Shown here: positions 1 through 32,000 of the stretch, one piece after another
Layout of the letters: every line of letters starts with the position of its first letter
Numbering within the stretch: the stretch's first letter is position 1
From: Candidatus Methanoperedens sp.
GTDB taxonomy: Archaea > Halobacteriota > Methanosarcinia > Methanosarcinales > Methanoperedenaceae
NCBI GenBank assembly: GCA_041494705.1
Contig: JBGQBI010000003.1
Location: forward strand, 150,001 to 182,000
Direction: 5' to 3'
DNA length: 32,000 nt
The notes under the pieces: model-generated
Database searches by the model: none
Seen by the model: only the letters and a program-made list of their open reading frames with translations
What the model was told of the DNA's origin: nothing
Made by a program: the position numbers and the translations under genes

Positions 1-455
1 AGAGCAGTAAAAGACCGTTTATTTATTACGTAGAGTGCATGAGTGCTTGCGACAAATCTTTTGTTAAAAACTTTAGATAATATTTTTGCGATGAATGAAG
101 CATTGAATCCCTGTGCATGTATTACATCAACCCTACCTGGATTTTGCAGCATGAAAATAAAGCTTCTGAAAAGAAGCCAAGGCGTGAGATAAAAAAATTC
201 AAGAAATGGGTATTTTTCAAGTTTATGAAATAAATTCAAACCAAACCATGAATATCTCCTAATATCGAGGTTATCATTTTTCTCAACAGCTTTGCCTCTT
301 GCTTTTGTTGTGATTGGTTGGTAGGTAAGAACATAAACCATGCAAACGTTTTTCCTCAAATACTCACACAGGTCATGGAGATGTGTTTCAACTCCACCTA
401 TATTCGGTCTGAAAAAAGGAGATATAATCAGTACTTTTTCTTTTTGTATTTTCAT
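1..455 (-). CDS. Glycosyltransferase, GT-B/GT4-like N-terminal part (partial; 3' end lies beyond the left window edge)
   Basis: My own minus-strand translation from ATG at 455-453 stays open to nt 1: MKIQKEKVLIISPFFRPNIGGVETHLHDLCEYLRKN...VDVIHAQGFNASF. The Gly-rich GGVE loop and layout resemble GT4 N-domains. It is absent from the ORF track because it is open-ended. Confidence 0.6.
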   Translation of the reverse strand, partial: MKIQKEKVLIISPFFRPNIGGVETHLHDLCEYLRKNVCMVYVLTYQPITTKARGKAVEKNDNLDIRRYSWFGLNLFHKLEKYPFLEFFYLTPWLLFRSFIFMLQNPGRVDVIHAQGFNASFIAKILSKVFNKRFVASTHALYVINKRSFTA

Positions 456-468
456 TTTTTTAAACTTC

Positions 469-1587
469 CTAATTCTCGATGAGTTCTTTTATATCAATTT
501 TGGGGAGTGAACTGACATACTTGAGTATATTATTCCTGTATTGTTCCTGCGCATGAAAAATCTTAAATATCGAATTTATGAATTCGGTCTCAGATGGCTC
601 GATAACAAGGCCTAACTCATTATCTCTAACTACCGATGAAAAAAATCCAATACCGTCTGTAACAATAACAGGAAGCATATACTGGATATAATGCATAATT
701 TTTCCGGGAATGGTGTAATATGAGTAGGTTTGTTTTAATGTTAGTATGTTTATCCCACAAAAGCAATCAGATAATATCTTAATTAATTGATCTGTTTCAA
801 CAAAGCCTAAAAATTTAACATATTGTTCGACATGATATTGCTTGGATAATTGCTTAAAATACTCGTAATGGTGAGTTTTTGGACCAATGATTATTAAAGA
901 AACGTCTTCTTCCTGCCTTATTTTGTTCAGCGCCTTTATTGCTAAATCCAAGCCAGAATCTTTCCTCATCTGTCCAATAAAGCATATATTTTTACTCATT
1001 TTGTTAGGGGAGATTGCACTTATTTTAATTCTCGGGTTAAATATGTATAATTTTTCTTTTTTCGCAATTTTTCTGCCCCAAAATTTATATCGCGCTTCGG
1101 ATAGTCTCGGAGTATGGTTTAAAACTACGTCATTAAGTTTGCATGCAAGATAATCATTAATTGGAAAAAGTAAATTATTGGCAACATAGCTGAAAAAGTT
1201 TTTTTTATTAACAGGATTTACGAGCCAATCGCCCGGTACGTATATAGATTCATCACACAGACGGCACTTGCGTAATAACCCTACAATAACCGCTGCATCG
1301 GTATTCTCAACCCAGACTACTCTGGGTCGAAATTTCCAGCAAATTAGAAAAAAAAGTTTTAAAATTTTGACAGTGTTGAAGATGTAAAAATACTTGTGAT
1401 TTTTGGTTTTAAAATACCAAATAATGTTATCTTTTAAGTAAATATTGGATGGTTTATAGCGAACCGTTATTTTCTCCAGGTCATGAATCAGGATAATGGA
1501 ATTCTTGCTGTAATTAATAATATCATTTTCAAAGGACTCTGTATCGGAAGAATTCATTTTAAATGCTAAAATATCTGCTTTGACCAT
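469..1587 (-). CDS. Putative glycosyltransferase (GT-B type C-terminal domain)
   Basis: ORF track 469..1590 begins at a TTG; the first ATG is at 1587. The C-terminal half (GQMRKDSGLDLAIKAL..IIIGPKTHHYEYFKQL..VKFLGFV..IPGKIMHYIQYMLPVIVTD) is laid out like a GT1/GT4 donor-binding domain. The N-terminal half is unrecognised. Confidence 0.6.
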   Translation of the reverse strand: MVKADILAFKMNSSDTESFENDIINYSKNSIILIHDLEKITVRYKPSNIYLKDNIIWYFKTKNHKYFYIFNTVKILKLFFLICWKFRPRVVWVENTDAAVIVGLLRKCRLCDESIYVPGDWLVNPVNKKNFFSYVANNLLFPINDYLACKLNDVVLNHTPRLSEARYKFWGRKIAKKEKLYIFNPRIKISAISPNKMSKNICFIGQMRKDSGLDLAIKALNKIRQEEDVSLIIIGPKTHHYEYFKQLSKQYHVEQYVKFLGFVETDQLIKILSDCFCGINILTLKQTYSYYTIPGKIMHYIQYMLPVIVTDGIGFFSSVVRDNELGLVIEPSETEFINSIFKIFHAQEQYRNNILKYVSSLPKIDIKELIEN

Positions 1588-1658
1588 CAATGAATCTCCA
1601 TATAATTTCCTTATTTTGATTAAACAATCTATTTTATTTTATAGTTTATATGAATAAT

Positions 1659-5091
<3,433 letters not shown>

Positions 5092-5146
5092 ATATTCCCA
5101 TAGTCGCTTATGTAAAAGCAAATGTTCACCGTTTCATCTTCCGTTA

Positions 5147-6193
5147 TTAATCAGCGCCCCACCATCTGTTCGGGAACTTCTTTTTGATTATTTCATCCCC
5201 TTCGCAAAGGGACTCTAATCCATACGCCCTCATATCCGCATCAACCATTATTTTAACCAGTTCTTTGAATTTAATTCCAGGTTTCCATTTTAGTTTTTTT
5301 ATAGCCTTGCTTGAATCTGCAATCAATTCTTCAACTTCGGTAGGTCTGTAATATCTTGGATCTATCTTTATATATTCATCCTGGTCAAGACCAGCATAAG
5401 AAAACGCCTCATCTACGAATTCCCTGACCGAGTGCGCCTCTCCGGTTCCTATAACAAAGTCCTCAGGGTTTTCATTTTGAAGCATTTTCCACATGAATGC
5501 AACATATTCCGGCGCATAACCCCAGTCCCTTCTGGCATCAAGGTTGCCCAGAAAAAGGCTATCCTGTTTTTTTGCTAATATTGCTGCAATAGCCCTTGTT
5601 ATTTTCCTTGTTACAAATGTTCCACCCCTTCGCGGTGATTCATGGTTAAACAATATCCCATTGCATGCAAAAATCCCATATCCATCCCGGTAATTTGCAG
5701 CCATCCAGTAGGCATAAACCTTGGCTGCTGCGTAGGGACTTCGGGGAATGAAAGGAGTTGATTCGTTTTGCGGCGGTAGCGAGGCTCCAAACATTTCGCT
5801 GCTGGAAGCCTGGTAAAATTTTATGTTATTCCCGCTCCTCCTTATCGCTTCCAGAATCCGTGTCGTGCCAAGAGCAGTGATATTGCCGGTGTATTCGGGA
5901 GCATCAAAGCTGACCCTGACATGACTTTGCGCGCCTAAATGATACACTTCATCGGGTTTTATGTTATAAATAACATTTGAAATTTGTTCAGAATCGGAAA
6001 GGTCGCCGTAGTACATAAAGAGCCTCGCATCGGGCTTGTGCGGGTCGACATAAATATGATCAATCCTGGAAGTGTTGAAAGTGCTCGCTCTTCTTATAAT
6101 CCCGTGTACTTCATAACCTTTTGAGAGTAAAAACTCCGCAAGATATGAGCCATCCTGTCCCGTTATTCCGGTTATCAGCGCTTTTTTAGTCAT
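5147..6193 (-). CDS. gmd: GDP-mannose 4,6-dehydratase
   Basis: [38 protein letters not shown] and [12 protein letters not shown] are classic Gmd motifs. The track ORF starts at TTG 6229; ATG 6193 (MTKKALITG) is the likely start. Confidence 0.92.
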
Positions 6194-6225
6194 TTTAATT
6201 TGCCCTTTTATCTTATGCCCACAGG

Positions 6226-7251
6226 TCAATTATTCCATCTGCTTCTATCCTCTTCTGCTGTATGGATCATATTCCTCACCGCGCCGAATCCATATACATT
6301 CAGCGTTATCCAGCACGCCGGTATATGAAACCACCACGCTCTATCCTGTTTCTGCCAGTAACCTCTCAAAAGTTGGGACACCAGCGGAAGAATAATTATC
6401 GTATAAACAATGAATTTCAACAGCTTCATTTTGCCAAGGCTTCCCCAGGGATACTTCCTGAGCTTCTGCTCTTTATAATACGCATAGTCCTTAATCCTTC
6501 GCCTCTGCTTTTTTATGAAAGTAAAAACATCCCCGGAGAAAAGATGCACAATTCCCACCTTGACTTTCGCAAACTTATTCTTTCTCTGTGTTATCAGTTC
6601 ATAAACAATGTCGATGTCAAACAGGTAATCACCTATAGAACAGCCCATCAGCGCGTCCCGCCTTACAAGGAACCCATTAGCGCCTATCGTTGGCAGCTTC
6701 TTATCATCAAGTTCGATCTTAAGATAGTTCCCCTTATCTTCCTGGATCACAGGCATCTCAGTCCATTTACCTGTTACCATGCACATCCGGTCATAATTCC
6801 CAAGGAATAAACACAGCGGGTCGTTCATCCCCAGCATGGCGCAGTATCGCGTGATATACCCATCCTCCTTTCGATAAGTGTAATAAAGCGGCTCAGTCCC
6901 TGCGATCTCCCTGTCCTGGAATGGTTCAGTCATGCGGGAAAGCCAGTCCCTTGAAGGAAGGATATTGTCCGAATCTATGAGGGCGATGATCTCATTTGTT
7001 GCATGTTTCACACCTGCGGCTTTGCCTGCTTCACCTGTTTTAAGAGGATTTGGATAGATATTATCCGTGTATTTTCGGGCTATTTCAAGTGTGCTGTCGG
7101 TTGAGCCGCCGTCTGCGATAATAATTTCGATATCTCCCCGGTAGTCCTGGTTTTTGATGGACTCAAGGCAATCTGCCAGTGTTTTGGCAGAGTTATACGT
7201 GGGGGTTATGATGGAGATAGAAGGGTTCCTGTCATATAAGCTATGCGCCAC
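6226..7251 (-). CDS. GT2 family glycosyltransferase with C-terminal TM segments
   Basis: [23 protein letters not shown] and the IDSDN (DxD) motif. GTG start at 7251. C-terminal hydrophobic helices ([35 protein letters not shown]). Confidence 0.85.
6940..6979. repeat. 40-nt direct repeat, copy A (inside the intact GT2 gene)
   Basis: aagccaGtcccttgaaggaaggatattgtcCgaatctatg matches 7823-7862 at 38 of 40 positions. Confidence 0.85.
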
Positions 7252-7267
7252 CTTTTGTTCGATGCTT

Positions 7268-7522
7268 TCATGCCTCCTGCATGATTTTCTCGCGCACCCA
7301 TGAATTAATCAACTTGTCATAGCTCTGTCTTTTCTTCTGTGCGATTTTCTTAAGCTTTTCTGAGAGGTCATGGTCTATTTTCAATAGTATCCTGCGCTGC
7401 TCAAGGCATACCTCAATTTCAACCGGCTCGGTATCCTCTAAATGATCGGCAAAGCTGTGGGTATCCCAGTAGTCTGCCGCTTCTTCTAAGGATCTAAAGT
7501 CGGGGATTTTTAATTTTGTCAT
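7268..7522 (-). CDS. brnA: BrnA-type (CopG/RHH-like) antitoxin
   Basis: 84 aa. The FRSLEEAADYWDTHSFADHLED N-terminal part and the C-terminal IDHDLSEKLKKIAQKKRQSYDKLINSWVREKI follow the BrnA pattern. Its ATG overlaps the brnT stop (ATGA at 7519-7522). Confidence 0.75.
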   Translation of the reverse strand: MTKLKIPDFRSLEEAADYWDTHSFADHLEDTEPVEIEVCLEQRRILLKIDHDLSEKLKKIAQKKRQSYDKLINSWVREKIMQEA

Positions 7523-7824
7523 AATCTTGAATACAATGATTTTTCCTTACTATCCATTTCTCTGGCACTTATTATTAATGCTTCGTTGTTTCTCTTGGAT
7601 ATAAATACGATAAACAACAGGCGATCCCCATCTGTTCTTCCAAGAGCATAATATATATTCTCTTTAACATAATTTCCTCTGGGTCCACGCCGAAACTTTG
7701 GTTTATTCTTGAAAACTTCCTCTACTTCTGCTATCGTAACATTGTGCTTGTTGCGTATTTTCTCAATAATACTATCCAGCCAGATTATTTCAATGATTTT
7801 TATTCTTATCACCTGTATGCACAA
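7519..7824 (-). CDS. brnT: BrnT (DUF497) family toxin
   Basis: IIWLDSIIEKIRNKHNVTIAEVEEVF...ALGRTDGDRLLFIVFISKRNNEALIISAREMDSKEKSLY matches the BrnT pattern (W-D, KH-V, E-F, G-R-L, ISAR, E-K-x-Y). The start is uncertain: TTG 7824 or GTG 7812. Confidence 0.75.
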   Translation of the reverse strand: MCIQVIRIKIIEIIWLDSIIEKIRNKHNVTIAEVEEVFKNKPKFRRGPRGNYVKENIYYALGRTDGDRLLFIVFISKRNNEALIISAREMDSKEKSLYSRL

Positions 7825-7862
7825 GCCAATCCCTTGAAGGAAGGATATTGTCAGAATCTATG
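7823..7862. repeat. 40-nt direct repeat, copy B (inside the GT2 remnant, abutting brnT)
   Basis: aagccaAtcccttgaaggaaggatattgtcAgaatctatg matches 6940-6979 at 38 of 40 positions. The copies are 883 nt apart in the same orientation. Confidence 0.85.
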
Positions 7863-7945
7863 TCCCGGCGCTTAATGCTTTCAATGCACGAAGCTATTCT
7901 CTTCTCTTCATTGTAGGCTGGAATGGTTACAGGTATGCCGGGAAA
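7823..7945 (-). pseudogene. GT2 glycosyltransferase gene remnant (N-terminal 25 codons fused to the [13 protein letters not shown] segment, no start codon, internal deletion)
   Basis: My own translation gives FPGIPVTIPAYNEEKRIASCIESIKRRD|[13 protein letters not shown]. It then runs into brnT and stops at 7790. It aligns to residues ~10-35 and ~92-104 of the intact GT2 at 6226-7251, with about 57 codons missing between them. Confidence 0.7.
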
Positions 7946-7947
7946 AG

Positions 7948-8838
7948 TCAAAATATCATCTCACTTAAACCGCGCTTCAAATCATATTCTGGCGCCCATC
8001 CCAGCTGGCTTTTTGTCTTCGAAATATCTGCCGTGAATCTATCCACTTCACCATCTCTTGGCTGCATAATTTTATGTTTTGAAGTAGAGTGCATCATCCC
8101 GATTATGATTTCTGCTAACTCCTGCAATGTTGTTGATGTTCCAGATCCAACATTAAAAGTTTCATTTTTATTATAATTCAAAGATTTTATAAATGCTTCG
8201 GCAACATCTTTGATATAAACAAAATCTATAATCTTATCATTGCCAAATATTGTTAAATCCTCTTCTTTTTTTGCTTTTTCAATGAAAATGGGAATAACTC
8301 TCCCTGTATCTCCATAACCATATATATTACTCAATCTCAAAATGACATATTCAAGCCCATAACTATTTGAGTACGATCTGATTATCATCTCTCCACTGAT
8401 TTTGGACGCTGCGTAAGGATTCTCTGGTTTAAGAGGATGCGCAAGATCCACAGGTAAATAATCCGCTGATCCGTATACTTCTCTAGATGATGAAAATATC
8501 AATTTTTTATCATATTTTGCGCTATATCTTGCTACTTTTTCAGTTCCTTCTATATTGTATTTTAACGTAAGATCTGGATTTTTAATAGAGGTCATCACCT
8601 GAGAAACAGCAGCAAGATGAAGGACTATATCACTTTCTTTAACCAATCTTTTAATTAATGCGTCACTGGTAACATCCCCGATTATTATTTTTAAATTATC
8701 CTGATTATCCAGTCTTTCTTCATAACCTCTATAGAGATTATCCAGCACATTAATTTCGTAATCCAGAGGGAGTATTCTTTTAGCAAGATAGCTTCCAACG
8801 AACCCTAATCCACCGGTTATTAATATTTTTTCGCTCAT
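7948..8838 (-). CDS. NAD-dependent nucleotide-sugar epimerase/dehydratase (extended SDR)
   Basis: ILITGGLGFVGSYL (GxxGxxG), SSSREVYG and YAASK (YxxxK). Substrate cannot be assigned from sequence. Confidence 0.85.
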   Translation of the reverse strand: MSEKILITGGLGFVGSYLAKRILPLDYEINVLDNLYRGYEERLDNQDNLKIIIGDVTSDALIKRLVKESDIVLHLAAVSQVMTSIKNPDLTLKYNIEGTEKVARYSAKYDKKLIFSSSREVYGSADYLPVDLAHPLKPENPYAASKISGEMIIRSYSNSYGLEYVILRLSNIYGYGDTGRVIPIFIEKAKKEEDLTIFGNDKIIDFVYIKDVAEAFIKSLNYNKNETFNVGSGTSTTLQELAEIIIGMMHSTSKHKIMQPRDGEVDRFTADISKTKSQLGWAPEYDLKRGLSEMIF

Positions 8839-8899
8839 AGCAATGGAACCACCCTCTAAATTTCAGTTTATGTTTGAACAGATACCACGGACACCTTTC

Positions 8900-10363
8900 T
8901 CAAGATTCGCACTTCTCCTTATTCGAGAAATCAGTAAGATGCCCTGTTACTGACTTCACGCCTCTTTTTATAAACCTCAGGTCATCCGTATTTCTGATAG
9001 ATAGCAGTCTTCTAAGCACGTAGCCTGGCGTAAGGAATACTCTGTATAGCTCCTGTGTCAACTCCTTGATTTCCTGCGCTGTCATAGGACATCTCATAAC
9101 AGGCTCCCGCATATCATACCTGTCCCAGTCTTCAGTCACAAGCCAGCCATTTTCCTTGCATTCCCTGAAAAGAGGAGTTCCGGGATAGGGGATTACAATC
9201 GTCGCCTGCAGCGTCTCAGCCCAGCCTTTTTTGAAAATCTCATGGGCAAGTTTTACCGTACGCAGAGCATCAGTTTTCATTTCCCATGGGTAGCCCATCA
9301 TAACCGTAAGATGCGGGTCAAGCCCGGCTTTTTTAGCCATCCTGCAGGCGTTGGGGATGTCCTCAACTTTCGTGCCCTTGTTGATTCTATCAAGCGTATT
9401 CTGGTTTGCCGACTCAACGCCGTAAAGTATGAACCTGAATCCTGCCTTCGCCATGAGGTTGTATTCCTCCTGATCAAGGGCATTCACGCGCATATTACAG
9501 TGTACATTTACTTTTTTATTGTATCCTCTTTCGATCATGCCTGTGCAAAACTCACGTAGCCATTTTCCTACCGGAAAGGTTCCGGTATCGTCCATTATCT
9601 CCTTCACTTTGTATCTCTCAATAAGCATACCTATCTCATCAAGTAATTTTTCCGGGGTCCTTGTCCTGAAGGACGGGTAGGTAGTAGTCCATGAACAGAA
9701 TGTGCATTTTGCATGCCAGCAGTCACGCCCCACCATTGTGTAGGTACCGGGTGTTCTTTTATAATTGCCGTTGTTCGCGCTGTATAGCGTCCATTTCGTT
9801 AAATCCCGGTCTATGAACGGTAGCTTGTTCAGGTCGTGGTTAAGCTTGAATAGCCCTGTATTCTTTATGTTTCCGTTTTGTCTATACCATATTCCGGGTT
9901 CCAATGCCTCTCCGAGGGTGATATTATTTATCAGATTCAACAACAGAAAATCATAATCTCCGCCTGTTATAATAAAATCGACTTCCGAGTTTTCCATCGA
10001 CTCCTGCGGAAGGGCAGTCACATGGTCACCCATGAGGACAATCTTTGCGTCAGGCATTAAGCTTTTCAGGTCATTCACAATATCCCAGTGTTTTTTGACC
10101 ACCGGTGTTTTTGTTTCTATGGCAATTATATCGGGTTGTTGTCTTTCAATATCCCTGCGCCACTGTTCATAAGTCTTGTTTTCAGCGATTCCATCGTCCC
10201 AAAGAACCTCATAACCATTTACTTTCAGCAAAGTGGCTGCGTAAGCAGGAACCATAGGGTAAATATAAGTGGGATTATTAAACCACTGGAACTGCCTGTT
10301 TTGAGCCAGCAGCGGCGTTCCTTTCGGGCTTTCAAGTGGCGGATAGGATATAGCGATATTCAT
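8900..10363 (-). CDS. B12-binding-domain radical SAM enzyme with CX4CX2C cluster motif
   Basis: The track ORF extends to 10420 over the upstream gene. ATG 10363 (MNIAISYPPLESPKG) lies 1 nt after the upstream TAA. It has a B12-domain-like N-terminal half (IVLMGDHVTALP..DFIITGGDYDF). The motif RDCWHAKCTFC was checked codon by codon at 9695-9721. Confidence 0.85.
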   Translation of the reverse strand: MNIAISYPPLESPKGTPLLAQNRQFQWFNNPTYIYPMVPAYAATLLKVNGYEVLWDDGIAENKTYEQWRRDIERQQPDIIAIETKTPVVKKHWDIVNDLKSLMPDAKIVLMGDHVTALPQESMENSEVDFIITGGDYDFLLLNLINNITLGEALEPGIWYRQNGNIKNTGLFKLNHDLNKLPFIDRDLTKWTLYSANNGNYKRTPGTYTMVGRDCWHAKCTFCSWTTTYPSFRTRTPEKLLDEIGMLIERYKVKEIMDDTGTFPVGKWLREFCTGMIERGYNKKVNVHCNMRVNALDQEEYNLMAKAGFRFILYGVESANQNTLDRINKGTKVEDIPNACRMAKKAGLDPHLTVMMGYPWEMKTDALRTVKLAHEIFKKGWAETLQATIVIPYPGTPLFRECKENGWLVTEDWDRYDMREPVMRCPMTAQEIKELTQELYRVFLTPGYVLRRLLSIRNTDDLRFIKRGVKSVTGHLTDFSNKEKCES

Positions 10364-10364
10364 A

Positions 10365-11324
10365 TTATCTCTCCAGTTCGCAGGCTGCCAGTCCCAATAG
10401 GAAATATATGCCATATACAATGTGTGTAACTATTGTTCCTGTGAATACCAGAGGCAAAAAGCGCATATCTTTTCCGGATACGCTTGCCTTCAGAGAAACT
10501 GCCAGCGCTGCAAACAAATATATAAATAATATTGAAATGTAGAAAAGCTGGATAGAACCAGCCATAAACGGAAAAATAACTCCTGAAGTTATAAAAAGCA
10601 CGAACATTGAGGGGAAAAAATAGTTCAGGCGGAGAGAAGTTTCTGGATATCGTTTTGCAAAAAAGCCCCGGTGCAATCCGAATCTCGATACCTGCGTAAG
10701 ATGCTTCACAAATAATGGTCTTCGGTGGTGGAAAACAACTACATCAGGCGATTCAATCATCTTTTTCCCGAGTTTCTTTATCCCCAGGCATATTAATGTA
10801 TCTTCCCCGGGCCAGTATTTTTCATCCCAGCAGCCGCTCTCCTCCAGAACTGTCCTGCGGGAAATGAAATTACATGAATGGATGTCATCGGATACATGAG
10901 AGTTCCCGATATCGTACCTCTTTGCAAGACCCCCTACCATGAAGGAAGAAAGAACGTATCCGCCAGCTTTCTGAAGGATTGAATCCATTTCCGGTGTGAC
11001 CCCCGGACCTCCGACCGCTGCAACTTCCGGGTCATTGAAATATTTGACTGCATTTTTAAGCCAGTCCCTGCGCGGATACGCATCCGAGTCAATAAATGCC
11101 AGGAGTTCGCCAGTCGAGTGCTTGATTCCAATATTCCTTTTCCTGCCTGGTGAGACTTCACCAGTTGCGATTACTTTTACACCTTCGATTAAAATAGAAC
11201 CATAATCCGGCAGCGCTATTATCTCAAAGTTGTCGTACTCAAGCTCTTTGCACTTAATGAGACACTCTGATGCAAGCGCATCTATACCCTTGCATGGAAT
11301 AATGATAGATATTTTCGTTTTCAT
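10365..11324 (-). CDS. GT2 family glycosyltransferase with C-terminal TM domain
   Basis: ISIIIPCKG, FIDSDAYP (DxD), and C-terminal helices (MFVLFITSGVIFPFMAG, LFIYLFAALAVSL, IVTHIVYGIYFLLGLAA). Confidence 0.85.
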   Translation of the reverse strand: MKTKISIIIPCKGIDALASECLIKCKELEYDNFEIIALPDYGSILIEGVKVIATGEVSPGRKRNIGIKHSTGELLAFIDSDAYPRRDWLKNAVKYFNDPEVAAVGGPGVTPEMDSILQKAGGYVLSSFMVGGLAKRYDIGNSHVSDDIHSCNFISRRTVLEESGCWDEKYWPGEDTLICLGIKKLGKKMIESPDVVVFHHRRPLFVKHLTQVSRFGLHRGFFAKRYPETSLRLNYFFPSMFVLFITSGVIFPFMAGSIQLFYISILFIYLFAALAVSLKASVSGKDMRFLPLVFTGTIVTHIVYGIYFLLGLAACELER

Positions 11325-11383
11325 TTAATCATACTGTGTTGCTAATATGTCATATTTTTCTAGAATGATGAAATGCACCATGA

Positions 11384-12172
11384 TTATTTTAACTTGAGTT
11401 TACTCCCATTAATGCAACCGGATAATAGTTCATCATTGCGTTTGGACAGCCTATTCCTGTCATAATATTTCAGTATTTTCATCCGGTAAAATACTGCCGT
11501 TGTATCGAACAGCATGTTCCATATGGCTTTCTTGTCCACATGGCTGCTAAAACCCATATTAAGCTCTATGGGTGATTCCACTATTTTATAGCCCATACGA
11601 TGGGCATTTGCCAGTATCTCGATATCAAAAGCGTAGCGTTTGACAAGTACCATTGGAAGCACATCTTCCAACACTTCTCTTTTATAAAGTTTCAAGCCGA
11701 CCTGTGTATCTTTTACAGGGATACCAAAAAGTGTTCTTACAAAAAGATAGTAAATGTCACTTAGTATTTTTCGCTGAAACGGATAACTAACTTTTGATTT
11801 TGGATGCCTTTTTGAACCCACGACAGCATCCGCATCATATTTTTTCATATATTCCATTAACCTGAGTATCTGTCCCGGGTGCAGGTTCATATCCGCATCA
11901 ATAAATGCAACCATATCGCCGCTTGCATACTGGAATCCGCGTTTTATGGCAAAGCCCTTTCCCTGGTTGCCTCCATAATTAACAACCTGAATATTCTGGT
12001 TTTGCTTTGCGAATTCCTGCACTTTCTCAAGCGTACCATCAATGCTGCCATCATCTACAACGATTAGCTCGTGATTTATGCCATTTAAGGACGTGATACA
12101 TTCTTTAAGCGTTTCGAGAATAATTCCATTCTCATTGTATGCAGGGATTACAATTGATAATCTTTTTAGCAA
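11384..12172 (-). CDS. GT2 family glycosyltransferase (dolichyl-phosphate hexosyltransferase-like, soluble type)
   Basis: LSIVIPAYNE, VVDDGSIDGT and FIDADMN. TTG start at 12172 per the ORF track. Confidence 0.85.
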   Translation of the reverse strand: MLKRLSIVIPAYNENGIILETLKECITSLNGINHELIVVDDGSIDGTLEKVQEFAKQNQNIQVVNYGGNQGKGFAIKRGFQYASGDMVAFIDADMNLHPGQILRLMEYMKKYDADAVVGSKRHPKSKVSYPFQRKILSDIYYLFVRTLFGIPVKDTQVGLKLYKREVLEDVLPMVLVKRYAFDIEILANAHRMGYKIVESPIELNMGFSSHVDKKAIWNMLFDTTAVFYRMKILKYYDRNRLSKRNDELLSGCINGSKLKLK

Positions 12173-12256
12173 ATTTTGCCACCACTTAATACTGTAAAAT
12201 ATTTTATTCTATATTTAACCTTTCCCTGCACAAAATATGGTTAAAATCCAAAAGGC

Positions 12257-13516
12257 TTAGTTTCTCGGGGAATGTTTCCCAAATGCTATTATGCCCAATC
12301 CTATGAAAAGCATTATGAAGAGGATTGCCAGTATTTTGACGACAGTAAAGAGCGACTCATGAAATATGCTTAATAGTGAAATCTCAAGGAGAAGAATGGC
12401 TGTTGTTATATAAAGAAAACTGAAATTTTTAATAGCCATATTATACATAATCAGTATATAAGAAAGAGAGAAGAACATTAGAGCAATTCCCAAAATCCCA
12501 ATTATCCGGATTGCTTCGGCATATTCCTGCCCGAAAAGCATACCAACCACAAAAGTTGGAACAGCCCAATATGCTATTACCGCTATTAAGGAGAGCAGGC
12601 ATGTGTAAGCAAGACAGTTTTTCAGGACATTGATGGTAATTTCTTTCTTAATGTGCAATTCAGAGACCTTCGGGAACATGACAGTTGCAATAGGAGCGGT
12701 GACAAAGAATATAATTTTTGAAATCAGCGAAGCCGCTGAATAATATCCCGCTTCGGTAGCGCTGAAATAATGCTTTACAAGCACGACGTCTATATTCGAA
12801 ATTAGTGCTATAATGAGCGATGTGACAAATACCGGTAATGAATATTGCAGGATATCTCTATTCTGAATTTTAATTGACGCTTCCTTTAAAATGAACCGCA
12901 GAGGTACCAGTGCGAGTAGAAATGCGAGCAGCGTAGATACGAATAGAGCCAGCATTGTGCCGCTCACTCCCCATCCAATATAAATGAACACTATACTGAA
13001 TGCCAGTTTAAATGCCGCTCCAATGATGCCGTTCAATCCGGCCTGAGTGAAGTTTTGCAATCCTTGCAAAGCTCCTGTGGTCAATGGATATAGAGCCGAG
13101 ACAAGAAATATCAACCCGATAATGAAAATTGGAATCGTATCAGGAATTTTCAGGAAGGATGCGATTACGCCGCTGGCAAGGCTGATAAGAAGAAACCCTA
13201 TAAGTCCAAAGATAAAAAGTTTATTGATGGAATAAATCAACAAATATTTTATCTTTCCATATTCGTATTTTGCTTTGTATTCCGAGGTAAAAAGTGCAAT
13301 CGTAGTTATAATGGTACTGGCTGGGACAGATGTTATTATTAATATCGAAACAAGGGCGCTGAATTCCCCATAGCCTTCAGGTCCCAGCGCCCGTCCCACA
13401 TAGAGCTGGAAAAGGTACCCGAATACCCCGCTAATTATAGTAGTGATGAAGATAATGCTGCTGTGTTTTAACAGGTTGTTATCGGTTTTTAGAATGTTTG
13501 TTATTTTTTTTATCAT
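12257..13516 (-). CDS. MOP/Wzx-type oligosaccharide flippase (polysaccharide biosynthesis protein family)
   Basis: 419 aa, almost entirely hydrophobic helices (about 12 TM by eye) with the layout of Wzx/MATE-like exporters. Its ATG overlaps the upstream stop (ATGA at 13513-13516). Confidence 0.7.
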   Translation of the reverse strand: MIKKITNILKTDNNLLKHSSIIFITTIISGVFGYLFQLYVGRALGPEGYGEFSALVSILIITSVPASTIITTIALFTSEYKAKYEYGKIKYLLIYSINKLFIFGLIGFLLISLASGVIASFLKIPDTIPIFIIGLIFLVSALYPLTTGALQGLQNFTQAGLNGIIGAAFKLAFSIVFIYIGWGVSGTMLALFVSTLLAFLLALVPLRFILKEASIKIQNRDILQYSLPVFVTSLIIALISNIDVVLVKHYFSATEAGYYSAASLISKIIFFVTAPIATVMFPKVSELHIKKEITINVLKNCLAYTCLLSLIAVIAYWAVPTFVVGMLFGQEYAEAIRIIGILGIALMFFSLSYILIMYNMAIKNFSFLYITTAILLLEISLLSIFHESLFTVVKILAILFIMLFIGLGIIAFGKHSPRN

Positions 13517-15237
13517 TGAGGTCCTAAAACCAGTGTATCATTAAATTTTTTAACGATTTCGAATCCTGTGGTGTTGATATTTGTCCCCATCATATCTGTG
13601 TGCACTATTGCGTATTTAACCCCCATCTCTTTCAGTCTGTTAGCGCTTGTTTTATTGATTTCAGCAAGGCTTTTCATAATTTCCCCCGAGCCGCCGTTTA
13701 CCAATTTTTTCTTATGGATACGCTGGTAAAACAGATATCTTAAGTCCACAATTTCATCTTTGCTCGGGGAAACTACCACAGGATACTCTATAATTGTAAA
13801 CTCCCCATTCTGGCTCGCGAGCCAGTTATACTCTTGCGGAATTTTAATTTTGGTTGTATGGTATTCATATTCATGCTGTCCAAATGGAAAATTTTGTTCT
13901 GGTCTTTTTATCTGGCTTATATTGGATGGAATTGGTGCAAACTCAAATAAAATAATTAAAATTATTGAAATTACGAACAATGATTTCCATTTTTTTAGTT
14001 TCTCCTGTAAAAGATACTTGATACTTATCCCTGCTAATATCGATACGGACATCATTAATATGACATCAAATCTGGCAATTACCCGGAAAGATGGAGTAAT
14101 CTGGTAAAGTAAATAAGAAAGTGAGAATGGTATCTTCAGACTTCCGATGGGTAGATACGGAGGCAGCATAAAACCCAGCGCCAACAGGGCAAACAGGGTA
14201 AACAGGACAACAACATGGTGTTCCTCGGTTTTTTTGTTCTTAATAAACTTCAATACGGCATATGTTGCCAGAAATAAAGGAGCGAAGCCTATGTACAATA
14301 TCTGCTCGATAGGGTTGCTGCCATAGAGATGGGACAAAACAAATTCTTGAACATACTGCCCGAATACAGGATGGTACACAGGTGGAAGAAAGAAGTCCCA
14401 TGGTTTTGCTGAATAGACGAGAAGTTCGTATATATCACGTTTAGGTACTATTTGCTGGGACGAGAAAAGTGCCGGTTTAACAAAAAAGTAATAAACTGCG
14501 AGAGCTGTGCCTGCGAGGATGACTAATATGATGCCTGCGATTTTCAAATTTTTTCGGTTGAAGCATCGGGCAAAATTTCTTAAAATATATAACTTGGATG
14601 TATATGTTTTGTATAAAAAATAAATTATTATCAGGAGCAAGGTAAAAAACGCATAATACCAGTTAGAGAATAGTACGATTGCCAAAAAAATCCCGAAAAT
14701 AGCTGCATTTTTATAACTCCTATCCCTATCCAATTTTAACATGTATAGCAGGCAGAATGGAATCCACTGGATTTGAGCCAGTTCCCAGTGATCCATTGCC
14801 TGGGCGATGTGGTAAGGTGAAAAAGCGAATATTATGCTGGATATAAGAGAGGCAGATTTGTTTTTTATCAGATAATATGCCAGAGAATACATTCCTATGC
14901 CCGATAGTACAAAGGAGGACAGTATCAGAAAATTATAAGAAAAAACCTCACCGAATAATATTGAAAAAGGGAGAGATGATAAACTGATTATAGGGGTGAC
15001 AAGAGGTCGGTAAATCCCATCGGGAGCACCTACCATTGGCGAAAATAAAGGAGATGTGTTAAGCTCAACAATTGAGTACTTGAACCACCATATCCACCAT
15101 ATTACTCCAAAAGGGTCGCCTGGATACCCGTAAAAGCTCGTTGCCATGTTAAAGGCAACAGGATATGTAAATAAAATAGTTAAAATTATTAATATAACAG
15201 CTACGTAAAAGTAATGATTAACAAATTTCTTGACCAT
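13513..15237 (-). CDS. Polytopic membrane protein, GT-C-like (candidate lipid-linked-sugar glycosyltransferase/polymerase) with soluble C-terminal domain
   Basis: 574 aa. The N-terminal TM is followed by a loop, YGYPGDPFGVIWWIWW, then more than 10 TM helices. The C-terminal ~130 aa are hydrophilic (EYNWLASQNGEFTIIEYP..GVKYAIVHTD). Function is inferred from architecture only. Confidence 0.6.
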   Translation of the reverse strand: MVKKFVNHYFYVAVILIILTILFTYPVAFNMATSFYGYPGDPFGVIWWIWWFKYSIVELNTSPLFSPMVGAPDGIYRPLVTPIISLSSLPFSILFGEVFSYNFLILSSFVLSGIGMYSLAYYLIKNKSASLISSIIFAFSPYHIAQAMDHWELAQIQWIPFCLLYMLKLDRDRSYKNAAIFGIFLAIVLFSNWYYAFFTLLLIIIYFLYKTYTSKLYILRNFARCFNRKNLKIAGIILVILAGTALAVYYFFVKPALFSSQQIVPKRDIYELLVYSAKPWDFFLPPVYHPVFGQYVQEFVLSHLYGSNPIEQILYIGFAPLFLATYAVLKFIKNKKTEEHHVVVLFTLFALLALGFMLPPYLPIGSLKIPFSLSYLLYQITPSFRVIARFDVILMMSVSILAGISIKYLLQEKLKKWKSLFVISIILIILFEFAPIPSNISQIKRPEQNFPFGQHEYEYHTTKIKIPQEYNWLASQNGEFTIIEYPVVVSPSKDEIVDLRYLFYQRIHKKKLVNGGSGEIMKSLAEINKTSANRLKEMGVKYAIVHTDMMGTNINTTGFEIVKKFNDTLVLGPQ

Positions 15238-15246
15238 GATAGTCTT

Positions 15247-17493
15247 TTACCACTCTGTCGCATAGCTTCCCTTTTCAAAATGCTTCCTGACATATCTCAG
15301 GACTAAAATAACAAATAATAACCCGAGTATAAAAGATGCAACCGCACCATATAATCCTATAATTTCATAGCCTGCAACTACAAGCGATGAAAATATCATT
15401 ATTACAGACATTGTTTTTATTAAAAACATTACAACTGGAAAATCCTGCCGCTGGAATATCCAGTTTGCTTTTTCACTCTGCCCGATTAATCTCAGCCCAA
15501 CACCAAACACCAGCAAGAAATAAGCAAGTATAGCGGTACCCTCTGCATACGTTTGATTCAGCATGTGTATGAAAGGCGTTAAAGCAAGGACAAAAAGCGC
15601 TTCAAGAATAAATAGTGAAGATGCAGGTGTTTTTTCGAAAAGTTTTATTATAAAAGCACCAAAAGTTTGTACCGTAGTTTTATCTTCCCCTATCAGCCCG
15701 GGGATGAAATCGAAGAAACCTTCCTTTACCAGGATGTAGATTCCTGATATGATTATTATCAGGTAGAATAAAATCACACCGCTGAGTAGCCCTATAGCAT
15801 CGGATTTTCTCATGTTGAAATTTATTTTATTTTTCCCAGGAAGCGTGTCAGAGCTTATTGAATAGATACTCCACATTTCCTTTGTATCTGCAAATTCAAT
15901 ATTCTGCCTGTTCAATTCATTAAATAATGGAACCGTGTATGTTGTAGGATTATAGAATATCTGGTTTTCGCTCTTCTTTTCGGTCTGGACGGCATTTAAT
16001 GGTATCTCGTAGGTCTTTATGTTACGGGGATCATTTCTGATTTTCTCGGCGTTGACAAGACTAATTGATTCTCCAGACTGCACTGTTGTGGCGCCTATGT
16101 CCCCCTTGGCTATTGCCACAGCTATTGTGTCCATGTGCTTGTTTATGAAATTTTCATTAAAATCTATATGCAATAAAAACTCTGCTGTTGCGAAGGTGTT
16201 ATCATATGTAGCAGGTTTTTTGATGAGTATGGAATTGGTTCCGATGCCTGGTTTTTCTATATTTCCGGTTGTACTTTTTATTTCGGCATTGGTGATTGTT
16301 GCATCTTTTAGCGTTACTTCTGTCCAGTCGGAAGTTGTTTCGATGCGAAGCGGAAGGCTCCTCTCCATGTATTTATTTTCTTTAAGCTGGTCAAGTTCGA
16401 ATAATGGCTCTCTGGCTGCCTGGGAAGATAGGTTTCCAAGTTTAATGGCAAAAGTAACTGGTTCAGTTCCATTATATTTTCCCATATCGGCAAAATCCTG
16501 TGCGGCAAGATTTACCATTGTATATCCCGGGTCGTTTTTCATTATGGTAATACTGGCAGGATTATCGCTAACCCCAAAATCAACCATGTAACTGGCTTTC
16601 CTGTAGCTGTTACCGGGATGAGAGTAATTAAGGATTATAAAATCTGACCCAACTATTGATTCAATAAGGCTCTGGTTATCAATTTCTAAAGATTTTGCTT
16701 TTCTAAGATAAAGTCCTTTGAAATCTATTTCTGTTTTATTTGAGGTTGTTTCGATTACCAGTGGAATGTTTTTGAGGTTAAGGGATGCTGTCTGGTTATT
16801 TACCAGTACGGATTCCCCGATTGTTACCGTGGTCTCTCCGTTATCGGCTTTATCTATTGTAACAACCGGCATAGGATTATCAAGGGATATGTCCACAAGG
16901 AATTTTGCGCTTCCATAGCTCGTATCGTTTGACTCTATTTTCGCCAGTATTATGCTTTTTGTCCCGATGATTGGTTCCCGGAGCGTAGTACCTTTTATAT
17001 CAAGTATCTGTGCATTCCTGATAGTTGCGTCGTTTAACTCAAGCCTTGTCCAGTCAGAAGTAGTCTCTATCGTTACAGGTATCTGCAGTGGTTTTTTATT
17101 GTTTTTGTACTCTCCTATTTTATCAATGCTGACATCAGTTTCCCCATTATAATCTTTTGTAATTACAAGCTCGACATTTTCTTTAAATGTATCAAGTTCC
17201 AGTTCCATTCTGATAATATCTGGGGTGTTATTACTCTTGTACTTGTTAAGAATAATTCCCGTCGAATCAATTATTGGATTCTTCAACCCTTCTGTTTTAT
17301 CAAGTATTTTTGTGTCCTTTATCGAAGCACCATTAAAAGAAACCCGCGCCCAGTCGGAAGTGGTGGATATAGTTACAACTATCGATGACGTCTTTATTAC
17401 ACGCTCTTCACCTGCCGTCAAATTATCTACTGCGAAGTATAATGGAATTAAAAGAATAAACAGAAGGATTAAAATTAATATTTTTGCATTCAT
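15247..17493 (-). CDS. Uncharacterised surface/membrane protein: signal/anchor + 4 tandem repeat modules + C-terminal ~5-TM bundle
   Basis: 748 aa. The core (I/V)ETTSDWT(R/E)(L/V)xLxDATIxNAxI recurs around W48, W148, ~aa 255 (degenerate, ETTSNKTEIDF) and W390. The C-terminal ~180 aa contain about 5 hydrophobic helices. I recognise no family. Confidence 0.75.
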   Translation of the reverse strand: MNAKILILILLFILLIPLYFAVDNLTAGEERVIKTSSIVVTISTTSDWARVSFNGASIKDTKILDKTEGLKNPIIDSTGIILNKYKSNNTPDIIRMELELDTFKENVELVITKDYNGETDVSIDKIGEYKNNKKPLQIPVTIETTSDWTRLELNDATIRNAQILDIKGTTLREPIIGTKSIILAKIESNDTSYGSAKFLVDISLDNPMPVVTIDKADNGETTVTIGESVLVNNQTASLNLKNIPLVIETTSNKTEIDFKGLYLRKAKSLEIDNQSLIESIVGSDFIILNYSHPGNSYRKASYMVDFGVSDNPASITIMKNDPGYTMVNLAAQDFADMGKYNGTEPVTFAIKLGNLSSQAAREPLFELDQLKENKYMERSLPLRIETTSDWTEVTLKDATITNAEIKSTTGNIEKPGIGTNSILIKKPATYDNTFATAEFLLHIDFNENFINKHMDTIAVAIAKGDIGATTVQSGESISLVNAEKIRNDPRNIKTYEIPLNAVQTEKKSENQIFYNPTTYTVPLFNELNRQNIEFADTKEMWSIYSISSDTLPGKNKINFNMRKSDAIGLLSGVILFYLIIIISGIYILVKEGFFDFIPGLIGEDKTTVQTFGAFIIKLFEKTPASSLFILEALFVLALTPFIHMLNQTYAEGTAILAYFLLVFGVGLRLIGQSEKANWIFQRQDFPVVMFLIKTMSVIMIFSSLVVAGYEIIGLYGAVASFILGLLFVILVLRYVRKHFEKGSYATEW
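16158..17400 (-). repeat. Four tandem protein-level repeats (~100-135 codons each) within the 748-aa ORF
   Basis: Residual nucleotide similarity is visible around the W codons: gtccagtcggaagttgtttcgat (16322-), gtccagtcagaagtagtctctat (17048-), cccagtcggaagtggtggatat (17349-). Confidence 0.6.
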
Positions 17494-17500
17494 GTTTCCA

Positions 17501-18943
17501 TCATCCTCGGGTTTTGTGTGTTACTTCCTTAATTATTAATAAACATTTGGACTTAATGCGCTCACTCAGCATAAACAGTATAATGAAATATAGAACTCCC
17601 CCTGTCAAAACCGTTATAATCAAATTCCTGACCATTGCCTGCGGAAACATCTTTGAAAACACAAATACTATCAATCCCATCAACGCCGCTGAAAAGATTT
17701 CATAAGCAATGTCCTTAAAAGGGATTTTAATGTCCAGCATCCTGCAAACAACCTTCGTATTCCACACAAATGAGACAAGTATCGTAACCATAGTACCCAT
17801 AGCAGCTCCAACAAATCCGAAAAAATATACAAGCAGCAGTATCCCGAAAACATTTAAGATTGTGGTAAAAACATTGATTTTAAAAACAACATCCGGTAAA
17901 TCCATTCCTTCCAGTGTCCTCACAGATATCATCTGCATGGATTGAAACATGCGGGCAAGCATCAGGATTACCAGCACAAGATAACCCGCCTCAAAATCTT
18001 TTCCATAGATTGCCCCCAGCAAATTCTCCGAGATGACAAGCGTGCCAAAAAAAGCGGGAATAACCAGAAGCGGAGAGTAAACCAGACTTTCTGAAAAAAT
18101 GCTTGCGATTTCCTGTTTCTGGTTCCCGGATGAAAAATCGCTTATCTTCGGGTATATCGAACTTGAAATCGCCTGGCTGAGGAGCAAAAAAACGGCAGAA
18201 AGCCCCCACGCAACACCGTATATTCCCGCCTGTTGTTGAGTCAGGAACAACCCTATGATTACAATGCCGATCCATTCATATAAATAACCTCCGACAGCAT
18301 TGCCTGAAGAGAATTTTGAAAAAGCCAGAAGGCTATTAAAATGTGATTTTTTAGGTACCTTGAGTCCCGTATCTATAAGCCTTGAACCGATAAACAGCGA
18401 AATAAGTACGCCGATGCCCAGTCCTATGACCAGCCCGAAGATTTCAAATCCGAGCAGGATTAAAAATGACTGGAAAAGGACACGCAGGAATTGCTGGGCA
18501 AGATCAAATGCGCCCCCAATATCCACTTTCTGCTCGCCGTGAAGTATCTCCCTTATAATATCGGAAAATTGCGTTAACCCGAGTATCAGAATCAAGTAAT
18601 AAGAAAGTTCAGCGCCAATATAGCGATATACCTGACCGCGGAAAACCAATATTGCAAGTGCGCAGAGCGCAAAAACACCCAGCCTGAGCATCAGGGACGC
18701 CGTTGCAATCTCTGACTGCTGGACGCCCTCGCTGATTCTCTTGATTGTGGCTGCCTGCAGCCCCATGTTCGTGATAAGATTGAATACCGTGAGGACGGAC
18801 ATGAACAGGAAATAGATACCGAGTGTCTGTGCCCCAAGTTTGCGGGAAAAATAAACCATCCCGATAAAACTTATGATGGCTGTAATAACGCTGAAAATAA
18901 ACCATTTTAGGCTTGTCTTTGCAAGGCTCATTTCACTATTCAT
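17501..18943 (-). CDS. MOP/Wzx-type flippase (second copy, different sequence)
   Basis: 480 aa, about 12-14 TM helices with a MATE/polysaccharide-biosynthesis-protein-like layout. The start is ATG 18943 (8-nt overlap with the upstream gene) or ATG 18931. Confidence 0.75.
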   Translation of the reverse strand: MNSEMSLAKTSLKWFIFSVITAIISFIGMVYFSRKLGAQTLGIYFLFMSVLTVFNLITNMGLQAATIKRISEGVQQSEIATASLMLRLGVFALCALAILVFRGQVYRYIGAELSYYLILILGLTQFSDIIREILHGEQKVDIGGAFDLAQQFLRVLFQSFLILLGFEIFGLVIGLGIGVLISLFIGSRLIDTGLKVPKKSHFNSLLAFSKFSSGNAVGGYLYEWIGIVIIGLFLTQQQAGIYGVAWGLSAVFLLLSQAISSSIYPKISDFSSGNQKQEIASIFSESLVYSPLLVIPAFFGTLVISENLLGAIYGKDFEAGYLVLVILMLARMFQSMQMISVRTLEGMDLPDVVFKINVFTTILNVFGILLLVYFFGFVGAAMGTMVTILVSFVWNTKVVCRMLDIKIPFKDIAYEIFSAALMGLIVFVFSKMFPQAMVRNLIITVLTGGVLYFIILFMLSERIKSKCLLIIKEVTHKTRG

Positions 18944-20027
18944 GCCTCATTGCAGATGATATTTCCGGTTTTGTTTTTCCTATGAAAATAGCGGTATCGA
19001 ATTTCTTAGCCTGCGCCTCGCACGCATGCCTGTATCTATCAGGGTCTGCTGATATTTTTTTAATAGCTTTCATAATATCCGGAACCTCCGGTTTCACGAG
19101 CAAACCTGTCTCTCCATGTACTATACTTTCCAGGTATCCCCCTTCCCTGACCGCCACCACCGGTTTACCTGAAGCCATTGCCTCAACAGGAGTTAACCCG
19201 AAATCCTCATCCTGGGCGGTGGTTACCAGTCCTTTGCACTGTGCGTACAGCTTGAGCAGATCATCCTCGCTCACCATGCCGAGAAGCTCGACATTAGAAG
19301 GGACGTCTGACAGGAATTTAAGGTTCTTTTCAGCATGATCTCCCCTGCTGTATCCGCCTACGATTTTCAGTTTTTCATCCGGCAGGTTCCTGAAAGCCTC
19401 AAATTGCAGCCATATTCTCTTCTCAGGATACATCCTGTTGACCGACAGCCAGTAATCTTTATTTTTTTCAAAATAATAACTTGTGGTTTGCACAGGCGGA
19501 TACACGACCACCGCGTCCCTTTTATAGTATTTCTTAATTCTTTTTTGAGTATTCTGACTATTGGTGATTATCCTGTTAACATTTTTAATCGAGCACCTGT
19601 CAAACCAGCTATGCAGCTCAATCCACGCTTTCGCTATAATCCGCTGCCACAGTTTCTCCTGGCTATTAATTACCTGGTTCTTTAAGTCGTAGAACGCCCT
19701 CACGGGTGTGTGGCAGTAATACAGATTCGGCTTATGCCGCCATGCAGCATAATGCGCCCAGTTGCCTGAAAAAATAAAAAAATCATATTTCTTTGAAAAA
19801 TCGCACATGGCAAATTTCAAAGAAGCTGAAATCTGCTTTAAAGGTGGAATTTTAATTGTTTCGCCAAGGCTTATAATCCTCACATCCTCGAATCCCATCT
19901 TCCTGACAGAATCCTCATCAACGTCCGTGGTTATCACATCCGCTCCAAGCTCCCTTGCAAGCGTAAGCACCAGCTTCTCACCGCCGCCTATTGCGCCAAT
20001 GTAGTCGTGGAAGATTGCGATTTTCAT
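18936..20027 (-). CDS. GT4 family glycosyltransferase
   Basis: MKIAIFHDYIGAIGGGEKLVLTLAREL N-terminus and the EDFGLTPVEAMASGKPVVA (EX7E) motif. Confidence 0.85.
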   Translation of the reverse strand: MKIAIFHDYIGAIGGGEKLVLTLARELGADVITTDVDEDSVRKMGFEDVRIISLGETIKIPPLKQISASLKFAMCDFSKKYDFFIFSGNWAHYAAWRHKPNLYYCHTPVRAFYDLKNQVINSQEKLWQRIIAKAWIELHSWFDRCSIKNVNRIITNSQNTQKRIKKYYKRDAVVVYPPVQTTSYYFEKNKDYWLSVNRMYPEKRIWLQFEAFRNLPDEKLKIVGGYSRGDHAEKNLKFLSDVPSNVELLGMVSEDDLLKLYAQCKGLVTTAQDEDFGLTPVEAMASGKPVVAVREGGYLESIVHGETGLLVKPEVPDIMKAIKKISADPDRYRHACEAQAKKFDTAIFIGKTKPEISSAMRHE

Positions 20028-20075
20028 ACGTTATCATTTATACAGGCATATATCTTGTACTTGTATGGTCAGCCA

Positions 20076-20494
20076 TCAATTACTTTTTATAAGCGTCTCG
20101 ATTTCCCGGATGAACTTTTCCGCTCTTGACAGCGCATTTTCAGCTTCCGTCCTCGATATCGTCCCCACCGAACCATAGACTGCTGTATGCCTTTTTCTTC
20201 GCATACGATCAAACATTATCACATCATCTTCTTTCAAAAAGAGCTTTGCAAATCTAATAGCTGATACATGTCCGGCATCTGAGGAAGGACGGTACCCTTT
20301 TGAAAACATAAGAGCTCTCACAGATTGCAGTATTGAATTGTATGCAATTGAAAACCCCAGTCGCAATTATCATCCATAATATTCTTTGCAGCTTTCAAAT
20401 CACGTTTTGCCAGATCAAGTGCATCGCTGACTTTTTTCTCGTCTATCGGCAGCCTCTTTATAATGTCGGCTCTTTCAAGTTCATCAATATCCAC
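20076..20494 (-). pseudogene. HEPN-domain toxin gene, split by a 1-nt frameshift (or homopolymer sequencing error)
   Basis: The N-terminal frame runs from GTG 20494 (VDIDELERADIIKRLPIDEKKVSDALDLAKRDLKAAKNIMDDNCDWGF) to a stop at 20318. The C-terminal frame is the 96-aa track ORF (..GFSIAYNSILQSVRALMFSKG..DRMRRKRHTAVYG, Rx4-6H-like). One extra T in the G4T4 run (plus-strand 20351-20358) would restore DWGFSIAYNS. Confidence 0.6.
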
Positions 20495-21053
20495 TTAATT
20501 CACCTATCAGCATCACTTTTTTATCCTTAAGTACATTCTGTACAAATGGATCTTTGTTCCTTATCCTCTCATTCAATTCATCGGGTGTAAAAAGAACATA
20601 ATTTATCTCGCGTGAGAGCTGCGTTTCAAGTTTTTCTATGCAGCGTATAAGTTCATTTTCATGCACATGCCCGATTATGAAGAGGTCTATATCGCTTCTG
20701 CCTCCTGCGCTTCCTCTGGCAAAAGACCCATAGATGAATGCGGCTTTAATCTCACCCAGTTTCAACAGATTGTCGGTTAGAATCTTCCCCACAGCTTCGG
20801 TCTTGAGTATGATACCTGTCAATTCTGCATAGATAGGCATGTTTTTATTCACTACGTAATATCTTAAGTTGCCTTTTCTTACACTTGAGAGCAATCCAAT
20901 TTCTTCAAGATTCTTAAGCTCTCTCCTTATAGCATTGGTGTTCTCATCTGTCCTTCGTGCAATCTCCCTGACATACATCTCAGTCTCTGGATTGAGAAGA
21001 AAGAGTGTCAGCAGCTTTACTCTTGTCTTAGACGTGAATAATTTTTCAAGCAT
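20484..21053 (-). CDS. wHTH (ArsR-like) fused to minimal nucleotidyltransferase (MNT-type antitoxin partner of HEPN)
   Basis: The N-terminal part (TRVKLLTLFLLNPETEMYVREIARRTDENTNAIRRELKNLEEIGLL) looks like a winged helix. The NTase motif is YGSFARGSAGGRSDIDLFI (GSx10-ish DxD). The track start is TTG 21062; the first ATG is at 21053. Confidence 0.8.
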   Translation of the reverse strand: MLEKLFTSKTRVKLLTLFLLNPETEMYVREIARRTDENTNAIRRELKNLEEIGLLSSVRKGNLRYYVVNKNMPIYAELTGIILKTEAVGKILTDNLLKLGEIKAAFIYGSFARGSAGGRSDIDLFIIGHVHENELIRCIEKLETQLSREINYVLFTPDELNERIRNKDPFVQNVLKDKKVMLIGELSGY

Positions 21054-21139
21054 TGAGTACAAATTGTATTCAATCGTATAAAAATATTACTCAATGATAA
21101 ACCATAGTTTCAATCCAGTGCGAAGAAGCCAGAGAAACG

Positions 21140-21265
21140 TGTTGTCACCGCCGAGAGCGGCGCCACCGTGGGGTCTGGGGCTTGCCCCAGCGCGTGATTG
21201 TTGTAGTAATTTTAGTGTTTCACTAACGGTTCTTGGCGAAAGCCCCTGCTATCAGCGCCACCCCC
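21140..21265. other. GC-rich, hairpin-dense intergenic island (candidate structured RNA; strand unknown)
   Basis: Hairpins: cgccg-agag-cggcg (21149-21162), ctgggg-cttg-ccccag (21175-21190), ttagtg-ttt-cactaa (21212-21226) and tggcg...cgcca (21234-21260, containing ggc-gaaa-gcc). Direct repeat gcgccacc at 21160-21167 and 21255-21262. Confidence 0.25.
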
Positions 21266-21303
21266 CTTATCATCTACGTTAACGTATCAATTCAGAAATG
21301 GTA

Positions 21304-21648
21304 CTATAATGCTCCGATAATTGCTTGCTCAGGCAAGCCGGAATATTTTTTAACTATATTAATAAAATTTTGTTCCTGTAAAAATGAAGAGATAGAGAAC
21401 GCATCGTCAAAATCCCCAATTTCTTCCATGTCCTTCGCAATCAGACGTGTCTGGACTTTTGTAATACGAAGATGAGAAAGGACGTTCATGTAGTAGCCGA
21501 GAGGTTTTGCCCTGTCCGAAGAAATGTTCTTGACTGCACCGCATACTACGCAGTAAGGATGGGATTTCAATCCTTTCGCATGTCCCCTGAATTCGTAAGG
21601 AAGCCAAACTTTCTGGATATTCCCGCAGATTTTGTGGTTACAAGACAT
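21304..21648 (-). CDS. Hypothetical small protein with N-terminal Cys4 (zinc-ribbon-like) motif
   Basis: 114 aa, ATG start preceded by GGGGA. Cys3/Cys8 (CNHKIC) and Cys33/Cys36 (CVVC). No family recognised. Confidence 0.5.
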   Translation of the reverse strand: MSCNHKICGNIQKVWLPYEFRGHAKGLKSHPYCVVCGAVKNISSDRAKPLGYYMNVLSHLRITKVQTRLIAKDMEEIGDFDDAFSISSFLQEQNFINIVKKYSGLPEQAIIGAL

Positions 21649-21719
21649 GTAGTTCCCCTATATCCTTTTTTTATTGAAATTACGCACTAACTTGGCTTTC
21701 TATAATCATTTGGATGTAC

Positions 21720-22871
21720 TTAAATCTTCTGCATCTCTGTTTTTGTCACGTCTTCGTAATGCATTTTCAACTTCCTTACTATATCATCCCAATTATACTC
21801 TTCCGCCGCCTTTCTAACGGAAGTCGCCATCTTTTCCCGAAGCAAATTATTTGTAACAAGAGTATAGAAAGCATTCCCAATTTCATTCGCATCGAGATTT
21901 ACAACAAGACCAGTCTTTTCATTCACAAGCCCGCAGGCAGCATTCATTGGGCTTTTAACGGTAACAACAGGCACCCCGCAGGCAAAGGCTTCAATCACCA
22001 CGACCCCGAAACCCTCCCGGGTTGAAGGAAGCACAAGTACTTTGGAGGACTTCATCCGCGCTATTACCTCCTCATATCTCATGAATTCAAAGAATTTAAC
22101 ATTATCATTAAGCCCCCGCTCAGCGGCTACTTTAATAAGACATTCTTTCTCAGGTCCATTGCCAACAATATGGCATCTTAAATCCGGCAGCTTATCCTTA
22201 ATATAGTCCACAGCTTCAAGCAGCACATCCACATTCTTCTCTTTTATAAGCCGACCTACAAATATTATATCGCATTTTTCATTTGAGGGCAATATATCTG
22301 CAATTCTTTTTAAATCAATGCCGTTTGGCACTACATGGATATTCTGCCCACCAACTCCCAAAAACTTAAGATTCTTTCTTGTCGGGTCTGACACTGCTAC
22401 CATTTTAGACGTCAATTTTGCTGCCAGAAATTCCACAAGCTTTCCGAAAAAACCTTTATACCCTAAATATTCATACCAGTAATCTCCCCACACCTCATGC
22501 CATGTAATTATCATGGGCGTTCTCCAGAGAATAGATGCAAGTTTCACAGTAAAACATGAGAAATAAGGGAATGCGCTGACATCCATAACATCAAACCTCT
22601 CCCTTAAAAGATGAGGGAAAAGCTTAACCGAGAATATTATCGCCCCGGTGATTGAACGCCTGCCATCAACATATAACTCCATCCTCCTGCAAACGCCGTG
22701 CAGTGCCATGCCTTCATATTTTATAACCTCATCGCCGTCCCACCATTTAACCCCAAAAACATGCACCTCATTCCCCTGCTCTGCCAATCTTTTGCCTACT
22801 TCGTATATTCGCTTCTCTGCGCCCCCTTTTACCCAGGGGTAGACAGCGTCGTAAACGAAAGCTATTCTCAT
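21720..22871 (-). CDS. GT4 family glycosyltransferase
   Basis: The likely start is ATG 22871 (MRIAFVYDAVYPWVKGGAEKRIYEVGKRLA), overlapping the upstream stop as ATGA. EX7E-type motif REGFGVVVIEAFACGVPVVT. The 45-codon N-terminal extension in the track overlaps the upstream gene. Confidence 0.85.
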   Translation of the reverse strand: MRIAFVYDAVYPWVKGGAEKRIYEVGKRLAEQGNEVHVFGVKWWDGDEVIKYEGMALHGVCRRMELYVDGRRSITGAIIFSVKLFPHLLRERFDVMDVSAFPYFSCFTVKLASILWRTPMIITWHEVWGDYWYEYLGYKGFFGKLVEFLAAKLTSKMVAVSDPTRKNLKFLGVGGQNIHVVPNGIDLKRIADILPSNEKCDIIFVGRLIKEKNVDVLLEAVDYIKDKLPDLRCHIVGNGPEKECLIKVAAERGLNDNVKFFEFMRYEEVIARMKSSKVLVLPSTREGFGVVVIEAFACGVPVVTVKSPMNAACGLVNEKTGLVVNLDANEIGNAFYTLVTNNLLREKMATSVRKAAEEYNWDDIVRKLKMHYEDVTKTEMQKI

Positions 22872-24001
22872 TTTTCCTTTTTTTCCAGCATGAAGATGCT
22901 TATAATGAGCGTTGAAAAAATTATCTGGATGCCCATAGCTGCAAGCGCGACCGAGATTACCGCATTCCCCACCTCTGAAAGCGAACTGTAGCCGGAAGAA
23001 ATCCATTTGAGGAGTATTTTTGAACCCAGAACCATGCCTGCAAAGAATAACAATACGCCAATCAATAACCCGTATTCAAGGGAATGATAGTCCAGGAATT
23101 TTGCAGTTATTCCGGTCCTATCTATCTTATTATGCACTATGCCATAAACTTTCATGAAACTGCCTGTAGCTATCATCTGCGTTCCTATTATCGCAAGCAT
23201 GCTTCCAAGAATGAAAGAGTGAAGGCTCGTGGTTTCCACGTTACCGCGAATTGCCAGCGTTAGCGTCATGAATGCACCAAGGATGAACAGCAATAAACCC
23301 GGTATGTAGAAAAACGGCGTTGGATTGTACAGCATCATGAACCGCAGATGCCGCCACCCGTCTCCCCATGAGTGAAGTTTTGAAGGGGTCTGTCTTGGAT
23401 AATAAGTTATTGGAACTTCGGTTATCCGGATTTTTTTTCGCGCAGCCTCGATAATCATCTCGCTTGCAAATTCCATGCCTTCACTTTTTATATCCAGCCT
23501 ATCATAAGCTTCCCTTGTGATCGCGCGCATACCGCTATGGGCATCGCTTATGTTTGTTTTAAAAAGCCAGTTGAGTGTCCATGTCAGTACCGGGTTCCCG
23601 ATATACCTGTGAAGCCATGACATCGCGTTTTTCTTGATATCGCCCTTTAAACGCGTCCCCATTACGAAATCTGCTTCGCCTGCAAGGAGGGGTTTTAAAA
23701 ACTTCGGCATCTCCCTCATATCATACGTATCGTCCGCATCAGCCAGGACAATAATTGTTCCCCGGGTATGCCTGAATCCTTCCAGATAAGCATTGCCGTA
23801 TCCTTTTTTTTGAGGAATTACGATTCTTGCCCCTGATTCTTCGGCGATTTTCCTGGAATTATCTGTCGAATTGTCAGATACGATTATTTCCCCGTCAATT
23901 CCTTCCTTTTCAAAGGTTGAATTCGCTTTTCTGATGACTTCCCCTATTGTTTTCTCCTCGTTCATGCAGGGAATTATAACGGATACAAGAGGGCTGCTCA
24001 T
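22868..24001 (-). CDS. GT2 glycosyltransferase with C-terminal 4-TM domain (polyprenyl/dolichyl-phosphate hexose synthase-like, DPMS/GtrB architecture)
   Basis: VSVIIPCMNEE, SDNSTDNS and ADADDTYD (DxD), then four C-terminal hydrophobic helices. Confidence 0.85.
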   Translation of the reverse strand: MSSPLVSVIIPCMNEEKTIGEVIRKANSTFEKEGIDGEIIVSDNSTDNSRKIAEESGARIVIPQKKGYGNAYLEGFRHTRGTIIVLADADDTYDMREMPKFLKPLLAGEADFVMGTRLKGDIKKNAMSWLHRYIGNPVLTWTLNWLFKTNISDAHSGMRAITREAYDRLDIKSEGMEFASEMIIEAARKKIRITEVPITYYPRQTPSKLHSWGDGWRHLRFMMLYNPTPFFYIPGLLLFILGAFMTLTLAIRGNVETTSLHSFILGSMLAIIGTQMIATGSFMKVYGIVHNKIDRTGITAKFLDYHSLEYGLLIGVLLFFAGMVLGSKILLKWISSGYSSLSEVGNAVISVALAAMGIQIIFSTLIISIFMLEKKEK

Positions 24002-24061
24002 GATGACTGTGATGTTTTAATATCTAAAAACCTTTTCTGAGCGATATTGATTCTTCCTGGT

Positions 24062-26407
24062 TTAAACCAGATCTACCTTAATCTCCCGTCCTTCTTGAAC
24101 ATCCTGTTCACTGACTGAAACCTTTGTTGAGATATTTCCATTTTGAATAACATAATCACCTGACGCTCCTGTCCCGTACTTGCCGTCCAGCGTCGGGTAT
24201 GGGACTTTGATTTCATACCTGCCATTGCTGGAAGTTGTTTTCCAGGTATCTACTAAAGTTCTGCCCTGGTTTGTGACAATATTTAATGTAGCCTTAACTT
24301 CCCCATCGGCTGCCCTTCCTGAAATTGTAGCCCCGGGCACATATTCAAAAATTTTCACGTATTTTATATCCGGGCTCTTGATAGCAGTTGTACTTGATTC
24401 TAATATCAGGCGATAATGACCAAGCCCGTTCCCGTCAAAAACGTGAAGCTTTGATAACATGGTGTCAAAAAATTTCTTATTTTCGTTATTAACACTGCGT
24501 ATCTCGCCCACGTCCGAGACAGTCTTAATTTCATAATAATCCTCTGGTCTTTTGCCTGCCATCAATGCTATTGATTTAAATTTAAGTTTAAGCATCTGGG
24601 CATCTGTTATGATATAGCGGACGTTCCTTTTGCCAAGAATTTCATTTGCGGTTTTTTCATCCGGTTCTGTGAAAAATCGCGCAGCATCGTCAATGCCAGT
24701 CTGGAAATTGTTTGCTACAACGGGACGCCGGGCAATAAATAAAATCCAGTTCCCAGAATCCCACCAGCTCATTACACCGTATTCTGGGGTTTTATCCGGT
24801 GCATCATAGTAACTTGTGGGCTGGGAATTGTCTTTAAGCCACATATACGAATCGCGAAAATCCGGGTCTGGCGCTCCCACAGTGCCGCTTGCAAAGGATT
24901 TTATGACAAAAATATTCGAAATGGCAATAAGGAAAAGCAGGATTAAACTGATATTTAGAATTACACTTGAAGCGGAACCTGTCTCCCGCTGACCTTTTCT
25001 CCTTTTCCTGGAAACTGCAACATTTTTTTTTCCCTCAAACGGCTTCAACACACCAACAATAAAATATGCTGTAAAAATTGCATTGTTCACAGCAAAGAGA
25101 TAAATAAAACGCCTCTGCAGGACTGTAAGCACCAGGATAATTAAAGACCATGTTATTAAAAACACAGCTTCAGGCGGATACTTTTCCCGTCTGGTTTTAT
25201 AAATAAAATATATGAGAGCCAGTAATGCAATATAAAAGCTGAAACTGAAAGCATTCCAGACATTAGTAAGTGTGAACCCGCCTGAGGGGGTATTAAACAG
25301 GGGCACAGCCTCCTGGATAGTGGAAAGCACCCCTCCCCCCAAAAGATAACCTATCCCATCTGTTGCAGACAGGTAAAATTGCAGGGCAAAGATCTTAAGG
25401 GAGAAAACTCCTGTGCCAAATATCAACAATAATAATAGGGGATTATGCCACCATTTTTTGAATTGCAATTTTTGCATCGCAAAAAGCAGCACGCATAAGA
25501 AAAAAAAGACAGACAGGAATGCGACATGGAACATGGTAGGTAAATAGGAGATGATTTCAAATCCTGTTCCCCCGGATACGGCAACTGGCAGAATGATCAA
25601 AATGGAAACAAGGAATGTTATGCCACCCGTTAATAACAAATAAGCCGAACTTCGCCCGAACTTCCTGTCTATCACAAACTGGACAGGAATATAAAGTCCT
25701 ATGAGCCCTATGAAAATAGGAGCGCCGTCCCATGTGAATATCGAGAGCGCCAGTAATATGCCTGTAATTACGGGAAATAACAAATTTTTTAATAGGTTTG
25801 CCCTGAAATTGCCAAATGTTATATTGTTTTGCCGCATCCGTTTTATTGCAATGATGAAACACAGATAAGCCGCAGTGGAAAGCAGCGTCTCGGCGACATG
25901 ATGGTCTGTATATCCAAGAAAAGAAACATACACATGGGACGGGGTTATTGCAAAAATACCTGCGCTGATGAGCCCCGCGCGCCAGTCAAATATTTTTTCA
26001 GTAATTGCAAATACAAGCCACACTGTCAATACACCGAGCAACAGGGGGATAAGTGCCGCTGTCACTTCTATTGTATGGATTGAAGGGCTTCCTGCTCCTA
26101 TTAAAAGCGCAACTGCCGCAATAAACATATCATATAACGGCGCCCAGGTGATTTTTGAACCATACGGGAAATCAATATATGAATCAAACGAAAGGACTGA
26201 AGGGAAATGGGCGACTGCCGCAAAAATGCGCCGGATATGATAATAAGAATCTGCCCCGAGTATGGTTATATTCCCGCCTGAAAAAACAACCGGAAAAACC
26301 CATAATCTTACAGCAAGGGCAAGAAGCAAAATACCTGTGAGAATTTTGTACTTATTTTTTTCTATGAAGAGTGCACTCATAATAGCATCCCCTGAGAGGT
26401 CTAACAT
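24062..26407 (-). CDS. aglB: Archaeal oligosaccharyltransferase AglB (STT3 family)
   Basis: 781 aa with a 13-TM-like N-terminal domain. GADSYYHIRR (first-loop acidic motif) and GYTDHHVAE. The WWDxG motif reads WWDSG at nt 24752-24766. Soluble C-terminal domain. Alternative start ATG 26380. Confidence 0.9.
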   Translation of the reverse strand: MLDLSGDAIMSALFIEKNKYKILTGILLLALAVRLWVFPVVFSGGNITILGADSYYHIRRIFAAVAHFPSVLSFDSYIDFPYGSKITWAPLYDMFIAAVALLIGAGSPSIHTIEVTAALIPLLLGVLTVWLVFAITEKIFDWRAGLISAGIFAITPSHVYVSFLGYTDHHVAETLLSTAAYLCFIIAIKRMRQNNITFGNFRANLLKNLLFPVITGILLALSIFTWDGAPIFIGLIGLYIPVQFVIDRKFGRSSAYLLLTGGITFLVSILIILPVAVSGGTGFEIISYLPTMFHVAFLSVFFFLCVLLFAMQKLQFKKWWHNPLLLLLIFGTGVFSLKIFALQFYLSATDGIGYLLGGGVLSTIQEAVPLFNTPSGGFTLTNVWNAFSFSFYIALLALIYFIYKTRREKYPPEAVFLITWSLIILVLTVLQRRFIYLFAVNNAIFTAYFIVGVLKPFEGKKNVAVSRKRRKGQRETGSASSVILNISLILLFLIAISNIFVIKSFASGTVGAPDPDFRDSYMWLKDNSQPTSYYDAPDKTPEYGVMSWWDSGNWILFIARRPVVANNFQTGIDDAARFFTEPDEKTANEILGKRNVRYIITDAQMLKLKFKSIALMAGKRPEDYYEIKTVSDVGEIRSVNNENKKFFDTMLSKLHVFDGNGLGHYRLILESSTTAIKSPDIKYVKIFEYVPGATISGRAADGEVKATLNIVTNQGRTLVDTWKTTSSNGRYEIKVPYPTLDGKYGTGASGDYVIQNGNISTKVSVSEQDVQEGREIKVDLV

Positions 26408-26622
26408 CTTACAAGTATAAAAGATTTGTTTGCCGGAAACTTTGCGTTGCCTTCAGGGAAGGATAGCCCAATAATCATTTATCTTTATTTATAATTATAA
26501 ATCATTGATATTTAGAAAATTTTAAATAGTCTTACAACAAAATATACTTAACTGAAAAATGCCATATTTATCTAAATATTGGCTTGAAATCAAGGGATTA
26601 CAGGATTATGGGGGAATAATGA
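26408..26622. promoter_or_regulatory. AT-rich divergent promoter region between aglB and the surface-protein gene
   Basis: Several TATA-like boxes, for example TTTAAATA at 26521-26528 preceded by a purine-rich stretch. SD-like GGGGGA at 26610-26615, 7 nt before ATG 26623. No transcription start site can be read from sequence alone. Confidence 0.4.
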
Positions 26623-28494
26623 ATGAAAATTAGAATATTATATATTTTAATAATATTGGGAATTGTAATAACATCTGCGACTGCAACTCCGGCTTTTGTG
26701 GAAGTCAGACCTCTTAACAGGACTGGCGTTCCTGCGGCATTTGCATCGAATACTTCCTTCTATTTCAATAATGAGAATATGGCGATACAAGTTCTTTTGA
26801 ATGAAAATGTCTCTAGATTCGGATTGGGATATGTCTCTGCTACATTTTCACCCCCTGGTTATTCTCAACAAACTGCTAATCTAACTTATCCTAATTCAAG
26901 TTCAGGTGGCAATTATACATATTATCTTAATTTTACTATACCGGGCAACGTCTCAAATAACATTGCCTCAGTAATAACAATTACAGCAGTTAATGGTTCT
27001 GGTGGAGGCGGAAATCCCGTGAACACAACCACGTTCGTAGCATTGATAAATATAAATCCTGAAGATAACGAGGTAGGGTTGAGAGCCACGGCTGTCGGCG
27101 CAACAAACTGGAGCACAATCCCGGATTACACAAACGTACAGAACCTCACATTTACAAAATACAACAGCAGCACGTTTGCATATAAACTCGGCAACGTGGA
27201 ATTCTTAGAAAACATAAATCTCGCCGACAATACCACAGCTACGGCGCTCCAGTCGTTTGGGACAAACATGAAAATGTCATCGACATATATGGATATGAAC
27301 TCTGCTCAGTCTGCTCTTGCTGCATTGAACAAACAAGCAAAGCTCTCAATGTATAATCTTAGCTCATTATTCGGTGGAATACGGGCAGGTATACTGGTAG
27401 ATGGAGTTCCTGCATACTACGCCAACGGGTCAACCAATGGAAGCAGTTCTATCAGTGGCGTGGACTGGAGCCCGGATAATAATACCATTAACTTCACGGC
27501 TGCACACTGGTCTAACGACTCGCTGCAAGACCAGAAAGCTCCAACCATAAGCAGTGTGGCGTCAAGTTCCGTAACTTCCAGCGGTGCAACCATTACATGG
27601 ACGACAGACCTGTTTGCCAATTCGCTCGTTAAATACGGCACCACATCGGGGATTGAAAACATGACCAACACGGCCACAGAGTCCTCAACAAGCACAAAAT
27701 CCCACAGCGTGACCCTGACTGGACTGTCAGCAAGCACCACATACTATTATTTTGTAAACAGCACCAACTCCATAAGCACAAACAGTAGCCAGAGTTCTCA
27801 GTCCAGTTTCACGACTTCTGCATCGGGCGGCGGCAGTAGCAGCGGCAGCACAGGTGGCGGAGGAGTGACCACATCGGAGCCTTCTGCTAACATAGCGAAA
27901 GCTGAGAGCTATGACAAGAGCCTCATAGCAAATACTCCAGTCACTTACACCTTCAAAGCGCCTGAACTCGGCGTATACGAAATAGCCGTCACAGGCAAAG
28001 AGAACGAAAACGGCATAGCCCTGAGGGTAGAGGTTCTTAAAGGCACGTCAAAACAGGTAACAGTCCAGGCGCCCGGAACTGTATATAAGAATATAAACAT
28101 CGTGACCGGTACAAAGAGAATGAAAGAAGCCCTGATAAGATTCAGGGTTGAGAACTCATGGCTCGGAAGCAACAGCCTTGCAGGCAGCGATGTAAAGATG
28201 CTCCATTGGGTCGGCAGCCAGTGGACGCAGCTTGAAACCGCACAAACGACAAAAGACGATACATATACATACTACGAGGCAAAGACAGTCTCCTTCTCGC
28301 CTTTCGCAATAAGCGGAATAAAAGGCGGCGTATTAGTGCCCACAGCAACGCCTGTGGTAACAGGAACCAAGGTTATGCCGACTGGTACGGGCACTCCATC
28401 TCCGGCGCCGACAAAGAAGGTACCAGCAGTTGAATTTGTCTTAACAATAGCCATACTTTCAGCGGCTTATCTGTCCGGCAGAATGAGAAGATGA
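26623..28494 (+). CDS. Secreted, sequon-rich surface (S-layer-associated) glycoprotein: signal peptide + FN3 + PGF-pre-PGF domain + C-terminal TM/basic anchor
   Basis: Signal-like N-terminus MKIRILYILIILGIVITSATA. FN3-like aa ~305-398 (APTISSVASSSVTSSGATITW..HSVTLTGLSASTTYYYFV). PGF-pre-PGF-like aa ~418-565 (..RVEVLKG..IRFRVENSWL..SFSPFAISG). T/P linker, then PAVEFVLTIAILSAAYLSGRMRR. Confidence 0.85.
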   Translation: MKIRILYILIILGIVITSATATPAFVEVRPLNRTGVPAAFASNTSFYFNNENMAIQVLLNENVSRFGLGYVSATFSPPGYSQQTANLTYPNSSSGGNYTYYLNFTIPGNVSNNIASVITITAVNGSGGGGNPVNTTTFVALININPEDNEVGLRATAVGATNWSTIPDYTNVQNLTFTKYNSSTFAYKLGNVEFLENINLADNTTATALQSFGTNMKMSSTYMDMNSAQSALAALNKQAKLSMYNLSSLFGGIRAGILVDGVPAYYANGSTNGSSSISGVDWSPDNNTINFTAAHWSNDSLQDQKAPTISSVASSSVTSSGATITWTTDLFANSLVKYGTTSGIENMTNTATESSTSTKSHSVTLTGLSASTTYYYFVNSTNSISTNSSQSSQSSFTTSASGGGSSSGSTGGGGVTTSEPSANIAKAESYDKSLIANTPVTYTFKAPELGVYEIAVTGKENENGIALRVEVLKGTSKQVTVQAPGTVYKNINIVTGTKRMKEALIRFRVENSWLGSNSLAGSDVKMLHWVGSQWTQLETAQTTKDDTYTYYEAKTVSFSPFAISGIKGGVLVPTATPVVTGTKVMPTGTGTPSPAPTKKVPAVEFVLTIAILSAAYLSGRMRR

Positions 28495-28521
28495 GCAATC
28501 ATCTTCTTTTGTTTCTTTTTT
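28486..28521 (+). terminator. Hairpin plus oligo-T terminator candidate
   Basis: A perfect 9-bp stem agaagatga / tcatcttct (28486-28494 / 28499-28507, loop gcaa) includes the TGA stop. It is followed by tttgtttctttttt (28508-28521). Confidence 0.5.
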
Positions 28522-28584
28522 AAGTCTATTACTTTATTTTACCAAAATGATTATGCTTGCCGTAAACAATATCCATAGCAAGCC

Positions 28585-29076
28585 ATGAATAAAAACATAA
28601 ACAGGATATCTGGAAAAGTATGGAAATTCGGCGATAATATCGACACCGATGTCATTATTCCGGGTAAATATCTCCGCACCACAGATATGAACGTGTTCGC
28701 ATCCCATGTCATGGAGGGAATTGACCCTGAGTTCCCGAAAAAAGTAAAAACAGGCGATATAATCGTGGCAGGAAAAAACTTCGGATGCGGCTCATCCCGC
28801 GAGCAGGCGCCCCTTGCTTTGAAGCATGCAGGCATAGCATGTATCGTGGCAGAATCATTTGCCAGGATTTTTTTCAGGAATGCGATTAACGTCGGCCTGC
28901 CCATCATCGAAGCAAAAATTGACTGCAGCGAAGGAGATATCATCGAAATCGACCTCGGGAGCGGAATCGTAAAACATAAAGACAAGACATTTTCAGCCAC
29001 AAAACTTCCGGATTTCCTTCGTGAGATACTCGCAGACGGCGGACTTGTTGAACACCGCAAAAAGGTGAGTTTGTGA
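28585..29076 (+). CDS. Aconitase-family small subunit, LeuD/HacB type (3-isopropylmalate dehydratase or methanogen homoaconitase small subunit)
   Basis: [37 protein letters not shown] and [16 protein letters not shown] are canonical type-2 LeuD motifs. No large-subunit gene is adjacent. Confidence 0.9.
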
Positions 29077-29948
29077 TATTCCCTCCTGATTATAAAAGCG
29101 TGGGAGTAACAAGAAGCGACCCCTGCGAGCGCCTCGGGTGCCCAATCTATTTTACCACGGAATACCTGATAGCAGACCTTCCTTCCGGCTTTTCAATATA
29201 CAGAGTAAAAAGCGATGGCGTTGGGCTTATGAAAAAACTTATTTCACTTGTTCTGCTGGCGAAAGGGAACCAGATAAAAAAATTCGGGGAAAAACTCGAT
29301 TCCCATGACAGGACGCGCCTCATTGAATCTGCAATCTCGCTTGCCCGGGGGAACGTGAACACTGTTATTTTTGAAGGTATGGACAGGCATATCACTTTTG
29401 TGCAGGACCCCACCCTCCATGAGGTTATGGAGATTGAGATTATCGATATCGCGCCGCCAGAACCGCCGTGGCTTTCTTTCGCAGTAGAGAGGCTTGTCAG
29501 GAGCGGGATACTGGGGGAGCTGAATATCAGGTTCACCACAAAACTCATAGACCTTCGTAAGTTTGAAGGGGATAAAATTGTTTTCCCATGCCATGCTTCA
29601 GAACTTAAAGGAAAATATCTTGATACCGATACCGAAATTGAGAACGATTCCACCCTGGTTGGATGCGATATCTCAAAACAGATTTTTGAACTGCGGTTTC
29701 CAAATCTCACCTACAAACATATCAACATGTGTCCCCTTAAAGCAGAGCTTTACATGCCCACAAAACCGTTTATCACGCGATGCTGCCAGAGCAAAAAATC
29801 AGGGATGGTGAACATAAACGGCATTGACGGCGCCGTGGTGCACTGGGGCGCATCGGAATATGACATCGTGGATGCAATCCGGATGCTGGTAAAGGTTATA
29901 AATGGGAATCGCATAGATAGTAATCAAAAGACTGAGAAAGGAGGATAA
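29073..29948 (+). CDS. Conserved-looking hypothetical protein (291 aa, Cys-containing), translationally coupled to the small-subunit gene
   Basis: The GTG start overlaps the upstream TGA (GTGA at 29073-29076). The composition is globular. Cys motifs: CERLGCP, FPCH, VGCD, NMCP, RCCQ. The antisense 187-aa ORF is Ser-rich and looks spurious. An alternative start at Met53 (29229) is possible. Confidence 0.65.
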
Positions 29949-30103
29949 TGAGAAAACAAGGGATATTTTTTGGAGACGGTTTCTCCTTCTATCTGGTTTC
30001 AGCTATAATAATAGCAATCTTAATTGTACTTTTTATAGTAATACCAAAATTCACACATTCGATGGATACCCTGGTCAGCAAACTACCCCTGTCAATACCC
30101 TGA
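29948..30103 (+). CDS. Possible 51-aa single-TM micro-protein
   Basis: My own translation: [51 protein letters not shown]. Its ATG overlaps the upstream TAA (TAATG). It is below the ORF-track size cut-off and has no homology evidence. Confidence 0.35.
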   Translation: MRKQGIFFGDGFSFYLVSAIIIAILIVLFIVIPKFTHSMDTLVSKLPLSIP

Positions 30104-30139
30104 AAACCAGCTGGAATCCAAAAATAATGAGTATAATGA

Positions 30140-30246
30140 AAACCTTTAAGAAAGGTTTATCAAACGACGGGTATGGTGCGCCATACCCGGACACGCCCTC
30201 CCGAGGCGTGACTCGGGACGTCATAAAGGGGCGTAACCCTTTATGA
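30140..30246 (+). promoter_or_regulatory. Hairpin-dense leader upstream of the dehydrogenase gene; the last stem sequesters the start codon
   Basis: H1 30140-30158 (8 bp). H2 30168-30189 (9 bp, cgggtatgg/ccatacccg). H3a 30192-30210 (6 bp) and H3b 30199-30218 (7 bp) overlap and exclude each other. H4 30221-30246 (10 bp, tcataaaggg/ccctttatga) includes ATG 30243-30245. Confidence 0.35.
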
Positions 30247-31244
30247 AAATCGCAATTGTTCCCGGTGACGGCATTGGAAGGGAAGTTATCCCTGCATCTC
30301 TTACCGTACTCGATGCCTTTGGTCTTGATATCGAAAAAGTCCCTCTTGATATTGGTTATGGCAAGTGGGAGCGCACGGGGAGCGCAATAACGGATGAGGA
30401 TATTAACACCATCAAGGAATGTGATTGCGTGCTTTTCGGGGCAATCACGACGCCGCATGATCCGAATTATAAAAGTGTGCTTGTGCGCCTACGGAAAGAA
30501 CTTGATTTATATGCCAATATACGACCATTTGCGCCCCTGAAAACTGTAAAATTGCCCTGCGCCGGGAAATTCGATTTTGTAATCGTAAGGGAAAATACCG
30601 AAGGTATGTATTCCGGGATTGAGGAACTGCATGAAGACGCGGCATATACCACACGGGTTATTACCAGAAAGGGCTGCGAGAGAATAGCAATGCGCGCTTG
30701 CTTGCTCGCAAAGGAAAGAAAACAGTCGATTACAATAGTGCATAAGGCAAATGTGTTAAAATCGGATTCTTTTTTCCGCGACGTCGCTATAGGCGTTGCA
30801 AAGAAAAACGGAATATCTTATAATGAAATGCTGGTTGATGCAATGGCGTATGATTTAATCCTGCGCCCGCAAAAATATGATGTGATAGTGACCACGAACC
30901 TTTTCGGCGATATCCTGAGCGATGAGGCAGCCGCCATATCAGGCGGGCTTGGCCTTTGCCCGAGCGCCAATATCGGCGACCGCTATGCGCTTTTCGAGCC
31001 CATCCACGGCAGCGCGCCTGATATTGCAGGGAAGGGCATTGCCAATCCGATTGCGGCTATCCTGAGCGTCAGGATGATGCTTGAATGGGCAGGAAAGGCT
31101 AAGGAAGCAGAGTCAATCAGCAGGGCTGTGGACGATGTTCTTAAGCAGGGGATAGTAACGCCTGACCTCGGGGGTTCTTATTCAACTGCTGATGTATCGA
31201 ATGCCATCGCAGAATCGGTTAGTAGACTTATAGGAAAGCAATAA
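30243..31244 (+). CDS. Isocitrate/isopropylmalate dehydrogenase family protein (LeuB or homoisocitrate dehydrogenase AksF-like)
   Basis: MKIAIVPGDGIGREVIP, LFGAITTP..YKSVLVRLRKELDLYANIRP, IVRENTEGMYSG, NLFGDILSDEAA, GLCPSANIG and FEPIHGSAPDIAGKGIANP are hallmarks of beta-decarboxylating dehydrogenases. Confidence 0.9.
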   Translation: MKIAIVPGDGIGREVIPASLTVLDAFGLDIEKVPLDIGYGKWERTGSAITDEDINTIKECDCVLFGAITTPHDPNYKSVLVRLRKELDLYANIRPFAPLKTVKLPCAGKFDFVIVRENTEGMYSGIEELHEDAAYTTRVITRKGCERIAMRACLLAKERKQSITIVHKANVLKSDSFFRDVAIGVAKKNGISYNEMLVDAMAYDLILRPQKYDVIVTTNLFGDILSDEAAAISGGLGLCPSANIGDRYALFEPIHGSAPDIAGKGIANPIAAILSVRMMLEWAGKAKEAESISRAVDDVLKQGIVTPDLGGSYSTADVSNAIAESVSRLIGKQ

Positions 31245-31444
31245 TACTGAAAATGATGCCTTTGTCTGGAGGCAGAACTTCGCTGCAAACACGTAAACTA
31301 TAAATGTACATTATTCATAAAAGGTTTGATAGAAACTGCAAAATAACAAACATGGGTATTTGCAGCAGTTATGAACAAAAAAGTGAAAAACTTACCGGTG
31401 GTATCAATCGAGCCTCTGTATCCGGTGGAATCAACGGAGGATAG

Positions 31445-32000
31445 GTGGTGACCGGCGATAAAGGCGTAAAACCAGGGTTTGCAGGTTTTGGAGGATTAAT
31501 AGGGATCAGCATAGGACTTGCAGCAATTGCCTGGGTTCTGGATTCAATTTCAGATTCTATTATATTCCATGATGGGACTCTTATCGGGCAGCTACTATCC
31601 CCAACTGCTCATGAAATCGGGATCCGGGTTTTATTTGGGTTCGTTCTAATCGTGTTCGGTACCTACACCCAGTTGAACACAGGTCGGAGCAAGCGGGTGG
31701 AGGAGGAGCTTCGACAATCCGAGGAAAAATACCGGATGTTAATTGAGAATATCCAGGAAGGCGTATTTATTATCCAGGATGGTAAACTTCAATTTGTCAA
31801 TGAAGCATTTGCAAGAACGGCTGGCTACAATGTGGGGGAAATTATCGGCAGGGATTTCAGGGATTTAGTTGCGCCTGAGGATTTGGAAATGGTAGCAGAC
31901 CGTTATTATCGAAGGCAGGCGGGAGAAAATGTCCCTGATGAATACGAATTCCATGTGATGTGTAAGGACGGGACAAGAATCGTTGTCAATATGAATGTGG
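31445..32000 (+). CDS. Membrane-anchored PAS-domain sensor protein (N-terminal part; continues beyond the right edge)
   Basis: My own translation from GTG 31445/31448, with GGAGG at 31436-31440: VVTGDKGVKPGFAGFGGLIGISIGLAAIAWVL...LFGFVLIVFGTY (2 TM). A coiled linker follows (RVEEELRQSEEKYRMLIENIQEGVFIIQDGKLQFVNEAFARTAGY..GRDFRDLVAPEDLE, PAS). Open to nt 32000. Confidence 0.7.
   Translation, partial: MVTGDKGVKPGFAGFGGLIGISIGLAAIAWVLDSISDSIIFHDGTLIGQLLSPTAHEIGIRVLFGFVLIVFGTYTQLNTGRSKRVEEELRQSEEKYRMLIENIQEGVFIIQDGKLQFVNEAFARTAGYNVGEIIGRDFRDLVAPEDLEMVADRYYRRQAGENVPDEYEFHVMCKDGTRIVVNMNV

Follow-up and report, generated by a model that had tools for sequence, protein, structure and literature searches.

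A duplicated piece of a glycosyltransferase gene beside a brnTA pair: a probable compacted recombination scar in a surface-glycan operon of Candidatus Methanoperedens

How does a toxin-antitoxin (TA) pair come to lie between the stump of one glycosyltransferase gene and an intact copy of another? The question is posed by a surface-glycan operon of Candidatus Methanoperedens sp. (the genome studied, G000; GCA_041494705.1, JBGQBI010000003.1:150,001-182,000, forward strand; this whole 32,000-nt stretch is called the window), in which a brnT-brnA pair sits between the remains of a lost transferase gene and a complete one, and 40 nt of the complete gene recur next to the stump (Table 1). Comparison with genomes of genus relatives (G labels) and with metagenome contigs, among them L122, L123 and L138, leads us to read the feature, with a probability of roughly 0.6, as a recombination scar, since compacted, at a hotspot for cassettes in a surface-glycan operon of the archaeal Methanoperedens type. 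On this reading, close relatives still carry, in up to ~20 copies, the repeat-and-cassette array of which the 40-nt duplicate is a last vestige, and the G000 locus is a compacted relic in which deletions trimmed both sides of brnTA. Literature on Methanoperedens TA systems, and on TA genes combined with gene remnants and glycosyltransferases, yielded no published description of such a stub plus TA architecture.

Table 1. Features of the brnTA locus and its flanks (window positions).
Feature	Coordinates	Strand	Remarks
GDP-mannose 4,6-dehydratase (GMD)	5147..6229	-	PF16363; lies downstream of GT2-B as its partner in B-type loci
Intact GT2-B glycosyltransferase, 341 aa	6226..7251	-	PF00535, 87 bits
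Repeat copy A	6940..6979	-	Codons 92-104 (DxD region) of the intact 341-aa GT2-B
Spacer, 16 nt, right-hand junction	7252..7267	-	Joins the cassette tail AAGCAT to the native GT2-B leader (AT)CGAACAAA; immediately followed by a new GTG start
Discrete brnTA cassette	7266..7818	-	Stretch homologous to copies in unrelated contexts
brnA, CopG/RHH-type antitoxin gene, 84 aa	7268..7522	-	PF12441
brnT, ribonuclease-type toxin gene, 97 aa	7519..7812	-	PF04365; from GTG 7812
Composite ORF, 53 aa	7790..7951	-	GT2-A stump, GT2-B piece and 10 codons from the brnT leader
Repeat copy B	7823..7862	-	40-nt relic of a GT2-B 5' stub, codons 92-104
GT2-A 5' stump	7863..7951	-	Native TTG start and codons 1-30, MTFPGIPVTIPAYNEEKRIASCIESIKRRD
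NAD-dependent sugar epimerase/dehydratase, 296 aa	7948..8838	-	Pfam PF01370/PF16363; left, A-type flank

The repeat itself is sound. Its two copies, in the same orientation, agree at 38 of 40 positions, as a sequence-only reading of this DNA had reported, and share a longest exact run of 23 nt; alignment and a shuffle test both bear this out, since the pattern, with up to three mismatches allowed, matches just these two sites and none is expected (100 shuffles). Between 5000 and 9500 there is no further direct repeat of 20 nt or more. Both copies are read from the minus strand into the same 13-residue peptide, each in the frame of its own gene, and the 883-nt unit that they delimit holds brnT, brnA, the 16-nt spacer and GT2 codons 1-91, just as had been described. 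Assembly duplication is a general risk in metagenome-derived genomes, and nothing beyond that speaks for it here; together with chance similarity it can be set aside as having next to no probability, given the shuffle result, the presence of like architecture in other genomes and, refuting duplication in the assembly, the 100% identity to the window of a 2.065-Mb single-contig JGI assembly and of a 2,135-nt Logan contig covering the two copies (the word of the Logan index is 31 letters, longer than the 23-nt exact run). Exact matches to the BrnA and epimerase proteins are found on eight contigs with the same layout in 8/8, and these eight include neither a TA-free or variant form of the G000 strain nor a lineage intermediate.

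The right-hand flank is B-type. GT2-B is a full-length family 2 glycosyltransferase with a GT-A fold GT2 domain, a DSD motif at residues 94-96 and a sequence colinear with its orthologues, to which its amino acid identity is 86% (G020), 88% (L041) and 80% (L042/G062). The 40 nt of copy A recur with 0-2 mismatches (95-100% matches) in other GT2-B copies or stubs, in G020, L026, L028, L029, L030 and L032. GMD is 92% identical to its counterpart in L042/G062, where it also lies 3' of GT2-B, and has none in the A-type locus of G012; GMD, DegT and the next gene are 88-92% identical to L042 versus at most 70% to G012.

The left-hand flank is A-type. The stump is 85% identical in DNA to the 5' end of the G012 GT2-A gene, and 25 of its 30 residues match GT2-A versus 12 of 28 for GT2-B types, so the earlier suggestion that its N-terminus (a weak PF00535 match) derives from a paralogous GT2 was right. 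The same reading had described a fragment without a start codon; a TTG is in fact present at 7951-7949, where it overlaps the epimerase stop (TTGA) as in the intact G012 orthologue. Its estimate of about 57 missing codons becomes 54 on the GT2-A count or 61 on the GT2-B count. Within the genus, GT2-A was found in G012 only, in the position of the G000 stump behind a radical-SAM gene, and no genome was found with GT2-A and GT2-B side by side. In G012 the epimerase gene is reduced to ~114 nt from its start and ~24 nt from its end, directly before the intact GT2-A. Copy B, fused in frame to the G000 stump and lying 11 nt upstream of the brnT start, is B-type DNA, matching copy A at 38/40, while GT2-A's own DxD-coding DNA matches the repeat at just 27/40. 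The resulting composite ORF runs 20 nt into brnT and probably encodes no functional protein; the same fusion is present in L138.

Between the two flanks lies a discrete cassette. BrnT/BrnA is a type II TA system first described in Brucella abortus, and by its domains the G000 pair belongs to it: the BrnT toxin (PF04365, 44.6 bits versus a cut-off of 34.5, residues 24-94; an independent annotation likewise calls a 97-aa gene) and the adjacent cognate BrnA antitoxin (PF12441, 45.6 bits versus a cut-off of 28) both exceed the Pfam curated cut-offs, and they form one toxin-first operon in which brnA starts 4 nt before the brnT stop, the 4-nt overlap being typical of the system. It differs in being an archaeal, putative TA pair placed in line within a glycan operon, its own upstream region not conserved between copies. 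The pair has been kept as a unit in at least 10 genomes, and brnT is 73-86% identical in DNA to cassettes in at least 10 genomes of the genus. Homology to copies in unrelated contexts begins and ends at 7266/7818 (86% to G009:C45, 84% to G021:C182, 74% to G005) and starts no more than 10 nt before the start codon. Copies outside GT2-B loci (G009, G005) have no flanking repeats, so the cassette alone makes no target duplications; the 40-nt piece is likewise absent from brnTA copies elsewhere (G009, G005, G041 and others). An altered BrnA end, QEA followed by the stop codon and AAGCAT, is common only to GT2-B-associated copies, and those of G056:C121, L123, L122 and L138 share with G000 both this end and the tail TGAAAGCAT. 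A maximum likelihood tree groups the GT2-B-associated copies with G000 at weak support (36/48), while overall identity of the G000 brnTA is 86% to G009, outside GT2-B loci, versus 81-83% to the GT2-B-associated clade. Judged from sequence, the G000 pair looks intact and poor in promoters; it would be an addiction module set in line in the operon, with transcription probably reading through from the epimerase gene. A crossover between the 40-nt copies would remove the antitoxin together with GT2-B codons 1-91; this joint loss would be counter-selected, favoring persistence of the scar.

Arrangements in relatives place the scar in a wider context. TA-free loci, which the sequence-only reading had suggested looking for, exist for both types: radical-SAM gene, GT2-A and DegT in G012 (A-type), and radical-SAM gene, Zn-ribbon p119, GT2-B, GMD and DegT in L042 and G062, with G020 as a further TA-free B-type locus. 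The join of GT2-B codon 104 to the brnT leader recurs in G056:C121, L123, L122 and L138 with differing left extents, the 40 nt directly before brnT there being part of longer GT2-B 5' stubs; it therefore predates the joining to the GT2-A stump. The homologous pieces in these four loci are more decayed (roughly 28-32/40 versus 38/40 in G000), and the well-kept G000 piece needs either gene conversion by the neighboring gene or a younger origin. The left edges of the pieces in G000 and G056/L123 lie no more than 1-2 nt apart although their upstream partners are not the same, which a purely random-deletion model does not predict.

Some relatives carry many more such stubs. GT2-B fragments number at least 17 each in G021 and G056 and ~8 in G028, with several on single contigs, 80-93% alike; the G021 and G056 arrays, lying on short, branching MAG contigs, show their order only in part. 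The repeated element is a 0.4-1.2-kb host-gene fragment with variable ends (codons ~100, 104, 143-149, 181 and 208), and this variability argues against a single att site. Between the stubs lie PIN, HEPN+MNT, UPF0175+PIN, ParE, MqsA-like, BrnTA, DUF5678+aspartyl protease and SLFN/AlbA_2 cassettes. Like brnTA, the UPF0175+PIN cassette, whose stub ends at codon 181, is common to more than one genome. G021:C207 packs three stubs and three cassettes into 5.3 kb, and the array of G056:C121 continues into C240; L041 has a stub, a TA cassette and the full gene, and L122 has a stub, brnTA and a ~650-nt repeat (U), followed by a GT2-B copy read to at least residue 259. The U repeat lies upstream of GT2-B in relatives and is missing at the G000 spacer, whose junction was mapped by alignment to the GT2-B upstream regions of L122, G056 and L041. 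At a second locus of like design, TA cassettes, brnTA among them, accompany five wecB 3' stubs. An 80-nt hairpin-rich insert beside the repeat in G021 and G056 was considered as an array recombination site and rejected because it is a MITE-like repeat scattered over the genome in dozens of copies.

The order of events that we infer from these present-day arrangements is as follows. Across the genus, the 5' part of GT2-B, often with its upstream region, would have been repeated as stubs alternating with small TA cassettes before the working gene. The unit made of a GT2-B stub to codon 104 plus brnT-brnA would have arisen once and come to be shared by several genomes; in G000 it would have ended up between the A-type left flank (the epimerase and GT2-A codons 1-30) and the B-type right flank (complete GT2-B, GMD and DegT). 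Both sides may then have been trimmed by deletions that used short homologies or none: the stub would have shrunk to 40 nt and the ~650-nt upstream repeat would have gone, so that only 16 nt now separate the end of brnA from a new GTG start in GT2-B. Ordinary homologous recombination, acting between stubs or between flanking glycan genes, together with joins that are illegitimate or rest on microhomology, would suffice for such steps, with no dedicated recombinase needed. Homologous and microhomology recombination is most likely responsible: microhomology occurs at the junctions of G056 and G012 and on the right side of G000, the 5' third of GT2-B is mosaic across lineages, no tyrosine recombinase match lies within ~50 kb of the feature (the four PF00589 matches in G000 are all >50 kb away), none was seen on the array contigs read, and no tRNA genes or Rfam families were found in the arrays as integration targets.

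The recombination scar that the sequence-only reading had recognized is thus supported, but not the event to which it was ascribed. There, brnTA together with a new GT2 5' end was thought to have crossed in a single step into a resident GT2 gene at the DxD stretch, creating a chimeric in-frame gene and leaving the old 5' end as a scar. The same orientation of the copies, their common in-frame peptide and a unit of exactly TA plus GT2 codons 1-91 all suit this proposal, and in the mosaic 5' third of GT2-B identity between lineages changes at one step near nt 300, as though 5'-end exchange among B-type alleles does occur. It fails on the composition of the intact gene. GT2-B is B-type over its whole length: its N- and C-terminal halves are 91%/88% identical to L041, 79%/80% to L042 and 44%/28% to GT2-A, revealing no A/B chimera, and the C-terminal 237 residues are 80-88% identical to B-type orthologues versus 28% to GT2-A, of which no C-terminus remains. 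In addition, the GT2-A DxD DNA is too unlike the repeat (27/40, as above), codons 31-84/91, expected to survive a DxD-site crossover, are missing from the stump, and the stub-brnT junction is common to four other loci. We regard this single exchange as very improbable. What survives of the idea that a TA module traveled with a partial glycosyltransferase is that TA cassettes in the genus do go with GT2 5' pieces; the in-frame exchange giving rise to an intact gene does not.

Two further mechanisms deserve weighing. In a Campbell-type scheme, a circle of ~883 nt (brnTA, the GT2-B leader and codons 1-104), shed by stub recombination in another array, would have entered a resident GT2-B by a single crossover, and a later deletion would have fused the displaced copy to the GT2-A stump. 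The order 40 nt, TA, GT2-B codons 1-91, 40 nt is an exact circular permutation of such a unit, direct-repeat arrays can shed circles of this kind, and the 95-96% likeness of stub and full copy within one genome (G000, L041) fits a local or recent duplication. The scheme is nevertheless unlikely, for it requires the extra deletion from displaced GT2-B codons 1-91 back to GT2-A codon 30, and the old junction in four other loci means that the stub-brnT join was not made in G000. Unlikely, too, is an integron-like site-specific system in which the 40-nt DxD sequence, or part of it, is the attachment site and a trans-acting recombinase inserts promoter-less TA cassettes at GT2-B loci and removes them again. 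It would account for the coincident left edge of the piece, for retention of the 40 nt in 5/5 GT2-B-associated brnTA units and for the compactness of cassettes whose homology starts so close to the start codon, and the arrays do look like TA-rich integron arrays. Against it stand the lack of a tyrosine recombinase match in the window, within ~50 kb or on the array contigs read, the joining of other cassettes to stubs at codons 143-149, 181 and 208, the brnTA copies of G009, G005, G041 and others without the piece or a flanking repeat, and a microhomology that explains the G056 junction in its own way; the 40 nt would be conserved anyway because they encode the catalytic DxD region. Recombination among stubs followed by trimming remains our preferred reading.

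Several known systems resemble parts of this design. Chromosomal integrons and superintegrons carry long arrays of small, mostly promoter-less cassettes stabilized by TA cassettes; the relatives' arrays share with them a repeated element between cassettes and TA pairs that would oppose deletion, but there is no IntI-type integrase match near the G000 feature and the repeated element is a host-gene fragment. The array cassettes lie between GT2-B stubs or U repeats whose ends vary; an Rfam search gave no hit, and nothing resembling an attC site was recognized. Insertion of dusA-specific islands, of e14 or phage 21 in icd, and of tRNA-gene islands duplicates the end of the target gene by means of the element's own integrase and a fixed att core. 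Here, too, a gene end is duplicated while the target stays intact, and serial insertions of that kind would yield tandem stubs; by contrast, neither an own integrase nor a fixed att core is seen here, no tRNA was found in the arrays, and stub ends span codons 100-208. In replacement-type flexible genomic islands and in mosaic O-antigen, capsule and glycosylation loci, hypervariable clusters are exchanged by homologous recombination via conserved flanks and gene remnants stay at the joins. The GT2-A stump in G000 and the epimerase stump in G012 are remnants of this sort, but at the G000 join a TA cassette is present as well, along with a duplicated part of the incoming gene, and relatives have ~20-stub arrays.

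Type VI secretion effector-immunity, Rhs and CDI loci undergo sequential displacement and build orphan arrays (e.g., in Vibrio cholerae, PMC5361080; polymorphic toxin systems, PMC3482391). In these as in the relatives' loci, recombination at a conserved gene segment stacks variable cassettes with truncated segment copies beside each, and the architecture found here is that of a displacement array: tandem truncated GT2-B copies, each followed by a different cassette, adjoin one full-length gene. The repeated segment is, however, a glycosyltransferase 5' end rather than a toxin-gene 3' end, the cargo consists of self-contained TA pairs instead of toxin tips with immunity genes, and GT2-B stubs are not known to provide functional variants, nor are GT2-B alleles known to differ in function. 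The TA islets of Photorhabdus are similarly small TA-only insertions without mobile-element genes, explained by homologous recombination in the core genes on either side; they are bacterial, and the available part of that account describes no host-gene stubs beside each cassette (PMC13617665).

Taken alone, the scar at the G000 locus is ordinary, if neatly resolved. The locus records the rebuilding of an operon, in which an old transferase was lost, a new transferase and sugar-nucleotide genes were gained and a selfish TA pair was locked in. The AT-rich part (GACAATATCC) of the 40-50 nt always kept before brnT may have been co-opted as the cassette's promoter region, which would account for two independent truncations ending at one and the same base. 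A broader proposal, held tentatively and with more doubt than belief, is that in Methanoperedens-type archaea, and possibly in surface-glycan loci more widely, duplicated glycan-gene ends serve as portable homology that builds and reshuffles arrays of TA and defense cassettes without a recombinase. If so, an addiction ratchet would operate: unequal crossover would add units, and loss of a unit would remove an antitoxin and be punished, leading to ~20-stub arrays; the stubs would also feed 5'-end variation into the working glycosyltransferase by allele shuffling. The wider interest lies in methane-oxidizing archaea in which two glycan-gene ends, the GT2-B 5' end and the wecB 3' end, form the seams between TA cassettes in up to ~20 repeats. 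Were this design general and recombinase-free, it would help explain both the crowding of TA genes in cell-surface loci and the diversification of surface-glycan genes, and it offers a simple model open to testing in tractable archaea.

The genes of the region all lie on the minus strand (table). Copy A of a 40-nt sequence, inside the intact glycosyltransferase gene (GT2-B), and copy B, upstream of brnT, are direct repeats 883 nt apart, identical at 38 of 40 positions, with a longest common exact run of 23 nt; both encode the same 13-residue peptide, as the sequence-only reading had described. This is the longest direct repeat in 5000-9500 (the runner-up has 19 nt), and when up to three mismatches are allowed it matches these two sites only, with no match in 100 shuffles. 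Assembly duplication, which had been named as a possible source of the identity, is rejected: eight public contigs encode exactly these BrnA and epimerase proteins, with the same neighbours throughout, and the window sequence is matched at 100% identity by a single JGI contig of 2,065,243 nt and by a 2,135-nt Logan contig that spans both copies.

Features of the brnTA locus (window positions)
Feature	Coordinates	Strand	Remark
Sugar epimerase	8838-7948	-	first in transcription order
53-aa ORF	7951-7790	-	N-terminal 30 residues are a different GT2 N-terminus
Repeat copy B	7823-7862		upstream of brnT
brnT	7812-7519	-	PF04365
brnA	7522-7268	-	PF12441
Spacer brnA/GT2		-	16 nt
Intact GT2 glycosyltransferase (GT2-B)	7251-6226	-	341 aa; PF00535
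Repeat copy A	6940-6979		inside GT2-B
GDP-mannose 4,6-dehydratase (GMD)	6229-5147	-	last in listed order

The foreign N-terminus at the start of the 53-aa ORF is the stump of a lost, paralogous GT2 (GT2-A), as had been suspected. In a relative's genome, G012, a radical-SAM gene is followed by a 328-aa GT2 (start MTFPGISVIIPAYNEEKRIASCIGSIKQQD) and a DegT-type gene; the stump matches this intact GT2-A at 25 of 30 residues and, over window 7870-7971, at 85% of its DNA. The fragment had been thought to lack a start codon, but a TTG (7951-7949) is present and overlaps the epimerase stop (TTGA), exactly as in a relative's intact orthologue. Codons have been lost, though the estimate of about 57 was off: the number is 54 or 61, depending on the paralogue counted on. 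Ahead of GT2-A, G012 retains both ends of the epimerase gene, the initial ~114 nt (with a 1-nt deletion) and the final ~24 nt, joined at GGTTA across an internal deletion. Together, the stump match and this remnant imply that the ancestral A-type order was radical-SAM, epimerase, GT2-A, the left part of which is retained in G000, the window's genome. GT2-A is present in one of 49 genus genomes searched. With this internally deleted epimerase gene between the radical-SAM gene and GT2-A (G012:C205, L035:4603-4783), the hotspot shows a second scar.

The intact GT2 does not combine old and new parts. Its full-length orthologues share 86% (genome G020), 88% (contig L041) and 80% (locus L042 and genome G062) of residues, and both halves are B-type: residues 10-91 and 105-341 are 91% and 88% identical to L041 and 79% and 80% to L042, as against 44% and 28% to GT2-A of G012. 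The sequence-only reading had proposed that the toxin-antitoxin (TA) pair and a new GT2 5' end recombined into a resident GT2 gene at its DxD-coding stretch, exchanging the N-terminal part in frame; the scar and the travel of the TA pair with a GT2 piece stand, whereas the key step, an in-frame A/B exchange, does not. No A-type C-terminus survives in G000, and the repeat matches the DxD-coding DNA of GT2-A at 27 of 40 positions, against 38 of 40 between copies B and A; copy B thus derives from a GT2-B gene and not from the DxD region of GT2-A. The genes 3' of GT2-B are closest to those of L042/G062 (GMD 92%, DegT 88%, next gene 89%), where the order is radical-SAM, the Zn-ribbon gene p119, GT2-B, GMD and DegT, free of any TA. 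TA-free arrangements, for which a search of relatives had been advised, thus exist for both types, A (G012) and B (L042, G062). In G000 an A-type left edge adjoins a B-type body, which makes the locus a mosaic. The 5' third of GT2-B itself shows mosaic identity between lineages: G000 matches G020 at 50-63% in nt 1-120 and at 83-98% thereafter, and a GT2-B copy of genome G021 at 71-81% in nt 150-330 and then at 91-98%.

By sequence, the TA pair is an ordinary member of the BrnT/BrnA family. Compared with copies in unrelated places (genomes G009 and G005, and G021:C182), the homologous stretch covers window 7266-7818, starting 4-5 nt after copy B and ending ~2 nt beyond the brnA stop; flanking repeats are absent from the G009 and G005 copies. 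In G009 the cassette lies between two genes that, judging by their sequences, presumably encode a universal-stress-protein-like protein and a putative acetyl-CoA synthetase. A homologous, more decayed GT2-B piece precedes brnT in G056:C121 (a relative's contig) and in the metagenome contigs L123, L122 and L138, and the brnT leader at the join (...GGGAT..(N)..CAGGTGAT) is the same there. BrnA ends in QEA*/QES* followed by AAGCAT or AAGTTT in the GT2-B-associated copies, and in QEASN*/QEAAN* or a similar longer end outside GT2-B loci, and an ML tree unites the GT2-B-associated copies and G000, with weak support (36/48). Because of shared rare changes, we infer that brnTA was joined once to a GT2-B stub (a 5' piece of the gene) at codon 104, and that the unit was passed around later.

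The piece extends left to codon 92 in G000, to codon 93 in G056 and L123 (there joined to codon 146 of another stub), to codon 81 or further in L138 and to codon 73 or further in L122. The left edges in G000 and G056/L123 thus fall within 1-2 nt of the same base, with different partners; imperfect microhomology (ATGAACGACCCGCTGT vs ATCATCGCCCTCAT) offers a reason in G056, and none was found that explains the G000 edge. The G000 piece carries the neighbouring gene's CCTTCA (Pro-Ser) and the four others, roughly 70-80% identical to functional sequence, carry CCTGAG (Pro-Glu); this allele could reflect gene conversion from the nearby gene or else a history of its own, and over 40 nt the difference is marginal. 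The piece spans -11 to -50 from the brnT start, the expected place for an archaeal promoter, and has retained an AT-rich core (GACAATATCC; in L122, GATTATATCC). In the non-homologous flanks of other brnTA copies, strong TATA-like boxes occur ~35-48 nt upstream. A candidate promoter role could account for both the retention of the piece and its common left edge.

Relatives carry such units in arrays. In G021:C207, three GT2-B 5' fragments (residues ~3-148) lie within 5.3 kb, each followed by a different small cassette; G056:C121 reads stub, PIN pair, U repeat, stub, piece plus brnTA, U repeat, and runs on into C240 (stub, UPF0175+PIN, U, stub), with which it shares an identical overlap of 141 nt. 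L041 has a radical-SAM gene, an adjoining stub that covers residues 111-181 with 96% identity to the full-length gene, UPF0175+PIN and full GT2-B, its stub end and cassette being those of G056:C240. GT2-B fragments number at least 17 in G056, at least 17 in G021 and ~8 in G028; G020 and G062 have the full gene only. The cassette types are PIN, HEPN+MNT, UPF0175+PIN, ParE, MqsA-like, DUF4258, DUF5678+aspartyl protease and SLFN/AlbA_2, and stub ends vary with them (codons ~100, 104, 143-149, 181, 208); some end types are common to several units, which shows that units were copied. A second locus of the same design, G021:C182 (L033:1700-6200), has five direct copies of a UDP-GlcNAc 2-epimerase 3' end (PF02350, profile positions 239-346 of 347) alternating with HicB-like, UPF0175-containing and brnTA cassettes.

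L041 (MFNH01000067.1), labelled Candidatus Levybacteria RBG_16_35_11, holds a copy of this archaeal glycan cluster at 88% identity, GT2-B stub and TA pair included, and is probably a mis-binned Methanoperedens-type contig. The only transposase seen adjoining any array is a 592-aa DDE protein (PF01609; L122:4171-5949), after a GT2-B copy that appears cut short after ~residue 290. A MITE-like, hairpin-rich repeat of ~80 nt (AAAAACTTTGAGAAAGTTTTATCAAA ... TATACGTCCTAAAGGGGCGTAACCCTTTATG; window 30139-30245, L026:1043-1122, L027:1365-1600, L101:~2240-2420), with conserved ends and a middle hairpin that varies with compensatory changes, has dozens of copies in G000; in G021 and G056 it occupies a TATG target inside GT2-B stubs, directly after codon 107. 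The arrays' U region (L101:1795-1835) contains a ~37-nt repeat (CACAGAGTTCTCAGAGAACACAGAGAA) that is also dispersed over the G000 genome, at ~14 places, e.g., C6:12340-12376. In window 18936-21648 (minus strand), a 114-aa p119 Zn-ribbon paralogue (21648-21304) stands immediately upstream of a wHTH-nucleotidyltransferase/HEPN pair (21062-20076) and a GT4 gene (20027-18936), the Zn-ribbon/TA/glycosyltransferase layout of relatives' GT2-B loci; no stub repeats were found there.

The G000 locus represents this stub-and-cassette hotspot in collapsed form. Left of brnTA, the stub is reduced to 40 nt and joins GT2-A codon 30 in frame. To the right, the ~650-nt U repeat of G056, L122 and L041, which contains a fragment resembling the p119 end and AT-rich promoter-like boxes, is absent, and the cassette tail AAGCAT meets the native GT2-B leader ATCGAACAAA with a 2-nt overlap, 10-12 nt ahead of the new GTG start. 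The archaeal G000 genome (2.06 Mb, 99.5% complete) is small for the genus, whose range is 2.0-4.1 Mb, which fits a history of deletion without proving it. Since hardly any upstream DNA belongs to the brnTA pair itself and a TATA-like box is lacking, the pair is probably transcribed with the operon.

Stub-cassette units are common to several genomes with differing neighbours, and microhomology is present at several joins; no tyrosine recombinase match was found within ~50 kb of the G000 locus, and the arrays contain neither tRNA genes nor Rfam elements. Stubs would provide homology for unequal crossover and for cassette exchange between genomes, and illegitimate joins would create new stub ends, a mechanism that fits the spread of TA islets by recombination at flanking genes described in PMC13617665. 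Recombination between copies A and B would delete the antitoxin and GT2-B codons 1-91, leaving an in-frame but gutted fusion, so that such loss should be selected against.

Scars like that of G000 are familiar from mosaic surface-glycan loci. The arrays are similar to the displacement arrays found at Rhs/CDI/T6SS loci (PMC5361080, PMC3482391) and to integron arrays rich in TA pairs, but here the repeated element is the ends of host glycan genes, and no integrase is seen; a literature search found no description of a stub-plus-TA glycan-gene architecture. The interest of the G000 scar lies mainly in the genus-wide arrays.

What the first reader, a model, noticed from the sequence alone, without database searches (positions are those of the whole stretch)
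15247..17493. 748-aa orphan protein: four tandem extracellular repeat modules on a C-terminal 5-TM bundle
Seen: an N-terminal signal/anchor is followed by four modules. Each opens with (P)xxIETTSDWTxxxLxDATIxNAxI..G..ILxK and is followed by a xITKDxNGETxVxI-like strand region. The Trp positions are 48, 148 and 390; the third module near aa 255 is degenerate. After a spacer come about five hydrophobic helices at the C-terminus. My manual count gives about nine N-x-S/T sequons in the extracellular part. Short nucleotide-level echoes remain around each W codon. I recognise no domain family. Inference: this is a surface-exposed repeat protein anchored by a polytopic C-terminal domain. It could be a glycan chain-length or assembly factor (a functional analogue of Wzz), a scaffold, or a glycoprotein substrate.
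Basis: seen in the sequence. Interest (0 to 1): 0.62.

Follow-up and report, generated by a model that had tools for sequence, protein, structure and literature searches.

The report
Repeat-bearing partner of an AftD-like glycosyltransferase
This orphan 748-residue membrane protein of a methane-oxidising archaeon is most likely the non-catalytic half of a two-part, AftD-type membrane sugar transferase that decorates cell-surface glycans from outside the cell, which gives a rare, unnamed protein family a first testable role.

Summary
The ORF (15247-17493, minus strand) encodes an N-terminal hydrophobic helix, four diverged ~100-125-aa beta-sandwich modules and five C-terminal TM helices. It has no Pfam, NCBIfam or PDB sequence match. 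The nine sequons are real but no more than composition predicts.

The family is tiny: about ten clusters among 1.84 billion representatives, in Methanoperedens, Methanothrix-like genomes and metagenomes. In 11 of 14 loci an AftD-like GT-C glycosyltransferase lies within two genes. Here it is the 574-aa neighbour, 9 nt downstream.

The first hairpin of the C-terminal bundle (TM2-TM3) is homologous to stand-alone 150-250-aa four-TM proteins. In 19 of 19 loci these sit by an AftD-like GT-C, a Wzx-type flippase and usually a Dol-P-sugar-synthase-like GT2. In one genome they are fused in frame to the GT-C, giving 11+1+4 TM helices, the layout of mycobacterial AftD.

The repeat module also occurs on GH99/WbsX-like and GT2 enzymes.

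Best reading (0.58): the protein is a partner subunit equivalent to the C-terminal half of AftD (sugar-binding-type beta-sandwiches, TM12, four-helix bundle). A Wzz-like, adhesin or ribophorin-like role is less likely.

Unchecked AI notes from this scan report small partners of AftD-like enzymes on other DNA.

The parts
15247..17493 (-). Whole ORF, 748 aa (P0001)
   Evidence: Orthologues at 61-95% identity and distant homologues at 26-31% align end to end.
17416..17493 (-). Residues 1-26: N-terminal hydrophobic helix, either a signal peptide or an uncleaved signal anchor
   Evidence: Hydropathy. AF2 helix 3-26. Moderately conserved across the family. Cleavage is not determinable here.
17089..17406 (-). 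Module 1 (residues 30-135), beta-sandwich, motif TISTTSDWA
   Evidence: pLDDT about 72-87
16774..17088 (-). Module 2 (residues 136-240), motif TIETTSDWT
16363..16773 (-). Module 3 (residues 241-377), degenerate motif IETTSNKT. It contains the only family-wide conserved sequon, N252, and ends in a low-confidence spacer at 358-375.
15979..16362 (-). Module 4 (residues 378-505), the best conserved copy (IETTSDWT...KGDIGxTTV...NxxxDPRN). It is the copy that matches modules on other proteins.
15808..15978 (-). Residues 506-562: linker with conserved YNP and LPG motifs, predicted with low confidence
15724..15807 (-). TM1 (residues 563-590), leading from outside back into the membrane. By position it corresponds to AftD TM12.
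   Evidence: AftD layout from bioRxiv 10.1101/2019.12.22.885152. The correspondence is inference.
15628..15723 (-). Residues 591-622: cytoplasmic loop between TM1 and the bundle
15280..15627 (-). Four-TM bundle (TM2-TM5, residues 623-738). The first hairpin carries the conserved motif SSxxIxEALxxLAxTPF...AxxxAILAYxLLVxGVxxR.
   Evidence: hhalign against the stand-alone four-TM family: 96.8%, E 2e-10 over 55 columns, with shuffled-column controls scoring at most 18.6 against 68.2. Reciprocal profile hit. The second hairpin shows no detectable sequence similarity.
13513..15237 (-). Neighbour, 574 aa: divergent AftD-like GT-C, the proposed catalytic partner. Its start lies 9 nt after the target's stop.
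   Evidence: hhalign against PF11847-positive archaeal GT-Cs: 95.8%, E 7e-9 over 406 columns. Conserved directly downstream in L013 and L014. No direct Pfam hit.
17501..18943 (-). Wzx-type (MOP) flippase 1, ending 7 nt before the target's start
   Evidence: Pfam Polysacc_synt and Polysacc_synt_3. A 42%-identical orthologue lies directly upstream of the 29%-identical target homologues in L017, L018, L021, L022 and L052.
12257..13516 (-). Wzx-type flippase 2, overlapping the GT-C stop by 4 nt
   Evidence: Homologues lie in the small-four-TM/GT-C clusters.
11384..12172 (-). GT2 resembling polyprenyl-phosphate sugar synthases, the proposed maker of the lipid-linked donor
   Evidence: Best PDB matches are P. 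furiosus Dol-P-Man synthase 5MLZ (7e-22), ArnC and GtrB. Homologues at 47-52% identity lie in the small-four-TM clusters.
24062..26407 (-). AglB oligosaccharyltransferase at the head of the same-strand cluster (context)
   Evidence: Pfam STT3, AglB_core-like and AglB_L1

Best explanation
The protein is the non-catalytic partner of the AftD-like GT-C glycosyltransferase encoded 9 nt downstream. Together the two genes reproduce the layout of mycobacterial AftD, but split into two polypeptides. The 574-aa protein supplies the GT-C catalytic core. The 748-aa protein supplies the outward-facing beta-sandwich domains, one membrane-re-entry helix (the TM12 equivalent) and a four-helix membrane bundle (the TM13-16 equivalent).

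The pair would work in an extracytoplasmic 'three-component' glycosylation route. A GT2 loads a sugar onto dolichol phosphate in the cytoplasm. A Wzx-type flippase turns the loaded lipid outward. The GT-C then transfers the sugar to a surface glycan, probably an N-glycan or another S-layer-associated glycan given the aglB cluster.

Shown: the four-module and five-TM anatomy; homology of the first bundle hairpin to stand-alone four-TM proteins; the near-obligate adjacency, and occasional fusion, of those proteins and of this family with AftD-like GT-Cs; and occurrence of the repeat module on other glycan-active enzymes.

Inferred: physical docking of the bundle on the GT-C; equivalence to AftD TM12-16; and a role of the modules in holding or measuring the acceptor glycan, as CBMs do in AftD, EmbC and GT136.
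For: Anatomy.

Conserved order GT4-Wzx1-target-GT-C-Wzx2-GT2 in the window, L013 and L014. In other strains the gene directly after the target is a different AftD-like GT-C subtype: 927, 1032 or 1036 aa. Distant homologues (26-29% identity) have a roughly 1100-aa AftD-like GT-C tail-to-tail or overlapping (L017, L018, L021, L022, L052, L025) or two genes away (L019, L020). In total, 11 of 14 loci are linked.

The 574-aa neighbour is related to PF11847-positive GT-Cs (hhalign 95.8%, E 7e-9). The 1100-aa type is related to them too (99.7%, E 6e-26).

The TM2-TM3 hairpin is homologous to stand-alone four-TM proteins (hhalign 96.8%, E 2e-10, with clean shuffled controls; reciprocal profile hit). 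In 19 of 19 loci across several Methanosarcinia families, those proteins lie within two genes of an AftD-like GT-C, with a Wzx and usually a GT2_b homologue.

In L040 the GT-C and the four-TM protein form one 982-aa frame with 11+1+4 TM helices. In L030 and L043 a 2- or 8-nt indel separates them.

P0042 joins the hairpin to a domain 35% identical to the C-terminal domain of the 574-aa protein (E 2e-11). L050 encodes a 347-aa mini-version (anchor, one module, TM, bundle) between a GT-C and a Wzx next to aglB.

The AftD architecture (11 TM, periplasmic CBMs, TM12, a loop, then the TM13-16 bundle needed for function) comes from bioRxiv 10.1101/2019.12.22.885152.

Module 4 matches N-terminal domains of GH99/WbsX-like enzymes and of a double-GT2 enzyme (z 13-17). 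CBMs on GT-C enzymes bind the acceptor (PMC11127046). GT2_b resembles Dol-P-Man synthase, ArnC and GtrB. The archaeal AglD/AglR/AglS precedent is described in PMC3871713.
Against: No sequence or structural match to AftD TM12-16 was obtained. Profiles A2 and A3 find nothing in PDB. No AftD entry appears among the 50 Foldseek hits shown, and the TM bundle is modelled at only pLDDT 40-70.

Only the first hairpin of the bundle is demonstrably homologous to the stand-alone proteins; the second is not.

The 574-aa protein has no direct PF11847 hit, and its catalytic acid was not mapped.

Three family members (L015, L023, L024), all with two to four tandem copies of the four-TM unit, show no GT-C in the flanks available.

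The L040 fusion rests on a single MAG and could be an indel error.

Sugar binding by the modules is untested. One module-bearing protein (P0033) lacks a signal peptide, so the module is not strictly extracellular.

Gene order here (partner first, GT-C second) is the reverse of the domain order in AftD.
Confidence: 0.58

Rival explanations
1. Chain-length regulator or molecular ruler, a functional analogue of Wzz. The four-module rod would set how far or how long the adjacent GT-C extends a polymer.
For: The topology (N-terminal helix, ectodomain, C-terminal TMs) resembles a PCP in outline. Module number varies between relatives: one in L050, four here, and a partial extra copy in L024. AftD-type enzymes do extend polymers.
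Against: No Wzz/PCP Pfam signal at E<=10. The predicted fold is beta-sandwich, not a helical coiled coil. No Wzy-type polymerase lies in the block. Most GT-C partners are bare four-TM proteins with no ectodomain at all.
Confidence: 0.1
2. Surface structural glycoprotein or adhesin that is a substrate of the pathway rather than part of it, merely anchored by a polytopic tail.
For: Foldseek places the modules with Ig-like adhesin and pilin domains such as PrgB, MSCRAMMs and Als. The ectodomain has sequons, one of them family-wide.
Against: The membrane domain is the best conserved part and carries invariant polar residues, and it exists on its own beside GT-Cs. Sequons are not enriched. The distribution is patchy: 3 of 53 family genomes carry the full-length form. 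The module also occurs on enzymes. The Foldseek single-module hits are weak (E >= 5e-3).
Confidence: 0.12
3. The four-TM unit is itself a lipid-linked-sugar translocator or carrier-lipid binder, in the manner of GtrA, Rv3789 or ArnE/ArnF, here fused to an ectodomain.
For: It is a small four-TM protein encoded beside a GT-C and a polyprenyl-phosphate GT2, as gtrA is beside gtrB and gtrC. It has conserved intramembrane Ser, Glu and Arg residues.
Against: No GtrA (PF04138) or SMR signal at E<=1. Almost every cluster already has a Wzx-type flippase. A long, variable cytoplasmic loop splits the unit two-plus-two.
Confidence: 0.08
4. Ribophorin-I/Ost1-like accessory subunit of the AglB oligosaccharyltransferase.
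For: The gene lies in the aglB cluster. Foldseek lists OST subunit chains 8pn9_E, 6s7t_E, 6c26_1 and 8agb_E at E 3e-5 to 3e-3. Reading these chains as ribophorin I/Ost1 is from my own knowledge and is unverified.
Against: Foldseek probabilities are 0.15-0.33 and TM-scores 0.07-0.12, which is generic for tandem beta-sandwiches. No Pfam ribophorin hit. The conserved neighbour is the AftD-like GT-C, not AglB, and many homologous loci have no aglB nearby.
Confidence: 0.04

Closest known systems
Mycobacterial arabinofuranosyltransferase AftD (GT-C; Pfam PF11847; PDB 6W98/6WBX), specifically its C-terminal half: periplasmic CBM/beta-sandwich domains, TM12 and the TM13-16 four-helix bundle
   Same: The order of parts is the same: beta-sandwich ectodomains, one TM, a loop, then four TMs. 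It is associated with an AftD-like GT-C core. One natural archaeal fusion reproduces the 11+1+4 TM count.
   Different: Here the parts are split between two polypeptides, with the partner gene first. No sequence or fold match to AftD TM12-16 was obtained. AftD's bundle binds acyl carrier protein; from my own knowledge (not checked in this genome) archaea generally lack ACP, so the ligand, if any, must differ. The modules have no recognised CBM family.
Three-component extracytoplasmic glycosylation systems: GtrA/B/C, CsbB/YfhO, the GT136 system of Citrobacter (PMC11127046) and Haloferax AglD/AglR/AglS (PMC3871713)
   Same: All combine a polyprenyl-phosphate GT2, a flippase and a GT-C acting outside the membrane. 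In GT136, an Ig-like CBM on the GT-C binds the acceptor.
   Different: Those descriptions include no fourth membrane subunit. Here the CBM-like domains sit on a separate protein with its own conserved four-TM bundle.
Wzz / polysaccharide co-polymerases
   Same: A membrane-anchored ectodomain encoded in a glycan cluster.
   Different: Different fold and no sequence relation. The conserved partner is a GT-C, not Wzy.
Ig-like domains of Gram-positive and fungal adhesins and pilins (PrgB, ClfB/SdrC, Als, EbpB)
   Same: A tandem beta-sandwich fold by Foldseek.
   Different: About 8-12% identity and low TM-scores. No family assignment, no sorting signal of those proteins, and a different genomic context.

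Membership tests
AftD-type C-terminal module (CBM domains + TM12 + TM13-16 bundle) | Beta-sandwich ectodomains followed by one TM, a loop and four further TM helices, with the C-terminus in the cytoplasm | tested here: met
   Hydropathy, AF2 secondary structure and a positively charged tail. AftD layout.
AftD-type C-terminal module (CBM domains + TM12 + TM13-16 bundle) | Belongs to, or is encoded with, a PF11847-type GT-C core | tested here: met
   Adjacency in 11 of 14 family loci and 19 of 19 small-four-TM loci. In-frame fusion in L040. The 574-aa neighbour is related to PF11847-positive proteins by hhalign.
AftD-type C-terminal module (CBM domains + TM12 + TM13-16 bundle) | Sequence or structural similarity to AftD TM12-16 | tested here: inconclusive
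   No PDB sequence hit with single sequences or profiles. No AftD entry among the 50 Foldseek hits shown, but the bundle is modelled at low confidence.
AftD-type C-terminal module (CBM domains + TM12 + TM13-16 bundle) | The bundle binds ACP/4'-phosphopantetheine on the cytoplasmic face | not testable with these tools
   Needs biochemistry or a co-fold.
Wzz / polysaccharide co-polymerase (PF02706) | Wzz domain signature and a helical coiled-coil periplasmic domain between two TMs | tested here: not met
   No Pfam hit at E<=10. The ectodomain is predicted to be all-beta.
GtrA-like small flippase (PF04138) | GtrA profile match in a compact four-TM protein | tested here: not met
   No Pfam hit for the target (E<=10) or for three stand-alone four-TM proteins (E<=1).
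Ribophorin I / Ost1 | Ribophorin I profile match, and a specific fold match to the OST subunit | tested here: not met
   No Pfam hit. Foldseek probability 0.15-0.33 and TM-score about 0.1.
Recognised carbohydrate-binding module or Ig-like domain families (CBM_4_9, CARDB, PKD, Big, CnaB and others) | A profile match of a module to a curated family | tested here: not met
   No Pfam or NCBIfam hit. There is only fold-level likeness.
Recognised carbohydrate-binding module or Ig-like domain families (CBM_4_9, CARDB, PKD, Big, CnaB and others) | Demonstrated glycan binding | not testable with these tools
   Requires a binding assay with recombinant modules.

The most novel reading that the evidence does not exclude
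The four-helix membrane bundle that was described as unique to mycobacterial AftD may be an ancient, separable regulatory subunit of AftD-type enzymes, free-standing in archaea. From my own knowledge (not checked here), archaea generally lack acyl carrier protein. The bundle would then bind some other cytoplasmic ligand and couple the cell's metabolic state to sugar transfer outside the membrane. In this protein it would also be joined to a new sugar-binding-type domain family that positions the acceptor.
Probability: 0.15. Interest if true: 0.75.

Novelty: new variant of a known kind. Interest (0 to 1): 0.55.

Why it matters
AftD-like GT-C enzymes are widespread in archaea but unstudied there. 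The role of AftD's extra four-helix bundle is still unsettled even in mycobacteria. If the bundle exists in archaea as its own gene, sometimes carrying beta-sandwich repeats, it can be deleted, swapped or co-purified without touching the catalytic core. That makes its function directly testable. The finding also names two unannotated units: a roughly 125-aa 'TTSDW' beta-sandwich module shared with GH99/WbsX-like and GT2 enzymes, and a four-TM partner domain. Finally, it suggests how strain-variable surface glycans are built in the methane-oxidising Methanoperedens lineage.

Tried and rejected
- Pfam and NCBIfam scans of the target and the 574-aa neighbour, even at E<=10, gave nothing.
- PDB sequence searches with single sequences and with profiles A2 and A3 gave only chance-level hits.
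- Foldseek on the full-length model and on the module-4-plus-bundle model gave only generic Ig-like hits. No AftD hit was listed. The second model was worse in the membrane part (pLDDT 59 overall).
- A region-restricted word search with module 4 returned only close orthologues.
- Sequon enrichment as a sign of a dedicated glycoprotein is rejected: 8 observed against 7.9 +/- 2.5 expected.
- Homology of the second hairpin (TM4-TM5) to the stand-alone proteins was not detected.
- The 654-681-aa proteins in related clusters (CBM_4_9, or sub-threshold ConA-like/CARDB-like domains, plus about five C-terminal TMs) looked like relatives of the target by BLAST. hhalign shows no relation of their TM region (probability <1%). 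The BLAST hit came from an upstream extension of one ORF. They are architectural analogues only.
- I could not align the catalytic Asp of the 574-aa protein with the conserved Asp after TM1 of the 680-aa GT-Cs.
Full report
**1. What is there.**

The ORF at 15247-17493 on the minus strand is intact and encodes 748 aa. Hydropathy and an AlphaFold2 model built on 14 homologues agree on the layout (mean pLDDT 69; 72-87 in most of the ectodomain). The parts are:
- an N-terminal helix, residues 3-26;
- four all-beta domains;
- a poorly modelled linker, residues 506-562;
- five C-terminal helices at about 563-590, 623-645, 649-672, 684-712 and 714-738, followed by a basic tail.

The four modules are truly related. 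They span residues 30-135, 136-240, 241-377 and 378-505. Pairwise local alignment scores are 5.9 to 25 SD above shuffles. The 15 nt encoding T-T-S-D-W recur three times at 87-93% identity.

The nine sequons exist, but composition alone predicts 7.9 +/- 2.5. Only N252-x-T, in module 3, is kept in all ten diverse family members.

Nothing in Pfam, NCBIfam or the PDB sequence set matches.

**2. Organism and context.**

The genome is 2.06 Mb in 6 contigs and 99.5% complete. It falls in the same genus group as a record titled Candidatus Methanoperedens sp..

The window is one long same-strand glycan cluster, in this order:
- aglB, a GT2 and a GT4;
- an HEPN/nucleotidyltransferase pair;
- a GT4 and a Wzx-type flippase;
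- the target;
- a 574-aa polytopic orphan;
- a second Wzx-type flippase and two GT2s;
- a B12-radical-SAM enzyme and an epimerase;
- BrnT;
- a GT2, GDP-mannose dehydratase, a DegT enzyme, an epimerase, a second radical-SAM enzyme and two GT4s.

Gaps around the target are 7 and 9 nt. The 574-aa gene overlaps the next flippase by 4 nt.

**3. How rare the family is.**

Thirteen proteins were found among 5.8 billion. Among 1.84 billion representatives there were 37 hits, of which about ten are full length. Full-length copies occur in 3 of 53 genomes of the family and in 3 of 87 genomes of a second family in the class. They also occur in a Methanosaeta (Methanothrix) MAG and on metagenome contigs.

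Members at 26-31% identity align from end to end. Module 4 and the first membrane hairpin are the most conserved parts. Some members carry two to four tandem copies of the four-TM unit.

**4. The partner.**

In the window, L013 and L014 the order GT4-Wzx1-target-574aa-Wzx2-GT2 is kept. In three further strains the gene directly after the target is instead a 927-, 1032- or 1036-aa polytopic protein.

In distant homologues a roughly 1100-aa polytopic protein lies tail-to-tail (L017, L018, L021, L022, L052), overlaps the target's end (L025), or lies two genes away (L019, L020). A 42%-identical Wzx1 orthologue lies directly upstream in five of these loci.

All of these large proteins are AftD-like GT-Cs:
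- Related roughly 680-810-aa archaeal proteins reach the Pfam PF11847 gathering score (31-57 bits against 26).
- The 1100-aa type matches them by hhalign at 99.7% (E 6e-26).
- The 574-aa neighbour matches them at 95.8% (E 7e-9, 406 columns).

Overall, 11 of 14 family loci have such an enzyme within two genes. The three exceptions are the members with multiplied four-TM units.

**5. The C-terminal domain has a life of its own.**

A profile of the family also hit short ORFs in other genomes. These encode 150-250-aa proteins with two TM hairpins separated by a variable basic loop.

Their first hairpin is homologous to TM2-TM3 of the target. hhalign gives 96.8%, E 2e-10 and score 68, while 20 shuffled-column controls score at most 18.6. 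The reverse profile finds the target in all three genomes that carry it. The second hairpin is not detectably similar.

I examined 19 such loci across several families of the class. In every one, the small gene lies within two genes of an AftD-like GT-C. There is usually also a Wzx2-like flippase and a GT2 that is 47-52% identical to the window's GT2_b.

GT2_b is closest to the Pyrococcus dolichol-phosphate mannose synthase (5MLZ, 7e-22), ArnC and GtrB.

In one genome (L040) the GT-C and the four-TM protein are a single 982-aa frame with 11+1+4 predicted TM helices. In two sister genomes a 2- or 8-nt indel separates them.

P0042 joins the hairpin to a domain 35% identical to the outward-facing C-terminal domain of the 574-aa protein.

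L050 holds a 347-aa miniature of the target (anchor, one module, one TM, bundle). It sits between a GT-C and a flippase, next to aglB.

**6. Comparison with AftD.**

The AftD cryo-EM paper describes this layout:
- 11 TM helices form the GT-C fold;
- a large periplasmic part follows, with carbohydrate-binding modules;
- a single helix, TM12, re-enters the membrane;
- a loop leads to a separate four-helix bundle, TM13-16, which packs on TM8/9.

The bundle binds the phosphopantetheine arm of acyl carrier protein. It is needed for function and was called unique to AftD (bioRxiv 10.1101/2019.12.22.885152).

The target has the same order of parts after its own export helix: beta-sandwiches, one TM, a 32-residue cytoplasmic loop, then four TMs. 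The 574-aa neighbour has the core TM helices and a small outward-facing domain, but no C-terminal TM.

I therefore read the two genes as one AftD-type enzyme in two pieces. This equivalence is an inference from architecture and linkage. I found no direct sequence or fold match to AftD TM12-16.

**7. The modules.**

Foldseek places them among Ig-like beta-sandwiches. For the four-domain model the best hits are PrgB (4e-11), MSCRAMM and Als adhesins, and pilins. For a single module the best E-value is only 5e-3. TM-scores are low, so no family can be named.

Module 4 matches N-terminal domains of five GH99/WbsX-like enzymes, one double-GT2 enzyme and some membrane proteins (z 13-17). It is therefore a mobile domain that travels with glycan-active enzymes.

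Ig-like CBMs on GT-C enzymes (AftD, EmbC, GT136) bind the acceptor glycan (PMC11127046). Related clusters also encode analogous, but not demonstrably homologous, proteins that combine CBM_4_9 or ConA-like/CARDB-like ectodomains with about five C-terminal TMs.

A role in holding or spacing the acceptor is thus the most economical reading. It is untested.

**8. Mechanism proposed.**

- GT2_b makes a dolichol-phosphate sugar.
- A Wzx-type protein flips it to the outer face.
- The 574-aa GT-C transfers the sugar to a surface glycan.
- The target docks on the GT-C through its bundle and presents four beta-sandwich modules to the acceptor.

This parallels Haloferax AglD/AglR/AglS (PMC3871713) and bacterial three-component systems. 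The addition here is a fourth, separate subunit.

**9. Rivals.**

The alternatives are a Wzz-like ruler, an adhesin or substrate glycoprotein, a GtrA-like translocator, and a ribophorin-like AglB subunit. They are weighed in their own sections. None explains the stand-alone four-TM proteins and their tie to GT-Cs as well.

**10. Earlier notes of this scan.**

After I had reached this reading, a word search showed that other agents had noted small membrane partners of AftD-like enzymes in other genomes: a Daviesbacteria genome, actinobacteria and others. These are unchecked AI notes on different DNA and add no independent support. They do suggest the theme is broader than archaea.

**11. Limits.**

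- The membrane part of both models has low confidence.
- The loci are related to one another, so the counts are not independent events.

Noticed in passing
L040:1940-4888 (G008:C3), compared with L043:3092-6032 and L030:164-3098: An AftD-like GT-C and a small four-TM protein form one 982-aa frame in one genome. In two sister genomes a 2- or 8-nt indel in the linker splits them into two overlapping ORFs. This is either a natural fusion/fission or a MAG indel error.
   Followed up: partly
L023:534-3884; L024:233-2935; L015:9992-12496; P0015: Some family members carry two to four tandem copies of the four-TM unit after the ectodomain. L024 also has a partial duplication of module 4. For the three examined at locus level (L015, L023, L024), no GT-C is visible in the flanks available; P0015 has no locus in hand.
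   Followed up: partly
L033:7816-8838; L035:7940-8521: The cytoplasmic loop of some stand-alone four-TM proteins consists of a pentapeptide repeat (I-P-H-I-N-like, with Pro every fifth residue).
   Followed up: no
L048:10131-12176; L051:1017-3062; L053:9753-11738; L049:5966-7930: In GT-C/Wzx/four-TM clusters of other Methanosarcinia, 654-681-aa proteins combine a signal peptide, a CBM_4_9 (above threshold in L049) or sub-threshold ConA-like and CARDB-like domains, and about five C-terminal TM helices. They are architectural analogues of the target, with no detectable homology in the TM part.
   Followed up: partly
window 26623-28494 (+); L030:6090-7517; L033:3-1580 and 2399-3799; L046:9091-10407: The 623-aa protein encoded divergently from aglB (with a purple-acid-phosphatase N-terminal-like domain) has homologues at 37-56% identity next to small-four-TM/GT-C clusters in three other genomes. 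It is a candidate acceptor glycoprotein.
   Followed up: no
L037:1681-5292; L054:1275-3572: Methanosarcinales-type S-layer proteins (PF07752, E 6e-52 and 1e-101) are encoded beside the hairpin/GT-C/Wzx genes in two genomes, hinting that the S-layer is the target of these systems.
   Followed up: no
L055:7-3462; L013:604-3972: In some Methanoperedens strains the AglB heading the same cluster is 1122-1151 aa. In L055 it carries a C-terminal PQQ-like beta-propeller extension that the window's 781-aa AglB lacks.
   Followed up: no
L016:3-533 (Thermoleophilia MAG); L027; L028: The TTSDW module also occurs in a bacterial (Thermoleophilia) MAG and on other metagenome proteins, so it is not restricted to archaea.
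   Followed up: no
   Followed up: no
window 15555-15557 (N646): A tenth sequon (N-Q-T) lies in the 3-4-residue outward turn between TM2 and TM3. It is present in only 3-4 homologues and is probably too close to the membrane to be used.
   Followed up: no
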